The notes below the pieces were generated by a model. It made no database searches. It saw only the letters and a program-made list of their open reading frames with translations, and was not told the DNA's origin. A stretch of 64,000 nucleotides of DNA from Candidatus Cloacimonadota bacterium. Lineage in GTDB: Bacteria > Cloacimonadota > Cloacimonadia > G963667145. The stretch spans positions 64,001 to 128,000 of the forward strand of contig OY762940.1 in assembly GCA_963667255.1 (NCBI GenBank), read 5' to 3'. This document shows positions 1-64,000 of the stretch, one piece after another. The position numbers and the translations under genes were made by a program. Within the stretch, counting starts at the first letter, position 1. Each line of letters starts with the position of its first letter.

Positions 1-58
1 ATTTATTCATTATTCATTTTTATCTTTTATTTGATTTGCTCTGCCACAGAGCAAATCC

Positions 59-1264
59 TCACTCCACCCACTGCTCTTTCACTGTGGTCAAGAGAACTCC
101 ACCCACAACAAAAAAGCACAGAACTGACAAAATGGAATATTGCTGAGAGCCTGTAATATAGGCGATTTGACCGTAAACTATCGGTCCGAAAATCGAAGTA
201 AGTTTGCCAGTGAATGAGTAAAATCCGAAAAACTCGCTGACCTTCTCTTTGGGTGTAAGCCGAGCCAACATCACTCTGGAAGACGATTGCGAAGAGCCGA
301 TAGCGATGCCTGCCAATAGTCCCACGAAATAGTACTCAAAAGTGCTTCGACAAAAGAAAGCCCAAAAAACCACAAGCGACCAAATCAACAGGGTAATTAA
401 AATCGTTTTTTTTGCACCTATCCAATCCAAAACATAACCGAACAGCCACGCTCCTGCCATCGAGGTCAATTGTGCTAAGATGAAATAAAAAATCAACTGC
501 GAGCTACTCATCCCGAAGCGAGTCGCCCCATATATCGATGCGAAAGAGATGACTACGATAATTCCATCGTTATAAATGAGATAGCTTATCAGAAATTTCA
601 ACAAGTTCTTGTAGTTGCGGATATTGGCAAAAGTGTGGCTAATCCTCCGAAATGCTGTGCGGAAATAGTTGGAGCGTTTGGACGGAAGTTGCACCTCTTT
701 TAGCAAAACAAAGGTCACAATGGACAAAATCCCGAAAAATGCACCAACCATCGGGAAGACCAATTTAACATCTATCTTCAGCAGGAACAGTGCCAAAAAC
801 AAAGAGACCAATCCACCCATATAGCCGATACCCCAGCCAAGCCCAGAAATTTTCCCGATATTGTTTGTGTTGGATATCTCTGGCAAAAAAGCGTTGTAAA
901 AAACATTGCCACAACTAAATCCGTAATTGGCAATTATAAAGAAAATCATCCCCATTGCTACATCGCCTTTTCGCACGAAATACAATAAGGAAGTGAATAT
1001 CACACATAGATAACAATTAATGAAGAGGAATTTTTTTTTGGACCGAGAATAGTCGGCGACCGCCCCCAAAACAGGCGAAGAGATTGCTACCAAAATCATC
1101 GAGATGCTCACAGCCCAGCCCCACAGAGCTGTCGCATATTCTCCACCACCTACCACAACATCCTTGAAATAAACGCTGTAAACCACCGTGACTATTATCG
1201 TGGTAAAAGAAGAGTTGGCAAAATCGTAAAAAATCCAACCGAAGATATTTTTATTCATTTTCAT
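59..1264 (-). CDS. MFS transporter (UMF1/Atg22-like family)
   Basis: 401 aa, multiple hydrophobic segments, N-terminal WIFYDFANSSF motif typical of UMF1-type MFS. Confidence 0.85.
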   Translation of the reverse strand: MKMNKNIFGWIFYDFANSSFTTIIVTVVYSVYFKDVVVGGGEYATALWGWAVSISMILVAISSPVLGAVADYSRSKKKFLFINCYLCVIFTSLLYFVRKGDVAMGMIFFIIANYGFSCGNVFYNAFLPEISNTNNIGKISGLGWGIGYMGGLVSLFLALFLLKIDVKLVFPMVGAFFGILSIVTFVLLKEVQLPSKRSNYFRTAFRRISHTFANIRNYKNLLKFLISYLIYNDGIIVVISFASIYGATRFGMSSSQLIFYFILAQLTSMAGAWLFGYVLDWIGAKKTILITLLIWSLVVFWAFFCRSTFEYYFVGLLAGIAIGSSQSSSRVMLARLTPKEKVSEFFGFYSFTGKLTSIFGPIVYGQIAYITGSQQYSILSVLCFFVVGGVLLTTVKEQWVE

Positions 1265-1457
1265 TTAATTCCCCACAATCAATCCAACTGAAACCGTCAA
1301 CAAAAGCGATTATTTTCTCTTGACTCCAAATCATACATAATCTTGACTACTATCAAGAAAATAGCGAAATTGAAAATCTGTTTATTTGTTGTAGAACTCC
1401 TTTTTCCGTCAACAATTTTCAATAATCTTGGGAAAAATTAAAATAAGATTTGAATTT

Positions 1458-4400
1458 ATGATTATTAATAACCGTTACAAAGTCATCCGAGAGATGGACA
1501 AGACATTTTGGGCAACCATTTATCAGGTCAAAGACATCAGAAATGAAAAAATGTACGCTCTTAAACTCTTTTCTGGTCTGTCTTGCGAAGAGTTTTACTC
1601 CCGCTTTTCAGCCGAAGAGCTAACACTATTGACCAGAATAAAGCACCCCAACATCATCAGAACTTACGATTTTGGAGTTTTCAGCAATGCGATTTACTCC
1701 CTTTCCGCTTATTACGATTTGCCCTCATTAAATAAATTCTCTTTCATCAATATTGATGACATTTACAAGATTGTTAACGGGATTTGTTTGGGATTAAACG
1801 CTCTGCACAAGGAAGGCTTGGTTCACCAAAACTTGCGACTCAAAAATGTTTTATACGACCCCGAGACAATGCAAGCTAAAATACTGGATTGCAACTTCGT
1901 TAACACCGAAATCTCCAAACAAAAATTAATTGTGGAGTATCTGCCGTATTTGGCTCCAGAAGTTTATGACGGCGAACCGGCAATTGTCCAAAGCGACCTT
2001 TATTCACTGGGAGTCATCCTGTATTACATCGCCTGCGGACGATACCCATTCACCATACAACAAATCCAAAATCTTCAAAGCTCGGAAAGCTACTATCCGA
2101 TAACTCCGTCCAAACTTAATCCGCAAGTCACCCCAATGCTGGACTCGTTGATTTTGCGACTACTGAGCAGATTGCCGGAAGAGAGATTTGAAAATTCGTT
2201 AGACATACTGAAATACATAAACCAAAACCTCGGCACTGAAAAAGTGCAAATCCCCCAACACAACGAAGACAATTTCATTTTCGGAAAAGGCACTATCCAT
2301 ACCAAAAACTTGAGCCAACTTCTTGCAGATTTGCAGACGGTGCAACAACAAAAAAACGGCAGAATATTATATATCATCGGAGATTACGGCTCAGGGAAAT
2401 CCAATCTACTAAAACATTTCCGCTACTCCATCCTCAACGAAAATTACACCATTTTCCATTATAAATGTGACAAAGACAACTCTGACCCCTTGTTCACCAT
2501 CGTCAAAGAATGTTTGGACAAAAACAACGAAAACCAAATCGTCCAAAAATACGAAAATATTTCCGAGAAATACAAAGAGTTCCTCTATAAATCGGAGGAG
2601 CAAGCCCTGAAATTACCAGATTCTACAGAAAGTGTAAAAACCGATACGGAATTTGTGCAAGAGTTCTTCTACACTTTGGCAAAGCAAAAAACTTTAGTCA
2701 TAATAATTGAGAATATTGATTATCTTAAGTCCGATACAATTCAAGCACTTGACATCATTTCCAAAACTATCAGCACCCATAGCATATTTTTTGTGCTTAG
2801 TGGCAATCGACACAACAATATAGATACTGTGATGCATAAAAACAAAACTTTTCTTCCCAATCTCGACTATGAAAAAACAAAAAAATTCGTTTCCCGTATA
2901 ATCCCCGAGAAGGAGATAAAAAAACCACTTTTAAACCTTATTTTCGACAAATCAGCAGGTAACCCAGAATTTATCAAGAAAATTTTGCTCCAATTGTCCC
3001 AAGACCATTTACTGTATAACGAAAATATCCCAAAAGATTATCATCTCCCCTCAACCTTTAGTTCGGATGTGAAAGAAACAATCTTAAAATCACTAAATCA
3101 ACTTCCAAACTATGAATTAATAAAAAAGCTCTCATTTTTCTATGTGCCTCTTACCAGCCAAAGTATCCAAAAAATTTTAAAAATATCCCAAAAAGAAGTT
3201 TGCTTTCTCCTCTCCGACCTTTTGGAAACCCACATTTTTATCCACGATAACGAATCTTACAGTTTCAATTCCGAACAAAGCAAAATCTACCTCAGCCAAC
3301 AACTGACAAAGACTGAAAAAGAAGAGATAGCCAAAAATATTTTCGCCTACTACCAAGACAATCCCATAGAAAATCTCAAAACAGCAGAAGGCTTACTCAG
3401 ATACTCTTTCATTCTCAAAAACTTTCTGAAAGCAAGAGATTACAGCCTCATCTGTGCAAACTTGCACTTGGAAAACAAGCAATTCGAAGAAGCATACTTT
3501 CACTACTTCCAAATCGGAAAACTTCACTCTTTAAGACTATTGCCTCAAAAATATTTGCAGGAAGATTTGGAAACTCTGACGATAAATTCTAAACTAAACT
3601 CCATAAAAAGTTTGCAACTGCTATCTCAATTCCCAGAGAAGAAAACAGAGAAATTGAGAGCCATACTTCTCCAAGATTCGGGAAATATAAAATTAGCAGA
3701 AAACATATTTGATAATTTGAAACTCGACTCTGACAACATCGACAAGATTCTTCGCATTCGCCAAATTAGAAATAAACTGCTCCTCAATAAATTAGACCAA
3801 GCATCTGCTCTCTTGGATGCATTTTCGCCCGAATCTCTAAAGGATAAAATTTACAAAATAATAATGCAAGCGGAACTTCTGCTGAAACGCAAAAATCCGG
3901 ATAAAGCCACTACAATCCTCAACGAGTTCATAGAAAATCACAATTTGGACGAATTGAAAAATGATTACATTCTCAGCAAATTTTACGAAGTGCTCTCCAA
4001 CTGCCTCCACATAAAAAGGCATCTCGAAGAAGCCGAGAAATACTACTTAATTGCCCAACAAATTTTGAAAGAAACCGGATACACAATCGGGCTGTGCAAC
4101 AATTACATAGATTTAGGCGGTCTGTATTTGACTGCAGGGAATATTGACAAAGCCTTAGATTACCTGTCCCAAGCACAAAAGCTTTCGCAAAATTACGCAC
4201 AAGGGCAACTACGCGTTTCCTATAGCTACGGCAAAGCCTACATCAAGATGGGTGAATTTGAGAAAGCGATAGAGTATTTTGAAATTGCCAAAAAAATCTG
4301 CAAACAAACCAAAAACAATTTTCGCTACTCTATGTGCAAAATGCATATAGCCTCTTGCATAATGAAATGCAAGGGATACGGCGACTTTTACAATTTCGTT

Positions 4401-6740
4401 CTCAAATTCAAACCGGAGATTTTCGACTGGGAAATCAAAGATTTTGACCCACTTACAAGAGCGTTTTTCATTTACCTCATCTCCACCGAACAGATAGAAG
4501 GCTTGGAGCAAAAACTCGAACAAAACTCTCTTCTTTACCTGAAAAACAAAAACCATTATGAGATTTACTACAGCCTACTCGGACGCATCGCACATCTGAA
4601 AAAAGATTTCGATACAGCTATTTCTCACTTTGAAAAAGCCATAGAAATAGTGAAAGGAGTCCACAATTACGCACATTGCACCTTGCTCTACGACCTTAGC
4701 AAAGTCCATATCAGCAAAAAAGAGTTCGAAAAAGCCGCCATCATTTGCCAACAATTGGAAGAGATGAGTAAACAGTTCAACTTCAACTATTGGCACGAAC
4801 ACGCAAAATTGGAAAAGCTGAAAATAGATATTTTCGCCAATAAAATCAACTACAGACAAGCTTTTTTCATCGCAAAAACCTCTCTAACTTCTTGCCAAAC
4901 CAAAAATTACTTTATGCACACTTTGGAATATTACAAAATAATTATCCAAATTCTCGATTTCTACAATTTGAAAAAACAAGCCGAAAATTACATTTCCGAT
5001 TATAAAAAGCAAATTGAAAAAATCTGTCTCGGTCTTCCTCCCGAAGTGACTGCAAAAATCAAAAAATCTTACAAATTTTCCACCAAAAACTTTTCGGAAC
5101 TATTAGAATTCAAATTTCCGATAGACACGAAAATTAATATTGTTGCCGAGCAAAACGAGCTAATAAAAATCTTGGACATTCGCGACATCGAGAGAATTAA
5201 GTTCTTTGTTTGGAAGATGATAAAGAAATTTTTCGCTCCGTCAGGATTTTTGATTTTAATCGAGAACGAACAATTTTATGTCAAAAACATCGATAAAACC
5301 GAAATCGAAAGCTACGCAAAAATGATTTTAACTGAGAACACCACCAAAATTAGCAAAAAGTCGATTGTTGCTCCTCTGCAAATAGACAAAATCCCCAAAG
5401 GATTAATCGTTCTGAAAAACGAGACGGAGATACCATACAAACCCAGAGAAATCAATCTCTTCAAAAAATTGTTTCCCTACCTTTCCTATGTGATTTTCCA
5501 AATCATCAATGTGTCTCAAGTGTTAACGGAAAAAAAATTGCTCCAAAAAATGATGGAACTGAACATCATAGATTGCGTAGATGCCAAGCAAATAATGACG
5601 AATATTCTTGCTTTCCTCTTGGAAGTTACTGAAGCAAAAAGAGGGTTTTGGATAGAAAAAGATTACATCAACAGCACCGACGGCATAAACCTCTGGAAAC
5701 TGGGGCTTAGTGACCAAGGAGAGTATCTGCACACACAAAATTTCGTCTCCAATTATCTGATAGACTCCTTTGGCAAAAGAGAAAATTTTTACAAAATCTC
5801 CTCTCATTTGGTCTCGGATAAAAGCTTCGTCCAAACCTTGCAAAGATTCTCAATTTCCGAGTTTGAAATCTTCCTTTTTCCCATCGTCTTGGATAACAGA
5901 ATCAATTCCTTCTTGTATCTTGATACTTTCCAAGCCAAAAACGAAGCCACTAAATTACGCATCAATAAGGAATTTTTACTCACTTTCACCAACTATGTGG
6001 ACAAGATGCTCCAAACTTTCAAAGTTAACCAAATACTGAAAATCCAAATGGAGAAGCAAGAAAAAGTCACTCAAGCCAAGTCAACAGCCGTCAAGATTAT
6101 CAAAGACAGCTTCCTGATGCCCATCGAAGAGACAAAGTCCCTTCTGACTCAACCAGAACCTGACTTGGATAAGGCTTTGTTCAATCTTTCTTATCTGGAA
6201 CATTCGATTAACTCCTCTTTCTTTTTCAACAATCTCGACTCTCTGAAAACAAAATCCCATTTGAAATACAGCCTAAAAGAGTTGGCAGAAACCGTCCTGA
6301 ATAACTACAAATATATGTCAGAAAAATTGCAGATTAAATTTTCCATCGAAATAGATAACCTGAAAGTGAACAAAAAATCTTTCCTCATCATTCTGGACAA
6401 TATCATCCTCAATGCCCTGCAACACGCCCAAAGCTATATCGAAATCGGCTCGCGGAAATCGAAATTTAACAACGAGAGAATCGACAATCAAGAAAGTTTA
6501 ATTATCTACATCAATAACGACGGCGAAGTCCCGAATTTGGAAGATTTGCAAAACTCTTTCCAAAACCAGTTTTCGCAAAATTCCCGTCACTCCGCACACG
6601 AAAATAACAATCAAGAATTGGGCATCGGACTGCATCTTTGCAAAACCATTGTCGAAAAAATGAACGGAAAAATTTGGCCATTCACCCGAGAAAACATCAC
6701 GACCTGCTATGTCGCCTTGCCTATTGACAGAGAGAGCTAA
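1458..6740 (+). CDS. Large multidomain signalling protein: Ser/Thr kinase-like domain, P-loop NTPase, TPR region, putative GAF region, C-terminal HATPase_c
   Basis: ORF track 1428..6740 (TTG); ATG at 1458 preferred. Motifs YALK, HPNII, YLAPE, SDLYSLG; Walker A GDYGSGKS; helical TPR-like repeats; ILDNIILNALQH, NNDG and LGIGLHLCK boxes. Confidence 0.8.
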   Translation: MIINNRYKVIREMDKTFWATIYQVKDIRNEKMYALKLFSGLSCEEFYSRFSAEELTLLTRIKHPNIIRTYDFGVFSNAIYSLSAYYDLPSLNKFSFINIDDIYKIVNGICLGLNALHKEGLVHQNLRLKNVLYDPETMQAKILDCNFVNTEISKQKLIVEYLPYLAPEVYDGEPAIVQSDLYSLGVILYYIACGRYPFTIQQIQNLQSSESYYPITPSKLNPQVTPMLDSLILRLLSRLPEERFENSLDILKYINQNLGTEKVQIPQHNEDNFIFGKGTIHTKNLSQLLADLQTVQQQKNGRILYIIGDYGSGKSNLLKHFRYSILNENYTIFHYKCDKDNSDPLFTIVKECLDKNNENQIVQKYENISEKYKEFLYKSEEQALKLPDSTESVKTDTEFVQEFFYTLAKQKTLVIIIENIDYLKSDTIQALDIISKTISTHSIFFVLSGNRHNNIDTVMHKNKTFLPNLDYEKTKKFVSRIIPEKEIKKPLLNLIFDKSAGNPEFIKKILLQLSQDHLLYNENIPKDYHLPSTFSSDVKETILKSLNQLPNYELIKKLSFFYVPLTSQSIQKILKISQKEVCFLLSDLLETHIFIHDNESYSFNSEQSKIYLSQQLTKTEKEEIAKNIFAYYQDNPIENLKTAEGLLRYSFILKNFLKARDYSLICANLHLENKQFEEAYFHYFQIGKLHSLRLLPQKYLQEDLETLTINSKLNSIKSLQLLSQFPEKKTEKLRAILLQDSGNIKLAENIFDNLKLDSDNIDKILRIRQIRNKLLLNKLDQASALLDAFSPESLKDKIYKIIMQAELLLKRKNPDKATTILNEFIENHNLDELKNDYILSKFYEVLSNCLHIKRHLEEAEKYYLIAQQILKETGYTIGLCNNYIDLGGLYLTAGNIDKALDYLSQAQKLSQNYAQGQLRVSYSYGKAYIKMGEFEKAIEYFEIAKKICKQTKNNFRYSMCKMHIASCIMKCKGYGDFYNFVLKFKPEIFDWEIKDFDPLTRAFFIYLISTEQIEGLEQKLEQNSLLYLKNKNHYEIYYSLLGRIAHLKKDFDTAISHFEKAIEIVKGVHNYAHCTLLYDLSKVHISKKEFEKAAIICQQLEEMSKQFNFNYWHEHAKLEKLKIDIFANKINYRQAFFIAKTSLTSCQTKNYFMHTLEYYKIIIQILDFYNLKKQAENYISDYKKQIEKICLGLPPEVTAKIKKSYKFSTKNFSELLEFKFPIDTKINIVAEQNELIKILDIRDIERIKFFVWKMIKKFFAPSGFLILIENEQFYVKNIDKTEIESYAKMILTENTTKISKKSIVAPLQIDKIPKGLIVLKNETEIPYKPREINLFKKLFPYLSYVIFQIINVSQVLTEKKLLQKMMELNIIDCVDAKQIMTNILAFLLEVTEAKRGFWIEKDYINSTDGINLWKLGLSDQGEYLHTQNFVSNYLIDSFGKRENFYKISSHLVSDKSFVQTLQRFSISEFEIFLFPIVLDNRINSFLYLDTFQAKNEATKLRINKEFLLTFTNYVDKMLQTFKVNQILKIQMEKQEKVTQAKSTAVKIIKDSFLMPIEETKSLLTQPEPDLDKALFNLSYLEHSINSSFFFNNLDSLKTKSHLKYSLKELAETVLNNYKYMSEKLQIKFSIEIDNLKVNKKSFLIILDNIILNALQHAQSYIEIGSRKSKFNNERIDNQESLIIYINNDGEVPNLEDLQNSFQNQFSQNSRHSAHENNNQELGIGLHLCKTIVEKMNGKIWPFTRENITTCYVALPIDRES

Positions 6741-7738
6741 TGCAAAAGAAACACTTGATTTTAAGCTTTGAAACTTCCTGCGACGATACCGGAGTGGCAG
6801 TCGTTGATACGGAATACAATGTCCTTTCCAATGTTGTTTCCAGTCAATTCGTCCACGAAAAATACGGAGGAGTTGTCCCTGAGCTTGCCAGCCGAGACCA
6901 CCTAAAAAATATTGCTCGTGTCTGCCAACAAGCCTTGCGACAAGCGAACATTCCCCTTGCTGAAATCGATGCTGTCGCCGTATCGGTAAACCCGGGACTA
7001 ATCGGAGCACTTTTGGTCGGAGTGAGCTTTGCCAAATCTCTCGCATACTCAATCAACAAGCCACTCATCGCTGTAAATCATCTCTTGGGGCACATCTCCG
7101 CCATCAAGCTGAATTATCCGAATTTGACTCCGCCATACTTGGCTCTTGTCGTCAGTGGCGGACATACACAATTAGTCCATTTCACTGATGTAAACAACTT
7201 TAAAATCGTGGGAAGCACGGTAGATGATGCAGCGGGAGAAGCGTTCGACAAAACCGCCAAACTCCTCAACCTCGGCTACCCCGGAGGAAAAATCATAGAC
7301 AAACTCGCCAAAAAGGGAAATCCCAGTTTTGTCCATTTCACTAGAGCCTTAAACAAAAAAAACAATTTCAATTTCAGCTTTTCCGGCTTAAAAACCGCCA
7401 TAATGAACTACATCGCTGAAGCCACAACTGAACAATTGGAACTTCATCTTGAGGATATCGTCGCCAGTGTGCAAGAGAGCATCATCGACAGCCTCTACAG
7501 CAAAACTATCGCCTGTGCCAAGTTCCACAAAATCGAACAAATCGTGGTAGCTGGCGGAGTTTCCGCCAATTCCCGTTTGAGAGAAAAATTTAGCGGGAAA
7601 GCTCTCTTCCCCGACTTCCGCTACTGCACCGATAATGCGGCGATGATAGGAGCTGCGGCTATCGATTTATACCTAAACAAAGATTTTTCATCCCTCGATT
7701 TGAACGCATTCTCTACCAAAGGGATTAGGAAAATATAA
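6740..7738 (+). CDS. tsaD: tRNA N6-adenosine threonylcarbamoyltransferase
   Basis: ETSCDDT, GGVVPELASRDH, VSGGHT, DDAAGEAFDK, CTDNAAMI motifs. Confidence 0.97.
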   Translation: MQKKHLILSFETSCDDTGVAVVDTEYNVLSNVVSSQFVHEKYGGVVPELASRDHLKNIARVCQQALRQANIPLAEIDAVAVSVNPGLIGALLVGVSFAKSLAYSINKPLIAVNHLLGHISAIKLNYPNLTPPYLALVVSGGHTQLVHFTDVNNFKIVGSTVDDAAGEAFDKTAKLLNLGYPGGKIIDKLAKKGNPSFVHFTRALNKKNNFNFSFSGLKTAIMNYIAEATTEQLELHLEDIVASVQESIIDSLYSKTIACAKFHKIEQIVVAGGVSANSRLREKFSGKALFPDFRYCTDNAAMIGAAAIDLYLNKDFSSLDLNAFSTKGIRKI

Positions 7739-7763
7739 ACGACATTCAAAAGGAGAATTTTTC

Positions 7764-8312
7764 ATGTTATCTAAAAAACTAATTAGACTTTTTATTATGT
7801 GGTCAATTTTTGCACTATCACTCACAGCATGTTCAATTACAAATCCAGTTCTAAACCATTCTGGTGGTAACTATCGCAGTATTACCGATGATAAACTGCT
7901 TAATGAATCTTTATCAATGGCAATTGAAGAAATTTCAATCAATCTTAATCTTAATAAGAAATTTTTAATTGTGCAAACAATTAAAAATCCTACGAACGAA
8001 TATATTGCTGATAGACTTTTCGAAAAACTTTACAATGACGGGTACACAGTCGGCAAATCTGATTTTTCTCCAAGTAACTCAAATAACACTTTTGATAAAT
8101 TTCTAATTTTTTATCCAACAGTTTACGGAGTAGAAAACTATCAAACTCGCCCAACACTATTAGGAGCTATGACCATTATATTTACTCCGCTATTTTTTCA
8201 CAGCGATAGAAAAGCATCAGTAGTTATTCATTGTCGCTTAGTTGATAAAAAAACTATGGCAATAGAGTGGATTAAAGATTTTTCTGGAAATTCATCTATG
8301 CGATTATATTAG
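7764..8312 (+). CDS. Hypothetical lipoprotein
   Basis: AAGGAG RBS, signal peptide with lipobox LTAC, AT-rich. Confidence 0.65.
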   Translation: MLSKKLIRLFIMWSIFALSLTACSITNPVLNHSGGNYRSITDDKLLNESLSMAIEEISINLNLNKKFLIVQTIKNPTNEYIADRLFEKLYNDGYTVGKSDFSPSNSNNTFDKFLIFYPTVYGVENYQTRPTLLGAMTIIFTPLFFHSDRKASVVIHCRLVDKKTMAIEWIKDFSGNSSMRLY

Positions 8313-8425
8313 TTATTTGCGACTAATTCTCAACTTGCTATATGCCAATTGGTTGTCCCAATTTTGTCTTGACATCAACCACAAAGAATTTCTTTTAACG
8401 ATACACTAAAAATCAGGAGGATATA

Positions 8426-8596
8426 ATGGCTGTAATAATAGATGAAAGCAAATGTGCAGGCTGTGGAGCATGTGTGGGTACTTGCCCTGTAGAGGCCTTG
8501 AGTATGGATGGCGACATAGCTGTTGTTGACGAAGATACTTGCATCGATTGTGGAGCATGCATAAGTTCATGCCCTTGCGATGCTATCTCTCAATAG
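8426..8596 (+). CDS. 2x[4Fe-4S] ferredoxin (56 aa, absent from ORF track)
   Basis: AGGAGG RBS; translation MAVIIDESKCAGCGACVGTCPVEALSMDGDIAVVDEDTCIDCGACISSCPCDAISQ has two CxxCxxCxxxCP motifs. Confidence 0.95.
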   Translation: MAVIIDESKCAGCGACVGTCPVEALSMDGDIAVVDEDTCIDCGACISSCPCDAISQ

Positions 8597-8616
8597 AAGA
8601 TTATCAAATACTTAAT

Positions 8617-8650
8617 GAAGCACCTATTTTAATTTTAAAATAGGTGCTTC
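8617..8650. repeat. Perfect 16-bp inverted repeat between convergent genes; probable bidirectional terminator, homologous to the ends of the 23S insertions
   Basis: GAAGCACCTATTTTAA-TT-TTAAAATAGGTGCTTC. Confidence 0.85.
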
Positions 8651-8653
8651 GTT

Positions 8654-8839
8654 TTATCTTTTTTTTCTGTATAATAGGGACAAAGGAATTAGCACCAAAT
8701 AGGCAATAATCAAGACTACACTTGAAGCGGAAACCAGCTCAAATCCCATCAAAATATAGCCCAACACCAAAAGAACCAAACTAACAATCAGCAACACCCA
8801 ATTCTCTTTGTCAAAATTAAAATTTTTCATCTTACTCAC
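8654..8839 (-). CDS. Small membrane protein (DUF3098-like)
   Basis: 61 aa, F-x-K-x-N-W followed by two hydrophobic helices containing GYILM. Confidence 0.6.
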   Translation of the reverse strand: MSKMKNFNFDKENWVLLIVSLVLLVLGYILMGFELVSASSVVLIIAYLVLIPLSLLYRKKR

Positions 8840-9794
8840 TATCTCCTGTTAACAAATTTTTCAACTCTTCCTCAGCTTGTATTGCAAACTCTCCCTTATC
8901 CAAAAGCAAAACTTTCCTAAAATATTCAACAGATTCGTCAAGCAAACCTTGCCCAAGATAGATAAATCCCAAATGAAGCGTCATTTCAGCTTCCTGAAGA
9001 ACAGCCTCGCCTACCAAATACTTTTTTGCCAGCTCGTAAGCCTTTTCCTGCTTGCCCCATTTATAGTAAAGCCAAACCATAGAATCCCAATAATAAACAT
9101 TGTTCGGAGCACCTTGCACGCACTTCTCCAACAGCGAAAAAGCAAACGGGAAATACTCCGTTTTGTCGTTAATGACTATCGTGTACGCATACCAATTGGC
9201 AAAATCCAAATTATCAGGATACTTATTATACGCCATCTGAGCTATCGCAATCTCCTGTTCCCGCATACCAACATCATGCAAAAGCCCAAGAACAAAATTG
9301 TATAAACCCTTGGATTTGTCCCTATCGTCCACAATATCTTTTACCAAATAGCGAGCAGCAAGAGTATAATTGCCATCCAAATAGTTGAAAATCCCCGACA
9401 GATAGTTCAAAGAGCTCTTGCTATTGAGTGGCAAAGAATACAAATTTGACAATTCGTTCCAATTCTTAAAGAAGTCCTTGTCCAAATAGATGGTCTTAAA
9501 AATCGACAACACAAGCTTCTCTTCTATCATCTCGCTGTGATTGTCAAAAAGACTTGCATTCAAATAAAAATAGTAGGCATCACGGTAGCGATCTTCGTAA
9601 AAAGAGTATTCGCCCAAACCGAAATAATATTCAGCGGAGTGGGATAAATTGTCCGCCTTTTGCTGTAACTCAGGAATCGCCATCTCGCTGTCTGCTACCT
9701 CTATTTCCCGTGGTTCAACTATGCCTTTTTGATTTTGGGCACATGCAAACATCAAAAAACAGCTAATAGACAGCCAAAAAAAATTAGAATGCAT
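8832..9794 (-). CDS. TPR-repeat lipoprotein
   Basis: Lipobox-like MFAC, TPR-like helices, YYWDSMVWLYYKWG segment. Confidence 0.7.
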   Translation of the reverse strand: MHSNFFWLSISCFLMFACAQNQKGIVEPREIEVADSEMAIPELQQKADNLSHSAEYYFGLGEYSFYEDRYRDAYYFYLNASLFDNHSEMIEEKLVLSIFKTIYLDKDFFKNWNELSNLYSLPLNSKSSLNYLSGIFNYLDGNYTLAARYLVKDIVDDRDKSKGLYNFVLGLLHDVGMREQEIAIAQMAYNKYPDNLDFANWYAYTIVINDKTEYFPFAFSLLEKCVQGAPNNVYYWDSMVWLYYKWGKQEKAYELAKKYLVGEAVLQEAEMTLHLGFIYLGQGLLDESVEYFRKVLLLDKGEFAIQAEEELKNLLTGDSE

Positions 9795-10573
9795 TATTTG
9801 TAATCAATAGAATAAGTTAAGAGAATCTCCCTGTTTACTTTTGAACTTTCGTTAGAATTGAACTCAGGAGCATTTACCAAAATATCGTTGAAGTTGACCT
9901 GCAAAGCCAAATTAGGTGTCACTTCCAGTTTCAAACCGGCGTTCAGATAACCTCTGCCTTTGCCCAAGAGATTTTTCTTGTCCGCTACATTCGACTTGTC
10001 GCTTTCGTAGTCGTTGATACCCACACTGTAATCAACCAGCAAATTGAGCTTATTTCCTATGGATTTATCAAAACCGAAGAAAATATCCAAATCTCTGTCT
10101 TCATCATTTTCCAAAGAGTAGTTAGTTCCGAGAGACAGCCCCAAATTTCCCATAAAAAGGTAATTCTTGCTAAGCACCAAATAGATTCCCTTGGACTTGT
10201 AATCGTAGCGTTTGTAATCTTTCCAATAACGACCGGAGCCTTGATTGTCAAATCCGAAAACAACAGCAGGATTTTTTTCGGTTTCGTCCATTATCCGATA
10301 TTTAGCGGAAAAACCGATAATTTTTTGCCATTCAGGCTCTCTGTCTCCAACGACATTTTCTCCGGAAAAGCTAACACCAAACATAAAATACTGTACCAAA
10401 CCGACATTCGCTCCGACCATCAATCCGTCGTTTTTGAAAAGTTTGGAAGCGATTTCAGCTTCCCCTTTTTGCAAAATACCAGCGGTAGGAATACCGGCTA
10501 AACTTCTAATTTCTCTCGCATTCAGACCCATAAAAATCGAACAAAAAACAGAAAATAAAATAATTTTTTTCAT
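9794..10573 (-). CDS. Exported/outer-membrane beta-rich protein (YjbH-like)
   Basis: Signal peptide MKKIILF (ATG at 10573), IPTAGIL motif, alternating beta-strand pattern. Confidence 0.55.
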   Translation of the reverse strand: MKKIILFSVFCSIFMGLNAREIRSLAGIPTAGILQKGEAEIASKLFKNDGLMVGANVGLVQYFMFGVSFSGENVVGDREPEWQKIIGFSAKYRIMDETEKNPAVVFGFDNQGSGRYWKDYKRYDYKSKGIYLVLSKNYLFMGNLGLSLGTNYSLENDEDRDLDIFFGFDKSIGNKLNLLVDYSVGINDYESDKSNVADKKNLLGKGRGYLNAGLKLEVTPNLALQVNFNDILVNAPEFNSNESSKVNREILLTYSIDYK

Positions 10574-10606
10574 CAAAGTTTTCCCCTCTCTCAAATAACG
10601 CATAAT

Positions 10607-11521
10607 TTACATCGCAAATTCATTGTCAATATAACTCAGAATTGTAGGCAAGTTGTTCTTTTCAGCAGATAATGTCAAATCAAACTTAATTTTTCTATAC
10701 CAAGTAAGTTGTCGCTTGGCAAAGTTTCTGGAGTCCTGTTTGGCTTTTTCCACACACACCTGCAACGATGCTTTGCCCGCAAAATACGGCTCAAACTCCT
10801 TGTAGCCGACTGTGTTCAGCCCCGGTGTCCCCCAAGAATAACCTCGCTCCAACAAAGATTTTATTTCATCCAACAATCCAAGCTCCATCATCGTATCAAA
10901 TCGCTTGTCAATTCTAGAGTAAAGCTCCGTCCTGTCTCGCTCCAACAAAATATTCACACATCTGAAATCGGTATCAGTTTCCACCTGTTCTTCCCAAAAA
11001 GAGGACAGAGGCTTCCCACAGCTAAAATAGACCAACAACGCTCTCTCAATCCTCGAAAAGTCGTTGGAATGCACCTTTGCCGCAATCTTCGGGTCAACCT
11101 CACATAACTTCTCATAGCGATTTTTAATCTCGGACAATTCAGCTCGTGCATCATCGATAACCTCGGGAATATTGTTCAGCCCCTGCAAAAATGCCTTGAT
11201 ATAAAAGCCAGTTCCTCCGACCAAGAGCGGAACTCTTCCCACATTATCCGCAACTATGGACTTCGCTCTTCTGACAAACTCACCAGCACTAAATCGCTCC
11301 CGCGGGTCTATCTCGCCAACAAGAAAATGGCTCACGAGACTAAGTTCATCATCAGAAGGTTTTGCCGTCCCAATCTTCATTCCCTTGTAAATTTGTCTGG
11401 AATCGGCAGAGATGATATAGCCGTTTAGAGACTGAGCCAAACTCAAAGCCAAATCGCTCTTGCCTACGGCTGTAGGTCCTTGCAAAGCAATAAGTAATGG
11501 TTTCTTATTTTTGTTCAACAA
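10607..11521 (-). CDS. miaA: tRNA dimethylallyltransferase
   Basis: GPTAVGKS, ISADSRQIY, VGGTGFY, FAKRQLTW. Confidence 0.97.
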   Translation of the reverse strand: MLNKNKKPLLIALQGPTAVGKSDLALSLAQSLNGYIISADSRQIYKGMKIGTAKPSDDELSLVSHFLVGEIDPRERFSAGEFVRRAKSIVADNVGRVPLLVGGTGFYIKAFLQGLNNIPEVIDDARAELSEIKNRYEKLCEVDPKIAAKVHSNDFSRIERALLVYFSCGKPLSSFWEEQVETDTDFRCVNILLERDRTELYSRIDKRFDTMMELGLLDEIKSLLERGYSWGTPGLNTVGYKEFEPYFAGKASLQVCVEKAKQDSRNFAKRQLTWYRKIKFDLTLSAEKNNLPTILSYIDNEFAM

Positions 11522-11524
11522 TTC

Positions 11525-13330
11525 CTAAGTTCTCTTGAATTTCTTTTCCAAATCAGCAATGGTAATCTTGGTGATAGTCGGTCTGCCGTGCGGACAAAAA
11601 TACGGAACTTGAGTCGCAAATAGCTCATTGATAAGGTGGAGCATCTGAATGCCCGACAACTTCTCTCCGGCTTTGATGGCAGCTTTGCAAGCGATACTGG
11701 CAGCCAAATTTTCCCGAAAATCGCTCTTCCTCTTTAGTCGTTGCTCCAAATCCTCGAAGAAAGAGACAAAGAAATCGGCAGAATTCCAGTCCCTCAACTC
11801 CGACGGGACCTCTTGGATAACCACGGAATTTCCGCTAAACTCCTTGATAAAAATGCCCACTTTCCCAAAATCATCAATATTTTCCCGCACAGTATCCTTC
11901 ACACTTTCCGAGAGAAAAGAGGGCAAATCAACCACAATGGGAAAAGCCAATTTCTGCGTAACCACGGTAGCCCCGTTCAATCTCTGCAACACCCTCTCGT
12001 AAAGCACCCTCTCATGAGCAGCATGCTGGTCGATAGCCAACAATCCACTTTCGTCCTGAATAAAAATATAACTCTGATGCAACTGCCACGGATTGATAAT
12101 GTTGAGTTCGGAATCGAGAGAAACCCTGACCGAAGAAACATCTTTCCCAGTTTCTTCCAAATCGTCATCTCCCATATTTCCACCAAAGATATCCAACTGC
12201 TCGGAAGCGACCGTTTGCGATTTGTCCGTTTTCTTTTGCAAGCGGTTATACATCTGCTTTTCACTCTCCGCCAAAGGTGCAAGATTTTCCTTTACCCTCT
12301 CCTGCAACGCCTCGAACTTTTCTCTTTCCCATGCCAAATAAGCGGTGTTCACAGCCTTGTTTACGCAATTATATACGAGCGAAGTGTCCAAAAACCGCAC
12401 TTCCTGTTTTGCCGGATGAACATTGAAATCGACCAACTCCGCATCAATCTGCAAAAATAGAATGAACGGAGGAACTTTGTTTCCAAATTTTTTAATTGCC
12501 GGCTCGTAACCCTTGGCAATTGCGTGAAAAATCAATGGATTTTTTACAAATCGACCGTTAATAAACAGATATTTCATATTCGGGAAAAGTTCCGAAGATT
12601 TCTCAAAATTGCCTATAAACCCGCTCACTGTAACGGTTGGCTTTTCAAAAGAATCGACTGGGATAAACTCGGCATCGATAAATTTTTTCCCGAAAACCAA
12701 CTCAACTCGCTTCAAGCTGTTTTTCATTGCAGGGTAGTCAAAAATCTTGCGGTCGTTGTGATATAGAACAAAGTGAATATCAGGATGAACGACAGTCTGA
12801 CAGTGAAGATAGTTCAAAATGTGGCGATACTCAACATCTGTCGATTTCAGGAATTTCCGTCGGGCAGGCAACTTCAGAAATAAACTGGTAACTTTGATGG
12901 TTGTGCCGTTCACACCGCTACTTTTTTCCATCGCCTTCAGCACACCAAAATTGAAAATAATCTTGTTCGCCAACATCTCATCAGCGGTCTTGCTAACCAT
13001 CTCCACTCTCGCCACAGAAGCGATGCTCGGTAGAGCCTCTCCTCTAAATCCCAAAGATTTAACCCTAAAAATGTCCGCTTCCGTCGCAATTTTGCTGGTG
13101 GCATGTCGCTCAAAAGCAAGCATCATATCTTGCGAATCCATCCCCTCACCATCATCAATAACCGTGACACCTCTCTTGCCGCCCATCAAAATCCGCACTT
13201 CGATGTTAGTCGCCTTGGCATCGATAGAGTTCTCCACCAGTTCCTTCACAATGGAATAGGGTCGCTCGATGACCTCACCAGCAGCTATTTTGTTGGAAAC
13301 TTGCTCGGACAGTATATTAATTTTGCTCAT
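11525..13330 (-). CDS. mutL: DNA mismatch repair endonuclease MutL
   Basis: KIAAGEVIERP, GFRGEALPSI, DQHAAHERVLYE, ACKAAIK, CPHGRPT. Confidence 0.98.
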   Translation of the reverse strand: MSKINILSEQVSNKIAAGEVIERPYSIVKELVENSIDAKATNIEVRILMGGKRGVTVIDDGEGMDSQDMMLAFERHATSKIATEADIFRVKSLGFRGEALPSIASVARVEMVSKTADEMLANKIIFNFGVLKAMEKSSGVNGTTIKVTSLFLKLPARRKFLKSTDVEYRHILNYLHCQTVVHPDIHFVLYHNDRKIFDYPAMKNSLKRVELVFGKKFIDAEFIPVDSFEKPTVTVSGFIGNFEKSSELFPNMKYLFINGRFVKNPLIFHAIAKGYEPAIKKFGNKVPPFILFLQIDAELVDFNVHPAKQEVRFLDTSLVYNCVNKAVNTAYLAWEREKFEALQERVKENLAPLAESEKQMYNRLQKKTDKSQTVASEQLDIFGGNMGDDDLEETGKDVSSVRVSLDSELNIINPWQLHQSYIFIQDESGLLAIDQHAAHERVLYERVLQRLNGATVVTQKLAFPIVVDLPSFLSESVKDTVRENIDDFGKVGIFIKEFSGNSVVIQEVPSELRDWNSADFFVSFFEDLEQRLKRKSDFRENLAASIACKAAIKAGEKLSGIQMLHLINELFATQVPYFCPHGRPTITKITIADLEKKFKRT

Positions 13331-14250
13331 TTCTTCATTTTATCCCTGGGATGATTTTTTTTGTAAATTTCCTTGATTTTGCTGAGACTGACATGCGTGT
13401 AAATCTCCGTCGTCGATAAGTTGGAATGCCCCAACATCTCTTGAACCGCTTTCAAATCTGCCCCCGCATCCAATAAGTGTGTCGCAAAAGAGTGACGAAT
13501 GCTGTGCGGAGAACAGCCTTTGCTGTCAGCCACCAAGTCCAAATATCTGCCAATAATCTGTCTCAACTGGTCAGCATCCATCGGCAATCCACTCTTGGAA
13601 ACAAACAAAACTTCCGTATCCCGAGGAGAGAAACTATCGCGGATTTTCAAATAATCGGACAGAGCCTGCAACGCAAATTTTCCCACAGGCACTATTCGCT
13701 GCTTATTGCCTTTTCCTATCAAATCTATCAACCCTTTTTTGAAATCTATCTGACCAATTGTGCAAGAAGCCACTTCCGAAATCCGCAGTCCACACGAATA
13801 CATCAACTCCAAAATCGCCTTGTTGCGAATCCCAAATTTGTCATTATTTTCCGGAATGGACAACAGCCTTTCCATCTGATTTTTATCGAGAAAGACAGGC
13901 AAATGCGAACTGAATTTCGGCAACTTCATCCCCGCAACAAGATTGCTCTTGACCAGACCCTCTTTGAACATATAAGCATAAAAATCCTTAATCACCACCA
14001 TTTTGTGCGACATCGACCTATTGCTCAGTCCCTTCTGCATCGACTTGGCAAAATAAGCCTTCAACACAACCTTGCTCACCTTATCCAAATCCGCTTCATC
14101 TCCGAAGCCCTCTTTGATAAAACCGCTAAAATCTTTCAGTTCATTTTGATAAGAAGTGATGGTATTTTCCGCCATCTCTCTGGCTCTCATATAGTCCAAA
14201 TATTTTTTAATTTTCATATCCAACATAACAAAAGAACTCTCTTTTATCAT
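13327..14250 (-). CDS. xerC: Tyrosine recombinase XerC/XerD type
   Basis: GLRISE, GKGNKQR, HSIRHSFATHLL, LGHSNLSTTEIYTHV; C versus D assignment uncertain. Confidence 0.8.
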   Translation of the reverse strand: MIKESSFVMLDMKIKKYLDYMRAREMAENTITSYQNELKDFSGFIKEGFGDEADLDKVSKVVLKAYFAKSMQKGLSNRSMSHKMVVIKDFYAYMFKEGLVKSNLVAGMKLPKFSSHLPVFLDKNQMERLLSIPENNDKFGIRNKAILELMYSCGLRISEVASCTIGQIDFKKGLIDLIGKGNKQRIVPVGKFALQALSDYLKIRDSFSPRDTEVLFVSKSGLPMDADQLRQIIGRYLDLVADSKGCSPHSIRHSFATHLLDAGADLKAVQEMLGHSNLSTTEIYTHVSLSKIKEIYKKNHPRDKMKK

Positions 14251-14406
14251 CCATTCTAAGTCAAGGAAAAATTAGCTTATTAACCAAATCACAACAAAAA
14301 TGTCAAGCAGAGTGTAACTCACACAATTGACAAGAATTATCACTAATTTAAGGAAATTGCTTGCCTTATTTCTTACAACCAAAAAAATGTGAAACAAGAA
14401 TATAAT

Positions 14407-14483
14407 CGGGGTGTGGCTCAGTCCGGTAGAGCACAGTGTTCGGGACGCTGGGGCCGTAGGTTCAAATCCTATCACCCCGACCA
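14407..14483 (+). tRNA. tRNA-Pro(CGG)
   Basis: Cloverleaf CGGGGTG...CACCCCG-ACCA, anticodon loop TTCGGGA, T-loop GTTCAAATC. Confidence 0.95.
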
Positions 14484-14524
14484 TTTTTTTTTATACCCTT
14501 TATTTTATTAATGAACTATTTTAG

Positions 14525-15595
14525 ATGAATTTTAACAGAAACAACAAGAAGGTATTAGTTACAGGAGCTGCCGGCTTTATAGGTCTGCACCTGTGCCTGC
14601 GACTTCTCGACAAAGGATACGAAGTTATCGGACTGGACAATATTAACAGCTATTACGCCGTTGAGCTAAAACACGGCAGATTAGCTGAGCTGGGAATCGA
14701 AGTTGACAAAATTCAGTGGAACACTCTCATCTGTAGCAACTCTTTCCCCAACTTCAAATTCATCCAAGCCAATCTGGAAGACAAGACAACCATCGATAAT
14801 CTCTTCTCAACCCAAAATTTCGACAACGCTTGTCATTTGGCGGCACAAGCTGGAGTTCGTTACAGCCTGATAAACCCCGATGCTTATATCCAAAGCAATA
14901 TTGTGGGATTCTTGAATATTCTGGAGGCTTGCCGTCACCACAAAGTGAAAGCACTTACTTATGCAAGTTCATCGAGTGTTTACGGGATGAACGGAAAACA
15001 GCCGTTTTCCACCTCCGATAATGTTGACCATCCCGTTTCCCTCTACGCTGCCAGCAAAAAAGCCAACGAGCTGATGGCACACACCTACTCTCATCTCTAC
15101 AATCTCCCGACTACAGGATTGCGATTTTTCACTGTTTACGGACCTTGGGGCAGACCGGATATGGCACCTTTTTTATTCACAAAAGCCATCATCGAAGACA
15201 AACCCATTGATGTTTACAATAGCGGAGATATGCAACGAGATTTCACCTACATCGACGATATCATCGAGGGTGTAATGAAAGTTATCGAAAGCCAGCCGAA
15301 CGGAGCAAACCCCCAAAATCTTAATACTTCATCTTCTCTTGCCCCTTACAAAATTTACAACATCGGCAACAGTTCTCCCGTAAATCTAATGGATTTTATT
15401 TCGGCTATAGAGAAGAAACTGGACAAAAAAGCACAAATGAATTTCCTCCCTATGCAACCTGGAGATGTCCCTTCCACTTGGGCGGACACAAAAGATTTGG
15501 AAAAAGATTTTGATTATAAACCAAATACAGATATTCAAACAGGTATCAACCATTTTATTGATTGGTATAAAGAGTTTTACAATATTTACGCTTAA
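14525..15595 (+). CDS. NAD-dependent epimerase (UDP-glucuronate 4-epimerase/CapI-like)
   Basis: TGAAGFIG, HLAAQAGVRYS, YAASKKANE, RFFTVYGPWGRPDMA. Confidence 0.92.
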   Translation: MNFNRNNKKVLVTGAAGFIGLHLCLRLLDKGYEVIGLDNINSYYAVELKHGRLAELGIEVDKIQWNTLICSNSFPNFKFIQANLEDKTTIDNLFSTQNFDNACHLAAQAGVRYSLINPDAYIQSNIVGFLNILEACRHHKVKALTYASSSSVYGMNGKQPFSTSDNVDHPVSLYAASKKANELMAHTYSHLYNLPTTGLRFFTVYGPWGRPDMAPFLFTKAIIEDKPIDVYNSGDMQRDFTYIDDIIEGVMKVIESQPNGANPQNLNTSSSLAPYKIYNIGNSSPVNLMDFISAIEKKLDKKAQMNFLPMQPGDVPSTWADTKDLEKDFDYKPNTDIQTGINHFIDWYKEFYNIYA

Positions 15596-15626
15596 TAAAA
15601 ACAAATAAATCAAAGGAGTTCTTATA

Positions 15627-16574
15627 ATGAAAGAATTAGTAGTAATTGCACTTGGTGGAAATGCCATCAAACAAGCTGGAGAAGAAGGCACAGACCAACA
15701 ACAATTTACCAACATAGACATCGCCTCCAAACAAATCGTGAAATTGAGCCAAGCTGGCTATAAGTTAGTAGTAACTCACGGCAACGGTCCTCAAGCAGGA
15801 AACCTTTTAATCCAACAAGAAGAAGGGAAATCTTTGGTTCCCGCTCTTCCTCTCAATGTTGTAGGCGGGATGACCCAAGGTCAAATAGGTTATATGTTCC
15901 AAAACAGACTGCAAAACAATTTTAGTCTTGTAGGAAAAAATGTTTCCGCTGTATCTTTGGTAACTCAAGTTTTGGTAGATAAAGATGACCCTGATTTTAA
16001 AGACCCTTCTAAACCAGTTGGACCATTCTACACAAAAGAAGAGGCTGCTGACCTCAGAGACAATAAAGGCTATATCGTAAAAGAGGTTAAGCCCGGTGTA
16101 GAAAAAAGTTGGAGAAGAGTTGTGCCGTCTCCTGAGCCAAAAGACATCGTAGAAAAAGATGCTATTAACGCTCTTATCGCTTCAGGCGTTGTTACTATCG
16201 CTTGCGGTGGTGGTGGTATTCCTGTAAAACAAGACGGAAAGCAAATCATCGGAATCGAAGGCGTTATCGACAAAGACAAAACCGGTAATGTCCTCGCTCA
16301 GTCCGTTAACGCTGATGTTTTGATGATTTTGACAGATGTGGAAAACGCCCTTATCAACTACAACAAGCCTAACCAAAAAGCCGTTGGTTCCGTGACTGTC
16401 GATGAGATGCAAAAGCTTTTTGATGAAGGTCACTTCCTCGGTGGTTCTATGGGACCAAAAGTTGAAGCTGCTATGCGTTTCGTGAGAGCAACCGGTAAAA
16501 AAGCTATCATTACTTCTTTGGACAAAGCCGAAGACGCTCTTGCCGGCAAAACCGGAACAATCATTAGTTCGTAA
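15627..16574 (+). CDS. arcC: Carbamate kinase
   Basis: ALGGNA, THGNGPQ, PSKPVGPFY, RRVVPSP, GGGGIP, VIDKD, GSMGPK. Confidence 0.95.
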   Translation: MKELVVIALGGNAIKQAGEEGTDQQQFTNIDIASKQIVKLSQAGYKLVVTHGNGPQAGNLLIQQEEGKSLVPALPLNVVGGMTQGQIGYMFQNRLQNNFSLVGKNVSAVSLVTQVLVDKDDPDFKDPSKPVGPFYTKEEAADLRDNKGYIVKEVKPGVEKSWRRVVPSPEPKDIVEKDAINALIASGVVTIACGGGGIPVKQDGKQIIGIEGVIDKDKTGNVLAQSVNADVLMILTDVENALINYNKPNQKAVGSVTVDEMQKLFDEGHFLGGSMGPKVEAAMRFVRATGKKAIITSLDKAEDALAGKTGTIISS

Positions 16575-16589
16575 TTTTTAATCCAAAAT

Positions 16590-16621
16590 AAAAAAGCTGA
16601 GTTTTTAACTCAGCTTTTTTT
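16590..16621. terminator. Bidirectional intrinsic terminator
   Basis: AAAAAAGCTGAGTT-TTT-AACTCAGCTTTTTT between convergent genes. Confidence 0.85.
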
Positions 16622-16634
16622 CTGCCCAAAATTT

Positions 16635-17159
16635 CTACAACTCTTGCAACGCCTTAACAACAGTATTTACAATCACAGAATAGTAAGCAAATTCACGATT
16701 TTCTTCAAATTTGCCAATGGAAGCCTTGAAAGTTCTGTAAGTATTCCCAGAGAATTTTTTCGCAGCAATTTCGGAATCGCCTTTCTTTACGATAAGTTCT
16801 ATATCACAATCTACATCTGTTAACACTTTGGAACTGAAAGCGTGCAAGTTCCGATTTATCTTCAACTTCACAACCACTTCAAAATTAGAGTCTGCAGAAT
16901 TTAATCCATTCTCTTCTAATTTTCCAGAAATAAATTTCGAAAAATATTGTTCCAATTGATTTCTATTCAGACAATTATTCTCTTCAGGTTTGGTAGATTC
17001 TTCATCCTCAACTACAACCTCTTTCAAAACAAAAGTTTTCTCACTATTCGCAAACATCTGTTTTGCATCAGCAGAATTAAACGGATAATACGGCTTTTTG
17101 GTAGCACAACCAAACATTAACACTGATGCAAAAACAAACAGCAACATTTTAATTTTCAT
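16635..17159 (-). CDS. Hypothetical lipoprotein
   Basis: GGAG RBS, signal peptide with lipobox MFGC. Confidence 0.65.
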   Translation of the reverse strand: MKIKMLLFVFASVLMFGCATKKPYYPFNSADAKQMFANSEKTFVLKEVVVEDEESTKPEENNCLNRNQLEQYFSKFISGKLEENGLNSADSNFEVVVKLKINRNLHAFSSKVLTDVDCDIELIVKKGDSEIAAKKFSGNTYRTFKASIGKFEENREFAYYSVIVNTVVKALQEL

Positions 17160-17221
17160 TTTCTCTCCAACATCGTTTTCATTACTCTGAAATCATTCAA
17201 AAAATGTCAACACAATACAAC

Positions 17222-17251
17222 AAAAAAAGGCAACTTGAAAAAGTCGCCTTT
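17222..17251 (-). terminator. Intrinsic terminator
   Basis: AAAGGCGACTT..AAGTTGCC-T7 on - strand just after the PLP enzyme stop. Confidence 0.7.
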
Positions 17252-17267
17252 GATATTTTCGTTTAAA

Positions 17268-18746
17268 TTAATCTTCCAAAAGACCTACATCTTTGTTGAA
17301 TTGCTTGATTTTTTCATCCCAAAATTCCATGCAGTCAAATCTCTCATCCCAATAGTTCTCATCGAACCATTGAGCATTAATCTCTTCCACAGTCTTACCT
17401 TGTTGCTCTACCCAAGTGAAATATTTAAGATTGTGCATTCTTCTCTTGTCAACATGCGTAAGCTCCATAGCGTATTCGGTGTCAAGTCCCATCAAAGAAG
17501 CCTTATAAGCAACAGCAGCAGCAACATTATCAAACTTGCCTTTCATCTCTGCTTGCTCTTTGAGGCGAGATTGATACATCTCCATAGAGTCTGTAGCAAC
17601 TGTGAAAACGCAATCGTTTTCGTTCATCTCGTAGTATTTAGCCATCTTGATAGCACCCATCATATTAGCGATGCTGGAGATACCCAAAAGATGCAATTTG
17701 CCAATAAGGTCTTTGCTCACGCCTTTGGCAGCAAGAAGTTTTTGACCTTCAGCCTCGTTGAATAGACGCATAATCTCCATATTAGCTTCATCGTCAATCC
17801 CAATAACCATATCAGTGCTCTTTAGATTGTGTATCCAAGGAACATGCTTGTCGCCGATACCCTCAATCTTGTGTCCACCAAATCCGTTCTCAAGCAAAGT
17901 AGGGCATTGCAAAGCCTCGCCTGCAGCCAATTTAACGGTCGGAGAATGATATTTTTTGAGATAATCTGCACAAGCAAGCGTGCCTGCAGAACCTTGAGTA
18001 AGGAAAACGCCAGCCAATCTTTGACCTTTGTCGGCATTCTTATCAAAAACCTCTTTCATCGCTCTACCGGTTACATTGTAATGCCACATACTATTGCCAA
18101 AATTCTCGAATTGGTTGAAGTTCAAAACAGCTTCGCCTCTCTCGGCAACCAACTCTTTAGCTTTATCATAAATCTCTTTCACATTGGATTCACAACCAGG
18201 TGTAGCAAAAACTTCAGCACCAATCTTGCGAAGCCAATCAAATCTCTCTTGGCTCATCTCTTCGGGAAGGATAGCGATGGAGCTATATCCCAAAAGATAA
18301 GAATCGTAAGCACCACCACGGCAATAGTTACCAGTGGAAGGCCAAATAGCTTTTTGAGTAGTAGGGTCAAACTCGCCCATAGTCATAGCTTGGATAAGCG
18401 GACCGTAAGTTGCACCCACTTTGTGAGCTCCAGTCGGGAAGTATTTACCAACCAAAATGAAAATTCTGGCATCCACACCGGAAATAGCTTTTGGAATTTC
18501 CACGAAATTCACATCGCCAAATCCTTTACCTTCGTGTTGAGGATCGGCAACCTCTTCGTTTTTCCAAGTGATACGGAACAAATTAGCAGGGTCCAAATCC
18601 CAAATAGACAAATCTTTCAATTTATTTTTAATGCTTTGCGGGACAGTCTCGGGATTAATTTGTTGTGCCAAAGTCGGCAATATCACATTTCTCTTGCGAC
18701 ATTGCTCAACGGCGGTTTGATAAACCTCTTTTTTGGTTTTAGCCAT
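17268..18746 (-). CDS. PLP-dependent enzyme, fold type II (TrpB/cysteine synthase superfamily), substrate unknown
   Basis: FPTGAHKVG (PLP lysine), PSTGNY, GSAGTL, HKIEGIGD. Confidence 0.8.
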   Translation of the reverse strand: MAKTKKEVYQTAVEQCRKRNVILPTLAQQINPETVPQSIKNKLKDLSIWDLDPANLFRITWKNEEVADPQHEGKGFGDVNFVEIPKAISGVDARIFILVGKYFPTGAHKVGATYGPLIQAMTMGEFDPTTQKAIWPSTGNYCRGGAYDSYLLGYSSIAILPEEMSQERFDWLRKIGAEVFATPGCESNVKEIYDKAKELVAERGEAVLNFNQFENFGNSMWHYNVTGRAMKEVFDKNADKGQRLAGVFLTQGSAGTLACADYLKKYHSPTVKLAAGEALQCPTLLENGFGGHKIEGIGDKHVPWIHNLKSTDMVIGIDDEANMEIMRLFNEAEGQKLLAAKGVSKDLIGKLHLLGISSIANMMGAIKMAKYYEMNENDCVFTVATDSMEMYQSRLKEQAEMKGKFDNVAAAVAYKASLMGLDTEYAMELTHVDKRRMHNLKYFTWVEQQGKTVEEINAQWFDENYWDERFDCMEFWDEKIKQFNKDVGLLED

Positions 18747-18781
18747 TTTCTAAATCTCCTTAAATTCATAAATATTTTAAA

Positions 18782-19651
18782 CTATTTTTTACAATCAACC
18801 CTAATTTGAGCTATAATAATTCCTGTCAACATAAAAACGCAACCGATTAATTCTCTATCAGTTATGATTTCTCCCAAAATCAAAAATCCACCCAAAGCAG
18901 CAAATAATGTCTCAAAACTGAGAATAATCGCGGCCGAAGACGGCCCGACATTTTTCTGCCCTACTATCTGTAGCGTATAGGCAACTCCCACGGACATTAT
19001 GCCTCCGTAAAGCAAAGGGAAAATACACTCCCGAACAGCACTGAGAGAAAAGCTCTCTAAAAACAGCGACAGCACCAAACTCAAAACAGCACAGAACGAA
19101 TATTGCACCAAGCAAAACTCCAGAGATTCCACTTTCTGCAAAAAAATATCCACGCTGGCTACATGGAAGGCAAAAAAAATGGAACTGCAAAAAACCAAAA
19201 AATCTCCGAAATTTATCTCCCCGTCATAGCTACTCATACTCAGAAGATACAATCCCAAGAACGCAAGAAAACATCCAATCCAAACCTCTTTTCTCGCTCT
19301 CTGTCCCGTAAAAATCCCAATTATCGGCACCAAAACAACATACAATCCTGTGATAAAACCGGTCTTGCCCGTAGTGGTATATTGGATGCCTATTTGTTGC
19401 AGAGTCGCACCGGAAAACAAAAAGAACCCGCCAATCAATCCATAGGTCAAATTCAGTTTCCCCAAAAGATTTGCTTTCTTGCCCCAAAAATAATAGACCA
19501 CTGCCAAAAAAATCACACCCAGAGTAAAGCGAATCCCGTTAAAAGCAAAAGGAGACAAACTCTCTGTGCCGATTTTTTGAGCGACAAAGGCACTTCCCCA
19601 GATTAAAGCAGTAAGAAATAACAGACCTTGAGAAAAATATTTATTCAGCAT
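18782..19651 (-). CDS. DMT/EamA family transporter
   Basis: IWGSAFVAQK, duplicated 5-TM architecture. Confidence 0.88.
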   Translation of the reverse strand: MLNKYFSQGLLFLTALIWGSAFVAQKIGTESLSPFAFNGIRFTLGVIFLAVVYYFWGKKANLLGKLNLTYGLIGGFFLFSGATLQQIGIQYTTTGKTGFITGLYVVLVPIIGIFTGQRARKEVWIGCFLAFLGLYLLSMSSYDGEINFGDFLVFCSSIFFAFHVASVDIFLQKVESLEFCLVQYSFCAVLSLVLSLFLESFSLSAVRECIFPLLYGGIMSVGVAYTLQIVGQKNVGPSSAAIILSFETLFAALGGFLILGEIITDRELIGCVFMLTGIIIAQIRVDCKK

Positions 19652-19672
19652 AAGACAACTTGCAATCTGCGA

Positions 19673-20584
19673 CTATCCGAGAATTTCGGCGTAAGTTTTA
19701 AAATGAGTTTTACAGATAAAGGGAAGTTTATCAGAAGAAAATTTGGAAATGAATTTTTTGGCATCTTTTTTCACCAGTGCCGACGCTCCCTTGTGCAGAG
19801 TAAAACCGCATTTGGAAGACAAATAATCCATCTGCCTCAAAAACTCCGCTCTTGCCAAAATGGAAGCAGCAGCAACCGCAGGGTCGTCCTCCGCCTTCTC
19901 TCTGAAAATACAGGAAATTTTTTTGAATTCGGCAGGTGCATAAGTATCCAACGCCCTCACAGAAGCAAATTTATCGATGACCGCACCCTCAAAATCTATC
20001 TGTTTTTGCAAATCCAAAACAGCCTTAGTGTGCAGCCAAATCATCATCTGATTTAGCTTTTGCCCTTTGTCTCTGAACTGCTGATAAATCCTATTGTAAT
20101 TCTTTGGTGCAACCCCGAAAACCTTGCAATTGTTGGGATACTCGTTATACAAAATCTTGGCAATCTTCAAAATCTTCCCGTCCTCAAGTTTTTTGCAATC
20201 GTCCACACCAATCTCTCGCAAATACGGCAACATAGCTTTTTCTACTACAAAACCAGCTATCACCAAAGGTCCGAAGAAATCTCCTTTCCCCGATTCGTCT
20301 GTCCCAAGCCACTTTGACCAGTCGTGAGAACCTGCTGAACTTTCTCTACTCAACCCGCAAATATCCTGCAAAATTGCAGACAATTCAGTGGTTTTTTGCC
20401 CACCCAAAACAAAAGATACACCTTTCTTTTGGGAAAAATAAACATTGAGGTTGTTCTTTTCGCTACCTTTTACAAAATGCAAAGCTACCCCATACGGGAT
20501 AGCTTTTTTTTGAACACATTCTATGTCGGAAAATTTGAGTGCCTTATTCAGAACAGAACTTACTGCATTCTCCAGCGATGTCAT
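19673..20584 (-). CDS. rnhC: Ribonuclease HIII
   Basis: GTDESGKGDFFGPLV, DCKKL, VAAASILAR, KTHFKT plus N-terminal extension. Confidence 0.88.
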   Translation of the reverse strand: MTSLENAVSSVLNKALKFSDIECVQKKAIPYGVALHFVKGSEKNNLNVYFSQKKGVSFVLGGQKTTELSAILQDICGLSRESSAGSHDWSKWLGTDESGKGDFFGPLVIAGFVVEKAMLPYLREIGVDDCKKLEDGKILKIAKILYNEYPNNCKVFGVAPKNYNRIYQQFRDKGQKLNQMMIWLHTKAVLDLQKQIDFEGAVIDKFASVRALDTYAPAEFKKISCIFREKAEDDPAVAAASILARAEFLRQMDYLSSKCGFTLHKGASALVKKDAKKFISKFSSDKLPFICKTHFKTYAEILG

Positions 20585-22158
20585 TTCTCTTTCTCATGAG
20601 TCTTCAAATATTCTTCGGCATTCTCAAACATTTTTTTCGTAGTCTCAGCATCTTTCAAAATCTCCAAAGACGCCTCTACATCCCTATCTATTTCAAAAAT
20701 CCTCTTTTGCGAAACATTTGCCGAGAACTTTCTCCTCAAAATATTCGATTCCAGATTAACCCTTATTTTGTCGTAAATCGCATCGACACCCGATTTATCA
20801 AAATCAATTTTCTGAGTATTCTTCACATATTTCAGGAAATCGACCATCGTTCTAGAATCGGCTGTAAAATCTTCGTCAATCTTATCGGGATTCTCGTTAA
20901 AATACTTAACAGAAAACTCAAAATAGGAGTTGTTGATGATGAAATCTTTTTCCAACTTACTCAAAGTATCTTGCTCAACCTCGATATCAGGCGTAATGCC
21001 ACCACCACCATAAACCTTTCGTCCGCCAAGAGTTTTGAAAGTATTGTCCTTGTTGTGCTTCTTATACTCTTTCATCTTCGCTTCGACAAACTCTTTGCTG
21101 ATACTATCCTTATAATTTTTGATAATGGTATCGTTAAACGAGTTGTGCACACAGCGACCGGACGGGATATAATATTTGGCAATCGTCATCTTGATGCCTT
21201 CAGTATTGGGCAAAGTATAGGTCTGTTGCACGGAACCTTTACCATAGGATTGAGTCCCGACTATCAGAGCCTTGTCATAATCTTGCAACACTCCGGCAAA
21301 AATCTCCGAAGCACTGGCAGAGCCACCGTTTACCAAGACAATAATCGGGACATCGCTGATAGAGGCAGGATAGTTGGAGTAATAATTTTTGGTAAATCCA
21401 GCATTCTTCCCCTTAGTGGTCAATAGCAACATCTCCTTGTCAATGAACTCATCCAAGATGGTCAGAGCCTCTTGCAAAAGCCCTCCGGGGTTGCTCCTGA
21501 GGTCTAAAATATATTTTGTAGCACCTTGCTCTTTCAGTTCGTTCAAAGCACCGATGAAATCTGTTGTCGTGTTGCCATTGAATTGGCGGAGCTTAATATA
21601 CCCGATACCATCAGCCAACAAAATTTTGTATGGCACACTGGATACATTGATGACAGCCCTCTCCAAATCAAACTCTTTGGTATGATTAAACCTCAACACG
21701 GTAACCTTCACTTTGGTGCCAGGCTTACCTTTCAGCAATTTAATCAATTCGTTGATATCCAAACCGACAACATCTTTTCCGTCCACTTTCACTATCTTGT
21801 CTCCGGACATCATTCCAGCTTTGGCAGCTGGAGAATCGTCTATCGGCTCAACAACGGTCACATATTCGCCCATAGTGGAAATAACTATCCCCAATCCACC
21901 GAAATGTCCGCTGGTTTGCTCAAAAAAACTCTTGAACTCCTTTGCTGTATAAAAAGCGGTATGAGGGTCAAGCTTTTCTATCATCCCCTTAATAGCACTA
22001 TTTACAAGCTCTCTCGTGGAAACTTCGCCATCATAGTCCTGACTAATGAGCTTAATCACCTGCATCAATGACTGAATATCTCTAAAATTTTCCTCTTCTG
22101 TCGCAAAAGCAAACAGTGGAGCAATCATCAATAATGTTAAAATCAGTATTTTTTTCAA
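20581..22158 (-). CDS. S41 carboxy-terminal processing protease with PDZ domain
   Basis: LDPHT, FGGLGI, LDLRSNPGG, SASASEI, YGKGSVQ. Confidence 0.92.
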   Translation of the reverse strand: MKKILILTLLMIAPLFAFATEEENFRDIQSLMQVIKLISQDYDGEVSTRELVNSAIKGMIEKLDPHTAFYTAKEFKSFFEQTSGHFGGLGIVISTMGEYVTVVEPIDDSPAAKAGMMSGDKIVKVDGKDVVGLDINELIKLLKGKPGTKVKVTVLRFNHTKEFDLERAVINVSSVPYKILLADGIGYIKLRQFNGNTTTDFIGALNELKEQGATKYILDLRSNPGGLLQEALTILDEFIDKEMLLLTTKGKNAGFTKNYYSNYPASISDVPIIVLVNGGSASASEIFAGVLQDYDKALIVGTQSYGKGSVQQTYTLPNTEGIKMTIAKYYIPSGRCVHNSFNDTIIKNYKDSISKEFVEAKMKEYKKHNKDNTFKTLGGRKVYGGGGITPDIEVEQDTLSKLEKDFIINNSYFEFSVKYFNENPDKIDEDFTADSRTMVDFLKYVKNTQKIDFDKSGVDAIYDKIRVNLESNILRRKFSANVSQKRIFEIDRDVEASLEILKDAETTKKMFENAEEYLKTHEKEK

Positions 22159-22790
22159 TTTCCCTCCTTAAACTTTAAGGAAATTTCTTTTTTATTTTTC
22201 AAAAACCTCAAAACTCTCTGATGGATTTCGACAACAGGCAAATGCCCGTCCAACACAACTACTCGGTTCGGTTCTCTTGCAGCCAAGTCATCAAATCCGG
22301 CAATCAACTTCCGATGATACTCCGAACTCGCCAATTCAATCTTATCCTTCTCCTGACCTTGCAACCGCTTTTGCGATTCCTCAAAATCAATCCGCAAATA
22401 AAAAGTAACATCGGGCATCAAACTTCCCGTGCTAAAAGTGTTCAGCCAAATCACGCTCTCCCGTGACAAATCACCTGCAAAACTCTGATAAACCATTGAG
22501 GAGTCAATAAATCTATCGCATATCACTTGATAATCATCTTGTAATTTGGGCAAGATATATTTAGCACAATGTTCACTCCTCACCGCACTAAACAAGAGCA
22601 AAGCACTCTTATGGCTCAACTCAATATTCCTGTCGTGAAGCAAAATCTCTCTGATTTTTTCACCGAAAGCAAAACCACCCGGCTCTCTCGTCAAAAAACT
22701 CTTGATTTGCTTTTCCTGAAAATACTTATGCAAAAGAGAAGCCTGCGTGCTTTTACCACAAGCTTCTACTCCTTCAAAAGTTATAAACAT
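22155..22790 (-). CDS. tmk: Thymidylate kinase
   Basis: FITFEGVEACGKSTQ, TREPGG, CDRFIDSS. Confidence 0.96.
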   Translation of the reverse strand: MFITFEGVEACGKSTQASLLHKYFQEKQIKSFLTREPGGFAFGEKIREILLHDRNIELSHKSALLLFSAVRSEHCAKYILPKLQDDYQVICDRFIDSSMVYQSFAGDLSRESVIWLNTFSTGSLMPDVTFYLRIDFEESQKRLQGQEKDKIELASSEYHRKLIAGFDDLAAREPNRVVVLDGHLPVVEIHQRVLRFLKNKKEISLKFKEGN

Positions 22791-22803
22791 AAATTATATG
22801 AAA

Positions 22804-23361
22804 TTAAACTGTCAAAATATCTTTTTCTTTGTTTTTGACAGCAACATCGACCTTTTTCGCCCAATCGTCAGTCAAAGATTGAACATCAGCAAGCAAACTC
22901 TTGCAATCGTCCTCGGAAATATCTCCTGCTTTCTCCATCTTCTTCGCACTGTCGTTGGCATCGCGTCTGATGTTACGAAGAGCAATCTTGCAATTTTCGC
23001 CTTTCTTCTTAACATCCTTAACTATCTCCAATCTCTTCTCTTGCGTAAGAGGAGGAAAAGGCAATCTAATCACAATTCCGTCATTTTCGGGAGTTATGCC
23101 GAGATTGAACGACAAAATAGATTTCTCTATCTCCTTGAGCGTAGATTTGTCCCAAGGCTGCAAAACTATCATTCTGGCTTCAGGCACGGAAATCTTGCAC
23201 ATTTGTTTGAGAGGCGTAGGCTGTCCGTAATAATCAACCATCACCTTATCCAGCACACCGGCGTTCGCTTTGCCAGCAACTATCCTGCTGTAATCGTCCA
23301 ACAAACCATTAAAAGTATCGTTCATCTTTTTGGAGGCATTGTCCAAAGTCTCTTTCATCAT
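22804..23361 (-). CDS. frr: Ribosome recycling factor
   Basis: VDYYG, QPWDK, LRNIRRDAN; pyrH-frr synteny. Confidence 0.96.
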   Translation of the reverse strand: MMKETLDNASKKMNDTFNGLLDDYSRIVAGKANAGVLDKVMVDYYGQPTPLKQMCKISVPEARMIVLQPWDKSTLKEIEKSILSFNLGITPENDGIVIRLPFPPLTQEKRLEIVKDVKKKGENCKIALRNIRRDANDSAKKMEKAGDISEDDCKSLLADVQSLTDDWAKKVDVAVKNKEKDILTV

Positions 23362-23372
23362 ATCTCAACTCC

Positions 23373-24074
23373 TTAATCAGTAACCACAGTGCCAATGCTT
23401 TGATCCAGCACCACTTTCTTCAGATTTCCCTTTTTACTCACATCAAAAACCACAATTTTTTTGTTATGCTCTTTGGCGAGAGCAAAAGCCGTCGCATCCA
23501 TTATCCGCAAGTTTTTTTGCAAAGCCTCTTCGTAGCCCAATTTCGTGTAAAGTTTGGCATCGGCAAATTTGTTCGGGTCCTTGTCATAAACACCGGAAAC
23601 ATTCGTCCCTTTTATCAGAAAATCACACTTCGTTTCGATAGCCCTCAAGACTCCCGCTGTATCCGTAGTGAAATAAGGATTGCCCACTCCTCCGGCAAAA
23701 AAACAGATGTTGCCGTCAGTCAGAGCGGACTCAGCAGAGAGCGGAGAGTAAGATTCGCAAACATATGGCATACGAACAATCGAAAAGACACGCACTTTCC
23801 CGTAGCCCTTGTTCCTAATCACACCGCTGACCATCAAGGCATTTTGAATAGTGGCAAGCATCCCGATATTGTCTCCGGTAGGCTGATCAATCCCAACTTT
23901 TCCCGAACCAATCCCACGGAAAAGGTTGCCTCCCCCTATAACGACAGCGAGTTCTACCCCCGCTTGGTGAATCTCAATAATTTCATCAGAAATTCGATTT
24001 AAAATTTCTTCATCGAAACCCTTTCTGGCACTTCCTGCCAAAAATTCTCCACTAAGCTTGAGTAGAACCCGCAT
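23373..24074 (-). CDS. pyrH: Uridylate kinase
   Basis: LLKLSGE, GGGNLFRG, GNPYFTTDTA. Confidence 0.96.
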   Translation of the reverse strand: MRVLLKLSGEFLAGSARKGFDEEILNRISDEIIEIHQAGVELAVVIGGGNLFRGIGSGKVGIDQPTGDNIGMLATIQNALMVSGVIRNKGYGKVRVFSIVRMPYVCESYSPLSAESALTDGNICFFAGGVGNPYFTTDTAGVLRAIETKCDFLIKGTNVSGVYDKDPNKFADAKLYTKLGYEEALQKNLRIMDATAFALAKEHNKKIVVFDVSKKGNLKKVVLDQSIGTVVTD

Positions 24075-24103
24075 AAAATCTCTCCTATTCTAAAAGAGAA
24101 CTA

Positions 24104-24697
24104 TTATTCTCCCAAAGCAAATCTAACAAATCTACTGATTTTGATATTCTCTCCGAGTTTAGCTATCACTTCCGTAATCAAATCAGAAATTTTTTTGTCA
24201 GGGTCTTTCACAAATTCTTGCTCCAATAAAGTGTTTTGCTTGATATATTTTGCAATCTGACCGTCAACAATCTTCTCTACGATTTTCTCTGGTTTGCCCT
24301 CATTGAGAGCCTTTTGAGTATAAATCTCTCTCTCTTTAGCCAACAAATCTTGGTCTAATTCCTCGGAACTAACAGCCAAAGGATTAGAAGCGGCAATGTG
24401 CATACAAATGTCTTTGCACAAATTTACAAAGTCATCGGTCTTAGCCACGAAATCGGTCTCACAGCTCATCTCCAAAAGAACACCAAGTTTATTGTTGGAA
24501 TGAATGTAAGAGTAAACAAGCCCTTCGTTGGTGTCTCTTTCAGCTTTGCTTTCAGCCTTTGCTATACCTTTTTCGCGTAAATATTTGATAGCCGCATCTA
24601 TGTCGCCGTCACACTTGGTCAAAGCCTTTTTGCAATCCATCATACCCACGCCAGTTCTCTTTCTGAGGTCCATCACCTCTTTGGCACTAATTGACAT
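24104..24697 (-). CDS. tsf: Elongation factor Ts (short form)
   Basis: GMMDCKKAL, CETDFVA. Confidence 0.97.
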   Translation of the reverse strand: MSISAKEVMDLRKRTGVGMMDCKKALTKCDGDIDAAIKYLREKGIAKAESKAERDTNEGLVYSYIHSNNKLGVLLEMSCETDFVAKTDDFVNLCKDICMHIAASNPLAVSSEELDQDLLAKEREIYTQKALNEGKPEKIVEKIVDGQIAKYIKQNTLLEQEFVKDPDKKISDLITEVIAKLGENIKISRFVRFALGE

Positions 24698-24712
24698 TAT
24701 ATTACTCCTAAA

Positions 24713-25525
24713 CTATTCAACGGAAACATTCTCCTCTGCTTCCTCATCTATCTCTTCACTTTCTTCGTCGAACTCTTCCAAACCCTCAAAATCTTGAGAA
24801 TCTTGGACATCATCCTTTTGCTCTATTCCTTCGCCTTCAGTCAAAATCTTGGCACCTTCCAATACAGCTTCAGCCAAAGTGTCAAAAATAAGACTTACCG
24901 CTCTGATAGCGTCATCGTTGGAAGGAATAGGATAATCTATCATATCGGGGTCGGAATTGGTATCCACCAAAGCAACGATAGGAATATTTTTCTTCAAAGC
25001 CTCTTTGATGGCGATGTCGTCGTTGTTGGTGTCGGAAATCACAACTACACCTGGCAAACGGTCCATTTTACGAACTCCGCCCAAAGATTTGAGCTTCTTG
25101 TCGTATTTCTTTTGCATCTTGCCCACTTCAAACTTGGTGTAATTGTTGATAGAGCCGTCTTCCATCATAGAATCGAACTTGTCCAACTCTCTGATGCTCT
25201 TCCTAATCGTATTCATATTGGTAAGCATACCACCAAGCCATCTAGAGTTCACATAAAAAGCTCCGCACTTATCGGCAGCCTCTTTCACGGAATCTTTAGC
25301 TTGCTTTTTGGTGCCCACAAAAAGAACAGGTTCGCCTTTCCGAGCAACACCTTTCACAAATTCGTAAGCCTCTTCGATTTTACTAACTGTTTGACCAAGG
25401 TCAAGAATGTGGATCCCGTTTCTCTTGATGAAAATAAATTTCTTCATCTTAGGATTCCACTTATGAGTTTGGTGACCAAAGTGAACTCCAGCCTCCAATA
25501 ATTGTTTCATAGATACAACTGACAT
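24713..25525 (-). CDS. rpsB: 30S ribosomal protein S2
   Basis: LLEAGVHFGHQT, WNPKM, NDDAIR. Confidence 0.98.
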   Translation of the reverse strand: MSVVSMKQLLEAGVHFGHQTHKWNPKMKKFIFIKRNGIHILDLGQTVSKIEEAYEFVKGVARKGEPVLFVGTKKQAKDSVKEAADKCGAFYVNSRWLGGMLTNMNTIRKSIRELDKFDSMMEDGSINNYTKFEVGKMQKKYDKKLKSLGGVRKMDRLPGVVVISDTNNDDIAIKEALKKNIPIVALVDTNSDPDMIDYPIPSNDDAIRAVSLIFDTLAEAVLEGAKILTEGEGIEQKDDVQDSQDFEGLEEFDEESEEIDEEAEENVSVE

Positions 25526-25529
25526 ATCA

Positions 25530-25650
25530 TTGTCTCCTTATTTGCGGTTACTATTCCGTCTCATTCCAGGCGACATCCTGCTGACTTTGAAAATCTTCAT
25601 CAAAGCACCGCTCAAGATGCACATTGCCAATAGCGAAACGGATATTTTCA
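25530..25650 (-). promoter_or_regulatory. Putative rpsB (S2) autoregulatory leader
   Basis: ~130-nt spacer, richer in GC than other spacers, between rpsI and rpsB; inferred from position, not folded computationally. Confidence 0.4.
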
Positions 25651-25655
25651 ATAAA

Positions 25656-26042
25656 TTATCTCTTGGAAAATTGCGGTTTTTTACGAGCTTTCGGTCTACC
25701 AACAACTTTTCTCTCTACGATACGGGAATCTCTGGTCAACAAACCATCTTTTTTGAGAGAACCTCGTAAAGCGTCATCATACTCCAAAAGTGCCTTGGCA
25801 ACAGCCAATTTCAAAGCATCAGCTTGAGCAGATTTTCCTCCACCCTTCACAGTAGCCTTAATATCGAACTTTTCGGCAAGCTCCACCAATTGCAACGGTT
25901 GCTCTATCTTTTGTAATAAAATATCTCTCTCAAAATAGTCTTTCATATTTAGGTCGTTGACTATTCTTTTGCCGGTACCCAGAGAAATTCTCACTTTACC
26001 AATAGCTGTCTTGCGTCTTCCAACTGCATCGAAATATTGCAT
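25656..26042 (-). CDS. rpsI: 30S ribosomal protein S9
   Basis: GRRKTA, KGGG, C-terminal QFSKR. Confidence 0.98.
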   Translation of the reverse strand: MQYFDAVGRRKTAIGKVRISLGTGKRIVNDLNMKDYFERDILLQKIEQPLQLVELAEKFDIKATVKGGGKSAQADALKLAVAKALLEYDDALRGSLKKDGLLTRDSRIVERKVVGRPKARKKPQFSKR

Positions 26043-26051
26043 AAAATCTCC

Positions 26052-26480
26052 TTAAACCTCTAAATCCTGTGGATTTTGTGCTGAATGAGGATGCTCACTG
26101 CCTGCGTAAACTTTCAACTTAGTAAGCATTTTCCTACCCAAAGGACCTTTGGGCAACATTCCTTTTACAGCATGAATAATAATTTGCTCCGGTGTCTCCT
26201 GAAGCATTCTCTTGAATGACTTTTCTTTAAGACCACTTTGATAACCACTGTAAGTCTTGTAAACTTTGCTATCTGCCTTACTACCGGTCAATCTGATCTT
26301 TTCGGCATTCACTACCACAACGAAATCGCCCGTGTCCAGATTCGGAATAAAATAAGGTTTGTGCTTCCCTCTGAGTATAGAGGCAATTTTGGTAGATATT
26401 CTCCCCAAAACCTTATCCGTTGCATCCACCTTGAACCAAACTCTCTCGATGTCACTCATCTTTGGTGATACGGTTTTCAT
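26052..26480 (-). CDS. rplM: 50S ribosomal protein L13
   Basis: LGR, LRGKHKP, DTGDFVVVVNA, AVKGMLPK. Confidence 0.98.
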   Translation of the reverse strand: MKTVSPKMSDIERVWFKVDATDKVLGRISTKIASILRGKHKPYFIPNLDTGDFVVVVNAEKIRLTGSKADSKVYKTYSGYQSGLKEKSFKRMLQETPEQIIIHAVKGMLPKGPLGRKMLTKLKVYAGSEHPHSAQNPQDLEV

Positions 26481-26761
26481 CTTTTATTTTCTCCTTAAAA
26501 AAACGCGTTGTAAATTTCTATATCGTCTTCATAATAATTCCAAGCCACACCTTTCGGGACTATACGGCACAGCCATGAGTAGCAAAAGAAAAATAGACGG
26601 ATAAAATGTCAAATACTTTTATCTGTGTGATAGTTACAACTTTTTGAGTTGACATTTTCTTCTTTGGAAATCATTTGGGGAAAATTGAATAAAATACTAA
26701 ATTGTATCGCAAGGTCTCTGGCTGGCAGTAAAGTAAAAAAGAGAAAGAAGAGGATTAGAGA

Positions 26762-27361
26762 ATGGGAAAATGGATTGTAATTATTGTCTTAACTTTGGGG
26801 ATTGGTTTTATTTCTTACAAATATATCAAAAAAAATAAAGAGAAAAAGGAAGCACAAGTCTCTTATTATTTTAAATCAAAAGCGATTAAGGCCGATATAT
26901 TTAAAGTTGTTGTAGATAAAAACGCTATTGACGACTGGTCTATGTTGAATAATATAAAAAGGACTGCTTTTACTTTTGACCTCCAAGACTTCTTCATCCA
27001 AGAAAGACCTATTCTCTTCGTAGGGAATATAGTTGATATTTACAATAAAAAAGACAAAAGAATTGTTGTTATGGAATTGTCTAGTTATTATGGTGTGCGT
27101 CCTTTAGATTATTATTACCAAGTTTTGCTTTATTTAGAGATAGAGAAGAAAAGTTTGGATGTTTTTTTAAAAACAATAAATTTAGATAATATAGAAAAGT
27201 TAGAGACACTTGATTTCGACAATAGAAATTTTGTTGCCATAGCTTTTGTAAAATCCATAGAAAGATTCGAAACACAATTAAAAATTATTGGGTCTTTGGA
27301 ATATCTTAGGATGGTTGGGTCAATGGGGGTTGATGATTTTATAAAAGGGGTAGGATATTAA
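26762..27361 (+). CDS. Hypothetical membrane-anchored protein
   Basis: 199-aa ORF, N-terminal TM helix, GAGG RBS. Confidence 0.6.
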   Translation: MGKWIVIIVLTLGIGFISYKYIKKNKEKKEAQVSYYFKSKAIKADIFKVVVDKNAIDDWSMLNNIKRTAFTFDLQDFFIQERPILFVGNIVDIYNKKDKRIVVMELSSYYGVRPLDYYYQVLLYLEIEKKSLDVFLKTINLDNIEKLETLDFDNRNFVAIAFVKSIERFETQLKIIGSLEYLRMVGSMGVDDFIKGVGY

Positions 27362-27382
27362 GGTTTCTTTGGAGTAAAGGAT

Positions 27383-27697
27383 ATGAGATTAGCACATAAA
27401 AATATAATTTGTTTAGTTTTGGCGATTCTATTTTTGGGTTGTCTTTTTAAGATGCCATATTTTTATTATACAATTGTGAGGGTGTTTGGATTTGTAGGAT
27501 TTGGAATTTTGGCTTACAAAGAGATTGGAAGAAACGGAGTTTGGTTGTTTTTTTGGTCTTCTTCGGCTGTTCTTACGAACCCTTTTGTTAAAATATCGCT
27601 TTCGAGTAGATTTGCTTGGAATGTTGTCGATGTGTTGTGGGCTATAATGTTGTTAATTTATGTCTTGTTAGGTATGAAATTAGGGAGGAAGAATTAA
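27383..27697 (+). CDS. Small membrane protein (DUF6804-like)
   Basis: MPYFYY...R, NPFVKI, WNVVD pattern. Confidence 0.6.
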   Translation: MRLAHKNIICLVLAILFLGCLFKMPYFYYTIVRVFGFVGFGILAYKEIGRNGVWLFFWSSSAVLTNPFVKISLSSRFAWNVVDVLWAIMLLIYVLLGMKLGRKN

Positions 27698-27698
27698 T

Positions 27699-28204
27699 AT
27701 GAAAAATATAGCGTTTTTTTCGTGTTGATAATTTCTTTTTTCTTTGGTGGATGTGCAATAAATCATACTACTGTCCCATATAGCGAGAGAAAATATGAGG
27801 TGGTTTATGATGTTCATTTGAAAAAAAACAAAATTTATAGTAAATCTATTGAGTGGATTGTGAGAAATTATAAAAATGCAAATCAAAGAACATTACCCTA
27901 TGACAATGAAAAAAACGGGAAAATTGTGGCAAAGGCTTCCTCTTCTTATTATTCTTTTCTGTATACGCGTTATATAAATTATGATTACACTTTAGTAATT
28001 TCCATAAAAGAGAACAAAATTAAAGTTTTGGGAGAGCATTTTGTAGGACACCTCCTCTATTCTGACCAAAAAACTGGCGCAACTTATGATAGGGAATTTG
28101 AAGTTTGGGAGTCAAAAGATATTTTAGAAATTAAGTCTAATTTAGCAGTTCTTTTTGATGAATTGTATTATTTTTTAGAGTATAACAAAGGTGATGATTT
28201 TTAG
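27699..28204 (+). pseudogene. DUF4468-like lipoprotein, frameshifted in a T7 run within the signal peptide
   Basis: GGGAGG RBS and ATG at 27699 stop after 9 codons; one extra T in 27714-27720 joins to ORF 27722..28204 giving MKNIAFFFVLIISFFFGGC. Confidence 0.6.
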
Positions 28205-28360
28205 AAAAATAGCATTTTTTTCTGTCTAACGAATTGGTTGACGGCGAATTGCTCGTTGATTTGTTTGAAAAGAATGAATTGGGTCTCAAACCAAAAACAA
28301 TTTACGAAATCGACAAAGATTTCTTTAAAGATTTTATGGAATAATAAAGAAGGAATAAAA

Positions 28361-28816
28361 ATGTTTGATAAAAACCTTTGGCTTTTTTTGGTAGTGATGA
28401 CATCTATAAACGGTGTCGTTTGGTATTTTCGCTCAAAGAAATACATAAAAGCAAACCCTGAGCTAAAACAAGGATACAACCGACTCATTAGAGGATTTTT
28501 CATTTATTGCAATCTTCCATGGCTCTTGATAGCGATATTCAGACATGCGGGTTTAATCCAAAACTCTTTCGATTTGGCGAAACCTCATAACTACCAAACC
28601 GGTGTCATCATTTGGCATATTGTTGTTTCCTTCTTGGTAATTGCAGGGACATACTGGATTTTTTCACTGAAAGGAGCTGAAATACTTTGCAGCCATCCGG
28701 GTCTATTTGAAAACACCTTCAACAACAAGAACAACATCACTGTGGAGATAATCAAAAAATTTTGGCTCGTTGTTGTTCTCTCTGCTTTCATAGTTGAGCT
28801 TACACTTTGGGTTTAG
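28361..28816 (+). CDS. Hypothetical membrane protein
   Basis: AAGGA RBS before ATG 28361, four hydrophobic segments. Confidence 0.6.
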   Translation: MFDKNLWLFLVVMTSINGVVWYFRSKKYIKANPELKQGYNRLIRGFFIYCNLPWLLIAIFRHAGLIQNSFDLAKPHNYQTGVIIWHIVVSFLVIAGTYWIFSLKGAEILCSHPGLFENTFNNKNNITVEIIKKFWLVVVLSAFIVELTLWV

Positions 28817-28817
28817 G

Positions 28818-30584
28818 CTAAAAACTCAACTCATCCTTAACCTTCTTCGCCACCGCTTCGCCCACGCCCTTAACCCGCTGAAGCTCGTCCACACTTGCTT
28901 CTCGCACACCCTGCACAGAGCCAAACTCTCGTAACAAATTATATTTGGTCTGCTCTCCCACCACCTTGTCCAGTTCACTCGTCAATGTTCGCATCGACCG
29001 CCTCTTGCGATGATAAGTGATGGCAAATCTATGAGCCTCATCCCGCAGGTGAACTATCATCTTGAGAGCAAGCGACTTGCGAGGTAACAAAATCGATTCC
29101 GATTGACTGGGTAAAAAAACCTCTTCTAACCGCTTCGCCAGAGAAACTATCGGAATATCCACGCTCATCTCTTCCAAGACTTCCACAGAAGACGAAAGTT
29201 GCCCTTTTCCACCATCAACCACTATCAAATCGGGCTTTTCGTATTGGTCTAACTTCCCCAAATATCGTCGCAAAGTCTCCTGCATACTGGCAAAATCGTC
29301 TTGCCCCACGACCTCTTCCATCTTGAAATGCATATAATTCTTTTTCTTCGGCTTGCCGTTCTCAAAGAAGACCAAAGAAGACACCGTGTCACTTCCCTGA
29401 ATGGTGGAAATATCGATGCAAATAATTTTCGTGGGCAACACAGACAAATTCAGAGCCTGCTTCAACTCCAGCACCGGAGCAGCAGTCCGCACCGACCGCC
29501 GAAGATATTTGAGCCTCTCCTGCTCCACAACATCAAAAGCGTTCTGACGAGCCATCCACAGCAACTTCGAGAGATTTCCCCTCTGAGGCACAAAGAGATT
29601 CAACCTCTCCTGCAAATCCGCATCCAGCTCTTCGCTCAAATCCAACTCCACCAAAATCTGCGACGGCAACTCGTCCAATCGCGGTAAATAATACTGCTTG
29701 AGAAAAGCAACCATCACTTCCGACATCTCCTTGCCGCTAATGTTTTTCAGAGGATAGCTCTCCTTGCTAATCAATCTGCCCTCTATCAACTTCAGCACGG
29801 CGATAGCACCCAAATCCTCCTCCAAATAGCCGACAACCACATCTCGCCTCTTGCTATCCTCGAAGTAAACCGTCTGCTTTTGCGACAATTTCTGCAAACT
29901 CTCCAACTGCTCTTTGTAGCCGGCAGCTTTTTTGTAATCCATTCGCTGTGCCGCCACTTCCATCCGCTCCTGCAACTCGCCTGTGAGCTGTTTATTCTGC
30001 CCCGACAAAAATTTCTTCACCTGCTCTATCAGCTGAAAATACTCCTGCCGACCAACCTCATCAGCCTCGCACACTCCCGAGCATTTACCGATTTGGTAAT
30101 TCAGACACCGCTTCTTTCCTATGGTATTGCACTTTCGGAACTGGAAAATCTCTTCCGCCAAATTCTTGACCCGATGCATCGCACTGCCATCTGTAAAAGG
30201 TCCAAAATAATCGCCCTTATCGTGAATTTTCTCGCGAGTAACCACCAACTTGGGAAACTGCTCAGCGGTGATTTTCAGAAAAGGATACCGCTTGTCATCC
30301 TTGAGCAAAACATTATACTTCGGCTTGTGCTTCTTTATCAGCGTGTCTTCGAGTATCAGAGCCTCGTGAGCGTTGGAAACCATGATGTAATCCAAATCGT
30401 CAACATTCTCCACCAACTTCCGCGTTTTCAGGTCGTCCTTCACACCGGCAAAGTAACTGCGAACACGGCTCCTCAAGCTGGTCGCCTTGCCCACATAGAT
30501 AATCTTCCCAGCCTTGTTCTTCATCAGATATACACCAGCTTGGTCAGGCAAAATCGACAATTTGTGCTTCAATCTATCGTTCAC
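28818..30584 (-). CDS. uvrC: Excinuclease ABC subunit C
   Basis: GVY...IYVGKA, KDDKRYP, DIS, DGGKGQ, LRDEAHRFA, HhH. Confidence 0.97.
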   Translation of the reverse strand: MNDRLKHKLSILPDQAGVYLMKNKAGKIIYVGKATSLRSRVRSYFAGVKDDLKTRKLVENVDDLDYIMVSNAHEALILEDTLIKKHKPKYNVLLKDDKRYPFLKITAEQFPKLVVTREKIHDKGDYFGPFTDGSAMHRVKNLAEEIFQFRKCNTIGKKRCLNYQIGKCSGVCEADEVGRQEYFQLIEQVKKFLSGQNKQLTGELQERMEVAAQRMDYKKAAGYKEQLESLQKLSQKQTVYFEDSKRRDVVVGYLEEDLGAIAVLKLIEGRLISKESYPLKNISGKEMSEVMVAFLKQYYLPRLDELPSQILVELDLSEELDADLQERLNLFVPQRGNLSKLLWMARQNAFDVVEQERLKYLRRSVRTAAPVLELKQALNLSVLPTKIICIDISTIQGSDTVSSLVFFENGKPKKKNYMHFKMEEVVGQDDFASMQETLRRYLGKLDQYEKPDLIVVDGGKGQLSSSVEVLEEMSVDIPIVSLAKRLEEVFLPSQSESILLPRKSLALKMIVHLRDEAHRFAITYHRKRRSMRTLTSELDKVVGEQTKYNLLREFGSVQGVREASVDELQRVKGVGEAVAKKVKDELSF

Positions 30585-30598
30585 AGCAACCTACGAAA

Positions 30599-32137
30599 TC
30601 AACTTTTGACTCTTTTTTGAATAAATCTCAAAAACTGCTCCACTCTCAATAGGTAAGCCAACAACAAGAACAGCAAAGCTCCACCTACGCCAAGCAAAAC
30701 AAATTTTAGTAAAAGATACCAAAATCCCACGGTGACAGCAAGATAATTGTTCAAAAAATTTATCAACGCCCAAGTGGCAACTCCGGATAGCAAAATTTTC
30801 AACAACTCTAAATTGGGGAAACTCAAGAACTCAAATCTGCGTCTCACCCACCAAAATAGAATCACGCCTTGCAAAATCGCCGAGCACATCGAAGCCATCG
30901 CCAATCCCATCGCACCGAAATATTGCATAAACCAAACATTCAGCCCCACATTAGCCAGCAAGGCAACCACCATCACCTTCACGGGAGATTTAGTGTCGCC
31001 ATGTGCGTAGAACAAACTTGTCAAAACATGATTGAAACAGAAAAAGAACAAAGCCAACGCATAGAAAACAAAAGGAGAATAAGTCATCCCCACGGCTGTG
31101 TCGTCAAACGCACCTCTGGCAAAAAGAATGGTGATATATTCTCTGCCCAAGCTGACCATCAGAGCGGTAATCGGTATCATCAGAAATCCTGACAAAACCA
31201 AAACATTGGAAAAAGTTTTTTGCAATTCAGCGTTATCTCTCTTGGCTACCAACTTGGAAAAGACGGGCAAACTCGCTGACCAAATCGGCACTCCCAACAC
31301 TCCTAAAGCCAATTGCATCAACCTATATGAATAGCTCAAACTGGATGCACTGCCGACCACCAAAAATGATGCCAAAAACAAATCAACATAGACATTAATC
31401 TGCCGAACTCCCATTCCCATTAGCCCCGGCAAAAATCTTCGCCAAACCTTGTCCAAATTTTTGGTTTCCCAAACAAGACGAAACCGATAGCCGACTTTCC
31501 GCATAAACGGGAAATTGACCAATAGTTGCAAAACTCCGCCAACAATTATTCCCCAAGAATATGCGGTTACTTTCTCTATGGAGTCGCCACCTATCCAGTA
31601 AACAAATCCGACAATTACAACTATCGTTCCCAAATTGAAAAAAGCCGCAGAGAATGCAGGCCAGAAGAAATAGTCGTGGTAATTCAATATCGCTATCAAC
31701 ATAGAAGCCACACCAATCAAAAACAGATAGGGCATCAAAATTTTGGTCAATTTGACAGTGAGCAAAACGGTATTTTCTTCCAAACCCGGAGCGATAATCT
31801 TTACCAAAAAAGGAGCAAAAACAATCCCCAAAAAAGAAAATATCAAAAGCAATAAAGACAAAAAAGTCAGCAACGACAAGCCAAATCTAATCTGAACTCG
31901 TTTTCCCCCAGCTTGCTCCACCTCGCCATACAGCGGGATAAAAGCCGCAGCCAACGCTCCCTCTCCAAAGAGAAGTCGCAGAAAGTTGGGAATGCGATAG
32001 GCGTAATTGAAAGCGTCCGCCAAGTAACTGACTCCGAAAAAAGCGGTGAAAATAATGTCTCGCACCAAGCCCAAAACTCTGGAAATCATCACAGCCACGG
32101 ACATTGAGCCTACTTTTCGTAAAATTTTGCCACTCAT
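30599..32137 (-). CDS. murJ: Lipid II flippase MurJ
   Basis: SRVLGLVRD, ADAF, RIPN, GEGAL, RGAF, FYAHGDTKSP. Confidence 0.95.
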   Translation of the reverse strand: MSGKILRKVGSMSVAVMISRVLGLVRDIIFTAFFGVSYLADAFNYAYRIPNFLRLLFGEGALAAAFIPLYGEVEQAGGKRVQIRFGLSLLTFLSLLLLIFSFLGIVFAPFLVKIIAPGLEENTVLLTVKLTKILMPYLFLIGVASMLIAILNYHDYFFWPAFSAAFFNLGTIVVIVGFVYWIGGDSIEKVTAYSWGIIVGGVLQLLVNFPFMRKVGYRFRLVWETKNLDKVWRRFLPGLMGMGVRQINVYVDLFLASFLVVGSASSLSYSYRLMQLALGVLGVPIWSASLPVFSKLVAKRDNAELQKTFSNVLVLSGFLMIPITALMVSLGREYITILFARGAFDDTAVGMTYSPFVFYALALFFFCFNHVLTSLFYAHGDTKSPVKVMVVALLANVGLNVWFMQYFGAMGLAMASMCSAILQGVILFWWVRRRFEFLSFPNLELLKILLSGVATWALINFLNNYLAVTVGFWYLLLKFVLLGVGGALLFLLLAYLLRVEQFLRFIQKRVKS

Positions 32138-32142
32138 CTCAA

Positions 32143-33639
32143 TCAGTAAATTAATTTCTCTCCAGGATGCAAAACATAAGTTTGTTCCAAACGGTTAATG
32201 TTTATCAAATAGTTCGGAGAGACATTCAACTTTTTAGCAACATCTTTTAAACTATCGCCCTTACGCACTTTATAAAATTTTTTCTCCCCATACACATAGT
32301 CACCCTTGATATGCCTGCCGTTGATAGTCAAAATTTGTCCGGGGAAAATTCTATTGCTCTTTAATTTGTTGTCCTTACGAATTACATTGGTATAAGTCTT
32401 AAACTTCTTGGCAATTTTTACCAAATCATCGCCCTTTTCCACGCGATAATAGATATTAATCTTGTCATTTTTTTTAGCAAGCTCGGCTTCCACTTCCTTT
32501 AGCAAACTAAAATTCGGCTTGGCACTTCTCGGTATCCAAAACTCATACTCGCCAAATGGCAAAATAATGTTATTCACTTTTGCATAGCGACTTCTCTGTC
32601 GTTTATATATCTTAATCCAAAAATTGTTTTCCCAAACAGTGCTGATATTTGTCCCTTGAGCCACAGCCCATTTGTCCAGATTATGATACCCTCGCAAAGT
32701 CAATTTTATCCGCTTAAATTGCTCATCAATCGGCGGTTCTCGTTTCAAAAGCTCACCAAAAATATCTTTTTCATACTCAAAAATAATTTTGATAGCCACA
32801 GCACGCCACACATAACGATTAGTCTCCTCAGCCTGCATTATCAGTTCGGAAAAAGATTTTCCACCCTGCTGTTTTATCGCATTGTTAATGCTTCGCAAAC
32901 CGGCATTGTAAGCACACATCGCTAGTAGCCAACTATCCGCTCCTTTTTTGGCAAAATAGCTTTTGTTGAATTTCAAGAGGTTAATCGCCGCTCTGGTGGA
33001 TTTGTATAAGTCTCGGCGTTCATCCACAAAATTATCTATCCTGAGGTTATACTCTTTTGCCGTAGAGGGCATAAACTGCCAAATCCCCTCAGCTCCAGCC
33101 CAAGAACGAGCCATTGGGTTTAGAGCACTCTCCGCCACAGCCAAATATTTCAAATCAAAAGGAACATTCTCTTCGGCAAAAATCCTCTCAAACAGTGGGA
33201 AATAAACACCACTTCTGGAGATATAAGTTCGGGCATTTTTCAGTTCCTGCTGAAAGATTTTTTCAAACCTCTCTTTGATTTTGGGAGAAGAGATGTCGAT
33301 TCGTTCCCCAGCGAACATCACGACTTTGGGGAGAATAAAGTCCTTATTTCCAATGACTTCGCTCATCTGACGGCTCAAAGCCTCTTTTTCTAAATAGACA
33401 CTATTGAGAGTAGCAATATACTCATCTATGACATTGTTCAATTCGGAAATTTCGGATTCTTGTTCTTCTATCAACTCTCGCAAAATTTTCAGAGAATCTC
33501 TTAAAGAATAGAGATACCTTTCATCAGTAAGTGATAAATCCGAAGAATCGGACACACGCCCTTGCACATTTGCATTTTGTTTGCACGCAGACACCAAGAA
33601 TAAGAAAAAACAAAAAACAACAAGAAACTCTTTTTTCAT
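32143..33639 (-). CDS. MltD-like lytic transglycosylase with LysM domains (paralog 2), lipoprotein
   Basis: KYLAVAES, GIWQFMP, VDERRD, AYNAG, two LysM repeats, lipobox VSAC. Confidence 0.88.
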   Translation of the reverse strand: MKKEFLVVFCFFLFLVSACKQNANVQGRVSDSSDLSLTDERYLYSLRDSLKILRELIEEQESEISELNNVIDEYIATLNSVYLEKEALSRQMSEVIGNKDFILPKVVMFAGERIDISSPKIKERFEKIFQQELKNARTYISRSGVYFPLFERIFAEENVPFDLKYLAVAESALNPMARSWAGAEGIWQFMPSTAKEYNLRIDNFVDERRDLYKSTRAAINLLKFNKSYFAKKGADSWLLAMCAYNAGLRSINNAIKQQGGKSFSELIMQAEETNRYVWRAVAIKIIFEYEKDIFGELLKREPPIDEQFKRIKLTLRGYHNLDKWAVAQGTNISTVWENNFWIKIYKRQRSRYAKVNNIILPFGEYEFWIPRSAKPNFSLLKEVEAELAKKNDKINIYYRVEKGDDLVKIAKKFKTYTNVIRKDNKLKSNRIFPGQILTINGRHIKGDYVYGEKKFYKVRKGDSLKDVAKKLNVSPNYLININRLEQTYVLHPGEKLIY

Positions 33640-33654
33640 CGAAACGACTGTTTA

Positions 33655-35205
33655 CTAACTTCTTACTCTTAGAAGTTGACCAACCTGAATTTTGTCAGAT
33701 TGCAAGCCGTTAAGGCGTTTCAAAGTGGAAACATAAGTCCTGAATTTTTTCGCAATCTTCAACAACGAATCTCCTGATTGAACTCGATAATAGTTGCCTT
33801 TTGTTGCCACATAGCGTTGTCCCACTTGGATTTTCAGCTTTTGCCCAATTCTAATCATCGTTCCGCTTATGTTGTTGATAGCCTTGATAGCAGCAACACT
33901 TGTCCTGTATTTAGAGGCAATAGAACCCAAATTATCGCCTTTTTGCACTCTGTATGTAATCAGCATATTTCCTTTGGACAACAATTTCTTCTCCGCAGCA
34001 GCAACCAACGCCATATTAGGCTGAGCACTCTTTTCCACCAAAATTGTATAATCCCCGGGAGGCAAAATAACATTATTAACCTTAGAATACCTGCTACGAC
34101 GCATCTTATACATCTTTATCCAATAGTTATCAAGCCAAATATCGCGAATATTCGTCCCCTGTGCAATAGCCCACTCGTTGAGCGTGTGGTAACCCTTCAG
34201 ATGCACTTCGACCATTTTCATTTTATCAAAAATAGACTCCTGAAGTTCAAATTTTTTCCCGAAGAGGTCTTCTTGATTTTCAAAAATCAGCTTAATGGCA
34301 ATGGCTCGCCAAACATATTGGTTGGTTTCGTCGTTCTTCATTATCAGCTCTTCAAAATCTGTGGAACCTTGCCTTTTGATATCTTTTATAACATTCCCCA
34401 CACCCGCATTGTAACTGCAAGCCGTCAAAAGCCAATCGTTGCAATCGTATTTTTGGAGAAGTTTGTAACTCTGGAGCAAATAATCGGCAGCTGCATTGGT
34501 CGAAAGAAAAATGTCCCTTCGTTGGTCAACATAAGAGTTTATTTGCAATTTATACATTCTTCCTGTGGCAGGCATAAACTGCCAAATACCGTCAGCTCCA
34601 GCCCAAGAGTGAGCAATGGGATTTAGACAGCTCTCCGCTACCGCAAGATATTTGATGTCCTCAGGAACTCCCTTCTCGCGAAAAACCTGCTCAAACAAAG
34701 GAAAATAGTAACCGCTTCTCGGAATATATTTGTGAGCGAATTTCAGTTCGTTATTGAAAATCTTTTGAAATTTGTCCCTAATCCTCGGACGAGAAATATC
34801 TATCCAATCTCCGGCAAACTTGACACGATCCGGCAAACTGAAACCAGTATTTATCTGGGCAATGCTGAGAGCTAATTCCAATTGCTCCTGCACCTTATCA
34901 TTCTTCCCGAGAGACTCTTCCAACTGTTTGGACAAAGCGTCAATCTCATCATTGAGCATCTCTATCGTCCTGTCCTTTTCCACTAATTCCTTGTCCTTTT
35001 CATCCAAAACCACAGAAATCTCTCTAATCGGCTCAAAATTTACATTCGTCGTTGCAAGAACCTCCTCAATCTCTTGAAAATACTCTTTGCTCAGAGGTTG
35101 CTCCACCTGTTGAACAGCACATCCGAAAAGGGAAATAATGCCCAAAATTACTAAAAAACTTCTCTTAAAAAACGCCATATCCAAAAAAATCCTCCACAAT
35201 TTCAT
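33655..35205 (-). CDS. MltD-like lytic transglycosylase with LysM domains (paralog 1), lipoprotein
   Basis: KYLAVAES, GIWQFMP, SYNAG, two LysM repeats, lipobox LFGC. Confidence 0.88.
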   Translation of the reverse strand: MKLWRIFLDMAFFKRSFLVILGIISLFGCAVQQVEQPLSKEYFQEIEEVLATTNVNFEPIREISVVLDEKDKELVEKDRTIEMLNDEIDALSKQLEESLGKNDKVQEQLELALSIAQINTGFSLPDRVKFAGDWIDISRPRIRDKFQKIFNNELKFAHKYIPRSGYYFPLFEQVFREKGVPEDIKYLAVAESCLNPIAHSWAGADGIWQFMPATGRMYKLQINSYVDQRRDIFLSTNAAADYLLQSYKLLQKYDCNDWLLTACSYNAGVGNVIKDIKRQGSTDFEELIMKNDETNQYVWRAIAIKLIFENQEDLFGKKFELQESIFDKMKMVEVHLKGYHTLNEWAIAQGTNIRDIWLDNYWIKMYKMRRSRYSKVNNVILPPGDYTILVEKSAQPNMALVAAAEKKLLSKGNMLITYRVQKGDNLGSIASKYRTSVAAIKAINNISGTMIRIGQKLKIQVGQRYVATKGNYYRVQSGDSLLKIAKKFRTYVSTLKRLNGLQSDKIQVGQLLRVRS

Positions 35206-36123
35206 CTATATAAACCTCAAATCCACAGGAGCAAGCAATCTCCCATTCTCCACAAACTCTTGCCAAACTTCCAAAGTCTCTTCACTCATCCTGTCCTTAG
35301 CACCGGCAGTATATGCCCCCGTATGAGGAGTAAGATAAACATTGGTGTATCGCTGCAAAATCTCCGCCTTAGTCGGCTCTATCGAGAAAACATCCAAAGC
35401 CACACCTCTTATTTTTCCGCTATCAAGCCCACAAACCACAGCATCCTCATTCACTACACTCCCTCTTGCCACATTCAACAAAAAAAGAGGATTTTTTATC
35501 AACTCCAAACTGCCAAAATCAAAATAGTGATAAGTCTCGGAATATAGCGGACAATGAAAACTCACCATATTGCACCACAACAAACCTTCCTCATAAGAAC
35601 ACATCGCAAATTTTTTAGCCGATTTCCCCTCTACAAAAGGGTCAACACATTTTACCTTGGCACCTATATTCAGCAAAAAGTTCGCAACCCTGCTTCCAAC
35701 TCGACCAACTCCAACAACCAGCACTCTAAGGTCAGAAAATTCCAAATTTTCAGTCAACCTATTTTTCCAACTTCCGCTCATAATTGCGTTTCGCCCAGGC
35801 TGATGACCCTTGATTAATGCCATCATCAAAGAAATCGTATGCTCAAAAGCGGAAAAAGAATTAGCCTCGGGAGTGTTGCACACAGCCACATCTCGCAGTA
35901 GAGCCTCTTGCACATCGATATTGTCGAAGCCACTGCCGGCACGGATTATCAGCTTGAGTTTGGGAAACTCGTCCAGCAACTTTTTATCGAATTGAACACT
36001 CGTTCGGATGATTGCTATTTGACTTTCGGGATTAACTTTTTCCACAAAAGAGGAAGACAGTTTTTTCGTCTCAACCAACTGCCAAAATTTATCCGGCATC
36101 TTTTCCAATACAGAAGTCAGCAT
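35206..36123 (-). CDS. D-2-hydroxyacid dehydrogenase (SerA-like)
   Basis: RAGSGFDNID, GVGRVG, NVARG, LDVF..EP, TPHTG. Confidence 0.88.
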   Translation of the reverse strand: MLTSVLEKMPDKFWQLVETKKLSSSFVEKVNPESQIAIIRTSVQFDKKLLDEFPKLKLIIRAGSGFDNIDVQEALLRDVAVCNTPEANSFSAFEHTISLMMALIKGHQPGRNAIMSGSWKNRLTENLEFSDLRVLVVGVGRVGSRVANFLLNIGAKVKCVDPFVEGKSAKKFAMCSYEEGLLWCNMVSFHCPLYSETYHYFDFGSLELIKNPLFLLNVARGSVVNEDAVVCGLDSGKIRGVALDVFSIEPTKAEILQRYTNVYLTPHTGAYTAGAKDRMSEETLEVWQEFVENGRLLAPVDLRFI

Positions 36124-36129
36124 AACCTA

Positions 36130-37563
36130 TTACAGTCTAAAAAAATTCTCAATAATTCTACTCGGGGTAATCGCAGGTGTCGCAAATTTCGTAGCCAACT
36201 TCTCCGCAGTATCGCCCACAAGGTGAGCAGCACCCAAACAAGCGGAGTCCAAATCAAGCCCTTGAGCCGCAAACGAAGCTATCGCCCCTGCCAAAACATC
36301 GCCACTGCCACCAGTCGCAAGCCCATCGTTCCCTTTGTTGATAAACCAAATCTTTGCCCCAGAGCAAAACAGAGAAACATGAGATTTCAACAAAACTTTG
36401 CACCCGAACTCCGCCACAAAATTTTTGAGCAAACCAATTGGATTTTGCAAAACTTCTTGCGAGGTCTTCCCGCACAATCTGGCAAACTCTCCTATGTGCG
36501 GCGTGAGAACAGCACCTTTTACTTTTTTCAAAAGCTCTCTATTCTCTGCCAAAGTATTCAGTCCGTCAGCATCAATTATCAATTTACCGTCAAAATTGTC
36601 CAAAATAAATTCCACAACTTCCACATTTTGTGTGCCAAGACCGGGACCAATCAAAACAGCATCAGCGGTTTTAGCTCTATCCAAAAAATCAAAATTTCTG
36701 GTCATCACCTCGGTCAACGACATCTCAAAAATCTCTTCCATACCTTTCGGATGATAGAGCGTAATCAACCCCGCACCACTGTGCAGAGCCGACCGAGAAC
36801 ACAAAACAGCAGCACCACTGTAACCGGCAGAACCCGCCACAATAGCGAGATTGCCATAAGTTCCCTTGTGAGCCACAGGGCTTCTAACAGGCAAAATTTG
36901 CTCATCCAAATATGCGAACTTATCTGAAGAATCTGACAATTCACTATCGGGAATCCCAATAGGCACAACCATCAACTCTCCGCAAACCTCTTTCCCCCTC
37001 CCCAAAAAATGTCCGGGCTTAGCCGCTGCCATAGTCAAAGTCAAATCGGCATGCACACAGCACTCACTCAATCCGTTATCAGCACCCAGTCCGCTGGGAA
37101 TGTCGATGGAAACTATTTTGGCAAAAGAAAAATTGATTAGCTCAACCATCTCTTTCAATTCTCCCTCAAGAGTTCCCCGAAACCCAATCCCCAAAAGAGC
37201 ATCAACTATCAAATCGAACCCAATAGAATAGTCGGAATTGTCTAAAATTTTCAAGCCCAACTTTTCGCAGGCTTTGTAATTTTCGGCAGTTTCAGAAGAA
37301 AATTTTTGTTTATCCCCAACAACCAAAATTGAAACATCGTAACCATATTTGTAGAGCCAACGAGCAACGACAAAGCCGTCTCCACCATTGTTTCCCACAC
37401 CACACACCACAAGCACGGTAACGCCAAATTTTTTCTGATGAATAATATCGGCACATCCTTTGCCGGCATTCTCCATCAAAACTCGAGACGGCAAAAAATA
37501 CTCGCTCATAGTCAAACTATCCAACCGCCTCATCTCGTCTTTGCTTACAATATACATCTGCAA
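36130..37563 (-). CDS. nnr: Bifunctional NAD(P)HX epimerase/dehydratase
   Basis: LMENAG, GNNGGDG, DIPSG, HKG, GPGLG, DADGL, TPH, GGSGDVL. Confidence 0.94.
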   Translation of the reverse strand: MQMYIVSKDEMRRLDSLTMSEYFLPSRVLMENAGKGCADIIHQKKFGVTVLVVCGVGNNGGDGFVVARWLYKYGYDVSILVVGDKQKFSSETAENYKACEKLGLKILDNSDYSIGFDLIVDALLGIGFRGTLEGELKEMVELINFSFAKIVSIDIPSGLGADNGLSECCVHADLTLTMAAAKPGHFLGRGKEVCGELMVVPIGIPDSELSDSSDKFAYLDEQILPVRSPVAHKGTYGNLAIVAGSAGYSGAAVLCSRSALHSGAGLITLYHPKGMEEIFEMSLTEVMTRNFDFLDRAKTADAVLIGPGLGTQNVEVVEFILDNFDGKLIIDADGLNTLAENRELLKKVKGAVLTPHIGEFARLCGKTSQEVLQNPIGLLKNFVAEFGCKVLLKSHVSLFCSGAKIWFINKGNDGLATGGSGDVLAGAIASFAAQGLDLDSACLGAAHLVGDTAEKLATKFATPAITPSRIIENFFRL

Positions 37564-37566
37564 ACT

Positions 37567-38193
37567 CTACTTTGTTCCAAAAATTTTATCTCCGGCATCG
37601 CCCAATCCGGGCAAAATATAGCCGTTCTCGTTCAATTTTTCGTCCAAAGCGGCAACATAAATCTCAACATCGGGGTGAACTTTTTCCACTTTAGCGACAC
37701 CTTCTGGAGCTGCCACCAAAAAAATCCCCTTGATGTGCTTACAACCTGTGGCTTTCAGAGCATCGATAGTGGCTATGAGCGTAGAACCGGTAGCCAACAT
37801 TGGGTCTAAAATCAACGCAACTCTCTCACTCATCGACTTCGCAAATTTCTCAAAATATTTTACGGCTTTCAGAGTTTTCTCATCTCTATAAAAACCGACC
37901 ACGCTTATCTTGGCAGAAGGAATAATATCTATCACGCCATCCATCATCCCGATACCAGCACGAAGAATAGGCACAATGGTAATTTTCTTCCCCTTGATTT
38001 GTTGCACGGTAGTAGTCCCTGCCCAAGTTTTGATTACCTTGCTCTCCAACTCCAAATCGGCGGTAGCTTTATATGTAAGAAAGTGAGCTATTTCCGCAGA
38101 AAGCTCCCTGAACTCTTTTGTGGAAATATCTCTGTGCCTCAAAATCCCCAATTTGTGCTTGATAAGCGGATGTGTCTCTATGTGAACTAACAT
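37567..38193 (-). CDS. upp: Uracil phosphoribosyltransferase
   Basis: AGGAGG RBS before ATG 38193; [22 protein letters not shown]. Confidence 0.97.
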
Positions 38194-38236
38194 ATCTAAC
38201 CTCCTGTTATTCGTAGTAATTGACAAATCTTTCTTG

Positions 38237-39226
38237 TCAACTGTTTTTTAATACCCTTACCTCAAACTCTCCGTATCTCTTTTTTAGCTTGTTCAGCAAA
38301 TAGTTCCCATATCCGTAAATATAAGAAGTTTTGCTTTGCTCTATCTCCAAAACAGACAGTTCGCCCTCGTATTTTTTCAAAACTTCTTCGTAAAATTTTT
38401 CTATTTTAACCAGTTCGCCAAACGACGGATGATAAGGACCGGCAACCACTTGACTTGCATCAAGTCCAACATCGGAATGTAAACCGATTTTGATTACACG
38501 GATTTCTCTGGCTTCCAACTCGGCACACCAGTAGCTGCACAAATCCAATGCAGTTTGCAAATCAGGAGGAGAATATTCCCCCTCGTAATAGTAATCGGCT
38601 AATTTCGTCGATGCCAAAACAATCGTGGGATAAATCCGCACTTCTTCAGGTTGCAACTCCAAAGTTGTCTGCAAGGTCAAAGCCAAACTCTCGTCACTCC
38701 ACCCGAGCAAAAACGGCATCAATTGCACAGTCACTGCAAATCCCGCTTCTTTCAAAATCAGAATGGCTGCGATTGCCTGCTCACGATTATAACCTCTGCA
38801 AGAGCTTTTCAGCACCTCATCCGAAAAAGATTGGATGCCCAGTTCCACGGTAGCGACGCCATATTTTTTGAATAAATCCAAACTCTCTTGGCTCAAACAA
38901 TCGGGACGAGTTGACAAGCGAATAGTATCGCAATCTGCCAATCTTGACCTGGCAATCCTCAAATATTGTTCCTGCTCAGCCAAAGGCAAAGCCGAAAATG
39001 TTCCCCCAAAAAAAGCCACCTCTTTTTGAGAATCTTCGTTATTCAGAACAAAATTCTCAATCAGTTGAGAAATTTGAGAAAAATCCAAAGGCTGATTTTG
39101 GGCAGTAATAGTCTGTTGCTGACAATATATGCAGCGAAACGGACAGCCCGAAAAAGGCAAAAAAATAGGAAGCCTAATAGCTCCCTTTAATTTTCGTCTT
39201 CGTTTTTCTTTTTCAGTTTTCGCCAT
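38237..39226 (-). CDS. Radical SAM protein (Elp3/YhcC-like, rnc-associated)
   Basis: [36 protein letters not shown]. Confidence 0.85.
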
Positions 39227-39957
39227 ACATCTTTGGCAGCTTTCTGTTGAGCCGCCTTTTTATTCACTCCGGAACCTTTGCCGATAAATTTATCATCAAA
39301 ATAGACCTCAACAAAAAATCGCTTGTTGTGTTCCGGACCTTTTTCGTCCACAACCTTATATTCGGGCAACGCCCTAAACTTCCCTTGATAATACTCTTGA
39401 ACCAAACTCTTGTAATTTTGCAAGTAGTCTCTGGTAACCTCTTTCTCAAAATTTTTCAGACATTTCTTGTTAACGAACTTTCTCGCTTCCTCTATTCCAC
39501 CGTCCAAATAAATCGCACAGACCAAAGATTCCACAGCATCGGAGAGGATAGATTCCCTCTCTCTGCCACCACTTTTGCTCTCATCATCAGACAAAAAAAG
39601 CGTGTCGCCAAGTTGAAGACTCCTAGCAATATGAGCCAAATATTTCTCCGACTCCACTTTGGACTTCAGCTTCGACAAGTATCCCTCTTTCTTGGTTGGG
39701 TATTTATTAAATAGACACTCCGCCACCAAGAAACCCAAAATCGCATCGCCAAAAAACTCCATTCTCTCGAACGAGCCCAACTTGCTATCCGACTTTCGCA
39801 CATAGGACAAATGCGTCATAGCCACCTTCAAATAGTTAATATCTTGAAAACAGTATCCTATCTTCTTCTGCAAAATTATCGCTTTTTCACCCCATTCGTC
39901 ATCCAACTGGGGAAATTTGCCTTTACCCTTTCCAAAAAAACTGAGATTAAACTTCAC
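39187..39957 (-). CDS. rnc: Ribonuclease III
   Basis: ERMEFFGDA signature variant, DAVES..AIYLD, C-terminal dsRBD. Confidence 0.95.
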   Translation of the reverse strand: MKFNLSFFGKGKGKFPQLDDEWGEKAIILQKKIGYCFQDINYLKVAMTHLSYVRKSDSKLGSFERMEFFGDAILGFLVAECLFNKYPTKKEGYLSKLKSKVESEKYLAHIARSLQLGDTLFLSDDESKSGGRERESILSDAVESLVCAIYLDGGIEEARKFVNKKCLKNFEKEVTRDYLQNYKSLVQEYYQGKFRALPEYKVVDEKGPEHNKRFFVEVYFDDKFIGKGSGVNKKAAQQKAAKDVWRKLKKKNEDEN

Positions 39958-39962
39958 CTATT

Positions 39963-41204
39963 TTAAGCCTTATACCTTTTAAAAATTACAACTCCGTTAT
40001 GTCCGCCGAAGCCGAGAGAATTACTCAAAGCGACATTAATATCCAGCTCTTCCGCACCATTTGCTACATAATCCAAATCACACTCGGGGTCAGGATTTAT
40101 GATATTAATAGTCGGATGAACTTTCCCTGTTTCTATAGACTTGCAACACACTATCGCCTCAATAGCTGCAGCTCCACCCAGCGTGTGTCCAATCATAGAT
40201 TTAGTGGAATTTATTTTCAACTTCTTGGCATGACCACCAAAAACCGTCTTAATAGACTGCGTTTCAGAACTATCATTATACGGAGTGGAAGTTCCGTGAG
40301 CACTAATGTATTGCACCTCTTCCGGTGATACGCCGGCATCAGACAGGGCAGTTTGCATCGCTCTAACTCCACCTTCTCCACCTTCTGCTGGAGCGGTAAT
40401 GTGATAAGCATCACAAGTTGCACCATAGCCGATGACTTCAGCATAAATCTTCGCACCTCTAGCCTTGGCGTGTTCCAACTCCTCAAAAACCAAAACACCT
40501 GCACCTTCTCCGATGATAAATCCGTCCCGCTCTGCATCAAAAGGTCGGCATGCGGTTTTCACATCGTCGTTGCGAGTGGACAGTGCTTTCATCGAGCAAA
40601 ATCCCGCAACTGACAACGGCGTAACAGCAGCCTCCGAGCCTCCGGTAACCACGATGTCGGCATCTCCGTATTGCAGAGCACGATAAGCCGAACCAAGAGC
40701 ATGATTAGCGGATGCACACGCCGAAGAACAAGTAAAATTCGGACCTTTCAAACCAAATTTAATAGCAACACCGGCAGCCGCAGCATTAATAATCATCTTG
40801 GGAATGAACTGCGGAGACACTCTTCTCGGCCCTTTCTCCAACAAAACCTTGGTTTCGTTTTCAAAGGTCTCCATTCCGCCGATACCACATCCCATAATGC
40901 AACCAGCTCTAAAAGAATCGAAATTCTCCTCAGCCAAATTGGCATCCTTCATCGCCTCTTCAGCAGCGACAAGCATATAAATGGAATAAGCGTCCAACTT
41001 TCTGGCCGACTTTTTATCCAAAACCTCTGCAGGATCAAAATTCTTAATCTCTCCAGCCATTTGTGCAGCAAAATCTTCAGGATCAAATTTAGTAATTCTA
41101 TCTATACCATTGGTTCCCTTGAGCATAGCTTCCCAACTCTCCGAAACACTATGACCGACAGAATTAATCGTACCAAGACCTGTAACAACAACTCTCTTTT
41201 TCAT
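39963..41204 (-). CDS. fabF: 3-oxoacyl-ACP synthase II
   Basis: SACAS, AHGTST, KSMIGHTLG, NSLGFGG. Confidence 0.97.
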   Translation of the reverse strand: MKKRVVVTGLGTINSVGHSVSESWEAMLKGTNGIDRITKFDPEDFAAQMAGEIKNFDPAEVLDKKSARKLDAYSIYMLVAAEEAMKDANLAEENFDSFRAGCIMGCGIGGMETFENETKVLLEKGPRRVSPQFIPKMIINAAAAGVAIKFGLKGPNFTCSSACASANHALGSAYRALQYGDADIVVTGGSEAAVTPLSVAGFCSMKALSTRNDDVKTACRPFDAERDGFIIGEGAGVLVFEELEHAKARGAKIYAEVIGYGATCDAYHITAPAEGGEGGVRAMQTALSDAGVSPEEVQYISAHGTSTPYNDSSETQSIKTVFGGHAKKLKINSTKSMIGHTLGGAAAIEAIVCCKSIETGKVHPTINIINPDPECDLDYVANGAEELDINVALSNSLGFGGHNGVVIFKRYKA

Positions 41205-41305
41205 ACCAAATTAATTCTCCTTATAAAAAAATTACAAAAAAATAGTAGCTACTCCTTTGGTGCGAAAAACCATTTTCATTCCCAAAAAAATAGCTACTTA
41301 AAGTT

Positions 41306-41539
41306 TTAACCTAATTTCTCTTTGAGATATTCGATAGATTCTCCAACAGTTTTAAGCTTACCCGCATCTTCATCAGGAATCTCAATATCAAACTCTTCCT
41401 CAAATTTCATAATAAGCTCTACTGTGTCGAGAGAATCTGCACCCAAATCGTCAATATAACTGGCAGAAGGGACAACCTCGGCAGCATCCACATCCAACTC
41501 ATCCACGATAATATCTCTTACTTTAGCTTCAATATCCAT
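41306..41539 (-). CDS. acpP: Acyl carrier protein
   Basis: [12 protein letters not shown]. Confidence 0.98.
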
Positions 41540-41577
41540 TTCCAGTCCTCCTAAATGGTTAACTTCTCTTATTTTTT

Positions 41578-42321
41578 TTATCTCATTACTATCCCACCAT
41601 CAACATTGATGGTTTGACCAGTAATATATCTAGCTCTGTCACTCGATAGAAATAAACACAACTCCGCTACATCGTCCACAGACCCCAAGTATCCGAGGGG
41701 AATAGCAGACTTATAACCACTTACAACCTCTTCCGGCAAACTTTCAGTCATCTCAGTTTGAATAAACCCCGGAGCAACAGCGTTACATCTGATACCACGA
41801 GAACATAGTTCCTTTGCCACAGATTTACTGAAAGCGATAAGACCGCCTTTGCTTGCAGCATAGTTTGACTGTCCAATATTGCCCATAAGCCCTATCACAG
41901 AAGCGATATTAATGATAACGCCCGACTTCTGCTTCATCATTATTTTGCTGACCTTCTGCGTGCTGACAAAAGCACCCTTTAGGTTCACATCCATCACCAT
42001 GTCCCAATCAGTCTCCTTCATCCGCAACAAAAGAGCGTCTCTAGTAACTCCGGCATTATTTATCAAAATATCAACCGAACCAAACTGCCCCTTGACATCA
42101 TCAAAAACCTTGCTCATACTCTCGCCATCGGTAACATCAGCTTTTTTGCCATCAACCGTGCCGAAAGATTTCAAAGAACAAATAGCCTTGTTTACAGCCT
42201 CTTCATCCACATCCACTATGAAAACCTTCGCTCCATTCGTAACAAAGAGTTTCGCTATACCAAGCCCTATCCCTCTGGCTGCACCTGTTATCACCGCTAC
42301 TTTATCTTTCAACATCATCAC
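41578..42321 (-). CDS. fabG: 3-oxoacyl-ACP reductase
   Basis: [23 protein letters not shown]. Confidence 0.96.
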
Positions 42322-42322
42322 T

Positions 42323-43285
42323 CTATACTTCGTTCAATTTCGCCACAACTTCAGCGACATCTTCCATCTTAGCAACATTCAAAACTCTCGCTTTTTTGTC
42401 AGTCTTTTTTATCATTCCGCTGACGGCTTTGCCCGGACCAAACTCGATGAAAACATCAACACCTTCATCCAACATTTTTTCCACAGAAGATGTCCACAGC
42501 ACAGCACCATCAACCTGCTTAATCAAATTATCCTTAATCTCTGCCACATCCGTATGCAACTTCGCATCCACATTACTGACTACTGGACAGACACTGTCAT
42601 TAAACTCAATTTTGTCCAACTCTTTTGCCAAATTTTCCGTTGCAGATCTCATCAAAGGACTATGAAACGCACAACTTACCGCCAAAGGAAGTGCTCTCTT
42701 CGCACCCGCAGATTTTGCAAGTTCAGCCACTTTTTGCATAGCCTCCCTATGACCAGAGACGACAACTTGCACAGGAGAATTAAAATTCGCAACCACCGCA
42801 ATCTGCCCACCGACGCTTACCTCTTCACAAATTTTCTCAACAACGCCTATCTCCAGCCCAATAATCGCACACATACCACCATTGCTACCTTCGCCGGCAG
42901 CAGCCATAAATTTGCCTCTCTTATGCACAAGAGACAATGCGTCTTCGATATTCAAAACACCCGAAGACACCAACGCTGAGAACTCGCCAAGTGAATGCCC
43001 TGCAACAAAATTCGGAACAATATCCACTTCACGCAAAAGAGCCCTAAGAGCCAAGCAAGAATGGAACAAAACAGTAGGTTGAGTAAATTCCGTATGTGCC
43101 AATTTTTCCTCAGGTCCATTTTGCATAATGTCCAACAAATCGAACCCCACCTCTTGCGAAAAACTATCAGCAACCTTTCTCATTTCGCCATCTAAGGCGA
43201 TAAAATCCATAGCCATCCCCACATACTGAGAACCTTGACCAGGAAAAACAAAAGCTATTTTTTTATTTTTATACATAAAATTCAC
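42323..43285 (-). CDS. fabD: Malonyl-CoA:ACP transacylase
   Basis: FPGQGSQ, GHSLGE, AFHS. Confidence 0.96.
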   Translation of the reverse strand: MNFMYKNKKIAFVFPGQGSQYVGMAMDFIALDGEMRKVADSFSQEVGFDLLDIMQNGPEEKLAHTEFTQPTVLFHSCLALRALLREVDIVPNFVAGHSLGEFSALVSSGVLNIEDALSLVHKRGKFMAAAGEGSNGGMCAIIGLEIGVVEKICEEVSVGGQIAVVANFNSPVQVVVSGHREAMQKVAELAKSAGAKRALPLAVSCAFHSPLMRSATENLAKELDKIEFNDSVCPVVSNVDAKLHTDVAEIKDNLIKQVDGAVLWTSSVEKMLDEGVDVFIEFGPGKAVSGMIKKTDKKARVLNVAKMEDVAEVVAKLNEV

Positions 43286-43333
43286 CCCTCAAAAGAAACA
43301 TTTCAACATTCCTCACAACGAGCATTAATATTA

Positions 43334-44383
43334 TCAAGAACATAAAGACCAATATCTTTTAATCCTATTTGAAATCTTGTCGTTTTTTTTGCCACTATAC
43401 TCAAAGAAATCTCTGCAATAACGAACAATTCCCGATTCGGCAGTTTGTGCCGCAAATCTGATACCACCAGCAATCGCATCCTCACTGCTGGAACCATGCC
43501 CAACTACGGTAATTCCCTTGAGACCAAGCAACAAAGCTCCACCGTAAACAGACGGGTCCATCTCCTTTTTGAACAAAGAAAAAACGGAACTCATAAACAA
43601 AACACCCACTTTAGCCCACAAACTCTTTTTGATTCCGCTTTTAAGCTTCTTGAGTATGAACTTGCTCGTTCCCTCGACAGACTTCAAGAAAATATTTCCC
43701 GTAAACCCATCACAGACAATCACATCCACATCTCCATACACAGCAGACGGTTCCACATTGCCGATGAAATTCACGCTTTTCTCTTTTACCAAACTGTCAT
43801 GCACCTTGACATAAAGTTGCGAGCCCTTGGTGTCTTCCTCGCCGATATTCAACAAACCAACCTTGGGACGGTCTATATCGTAATAAAAATGAGAGTACAG
43901 ACTTCCCATTTGAGCAAATTGCACCAAAACATCAGCTTTGCAATCAGCGTTTGCACCCACATCCAAAACAATCTTCGGTCTATCCACTCCAGGGAATAGC
44001 GTAGCAATAGCGGGACGAGCAATACCTTTAATCCTACCATAATTAAGCAAGGAAGCCGCCATCACGGCACCAGTATTGCCTGCAGAAAAAACAGCATCTA
44101 CTTCATTCTGAGTGGACAACTCCAAAGCTTTTACCAAGGACGAGTCCTTCTTCTTGCGAACCGCTCTAGCACCTTTGTCTTCCATAGTGATAACCTCGCG
44201 GGCATCCACTACTTCTATCTTACTTTTATCATAAGTGTACTTGCTTAGTTCACTCTCGATTTCCTCTTGCCTGCCCACCAGCACTATCTTTCCGCAAAAT
44301 CCTCTCTCAAGAGCACGAACACTACCGGCGACCTCACAAGCAGGAGCAAAATCTCCGCCAAAAGCATCTACAGCTATTTTCAT
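43334..44383 (-). CDS. plsX: Phosphate acyltransferase PlsX
   Basis: IAVDAFGGD, SAGNTGA, DVGAN, NIGEE..KG, CDGFTGN. Confidence 0.96.
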   Translation of the reverse strand: MKIAVDAFGGDFAPACEVAGSVRALERGFCGKIVLVGRQEEIESELSKYTYDKSKIEVVDAREVITMEDKGARAVRKKKDSSLVKALELSTQNEVDAVFSAGNTGAVMAASLLNYGRIKGIARPAIATLFPGVDRPKIVLDVGANADCKADVLVQFAQMGSLYSHFYYDIDRPKVGLLNIGEEDTKGSQLYVKVHDSLVKEKSVNFIGNVEPSAVYGDVDVIVCDGFTGNIFLKSVEGTSKFILKKLKSGIKKSLWAKVGVLFMSSVFSLFKKEMDPSVYGGALLLGLKGITVVGHGSSSEDAIAGGIRFAAQTAESGIVRYCRDFFEYSGKKNDKISNRIKRYWSLCS

Positions 44384-44389
44384 AAATTT

Positions 44390-44575
44390 CTATTGTGCGT
44401 CAGAAACCTCTACGACCTCTTTGCCACCATAGTAACCACAACTAGTACAAAGGTGATGAGGTCTTACGGTAGCACCACAATTAGAACATTCAGAAACTCC
44501 AGGCAACACAGCCTTAAAATGAGTTCTTCTTTTTCTCTTCCTTTGTTTGGAAGTTTTTCTTTTTGGTACAGCCAT
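44390..44575 (-). CDS. rpmF: 50S ribosomal protein L32
   Basis: [10 protein letters not shown], zinc-ribbon cysteines. Confidence 0.97.
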
Positions 44576-44682
44576 TTAAATCTCCTAAAATTTAACATTC
44601 TCTAAGTTTGCAAATTTTTCTCACCCGAATATATGTCAAGTTAAATAGGTGGCAAAAAAGTTAGAAATCCCCTAAAAACTTA

Positions 44683-45966
44683 CTACAATTTATACTCAAA
44701 TCCCAACGCAAAAATATTGTTCAACTTGCTATACTTGGTAGAAACAGAGCCACCAATTAAACCAGTTTCATCTTTATAATCATTAAGCATATAGGATATA
44801 TTCACACCAAATTTTTCTGTAAACTTGTAGCCACCGCCGCAAGCGTAAGAGTTACAATCTAATGGAGGACTCATTTGCTCTACAAGAGTATAATCATTTG
44901 CAGGTAAGCCATTTTCAGTTCTCATATAGCCGATAGTTCCCCAAATTCTCTCGGAAAAATTGTATTTTGCAGAGAAAGCCAAATCGTAAGAATTATCAGT
45001 AACCTTATCTGCAACATTATATTTATTAAGATTGCTATCGTAATTGTCCCAAGTAGCATTTTTGTCGAAATAGTAAGTAAGAGAAGTAGCAAAACTCAAT
45101 TTATCGTTCACCTCATAATTTGCACCAAATCCAAGAAGTGCAGGCAAATCACGACGATTTTTGTCACCATCTTTTTTGCCTTGACTAGACAAAACACTTT
45201 TGCCAAGAGTATTCGATTTATCGTCCAATTCGAAATCAAGATTTACTTGACTCTCATAACGAAGAGCAAATCGCAATGGTTTGAAAGGAACATAATCAAC
45301 ACTGGCAACTCCACCAAAACCACTGGCAGTTTCTCCATAATCTAAAGAAACAGCACCAGCAGCAGAAGTCATACTTGCTTCTACACTCTTATCTGCATAA
45401 ACATATCTCGCACCCAAAGCCACGGAAACTTGGTCAGTTACTTGATAAGCACCACCAGTAGTGAAAGTATAATAAACACTATTAGCTTTTACTTTATCAT
45501 CACTAAAATTAACACTGAGTGTCCCGCCATTAAGTTTTGTAGCTAAACTTGTTCCTAAAGCAAAAGTTGTAGCATTACCATCTTTGTAATCTACCGTTCC
45601 ACCGCCACCATTCGTAGTGAAGCAGCCAAAAAATCCCCAATCGTTCTTCTTATAAGTTGCAAAAGCGTTAGGAATTGTCGAAGGAGTATTTTGCTCCTTT
45701 GTGACCTCTTTGCCAACTCTCGCGTCTGTGTAGGTATGCTCATAAGTTTTTAAAATATATTGGCAATCAACACTAAAATCCCAGCCTTCATAACCAAACA
45801 TAATTCCAGCGGGGTTAAATGCCGCAATATCCGGTGCATCCACGGCTGCGTTTCTGGTCGGCTCCCCTATATAGCGTGAACCAAGATTTTGCTTATTATC
45901 GATACCTCCGGCAACCAATTGCCCCACTACCATCGTTCCCAAAACCAACATTAATATTCTTTTCAT
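44683..45966 (-). CDS. FadL/OmpP1-family outer membrane transporter
   Basis: Signal peptide, NPAG motif, beta-strand pattern, C-terminal FEYKL. Confidence 0.8.
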   Translation of the reverse strand: MKRILMLVLGTMVVGQLVAGGIDNKQNLGSRYIGEPTRNAAVDAPDIAAFNPAGIMFGYEGWDFSVDCQYILKTYEHTYTDARVGKEVTKEQNTPSTIPNAFATYKKNDWGFFGCFTTNGGGGTVDYKDGNATTFALGTSLATKLNGGTLSVNFSDDKVKANSVYYTFTTGGAYQVTDQVSVALGARYVYADKSVEASMTSAAGAVSLDYGETASGFGGVASVDYVPFKPLRFALRYESQVNLDFELDDKSNTLGKSVLSSQGKKDGDKNRRDLPALLGFGANYEVNDKLSFATSLTYYFDKNATWDNYDSNLNKYNVADKVTDNSYDLAFSAKYNFSERIWGTIGYMRTENGLPANDYTLVEQMSPPLDCNSYACGGGYKFTEKFGVNISYMLNDYKDETGLIGGSVSTKYSKLNNIFALGFEYKL

Positions 45967-46174
45967 TTTTTCTCCTCTTAATTTCGTCGAACCAATTTCA
46001 ACTAATTATTTCGAAGTCAGACTTTTTTTTCGGAAACAAATGTCAAAACCAAAGAGATTAAAAAACGAAAACAAACCTATGGGTAGGTTTTAGATTATAT
46101 TTGAGAGAGATACAACTATTCCAAAGTTAGCTATTTGTTTAATTTTTAATAAATTAGCCTTTGAACACTTGACC

Positions 46175-46213
46175 AAAAAAAAGCTCTCCCACCCTATTTC
46201 GAGTGAAAGAGCT
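46175..46213 (-). terminator. Intrinsic terminator
   Basis: AGCTCT...AGAGC stem followed by T8 on the - strand after the NifX-like gene. Confidence 0.65.
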
Positions 46214-46265
46214 AATATAAAATTTCCAGTTTAGCTTGAGAGCTAACTATCCATTTGTAAGAACG

Positions 46266-46601
46266 CTAAAGCGTAAATTGGTGCAATCCAACTTGATTGA
46301 ATTGAACAATGTTTTCCTCAACCGACCCAATTACGCCTTTGTAAACCTTGATTTTTGCCTCGTTAAATTTCTTCAATGCACCTTTGCTAATCCCACCAAC
46401 CACTACGGCATCAATTTTGTTTTCCACAAACGAAGCCATCGGATCGTATCCGTCATGGTCGGAATTTATATGTTTGTTCTCCACAGTTATAAAACCTTTT
46501 GTGCTATCATCATAGACCACAAAAAAAGGTGCAGCGACACAACTGTCCAGCACCTTACTTTTTTCAGCGTTACCGCCGTCTACAGGGAAACAAATTTTCA
46601 T
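46266..46601 (-). CDS. NifB/NifX-family (FeMo-cofactor-binding fold) protein
   Basis: MKICFP, APFFVVYD, VVVGGISKGA, IKVY. Confidence 0.8.
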   Translation of the reverse strand: MKICFPVDGGNAEKSKVLDSCVAAPFFVVYDDSTKGFITVENKHINSDHDGYDPMASFVENKIDAVVVGGISKGALKKFNEAKIKVYKGVIGSVEENIVQFNQVGLHQFTL

Positions 46602-46787
46602 CGCAATATCCTCCTTGGAATTTAATCGGAATCAGATTAATAAACAAAATTTAGTAGCTCCAAAAATAAAGTCAAGAAAAAAGGTTTGCACTTTAAAACT
46701 ATCCGCTAAATATTGAAAGTCAACAGATGGCAAAACAATTTTTGGAAATTATCAGACAATTAATTAACCTCGGAATAAGGAGAAAAA

Positions 46788-47117
46788 ATGAAATGGATTT
46801 TACTGTCTATCGGAATAGTCGCAGAACTTCTGGGCTCAACTTGCATGAAAATGTCGCTCGGTTTCACAAAATTATCCCCCTCAATATTCACATTCGTTTT
46901 TTGGGCAATTGGTCTTACAGTTTTTTTGTTCGCATTGAAACAGTTTGACCTGAGTTTTGCCTATGCTATATGGGCAGGTTTGGGAATCTTGGGTGTATCC
47001 TTGATAGGAATTTTCGTCTTCAAAGAACCATGCAACACTCTGAAAATAGTCTCAATCCTATTAATCGTAATCGGAGTGATTACCCTAAACATCAGCGATA
47101 TTTTGATGAGAAAATAG
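46788..47117 (+). CDS. SMR family small multidrug/DMT transporter
   Basis: 109 aa, 4 TM, membrane Glu (AELL), KMSLGFTK, AYAIWAG. Confidence 0.9.
   Translation: MKWILLSIGIVAELLGSTCMKMSLGFTKLSPSIFTFVFWAIGLTVFLFALKQFDLSFAYAIWAGLGILGVSLIGIFVFKEPCNTLKIVSILLIVIGVITLNISDILMRK
46956..47116 (+). repeat. 161-bp direct repeat, copy 1 (3' half of the SMR gene)
   Basis: Matches 50619..50779 with 2 mismatches. Confidence 0.95.
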
Positions 47118-47123
47118 TTTTCT

Positions 47124-48215
47124 TTACTTTTTCAAACCGTGTCCGGTAAAAACTGAAACAATGGTCTCGTCGCCTCTATCGCCATCTTCCAAATATTTCT
47201 CCACTCCGGCATATGCTGCCACTGCGGTCGGTTCTACATAAATCCCCATTTTTTTTACTCGTCCCCATACATCTGCCAAAAGCCGCTCAGAAACAGTTAC
47301 GAAACATCCTCCACTATCTTTAACAGCTTGCAAAATTTGCTGACATCTGATGGGCTTACTTATTGCTATTCCCTCTGCCAGAGTATCACTAACTTTGGCA
47401 ACCAATAAATTCCCTTCTCCATTTCCAAAGCTCTTAGCCAAGGGTGCACAATTCTCTGCCTGCACTCCTACAATCTTTGGTAATTTGCTGATAACTCCAC
47501 CAGCCAACAACTGCTGAAATCCCAAATAAGCACCCAAAAGCAGTGTGCCATTACCAACAGGTAAAACCACTGTATCAGGAGCAACCCAACCCAATTGCTC
47601 ACTAACCTCAAAAGCAAAAGTCTTAGTCCCTTCAAAAAAATAAGGATTGTAGCTATGGCTCGCATAATAGCTATCATGAGCCAACTCCAGTGCCTTATCA
47701 GCAACATCTTGCCGACTTCCCTCTATAGCCAATAACTCGGCTCCCACTTGAGAAATCTGTTTTAGTTTGCTAAGAGAATTAGATGCTGGAACTAAAATCT
47801 TGCTTTTTATTCCAGCTTTTGCACAATAAGCGGCTATCGCAGCTCCAGCATTACCGGAAGAATCCTCAATCACTTGCTTGATTCCCAACTCTTTTATCTT
47901 GCTAACCAAAACTGTCGCTCCTCTGTCTTTGTAAGAGCCACTGGGAAAAATATGGTCGAATTTGAATAGAATATCTTTGCCTTTCACACAAATTTTTTGC
48001 AAAGATGTAAATCCCTCGCCAAAGCTAACTCTATTTTCAAAAGACACTGGTAATACATGATGATACCGCCACAAGCTGTTCTCATTTTTATCAACTTTCC
48101 CCACATCAAAAACAATATCACTTACACAATCCAACAATCCACCACATTCACAACACCATACGGATTGAGTTTCCTCATATCTTCTGCCACATTCATTACA
48201 AATCAAATGTCCCAA
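47124..48215 (-). CDS. Threonine synthase-like PLP enzyme
   Basis: GGAGGT RBS before TTG 48215; N-terminal Cys cluster, GEGFT, PSGSYKDRG, DSSGNAG, PVGNG, VEPT. Confidence 0.85.
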   Translation of the reverse strand: MGHLICNECGRRYEETQSVWCCECGGLLDCVSDIVFDVGKVDKNENSLWRYHHVLPVSFENRVSFGEGFTSLQKICVKGKDILFKFDHIFPSGSYKDRGATVLVSKIKELGIKQVIEDSSGNAGAAIAAYCAKAGIKSKILVPASNSLSKLKQISQVGAELLAIEGSRQDVADKALELAHDSYYASHSYNPYFFEGTKTFAFEVSEQLGWVAPDTVVLPVGNGTLLLGAYLGFQQLLAGGVISKLPKIVGVQAENCAPLAKSFGNGEGNLLVAKVSDTLAEGIAISKPIRCQQILQAVKDSGGCFVTVSERLLADVWGRVKKMGIYVEPTAVAAYAGVEKYLEDGDRGDETIVSVFTGHGLKK

Positions 48216-48934
48216 TTGCCTACCTCCTTCACTACTTTTTGAGCAAGAATAACGCATGGGTCTAACAAACTCACATCAAAATCTTTCTGTTGCATCGCCA
48301 AAGGAATCTCTGTACACCCCATGATAATAGCTTCAGCACCTTTTTCAATCAAATCATGAGCAACACTATCCAGTCTATCTTTTGCCCAAGAAAAATCGCC
48401 ACCGCTTTTTATTCCCTTTTCTCCATCATAAATAGCAGAGCTAACCAGATTTTTACCAAAATCATCAGGCAAAAGCAACTCTCCACAATCAAGCTGCGAA
48501 AAATAGTCCGCATAAACTCCACTGCCATAAGTTCCATGAGTTGACAACAATCCTACTTTTCGCAAATTAAGATTTTTAATCTCCAAGCAAGTTTGCTCAA
48601 CAAGATTCAAAAATGTTACATCTTTATCCTGCAAAAAATCCAAAACAGGCGATAAAATAGGAGCAGAGTGGGCAGTATTGCAAGGAATGGTTAAAATCTT
48701 CGCTCCTATTTGCAATAACTTCTCCATAACATAAATAATCCCGTAGGCAGGATTCGGCAAATTCCTGTCTTGCAGATACGCACTGCGATCCCCAATCTTT
48801 TCCGAAGCAGAAATATGATATATCTCCAAATGCTCTTGGTCTGTGCCAGCCTTAGTAGCTTCTATAATTTTTCGGTGAAAATCAACTCCGGCTAATGGAC
48901 CTACACCACCAACTATCCCAATAATTTTGCCCAT
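48203..48934 (-). CDS. Aspartate/glutamate racemase family protein
   Basis: GIVGGVGP, PCNTAH, GCTEIP. Confidence 0.92.
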   Translation of the reverse strand: MGKIIGIVGGVGPLAGVDFHRKIIEATKAGTDQEHLEIYHISASEKIGDRSAYLQDRNLPNPAYGIIYVMEKLLQIGAKILTIPCNTAHSAPILSPVLDFLQDKDVTFLNLVEQTCLEIKNLNLRKVGLLSTHGTYGSGVYADYFSQLDCGELLLPDDFGKNLVSSAIYDGEKGIKSGGDFSWAKDRLDSVAHDLIEKGAEAIIMGCTEIPLAMQQKDFDVSLLDPCVILAQKVVKEVGNWDI

Positions 48935-49012
48935 AGATTCTCCTTACAAATACTATATATAAAGAGTGCCGCTCTCGGTATTCCAAAAACGACACTCAAA
49001 ATTTGATTTTTT

Positions 49013-50296
49013 CTATTTCCACTTATCCATATCAAGCAAGCCTTCACTTTTGGCAATAACAGTTGAGCAAGTCATATCTCCAGTTACATTGATACAAGTA
49101 CGACCCATATCCAAAATAGCATCAATACCCAAAATCATAGCGTAAGCAGCAGCCACAGGCGAACCAGCCTCAAGAGGCATGCCAATAGATTCCAAAACAA
49201 GCATAAGCATAATAGCACCTGCTCCGGGAACTCCTGCTGTTCCTATAGATGCCAAAACTGCCGTAACGATTACTGTGATTTGAGCACCCAAACTCAAAGG
49301 GAGCCCAACAGCAAAACCGATAAACATCGCACAAACACCTTGATAAATTGCCGTTCCATCCATGTTAATGGTAGCACCGAGTGGCAAAGAGAACGAATAA
49401 ACATCTTTGTGAATGCCCAGTTCTTCCTCAGCAGTTTTCATAGAAACAGGCAAAGTGCCACTACTGCTACGAGTAACAAAAGCAGTAATCATTGGAGCTT
49501 TTATTTTCCCCAATAATTTAATCGGTTGTAGACCGGCAAATTTTGCAATAAGAGTATAGACTATAACTACTTGCAAAATATAGCCAATAAACGCAGCCAA
49601 AGTTACAGTTCCCAAAGGACCAACAGCTTTCAGACCTTGTTTGCCGAAAACAACAGCAATAAGAGCAAAAACTCCGATAGGTGCGTATTGCATAACCCAA
49701 CGAACTATGAGATACATAACCTCAGCAGCAGCATCAAAAACATTGAACAAAGTCTCTCCGGCTTTTTTAATCCGCTCGTCTTTACTAATCTTGAGGTATG
49801 ACAAAGCTATACCGAAAATGATAGCAAAAAAGATTGAAGGCAAAATTTTGCCCGAAACAATACAATCAAGTGGATTTTGGGGAATAATATTCAAGAAAGT
49901 ATCAGCTAAACTCGGAGCGTTAGCAACTTTGCCGGCAGCTCCACCGATATTACCAAGATTAAGCCCCAATCCGGGTTTAAAAAGATTCCCCATTACAAGT
50001 CCAACAGCTACGGCAAAAGCACTGGTTATCAGATAAAAAACCACAGCCTTAATTCCGATTTTGCCCAATTTGGCAGGACTAATACTAGCTGCCCCAACTA
50101 CCAAAGTGCTCAAAACAACAGGCATAACTATCATCTTGAGAAGTCTCACAAAAATATCTCCAAGTGGTTTTAACCAAGAGATACTCTCACCACCTGCGAG
50201 ACCGACAATGGCACCTAGAATAAGCCCCAATAAAATTCTTACCAGCAAATTTGATTTAAAATACCAATCAAACATACCACTTTTTGATTCAGACAT
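49013..50296 (-). CDS. Dicarboxylate/amino acid:cation symporter (GltP/DAACS family)
   Basis: RSSSGTLP, GATINMDGTA, GTAGVPG, DMGRT. Confidence 0.95.
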   Translation of the reverse strand: MSESKSGMFDWYFKSNLLVRILLGLILGAIVGLAGGESISWLKPLGDIFVRLLKMIVMPVVLSTLVVGAASISPAKLGKIGIKAVVFYLITSAFAVAVGLVMGNLFKPGLGLNLGNIGGAAGKVANAPSLADTFLNIIPQNPLDCIVSGKILPSIFFAIIFGIALSYLKISKDERIKKAGETLFNVFDAAAEVMYLIVRWVMQYAPIGVFALIAVVFGKQGLKAVGPLGTVTLAAFIGYILQVVIVYTLIAKFAGLQPIKLLGKIKAPMITAFVTRSSSGTLPVSMKTAEEELGIHKDVYSFSLPLGATINMDGTAIYQGVCAMFIGFAVGLPLSLGAQITVIVTAVLASIGTAGVPGAGAIMLMLVLESIGMPLEAGSPVAAAYAMILGIDAILDMGRTCINVTGDMTCSTVIAKSEGLLDMDKWK

Positions 50297-50618
50297 TTTA
50301 AATTCCTCCTTACTTTTTCATTGTCTCGAAATAACAAATCAAAATTTTTATTGTCAAGTGAAAAGAAGACTAAAATAGCTTTCTATTCTCTATTGACCAT
50401 ATTTTGAGAAAAGTAAAAAAAATCATAAAATTTATGCTTTTGCCACTGGTAAATCCTGCGGGTTACATTCAATTGAATAATTTAAAAGATATTCCCGAAA
50501 AATGAGAAGCTACAAATCACCAAAGAAATGGAAAGGTTTGTCAACGAAGTCGGCTTAGTTGACAAAGTCAGAAAAACTAATTCACTTTGCGATACCACTC
50601 GTCCAAAAAAGATTGAAC

Positions 50619-50780
50619 TTTGCCTATGCTATATGGGCAGGTTTGGGAATCTTGGGTGTATCTTTGATAGGAATTTTCGTCTTCAAAGAACCATGCAACA
50701 CTCTAAAAATAGTCTCAATCCTATTAATCGTAATCGGAGTGATTACCCTAAACATCAGCGATATTTTGATGAGAAAATAA
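50619..50780 (+). pseudogene. 5'-truncated second copy of the SMR gene (direct repeat copy 2)
   Basis: Encodes the same FAYAIWAG...ILMRK C-terminus; upstream sequence unrelated to the SMR 5' half. Confidence 0.9.
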
Positions 50781-50782
50781 TG

Positions 50783-50812
50783 AAAAAGAGAGACCGAAAA
50801 TTAGTCTCTCTT
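50783..50812 (-). terminator. Intrinsic terminator of trpB
   Basis: AAGAGAGAC...GTCTCTC-TTTTT on the - strand. Confidence 0.65.
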
Positions 50813-50836
50813 AGAATGTTTTACTCAATTCTCTTT

Positions 50837-52048
50837 TTAAATAATTCCAAACTCTTTCCCGTAAGTTTTCACGACATAGTCGATATCTTTGTCGCCTCTA
50901 CCGGATAAATTCACCAAAATCGTTTGATCTTTGGGCAAAGTCGGAGCAAGTTTGAGAGCATAAGAAATGGCATGCGAAGATTCCAAAGCAGGAATAATCC
51001 CCTCTTCTCTGGAAATTTCAAAAAAAGCACTTATGGCTTCTTTATCGTTCACACTCACATAATTCACTTTGTTCAAGTCTTTTAAAAGACAATGTTCAGG
51101 TCCGACTCCCGGGTAATCCAAACCACTGGCAACAGAGTGCACTGGCAAAGGATTCCCTTCTTCATCTTGGAGCAAATAACACTTAAAGACGTGAATCATT
51201 CCCTTGCTGCCCTTGGTCATAGTTGCCGCATGTTCTCCATCTTTGAAGGAAATTCCGGCAGGTTCTACTCCGTAAAGTTTAACCTTTTCTTCGTCCAAAA
51301 AAGCAGAAAAAATTCCCATGGCATTACTGCCTCCGCCCACACAAGCTATCACATTGTCAGGCAACGAATTGGTCATCTCTCTAAATTGCTCTTTGGCTTC
51401 CCTGCCGACAATGGACTGAAAATCTCGCACCATCATCGGAAAAGGATGAGGTCCAACTACCGAGCCGATAGCATAAAGTTGATTTATCGGGTCTTTTAGA
51501 TAAGCCTGAAAAGCCACATCAACCGCTTCTTTCAAAGATTTTCCACCAACACTCACAGGAATGACATTCGCTCCCAAAATCTTCATTCTAATCACATTCG
51601 GATGCTCTTTTTCAATGTCAATTTCGCCCATATAAATATCGCATTCCATCCCAAACAAAGCTGCCACAGTTGCCAAAGCAACTCCGTGTTGACCTGCTCC
51701 GGTTTCGGCAATTACCTTCTTCTTGCCCATTTTTTTTGCCAAAAGCACTTCGCCCAAGCAATGATTGATTTTGTGAGCACCAGTGTGGTTCAAATCTTCC
51801 CTTTTGAAATAAATTTGAGCACCTTGCAATTTTTCGCTCAAAGATTTGGCAAAATAAACAGGGCTTGGTCTTCCCGTGTAATGCTTGTTCAAGTCGCTCA
51901 ACTCTTGCAAAAAGGACTCGTCTTGTCTGATTTTCAAATATGCTTCTTCTATTTCTTTCAGCACTTTTTCCAGCTCGGGTGGCACGAAAACTCCGCCAAA
52001 TTCTCCAAAATATCCATCTTGCGGTTGTGAATTTATATTATATTTCAT
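50837..52048 (-). CDS. trpB: Tryptophan synthase beta chain (no adjacent trpA)
   Basis: [49 protein letters not shown]. Confidence 0.97.
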
Positions 52049-52179
52049 AATCTACTCCTATGATTAAAGTTATGTTTTTTGTTTTGAAAATATTATTTTT
52101 TGGAAAAGATAAACTTTACATTTCCAAATTTTTTAAAATACTATGATATTTTTAAGGGGGTTTTGAGTTTGTATATTTT

Positions 52180-52266
52180 TTAGACAGGCCAATGCCAAAG
52201 ACAAGTTTGCCAAAGAGATTTTGCTTTTAAATTTGGATTTAACGATAAAATTAATTGTTTTTTCAT
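52180..52266 (-). CDS. Putative Trp-sensing leader peptide (28 aa) upstream of trpB
   Basis: AAAGGAG RBS; MKKQLILSLNPNLKAKSLWQTCLWHWPV* with 3 TGG codons in the last 10. Confidence 0.65.
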   Translation of the reverse strand: MKKQLILSLNPNLKAKSLWQTCLWHWPV

Positions 52267-52417
52267 AAGTCAATTCTCCTTTGCATTCTATTTGCCCCGA
52301 GAAACGAAACTCAACTCTGATGTCAAGCAAAAAATAGTCTCCCAGCGAAAACCAAAAGTAAACTTGACAAAAAGTAACTACTACAAATCAAATTATACAA
52401 AAATTTTCGAGGTCAAA

Positions 52418-52864
52418 ATGATATTCGACAAAATTGAAAACTACCAACTTTACGCTAATCTTAACGAAAAAATAAGCAAAGCGTTCGACTTCCTCGTGGA
52501 TAACGACTTGAACAAAATGGAATTGGGGAAGCACACCATTGACGGCGAAGAGATTTTTGCCCTCTTGCAAGAATACGAAACCAAGAATTTGGACGACGGA
52601 AAGTTGGAAAAGCATTTCCAATACTTCGACCTGCAATATATGGTAAAAGGCACAGAACTAATCGGCATTGCCTCATTTGCAAATCAAAAGTTGCTGGAAG
52701 AGAACCGAAACGAAGATTACGGCTTTTATGTCGGAGATAGCTCACTAATCAAAATCGAAGAAGGACAATTTTTCATCTTCTTCCCCGATGACCTGCATAT
52801 GCCATGCATCAAGTTTGAACAGACTGCAAAAGTCAGGAAAGTGGTTGTTAAAATTAAATTATAA
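52418..52864 (+). CDS. YhcH/YjgK/YiaL family protein
   Basis: GAGG RBS before ATG 52418; EKH..YFDLQY, GTELI, FFPDDLHMP, KVVVK. Confidence 0.9.
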   Translation: MIFDKIENYQLYANLNEKISKAFDFLVDNDLNKMELGKHTIDGEEIFALLQEYETKNLDDGKLEKHFQYFDLQYMVKGTELIGIASFANQKLLEENRNEDYGFYVGDSSLIKIEEGQFFIFFPDDLHMPCIKFEQTAKVRKVVVKIKL

Positions 52865-52985
52865 ACCTATTGCAAAAGACCTTGAAGTTTTTTAATCTTT
52901 CGCCGATAACAGATTTTTATTTGACAAATTTTTAGGTGTCTCTCTTTTTCGGAATCGTAAATAAATCTTCAGTTAGGAGAAAGGA

Positions 52986-53588
52986 TTGAAATCGAATAAA
53001 CCGCCATTCCGCTTAATGACAATCAAGAATTTAATCCATTTCTTTCTTCTGTCTCTTTTCCTTGTTTCCTCCGGATGTGCCTCTCTACAAGCCTCCTATT
53101 ATGTTCTGACCGCTAATTTTGACGGGGAAACCGTCCTCCAAAGAGAACAAGAAGTTCAAACGCAACTAAAGCACATAATCAAAAACGCTAATCTGTTTAT
53201 CATCAGAGCTTACTCTCGCTCAGCCATCTCCCCCAATATCAAAAAAACTAAAGACACCACTCACAGCTTTTATGTGTTCCTGAATAGAAATGGCAATTTC
53301 AAAACTCTCAGCTTTTGTGCAACTCGCAAAATGCCCTCTTCAGAAGGTGCATGGGCTCTGAATACAAATACGGATGTCGAGTCTTATGAGAACTACATTC
53401 ACAAAAAAAATAATTGGTCTGTAGAAGAGATAAAACCCAGAAATGGCATCAGCACGCTGAAAACAGCTGAAAAAATTTTGGCAAAAATCAATAGCAACAG
53501 CACTTATTATTTCCGCTCCACACCTAACGAAAACGACGAAACAGACAATTGCAATACCGCCCTTTTGGAAACTCTCGTAGCAAATTAA
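52986..53588 (+). CDS. Hypothetical lipoprotein
   Basis: AGGAG RBS, hydrophobic signal with lipobox SSGC. Confidence 0.6.
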   Translation: MKSNKPPFRLMTIKNLIHFFLLSLFLVSSGCASLQASYYVLTANFDGETVLQREQEVQTQLKHIIKNANLFIIRAYSRSAISPNIKKTKDTTHSFYVFLNRNGNFKTLSFCATRKMPSSEGAWALNTNTDVESYENYIHKKNNWSVEEIKPRNGISTLKTAEKILAKINSNSTYYFRSTPNENDETDNCNTALLETLVAN

Positions 53589-53855
53589 TCCTAACATCGT
53601 GCCTTGCAACTATGGACTGTAATGACCCATCTCAAAAATTTATTTTAATTTATAATTTGACAATAGTTAAGCAAAAACGCTTCTGTCTATCATAGTGATA
53701 CAGTCGCTTTTAACATCGGTTTTTGTAGTAAAATATCTTTGCCTTATCATCAGTTATTTGATTCTTGCTTAGAATAAGAATTGAGTTCATTTTATCAGTA
53801 AAGAACCTTTCAAAAAGATGTATTGTGTTAAATTTATTCTAAGGAGTCCTAAAAA

Positions 53856-54056
53856 ATGGAACAAGGAACTGTTAAGTGGTTTAACGATACCAAAGGCTTT
53901 GGTTTTATCCAAAGAGACAATGGTGGTGATCTTTTCGTTCATCATTCTAGCATCGTTGCAGAGGGTTTCAAAACTCTTGCAGAAGGAGCTCGCGTTTCTT
54001 TTGATGTTGAGGAGAGTGACAAAGGTCCTCGTGCAGCCTCTGTAAAAGTTATCTAA
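53856..54056 (+). CDS. cspA: Cold-shock protein
   Basis: GTVKWFN, KGFGFI, FVHHS, KTLAEG; long upstream non-coding region. Confidence 0.95.
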
Positions 54057-54078
54057 TTTATAATAGTAAGAGACTTTT

Positions 54079-54106
54079 AAAGCTATCCATTTTTGGGTAG
54101 CTTTTT
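54079..54106 (+). terminator. Intrinsic terminator after csp
   Basis: AAAGCTATCCA-TTT-TGGGTAGCTTTTT. Confidence 0.75.
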
Positions 54107-54232
54107 GTTTAGACAAATCTTTGACAATTACACAACTGCAAATTTATAGGTTGCAAAAGTGTAGAAACTCTTTTATCTCAAAAATTTTGAGAAATTAAAA
54201 TCCAAACCAAATCCGAGGAAGGTAATTTAAAA

Positions 54233-55768
54233 ATGGAAAAAACCGAAACAGTTATCATCATAGATTTTGGCGGTCAATACAAACAACTCATTGCCAGAAG
54301 AGTAAGAGAAGCAAGCGTTTATTGTCAGATATTGTCCTATACAACACCACTGGAGAAGATACTGTCTTTTGAGCCAAAAGCACTGATTTTTACAGGCGGA
54401 CCTTCCAGCGTTTACGAAGAGAAATCTCCGCAAATTGACAAAAAAATCTTCGAACTGGGCATTCCCATTTTGGGAATTTGCTATGGCGGACAATTAATCG
54501 CTCACTATTTCGGCGGAACTGTAACTCAAGCAAATCAAAGAGAATACGGCAAAATCGAACTCAATCACAACCCAGAGAACGCCCTTTTCAAAAAATTGCC
54601 CAATCCTTCCACAGTTTGGATGAGCCATACGGATTTCATCGAGTCCACTCCAAAAGGCTTTGAAATTACTGCTTCCACGAAACATTGTCCTGTAGCCGCA
54701 TTGCAAAACAGCGAAAAGAAAATCTATGCTGTGCAATTCCACCCAGAAGTGGAGCACACCCAAATGGGTAGCCAGATAATCAGAAATTTCCTTTTTGAGA
54801 TTTGCAACCTGAAAGGCGACTGGAATATGAGCAGTTTTACCCATACGGCTATCGAGCAAGTGAAAAGCACCGTGCAGGACAAGAAAATCATCTGTGCTCT
54901 CTCCGGCGGTGTCGATTCGTCCGTAGCAGCGGTTTTGGTGCATCAAGCCTGCAAAGATAATCTGACCTGCATCTTCGTCGATCACGGACTTTTGCGACAA
55001 AACGAAGCCCAAGAAATAGAAGAATTGTTCCGAGATAAATTCCACTTAAACTTAATCTGTGTAAATGCAAAACAACGCTTTCTCTCTAAGTTGCAAGGAG
55101 TTAGCGACCCCGAGCGGAAAAGAAAAATTATCGGCGAAGAGTTCATCAGAGTTTTCGAGGAAGAAGCGTCCAAATTGGGCAAAATCGATTTTTTGGTGCA
55201 AGGAACTGTCTACCCCGATGTCATCGAGAGTGGCACGGATACCGCTTCGGTTATCAAGAGTCACCACAATGTGGGCGGGCTGCCTGACGATGTGCAATTC
55301 AAACTCATCGAACCTCTGCGAGAGCTTTTCAAAGACGAAGTTCGCCAAGTTGGTTTGGAGTTGGGGTTGCCCGAAGAAGTGGTGTGGAGACAGCCTTTCC
55401 CCGGTCCGGGACTCGCCATCAGGATTTTGGGTGAGATCACCGAAGAGAAAATCGCCCTCGTGCAAAAGTCTGACGCCATCCTTCGCGAAGAGATAAAAAT
55501 CGCCGGATTGGACAGAGAGATTTGGCAATATTTCACCGCTCTGCCGAACATAAAAAGCGTAGGCGTGATGGGCGACCAAAGGACATACTGCCACACTATC
55601 GCCATCCGAGCGGTGACCAGTAGCGACGGGATGACCAGCCAAGTGGCTCAAATCCCTTATCCTGTCTTGGAAAAAATATCTTCTCGGATAGTGAACGAAA
55701 TCGAGAAAATCAACCGCGTAGTTTACGATATCACGAGCAAACCACCGTCAACTATCGAGTGGGAGTAG
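54233..55768 (+). CDS. guaA: GMP synthase (glutamine-hydrolysing)
   Basis: [39 protein letters not shown]. Confidence 0.98.
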
Positions 55769-56491
55769 TTAGAGAAGATTTTTGAAAACTTCCCCGATTT
55801 TAGCATTGATTACCAAATTCGCTTGAGTGTCGATTTGGGTTTCGCCCTTGTTGATTAGCACCAATTTATTTCCACGATAATATTGCACCAAGCCAGCTGC
55901 GGGATAAACCACCAAAGAAGTTCCACCGATAATCAACATTTCGGCATTTTTAATAGCTTCAACTGCTCCTTTGATAACTTCTTGGTCTAAGCCTTCTTCA
56001 TACAGCACCACATCAGGCTTGATGATGCCACCACACTCGCACAAAGGCACACCATCACAACTTGCCACAGCCTCCACAGGATAAAACTTGCTACACTTCT
56101 GACAATAGTTTCGCAAAACCGAGCCATGCAACTCATAAACCATCTTGCTTCCGGCAGCCTGATGAAGCCCGTCAACATTCTGCGTAACCACAGCTCTCAG
56201 CTTCCCTTGCTTCTCAATCTCCGCCAAAGCCAAATGAGCAGAGTTCGGCTTCGCATCAAGAGACAAAACTTTGTCCCGATAAAAAGTAAAAAACTTTTTC
56301 GGCTCTTTTTCAAAAAACGAATGGCTCAACATATACTCGGGCGAATATTTGTATTTCTGCTTATAAAGTCCGTTGGGACTGCGAAAATCGGGAATCCCGC
56401 TCTCCGTGGAAACTCCTGCTCCTCCAAAGAAAACTATGTTATCACAACCATCTATCATCTTCTTCAATTGCAAAATCTTGTCGTTCATCAT
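55769..56491 (-). CDS. cobB: NAD-dependent protein deacylase (sirtuin)
   Basis: GAGVSTESGIPDFRS, TQNVDGLH, ELHGS, KPDVVLYEE, GTSL. Confidence 0.92.
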   Translation of the reverse strand: MMNDKILQLKKMIDGCDNIVFFGGAGVSTESGIPDFRSPNGLYKQKYKYSPEYMLSHSFFEKEPKKFFTFYRDKVLSLDAKPNSAHLALAEIEKQGKLRAVVTQNVDGLHQAAGSKMVYELHGSVLRNYCQKCSKFYPVEAVASCDGVPLCECGGIIKPDVVLYEEGLDQEVIKGAVEAIKNAEMLIIGGTSLVVYPAAGLVQYYRGNKLVLINKGETQIDTQANLVINAKIGEVFKNLL

Positions 56492-56521
56492 CTCAATTTC
56501 CTCTCCAAAACCACAAACAAA

Positions 56522-56995
56522 CTAACTACAAATCTTCTTCACTATCTCTATTGGAACGGAAGTTCGCTTGGCAACCTCTTCCAAATTCATACCCGAAGCG
56601 AAAAATCTCCTCACAAAGCACGGAACGCTTTCGCCTATTTCCACCAAATTCCCCTCAGGGTCATAAAATCTAATCGTCCTCTGACCCCACGGCTCCTCTT
56701 GCTCACGATGTAAATATTTTGGGCTATACTCGGCAATCTTTTTTAAGACTTCATCAAAACTCTCAGTCTCAAAACAAATCTCCAAATTCTGATTGCCATT
56801 TTCGCTAAATTTCCTACCCAATTTTGCCGTTATCGGCATCTCCTCATTCAGTTCCCACAGTGCAATCCCACACTTAAATCCAATGCAACCACCAAAATCA
56901 ACCTCAATTTCTTGCTCCAACACATCCCGATAAAAAATTTTCATCTCTTCCAAGTTTTTTACCATCAACACACTCGAACTAAAATTTATCGCCAT
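56522..56995 (-). CDS. VOC/glyoxalase family protein
   Basis: FYRDVL, EEPWGQRTIRFYDPEGNLVEIGE. Confidence 0.9.
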   Translation of the reverse strand: MAINFSSSVLMVKNLEEMKIFYRDVLEQEIEVDFGGCIGFKCGIALWELNEEMPITAKLGRKFSENGNQNLEICFETESFDEVLKKIAEYSPKYLHREQEEPWGQRTIRFYDPEGNLVEIGESVPCFVRRFFASGMNLEEVAKRTSVPIEIVKKICS

Positions 56996-57085
56996 ATCTC
57001 CCCCTTATTTTGCCAATAAAAAATCCACTCACAAAAAATGCAAGTGGATAGGAATTATTTTGAATTATTAACAGAGTTTAGCCCT

Positions 57086-57577
57086 CTATTCCAAAATTTT
57101 CTCATAAAACTGTTCGGTTAGATTTCTTCCCCAAATTTTATGGACAACATCCTCTTTCCAAATAAACCCATTTTTTTTATATATGCTAATTGCTTGCACT
57201 AATTCATCTTCAGTCCACAAAATTATCTTACAATAATTCATCTCTCTGGCAAACTCAATTGCGTTCTGAATTAGCTGCCTGCCAATTCCCAAACCTTGAA
57301 GTGAACTATCCAAAATAAACCATCTCAATTGAGCTGTGTCAGAGTCTTTTTTTACTATTGCTATGCAACCCAAAACTTTGCCTGCTGATTTAACAATCCA
57401 AATTCTTTCATCTCGTTCATCTCGTGAAGCAAAATCGACCAAAGGAGAAGCAACATACGATTCAAATGTGTCATCATACCCATAATTTTTGTTATAATAC
57501 TCAACATGCAGTTTGATAACTCCTTGAATATCAACAGAGTCAATGCTATTAGTTATTATAAAATCACTTTCTCTCAT
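57086..57577 (-). CDS. GNAT acetyltransferase
   Basis: AQLRWF, QGLGIGRQL, YKKNGF. Confidence 0.88.
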   Translation of the reverse strand: MRESDFIITNSIDSVDIQGVIKLHVEYYNKNYGYDDTFESYVASPLVDFASRDERDERIWIVKSAGKVLGCIAIVKKDSDTAQLRWFILDSSLQGLGIGRQLIQNAIEFAREMNYCKIILWTEDELVQAISIYKKNGFIWKEDVVHKIWGRNLTEQFYEKILE

Positions 57578-57857
57578 AAAAAACTTTCCCTACACTTTTG
57601 ATATGCTCAATTAAATCAGAATTTTCTATCTTATCAAAAATAGAAACATCAAAATTGTATGGTAACAACAAATTATCAAACTCAACTTCAATTTTAAAAA
57701 GAGTGTTCAAGCTCAATCCGTCACCAATCAAACTAATATCAATGTCAGAATTTTTTTGATAATTCCCCATTGCACGAGAACCATACAAGACCGCCTTATG
57801 AATTTCAGGAAAATTTACAAAAACCCGCTTTATTCTATCTATATTTTCTTGTCGCAA
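57564..57857 (-). CDS. Minimal nucleotidyltransferase (MNT antitoxin-like), possibly lacking its native start
   Basis: LYGSRAMG...SDID, LPYNFD. Confidence 0.8.
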   Translation of the reverse strand: MRQENIDRIKRVFVNFPEIHKAVLYGSRAMGNYQKNSDIDISLIGDGLSLNTLFKIEVEFDNLLLPYNFDVSIFDKIENSDLIEHIKSVGKVFYERK

Positions 57858-57894
57858 ACCGTTGTTCCCATCTGATATCTTTTGTTTCTTCCAT
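57835..57894 (-). pseudogene. N-terminal remnant of a HI0074-family HEPN (nucleotidyltransferase substrate-binding) gene
   Basis: GAAGG RBS then MEETKDIRWEQRF, running out of frame into the MNT gene and stopping after 19 aa. Confidence 0.65.
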
Positions 57895-58010
57895 GTAACA
57901 GATTACCTTCACTAAAACTATTTTGCAGTATTTCCCAAAATTCCTTTCATCGCTCCAGTCGCACCAAAAAACAAAGTGTTGATTCTTTATTAAGTTCCTT
58001 CGCCTGCTTC

Positions 58011-58838
58011 CTAAAAATTAAAGTTAACCTTTAATTCTCTCTCTTCTCCATTTCTAATAATTTTCAAAATAGATTTTTTCTGAAAATCTGGAATTGAATT
58101 CATGAGTTCAATTGCATGATTAGCATTTCTAACAAGAACACCATCAATTTGAATAATTATATCTCCTACTAAAAGATTAGAATAAAAAGCAGGAGAATTT
58201 TCAAAAACTATGTTGATTACTGCACCAGTATTTCTCTGAAAATAAAATCTTTGTTCTGAAGAAAGATTTCCGACACCAACACCAAATTTAAATTTCTTAT
58301 TAATTTTGACAAAAAAAACTGCCAACTGATCATAGCGATCTTGATGTGTAGTAATCGGAATAGCTTTTGTCCCATATGTTGTAGCAGAACCACTATATGA
58401 TCCCAAAGTCGAACTAGATCCAAGATAGCCACTAGTTAAACTACTATATGAAGTATTACCATATACATTCCCAGAAAAATAAGTAGTTTTATTATCAGGC
58501 ACAAAAAAATTAGTGGTAGTAGTTCTTGTATCGGTATATGTTGAAGAAACAAGCACTAAAAGAGCTCCTACTTTTTTTGCTTGTTTGATAAGACCTCTTC
58601 TTCCTTCATACCCACCATTGAAACTTGAATATCCAATCGGTAAATATTTCATCGAACGAAGATGTTGAATATCCTTCTCAAAATTATCTGATCTAAAAAT
58701 TTCAGGTTCATTTCCTTCCCCTAATGTTTCAACATCTTGAAGTTTAGAAATATCAACATATTGTTCATAAAATTTTTCATACCCACTTATAGCACAACCA
58801 AGCAGAGTAACACTAAAAAGCATCAAAAATTTTTTCAT
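58011..58838 (-). CDS. PDZ-domain lipoprotein
   Basis: GGGAGG RBS, lipobox LLGC, C-terminal FGV...NSPAF..GDIIIQIDG...IRNG. Confidence 0.75.
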   Translation of the reverse strand: MKKFLMLFSVTLLGCAISGYEKFYEQYVDISKLQDVETLGEGNEPEIFRSDNFEKDIQHLRSMKYLPIGYSSFNGGYEGRRGLIKQAKKVGALLVLVSSTYTDTRTTTTNFFVPDNKTTYFSGNVYGNTSYSSLTSGYLGSSSTLGSYSGSATTYGTKAIPITTHQDRYDQLAVFFVKINKKFKFGVGVGNLSSEQRFYFQRNTGAVINIVFENSPAFYSNLLVGDIIIQIDGVLVRNANHAIELMNSIPDFQKKSILKIIRNGEERELKVNFNF

Positions 58839-58937
58839 TCCATTTAACCCTCCCTTTTATCGAATGTAACATGTCCAAACATTGTCAGTTATGTCAAAGC
58901 TATTTTTCCCCAAAAACATCCCAATCCGAAATTACAG

Positions 58938-58976
58938 GTCAATTATCAATTATAACCTATTGAATTATCAATTAAC
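58938..58976. repeat. Heptamer (AATTATC-type) array downstream of 5S rRNA
   Basis: GTC-AATTATC-AATTATA-ACCTATT-G-AATTATC-AATTAAC; first 18 nt identical to 63125..63142. Confidence 0.75.
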
Positions 58977-59012
58977 TAAGAGGTTTTTTATTGCAAATAA
59001 AAAAGCTCTTAG

Positions 59013-59130
<118 letters not shown>

Positions 59131-59297
59131 CAAAGAGCTTTAAACAAATCGTTATGATAAAAAAGTTGGTGAGATATTAAAAAGAAAAAAATAAGCCAAT
59201 GGAACAATTAGTATCACTCGGCTGAGAGCATTACTACTCTTACACCTGTGACCTATCAACGTTGTAGTCTCCAACGGTTCTCATAGGGAAATCTATT

Positions 59298-59339
<42 letters not shown>

Positions 59340-59456
59340 TTCCAAACTTAGCTACTCGGCAATGCAGCTGACGCCACAACCGATACACCAGAGGTTTGTT
59401 CACACCGGTCCTCTCGTACTAGATGCAAATCCTCTCAAATTTCCTACTCCCACGAA

Positions 59457-59503
<47 letters not shown>

Positions 59504-59526
59504 ACTCTTTAATTGGCGAACAGCCA

Positions 59527-59557
<31 letters not shown>

Positions 59558-59613
59558 AGTTGAGCCGACATCGAGGTGCCAAACACCGCCGTCGATATGA
59601 ACTCTTAGGCGGT

Positions 59614-59646
<33 letters not shown>

Positions 59647-59804
59647 TTTGAGCAACGGCCCTTCCATACAGAGCCGCCGGATCACTAAGACCTGCTTTCG
59701 CATCTGCTCGACCCGTCAGTCTCGCAGTTAAGCTCCCTTATACCTTTATGCTCTTCGATTGATTGCCGACCAATCTGAGGGAACCTTTGTAAGCCTCCGT
59801 TACT

Positions 59805-59837
<33 letters not shown>

Positions 59838-60088
59838 ACCAGACAATGTCTGCTAGTAGGGTAACTACTAGCGTTAGTGATTCAACAACATAAGGGTGGT
59901 ATTTCAAGGTTGACTCCACGGCGACTAGCGTCACCGCTTCAAAATCTCCCACCTATCCTACACATACCTCATCAAATCACAATGTCAAGCTATAGTAAAG
60001 GTTCACGGGGTCTTTCCGTCCGTTCGCGGGTAGGCGGCATCTTCACCGCCACTACAATTTCACCGAGATCCTGGTTGAGACAGTATTC

Positions 60089-60185
<97 letters not shown>

Positions 60186-60881
60186 ACTCAAGAGCTTGCA
60201 CTCTCTCACTTAACCTTCCGGCACCGGGCAGGTGTCAGTCTATATACTTTCTTTTGCAAGTTTGCATAGACCTGTGTTTTTGATAAACAGTCGCTTGAAT
60301 CTTTTCACTGCGGCCGGGGGCATGCTCATACCGCGAAGGTAATCACTTCCCCCGGCACCCCTTCTCCCGAAGTTACGGGGTCAATATGCCGAGTTCCTTA
60401 ACCAGAATTCTCTCGAACACCTTAGGATACTCTCCTCACCCACCTGAGTCGGTTTGGGGTACGGTCTGTTATGACATAAACGCTTAGAAGTTATTTCTTG
60501 GCAGCACTATAGGTGGACTTTGCGAGCATAAGCTCTCGTCCTGTGTCTCAGAATATTGCTCGGCGGATTTGCCAACCGAACTTCTTACGCACATTCAACA
60601 CCACTTTCAGCCGGTGTCTCCACTGCAACGCCGCGTCACTCCATCACTTCCCATAACAGGTTCTGGAATATTAACCAGATTCCCATCAGCTACCCTGGAA
60701 ACCAGACTCGCCTTAGGGGCCGACTAACCCTGAGCAGATTTTCTTTACTCAGGAAACCTTGGGTTTTCGGTGTGCGGACTTCTCATCCGCATTATCGCTA
60801 CTCATGCTAGCATTCTCTCTTGTAGCCACTCCAGCATCTCTTACAAGACACCTTCAACGCCGACTACAATGCTCTCCTACC

Positions 60882-61190
60882 CCAAGCACCTATTTTTAAC
60901 TTCAAACTTTATCAGAATTTTCAACTCTCTTTAATAAATGTCTTTTAGAATTGCCATTCTGTTTCAGCATTCTTTCTCTTTTTCTCGCATCACTTTCCGA
61001 TAAATAAGCTTCATAATATACAAGCTTCCAATTACCAAAACTTGTATACTCACTCTTACCACTCAAATGCTCAGAAATCCGTCATTTTAAATCCTTGGTG
61101 TAACCAATATAATGTAAGTTTCTATTTATTTCAGTAAATAGACATCATACATAGCTACTCCTTAATTCAAAATTAAAAATAGGTGCTTGG
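60882..61190 (-). mobile_element. 309-bp intervening sequence at 23S helix 45 with ~20-bp terminal inverted repeats
   Basis: AT-rich insert between conserved ACCGAAATCGCGG and GGTAGGAGAGCATT; ends CCAAGCACCTATTTTTAA / TTAAAAATAGGTGCTTGG. Confidence 0.9.
60902..61152 (-). pseudogene. Small GIY-YIG nuclease gene, disrupted (frameshift plus internal TGA), inside the IVS
   Basis: AAGGAG RBS; MYDVYLLK / NRNLHYIGYTKDLK*RISEHLSGKSEYTSFGNWKLVYYEAYLSESDARKRERMLKQNGNSKRHLLKRVENSDKV*. Confidence 0.85.
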
Positions 61191-61867
61191 CCGCGATTTC
61201 GGTATTATACTTATCAGTCCCGATCATCTTCGGTGCATTACCACTTAACCAGTGAGCTATTACGCACTCTTTAAATGATAGCTGCTTCTAAGCTAACATC
61301 CTGGCTGTCTTTGCAATAAAACATCCTTTCTCACTAAGTATAAATTTAGGGACCTTAATCGTCGGTTAGGGATCTTTCCCTCTCGCCCATGGAGCTTATC
61401 CCCCACAGACTGTCTCCCTTACATCAAATTACGGTATTCGGAGTTTATTAAGGTTCGGTAGGCTTGTAGGCCCCCTAGCCTAATTAGTGCTCTACCCCCG
61501 CAATTCTAATAAGAGGCACTGCCTAAACAGTTTTCGGAGAGAACCAGATATCGCCCGGTTTGATTGGCCTTTCACCCCTACCAACAGCTCATCCACTGAT
61601 TTTTCAACATCAGTTGGTTCGGTCCTCCATTTGGTTTTACCCAAACTTCAACCTGGCCATAGGTAGATCACCGGGTTTCGGGTCTAATCCTGCCAACTAA
61701 ACGCGCTATTAACACTCGCTTTCGCTTCGGCTCCATCACTTTATGATTTAACCTTGCTGACAAAATTAACTCGCTAGCTCATTATACAAAAGGCACGCCA
61801 TCGCCCGACAAGCAGGCTCTGACTGATTATAAACATACGGTTTCAGATACTATTTCACTCCCCTTCC

Positions 61868-61915
<48 letters not shown>

Positions 61916-62100
61916 AAAATGTATTTAGCCTTACCGGATGGTCCCGGCAGATTCAGACAGGGTTTCACGTGCCCCGCCCTACTTGGGATACTGCTACAGC
62001 AGATACAGAATTTCGTCTACAGGAGTTTCACCTTCTTCGCTCCAGCTTTCCAGCTAAGTTCGACTATCCTCTATCAGTCCGATATCGCAGTCCCGCAACC

Positions 62101-62179
62101 CCAAGCACCTATTTTTAACTCGTTTCTATTCTCTAATTCTGTTTGCAATTCCTTCTCAGAATTAAAAATAGGTGCTTGG
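62101..62179 (-). mobile_element. 79-bp ORF-less 23S insertion with the same inverted ends as the helix-45 IVS
   Basis: Lies just 3' of AGTAGTGGCGAGCGAACGGGAAAGAGCCTAAA; both 20-nt arms identical to those of 60882..61190. Confidence 0.8.
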
Positions 62180-62587
62180 TTTAGGCTCTTTCCCGTTCGC
62201 TCGCCACTACTTAGGAAATCATTATTTATTTTCTTTTCCTGCGGTTACCTTAGATGTTTCAATTCACCGCGTATGCCTCAAGTAAAGTACTTGATAGTCA
62301 GGTATAACCCTGACTGGGTTGCCCCATTCGGAAATTCCCGGGTCAAAGCTTGCTTACAGCTATCCGAGACTTATCGCAGCAAACCACGTCCTTCTTCGCC
62401 ATTTTTGCGCCAAGGCATTCACCGTATGCCCTTTCTACTTAATTTTTCGATTCTCTTTAATAATCTCACCACTTCTATAAAACTTCTTCTTAAAAGAACT
62501 ATAAAATAAATTACTAGCCCAAAAATTGAGCCATTAATTTATTCTTTATACTCATCAATCAAATCGCTCATCCATCACAAAAAAAAA

Positions 62588-62663
<76 letters not shown>

Positions 62664-62686
62664 GAGGCAAATTGCAGGCAATTTGC

Positions 62687-62720
62687 AATTAATAAGTTAT
62701 AATTAAAAATTGATAATTAC
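62687..62720. repeat. Heptamer array 3' of the four-helix-bundle gene, inverted relative to 63107..63141
   Basis: AATTAAT-AAGTTAT-AATTAAA-AATTGAT-AATTAC. Confidence 0.65.
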
Positions 62721-62742
62721 CACTCCTAACCACCAAAAACAT

Positions 62743-63090
62743 CTAATTACTCTTAGATTTTTTAACTATTGTGGTCAGAAGTTTAATTATCTCTATCAAA
62801 TCACATTTGAGGCTATCAATTTCATCCTCTGTCAAATAAGCATCTGCCAACAAATCCAGCCAGTATTCTGTTTCTCCAGCCTCTTTGAGAGCTATTGACA
62901 GTTTTGATATGAAATCTTTTTTGCTTTGAGCGTTCTGACTTTCTCTGATATTAGCACCTATCGAAGTACCGCTTCTTAAAATCTGTTTCGAAAGCACATA
63001 CTCATTTTTGACAGCTGTCAGATGCCGATAAAACCTAACAATTCGCTTTGCAAACTGAAAAGCCTTGTCATAAACAATATTATCTTTCAT
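62743..63090 (-). CDS. Four-helix-bundle protein (23S rRNA intervening-sequence protein/TIGR02436-like) in the 16S-23S spacer
   Basis: LSKQILRSGTSIGANIRE, DFISKLSIALKEAGETEYWL. Confidence 0.92.
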   Translation of the reverse strand: MKDNIVYDKAFQFAKRIVRFYRHLTAVKNEYVLSKQILRSGTSIGANIRESQNAQSKKDFISKLSIALKEAGETEYWLDLLADAYLTEDEIDSLKCDLIEIIKLLTTIVKKSKSN

Positions 63091-63106
63091 ATCTTCCCAA
63101 ACCCCA

Positions 63107-63141
63107 AATTATCATTTATCCATTGTCAATTATCAATTATA
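63107..63141. repeat. Heptamer array 5' of the four-helix-bundle gene
   Basis: AATTATC-ATTTATC-CATTGTC-AATTATC-AATTATA. Confidence 0.75.
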
Positions 63142-63143
63142 AA

Positions 63144-63220
<77 letters not shown>

Positions 63221-63284
63221 ATTAGGATTTAAAAAAATTATGTAGAGTAAACCAGAAGCCAATCTTTTGGTTTTTTTCCTTTAA

Positions 63285-64000
<716 letters not shown>

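Follow-up and report, generated by a model that had tools for sequence, protein, structure and literature searches.

The origin of the intervening sequences found in bacterial rRNA is stated to be unclear in the available text of two accounts (PMC4990558; PMC8708148). The question dates to 1990, and remnants of transposition and a lost mobility gene have been proposed, with no candidate enzyme named in the accessible part of the former account (PMC4990558). For CPR bacteria, rRNA inserts that are not introns and contain GIY-YIG genes have been published: Tsurumaki et al. 2024 (PMC11270868) report, in the sections available, 30 GIY-YIG ORFs in CPR rRNA inserts, 15 in 16S and 15 in 23S, all of them non-intron and scattered, and judge them to lie outside homing-type spread.

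The window analysed here is a stretch of 64,000 nucleotides from a Candidatus Cloacimonadota bacterium (assembly GCA_963667255.1, contig OY762940.1, positions 64,001 to 128,000 of the forward strand), whose genome (G000) comprises 1.59 Mb in one contig with two rRNA operons. The 23S rRNA gene of the window (59187–62444, minus strand; Rfam RF02541, 2721 bits) carries in place of helix 45 a full-length cassette of 309 nt in a broken allelic form (60882–61190, minus strand). The cassette is bounded by a terminal inverted repeat, of which the 5' arm (61170–61190, minus strand) begins CCAAGCACCTATTTTT and the 3' arm (60882–60902, minus strand) includes the final base of the ORF stop codon; the arms are 21 nt long and 95% complementary. 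The RNA fold of 60870–61205 has a z of −7.9, with 0 of 100 shuffles equally stable, and GC content is ~31–39% over the insert versus 42–54% in neighbouring rRNA (200-nt bins). The insert aligns to positions 1164–1185 of E. coli 23S, with the flanks at 1163 and 1186, an interval that we take to be helix 45. The initial annotation had described a 309-bp AT-rich insert at the helix-45 position with a stem of ~20 bp, and the arms, base composition and E. coli mapping all agree with this description. As is characteristic of 23S intervening sequences, the insert sits at a variable helix and is closed by a terminal stem. In relatives the empty site at helix 45 is a hairpin of 24–27 nt, and a contig from one relative's run (X7) contains the empty-site joint 60881/61191 with 24 different letters in between.

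Directly inside the predicted stem, sequence and fold place an AAGGAG motif resembling a ribosome-binding site (61158–61163, minus strand), followed by an ATG at 61152, both where the initial annotation had put them. The sense-strand promoter consensus gave one match, which is at chance level (2 found, 1.5 expected), and a promoter belonging to the cassette gene was therefore rejected. Only 38 + 20 nt lie outside the ORF, and a group I or group II intron with a homing endonuclease was rejected, as no Rfam intron model matched in either rRNA operon. The RNase III gene rnc, also reported for this window, was located at 39190–39957 (minus strand; PF14622, PF00636, PF00035); it is separate from the element and encodes a candidate excising enzyme. 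Excision of intervening sequences by RNase III proceeds without religation and leaves the 23S rRNA in fragments. In the RNA runs, all of them represented by contigs, the share of the window's words was small (0.13–0.22, at most 0.22) and carries no weight for or against such fragmentation.

The gene within the window cassette is a GIY-YIG pseudogene (60902–61152, minus strand) with a Tyr3 substitution, a 4-nt deletion and a TGA at codon 25 (61084–61082). The frameshift near 61128 and the in-frame TGA had been recognized from the outset; at the former, a tandem pair of 4-nt units has been reduced to a single unit, and the third lesion is a T>G change at 61146 that alters the invariant Tyr3. The other rrn copy, in the second operon, holds an intact 84-aa allele (G000:C1:992162–992416; L001:6163–6417) in a cassette of 313 nt with an open 84-codon frame, and the two alleles differ by one 4-nt unit and two substitutions. 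The initial annotation was thus right about the broken copy and overlooked the intact second copy, as well as the gene-less relatives described below. Contigs from the public sequencing runs X1 and X2 show 0 differences from the broken allele across the insert, and the intact allele is present in a contig of X3, which comes from the same sample as X2; this support consists of contigs from at most three samples, of which X1 may be the source sample. Since both alleles occur in run contigs, the lesions are real, and an assembly artefact can be rejected because X1 and X2 carry the insert exactly. Decoding of TGA as a sense codon was also rejected, as the sister allele has CGA at this position and the TGA is accompanied by the frameshift. 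The window insert is a decayed copy of a ~300-base element with one GIY-YIG gene between inverted arms.

Both alleles match the Pfam GIY-YIG model (PF01541, cut-off 22.6), the intact one with 60.4 bits and the broken one, when its TGA codon is translated as X, with 50.2 bits, so that the GIY-YIG pattern first noticed in the repaired peptide was borne out. From 819 candidate sequences 813 matched, and the best 120 are mostly 80–105 residues long. Residues Tyr3, Tyr5, Tyr16, Gly18, Arg26, His30 and Glu61 are invariant in 44 of 44 close homologs; the roles of the Arg and Glu in the GIY-YIG core are taken from the available text of PMC1564403. The structure model of the 84-aa protein has a pLDDT of 91.5. 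Its top structural match, and the sole one below 0.001, is UPF0213 protein BH0048 (E 6e-4); Slx1 structures occupy ranks 2–9 with weak E values of 0.01–0.05, above I-TevI and UvrC. The sequence search agrees with the structural search, its first match being 1zg2 (E 3e-6). On these grounds the protein is a predicted nuclease that consists of a minimal Slx1/UPF0213-like GIY-YIG domain. The group I intron endonuclease model TIGR01453 scores 21.9 bits against a cut-off of 56.05, and the 84 residues contain no DNA-binding extension or strand-transfer domain. Family matches are limited to the GIY-YIG clan type, with no DDE, HUH or recombinase transposase among them, and the cassette ORF belongs to PF01541 and not to PF05635, the four-helix bundle of S23/IVP-coding inserts. 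A search of 50,697 phage records (E 1e-5) gave no match, and a phage origin was rejected.

Against the copy in the related genome G001, the cassette gene has a dN of 0.089 and a dS of 1.49 (dN/dS ~0.06; Fisher p 9e-16), the dS being 1.25 with a slightly different alignment. The low dN relative to dS indicates that the gene is conserved as a protein under purifying selection. Between the same genomes, dS is 0.57–1.2 for five host ORFs in coding frame and 1.1–1.2 for a gene of the 16S-23S spacer; the host range set against the 1.25–1.49 of the cassette gene is 0.79–1.24. The similar dS of cassette and host genes indicates that in this genome and in G001 the helix-45 cassette has descended vertically, and a recent horizontal arrival at this helix is accordingly unsupported.

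The spacer gene just mentioned encodes a 115-aa 23S_rRNA_IVP protein, a four-helix bundle (62743–63090, minus strand; PF05635, 103 bits), and lies between tRNA-Ile and tRNA-Ala in both operons, the second copy being at G000:C1 ~990085–990438. It has short A/T-rich repeats on either side and a dN/dS of ~0.06–0.07 versus G001. The gene for the classic intervening-sequence protein is here located in the spacer and not in 23S. A second, unrelated GIY-YIG gene of ~127 aa is found upstream of both rRNA operons and has been duplicated with them (G000:C1:987630–987857, plus strand, and 129315–129542, minus strand, just outside the window); it is followed by two palindromes. Elsewhere in the window, positions 1428–6740 (plus strand) encode a 1770-aa protein with protein kinase and TPR regions.

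The arms of the cassette recur around gene-less inserts of 70–82 nt at helices 10, 15 and 25 of 23S and at P12 of RNase P RNA. In the window, a 79-nt insert of this type occupies the helix-15 position (62101–62179, minus strand; E. coli ~272; z = −7.2). Helix 10 (62278–62293, minus strand) and the tip of helix 25 (61803–61817, minus strand) are empty there, at 16 and 15 nt, whereas the second operon has same-arm inserts of 82 and ~80 nt at these places, so that this operon is filled at helices 10, 15, 25 and 45 and the window operon at 15 and 45 only. For the second operon, the inserts at helices 10 and 25 are known from the assembly, and G001 is filled at the same two junctions. The exact 15-nt arm occurs 10 times in the genome, always within the two 23S genes; allowing up to two mismatches, paired arms are also found at helix 25, in RNase P RNA and at window positions 8617–8650. 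The latter is an arms-only, terminator-like hairpin between convergent genes (no strand assigned; z = −10.2), in which 13 of 15 letters equal the arm. The RNase P RNA insert is a 70-nt hairpin (G000:C1:1142458–1142527; L053); similar P12 hairpins are present in G001 and G005, and P12 of G002 consists of the two arms alone.

Filled and empty sites were compared over 12 operons from six genomes of the same genus. One operon of G001 is without inserts and the other has three; G002 has the nuclease cassette in one operon, at helix 15 and not at helix 45, where the gene resides in G000 and G001. In both G001 and G002 another operon is either empty at the cassette site or has a gene-less insert there, and at each filled site the terminal stem-loop is replaced at identical junctions. 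The interiors of the three short rRNA inserts of the present genome are 67–84% identical to each other and 31–52% identical to inserts from other genomes, with 42% and 52% for those that G001 has at the same sites. This greater likeness within than between genomes argues for copying between different helices after the G000 and G001 lineages split, which, judged from the sequences, could have been either fresh insertion or conversion between arms. Other families of the class have mostly short helices at these sites (18 23S loci viewed, in a partial survey in which 30 of the 51 class genomes searched gave no 23S match), suggesting that the filled state is derived.

The gene-less inserts are for the most part without significant similarity to the cassette and were rejected as simple internal deletions of it; the helix-15 insert of this genome shows the sole borderline similarity to the full cassette. 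The arm sequence is absent from the pre-16S and pre-23S processing stems, and derivation of the arms from these host RNase III substrates was rejected because the leader stems differ in sequence. A hammerhead-like nature of the short inserts was dropped, as Rfam gave no match and the hammerhead core does not fit them. In G002 an intergenic arm-bounded insert is found in a structured region resembling a leader (L043:1500–1640), next to another hairpin of the arm type, with no Rfam match at gathering score. A ~100-nt gene-less insert with arms of the family type is present at 23S helix 10 in another family of the class (L235, genome G022). At helix 45 of G003 and G005 (L034, L038, L035, L039), the native helix is short and similar to the element arms, as if it might be the remnant of a collapsed cassette.

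A wider family was delineated from 160 loci, namely the best 80 of at least 585 metagenome matches and the best 80 of at least 503 genome matches, with some near-duplicates among them. Among these listed matches, rRNA genes (16S or 23S) harbour 65 of the 160, none of them antisense, and 63 are at ten helices: 10, 15, 25, 45, 63, 68 and 98 of 23S and 6, 9-10 and 17 of 16S, where the coordinates are computed and the helix names are those that we take to apply. Terminal inverted repeats were detected in 61 of the 65 listed rRNA loci, all 61 being 280–338 nt in length, and in 124 of the 160 listed loci overall, compared with 7 of 441 control stretches; 20 of the 36 listed loci with no detected repeat are beside tRNAs. 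The arms have in common the motif CC(N)RCACY together with an A/T tract, and 46 of the 61 among the matches listed fit the pattern used. Like MITEs, the family thus has terminal inverted repeats common to coding and non-coding copies. An RBS-like motif, by the pattern used, precedes only 34 of the 65 listed rRNA-embedded genes. Named hosts among the matches listed are Patescibacteria, Gammaproteobacteria, Spirochaetota, Verrucomicrobiota, Thermodesulfobacteriota and Cloacimonadota, the closest named homologs being from Ca. Cloacimonadota.

Homologs confined to the one site would have weakened the mobility proposed in the initial annotation; they were found at the ten rRNA helices and, among the matches listed, in RNase P RNA, at tRNA 5' ends and in intergenic DNA. 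At six listed loci a single 23S gene contains a pair of different cassettes, and a cassette from helix 63 is 77–78% identical to two intergenic cassettes. RNase P RNA genes contain or adjoin 3 of 20 non-rRNA loci scanned, and full nuclease cassettes in them or at their edges are Rfam-confirmed for L164, L200 and L212 and identified by motif only for L096, L097 and L121. Among the matches listed, 6 of 7 tRNA-flanking units have direct repeats of 7–11 nt, against a mean of 0.34 and a maximum of 3.5 in shuffles; repeats of at least 6 nt flank 2 of the 39 other units and 0 of the 55 rRNA units (chance expectation 0.58). In a poorly resolved protein tree (157 rows after dropping 6 near-duplicates of 163; 85 columns), site labels change 28 times among 63 rows versus 43 times when shuffled (minimum 38), and, as far as this weak tree goes, kin are often at the same site, yet site switches are many. 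More distant stand-alone GIY-YIG genes flanked by other inverted repeats occur outside rRNA (L023, L024, L007, L009, L010, L027), their sequences suggesting further subfamilies.

The best reading of these observations is a minimal hairpin-targeting mobile element with non-autonomous partners. That a ~300-base element replaces the end of an exposed RNA helix, moving by means of its own predicted nuclease, seems to us somewhat more probable than the alternatives taken together. In the proposed mechanism the gene would be read from the host rRNA transcript, and the protein, an Slx1-like nickase, would cut both DNA hairpins that carry the arm motif, once extruded, and target hairpins at their foot. 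Repair by the host would next overwrite the target hairpin with the cassette or a gene-less partner, a step that would give rise to short duplications at tRNA ends but not at rRNA helices. The arms would become the base of a new RNA helix from which RNase III trims the loop, as the available account describes for Coxiella (PMC4990558), and such trimming would allow the ribosome to tolerate the insert. The same cutting could bias conversion between the two operons and so keep the gene from loss. The choice of exposed helices and the exact junctions may be explicable by selection alone. Several points speak against a self-moving element: vertical inheritance at helix 45, clustering of sites on the tree, the lack of duplications at rRNA sites, homologs with no repeats, the lack of any additional domain, gene-less interiors that are mostly not recognisable as deleted cassettes, the RBS-like motif at only 34 of the 65 listed rRNA-embedded genes, and the judgement of PMC11270868 on the CPR inserts. 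The non-intron, hairpin-bounded selfish element first envisaged stands as regards the GIY-YIG match, the insert in run contigs, the many sites and the failure of intron models; it is qualified by its vertical descent at helix 45 and by the earlier publication of GIY-YIG inserts in CPR bacteria, and its nuclease activity and removal by RNase III are predictions.

An unlikely alternative, in our estimate, is that the inserts are passive intervening sequences, the arm hairpins having spread by host recombination and horizontal transfer of rRNA segments, with the nuclease gene a passenger that is retained because it serves the host, for instance in repair or defence. The vertical descent at helix 45 and the housekeeping-like dN/dS would fit such a history, as would the prediction, in the available text of PMC1564403, that stand-alone Slx1-like proteins act in repair. 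Common arms would by themselves permit conversion between filled sites, and gene-less inserts persist in G003, G004 and G005, where this query found no close homolog. Passive spread leaves unexplained, however, the filling of empty sites with unrelated flanks, the duplications at tRNA ends, the pairs of cassettes in single genes, and an arm motif shared across phyla together with the narrow 280–338-nt size range among the matches listed; moreover, one of the two copies here has decayed through three lesions.

Site-specific homing with no intron appears improbable. In this scenario the other rRNA operon, or an incoming one, would be cut wherever the site of the nuclease gene is empty, and repair would copy the insert there, with new sites being rare. 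Such homing would account for the coexistence of filled and empty operons in G001 and G002, for long persistence under purifying selection, for the clustering of sites on the protein tree and for the absence of duplications at rRNA sites. The targets, however, are variable helix tips of unrelated sequence, at least 28 site changes are needed among 63 rows, gene-less copies at other helices have the same arms, and the protein falls short of the group I intron endonuclease model (21.9 versus 56.05) and lacks a DNA-binding extension. Finally, the protein could conceivably act on RNA, binding or cutting the arm hairpin in the transcript as a private processing enzyme while the DNA spreads by other means. 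The targets are structured RNA genes, 65 of the 65 rRNA-embedded genes among the matches listed are in transcript sense, and a link to RNA is suggested for some Slx1-like domains in the accessible part of PMC1564403. Yet the GIY-YIG enzymes treated in that same part cut DNA, the host already has RNase III, and the unit travels with no reverse transcriptase and has intergenic copies, so that we consider a role in RNA processing very improbable. A minimal hairpin-targeting mobile element accordingly remains our preferred reading.

To the question of how intervening sequences arise, this genome offers a candidate enzyme, with an intact gene, a decayed sister copy, gene-less versions at four further helices and two filled/empty sites, and a single small protein with a handful of oligonucleotides would suffice to check the idea. 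Should the nuclease drive movement, the element would be a mobile one far below known IS size, with a hairpin-replacement mechanism. More broadly, and tentatively, since we would put it at just under an even chance, there may be a new class of prokaryotic mobile DNA of ~300 bases, having an 84-residue Slx1-like nuclease as its sole protein, which swaps its own and gene-less same-arm hairpins for the native stem-loops of genes for rRNA, RNase P RNA and tRNA; some of the intervening sequences in bacterial rRNA would then be its non-autonomous offspring. Such inserts skew rRNA-based trees and conceal genes within rRNA features.

Insertion sequences with their MITEs, and REP/RAYT systems, combine terminal inverted repeats with coding and non-coding members and make short duplications at some targets. 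The element described here resembles them in its terminal repeats, its coding and non-coding copies and the short direct repeats at some sites; it differs in lacking a DDE, HUH or recombinase enzyme, in its total size of ~300 nt, and in that at rRNA sites a hairpin is replaced and not added. With I-TevI-type GIY-YIG homing endonucleases of group I introns it has in common the fold, the location of a selfish gene within an rRNA gene and a cycle of gain and decay, but it has no ribozyme and no DNA-binding domain, is Slx1-like and uses many unrelated target sites. The minimal single-domain nuclease fold is that of the stand-alone Slx1-like/UPF0213 proteins (PDB 1zg2, 1ywl; PMC1564403), which the available text describes as predicted repair proteins and not as cargo of hairpin inserts.

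The classical 23S intervening sequences of Salmonella, Leptospira and Coxiella (helix 45), as far as the accessible accounts go (PMC4990558; PMC8708148), share with this element the helix 45/25 positions, a long stem of terminal repeats, A+T-richness, an ORF in rRNA sense, sporadic occurrence and decay of the ORF. Their ORF encodes a four-helix-bundle S23 protein, whereas a predicted nuclease is encoded here; in the present genome the same arms are found in intergenic DNA and RNase P RNA as well, and excision is a candidate process. In the literature searched, mostly outside subscription journals, no description was found of a GIY-YIG mobile family with shared arms. The closest counterparts are the CPR inserts (PMC11270868), which in the sections available likewise contain GIY-YIG genes, lack similarity to introns and are scattered over several variable sites; as many of our listed loci are from Patescibacteria, they probably belong to the same family. 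Terminal repeats, a shared arm motif, gene-less partners and RNase P or tRNA sites do not feature in those sections, and in comparison the present host is non-CPR and has filled and empty alleles in one genome. What is new here is a single-contig genome outside the CPR that has both an intact and a broken allele as well as filled and empty sites, together with an estimate of selection and copying between helices within a genome.
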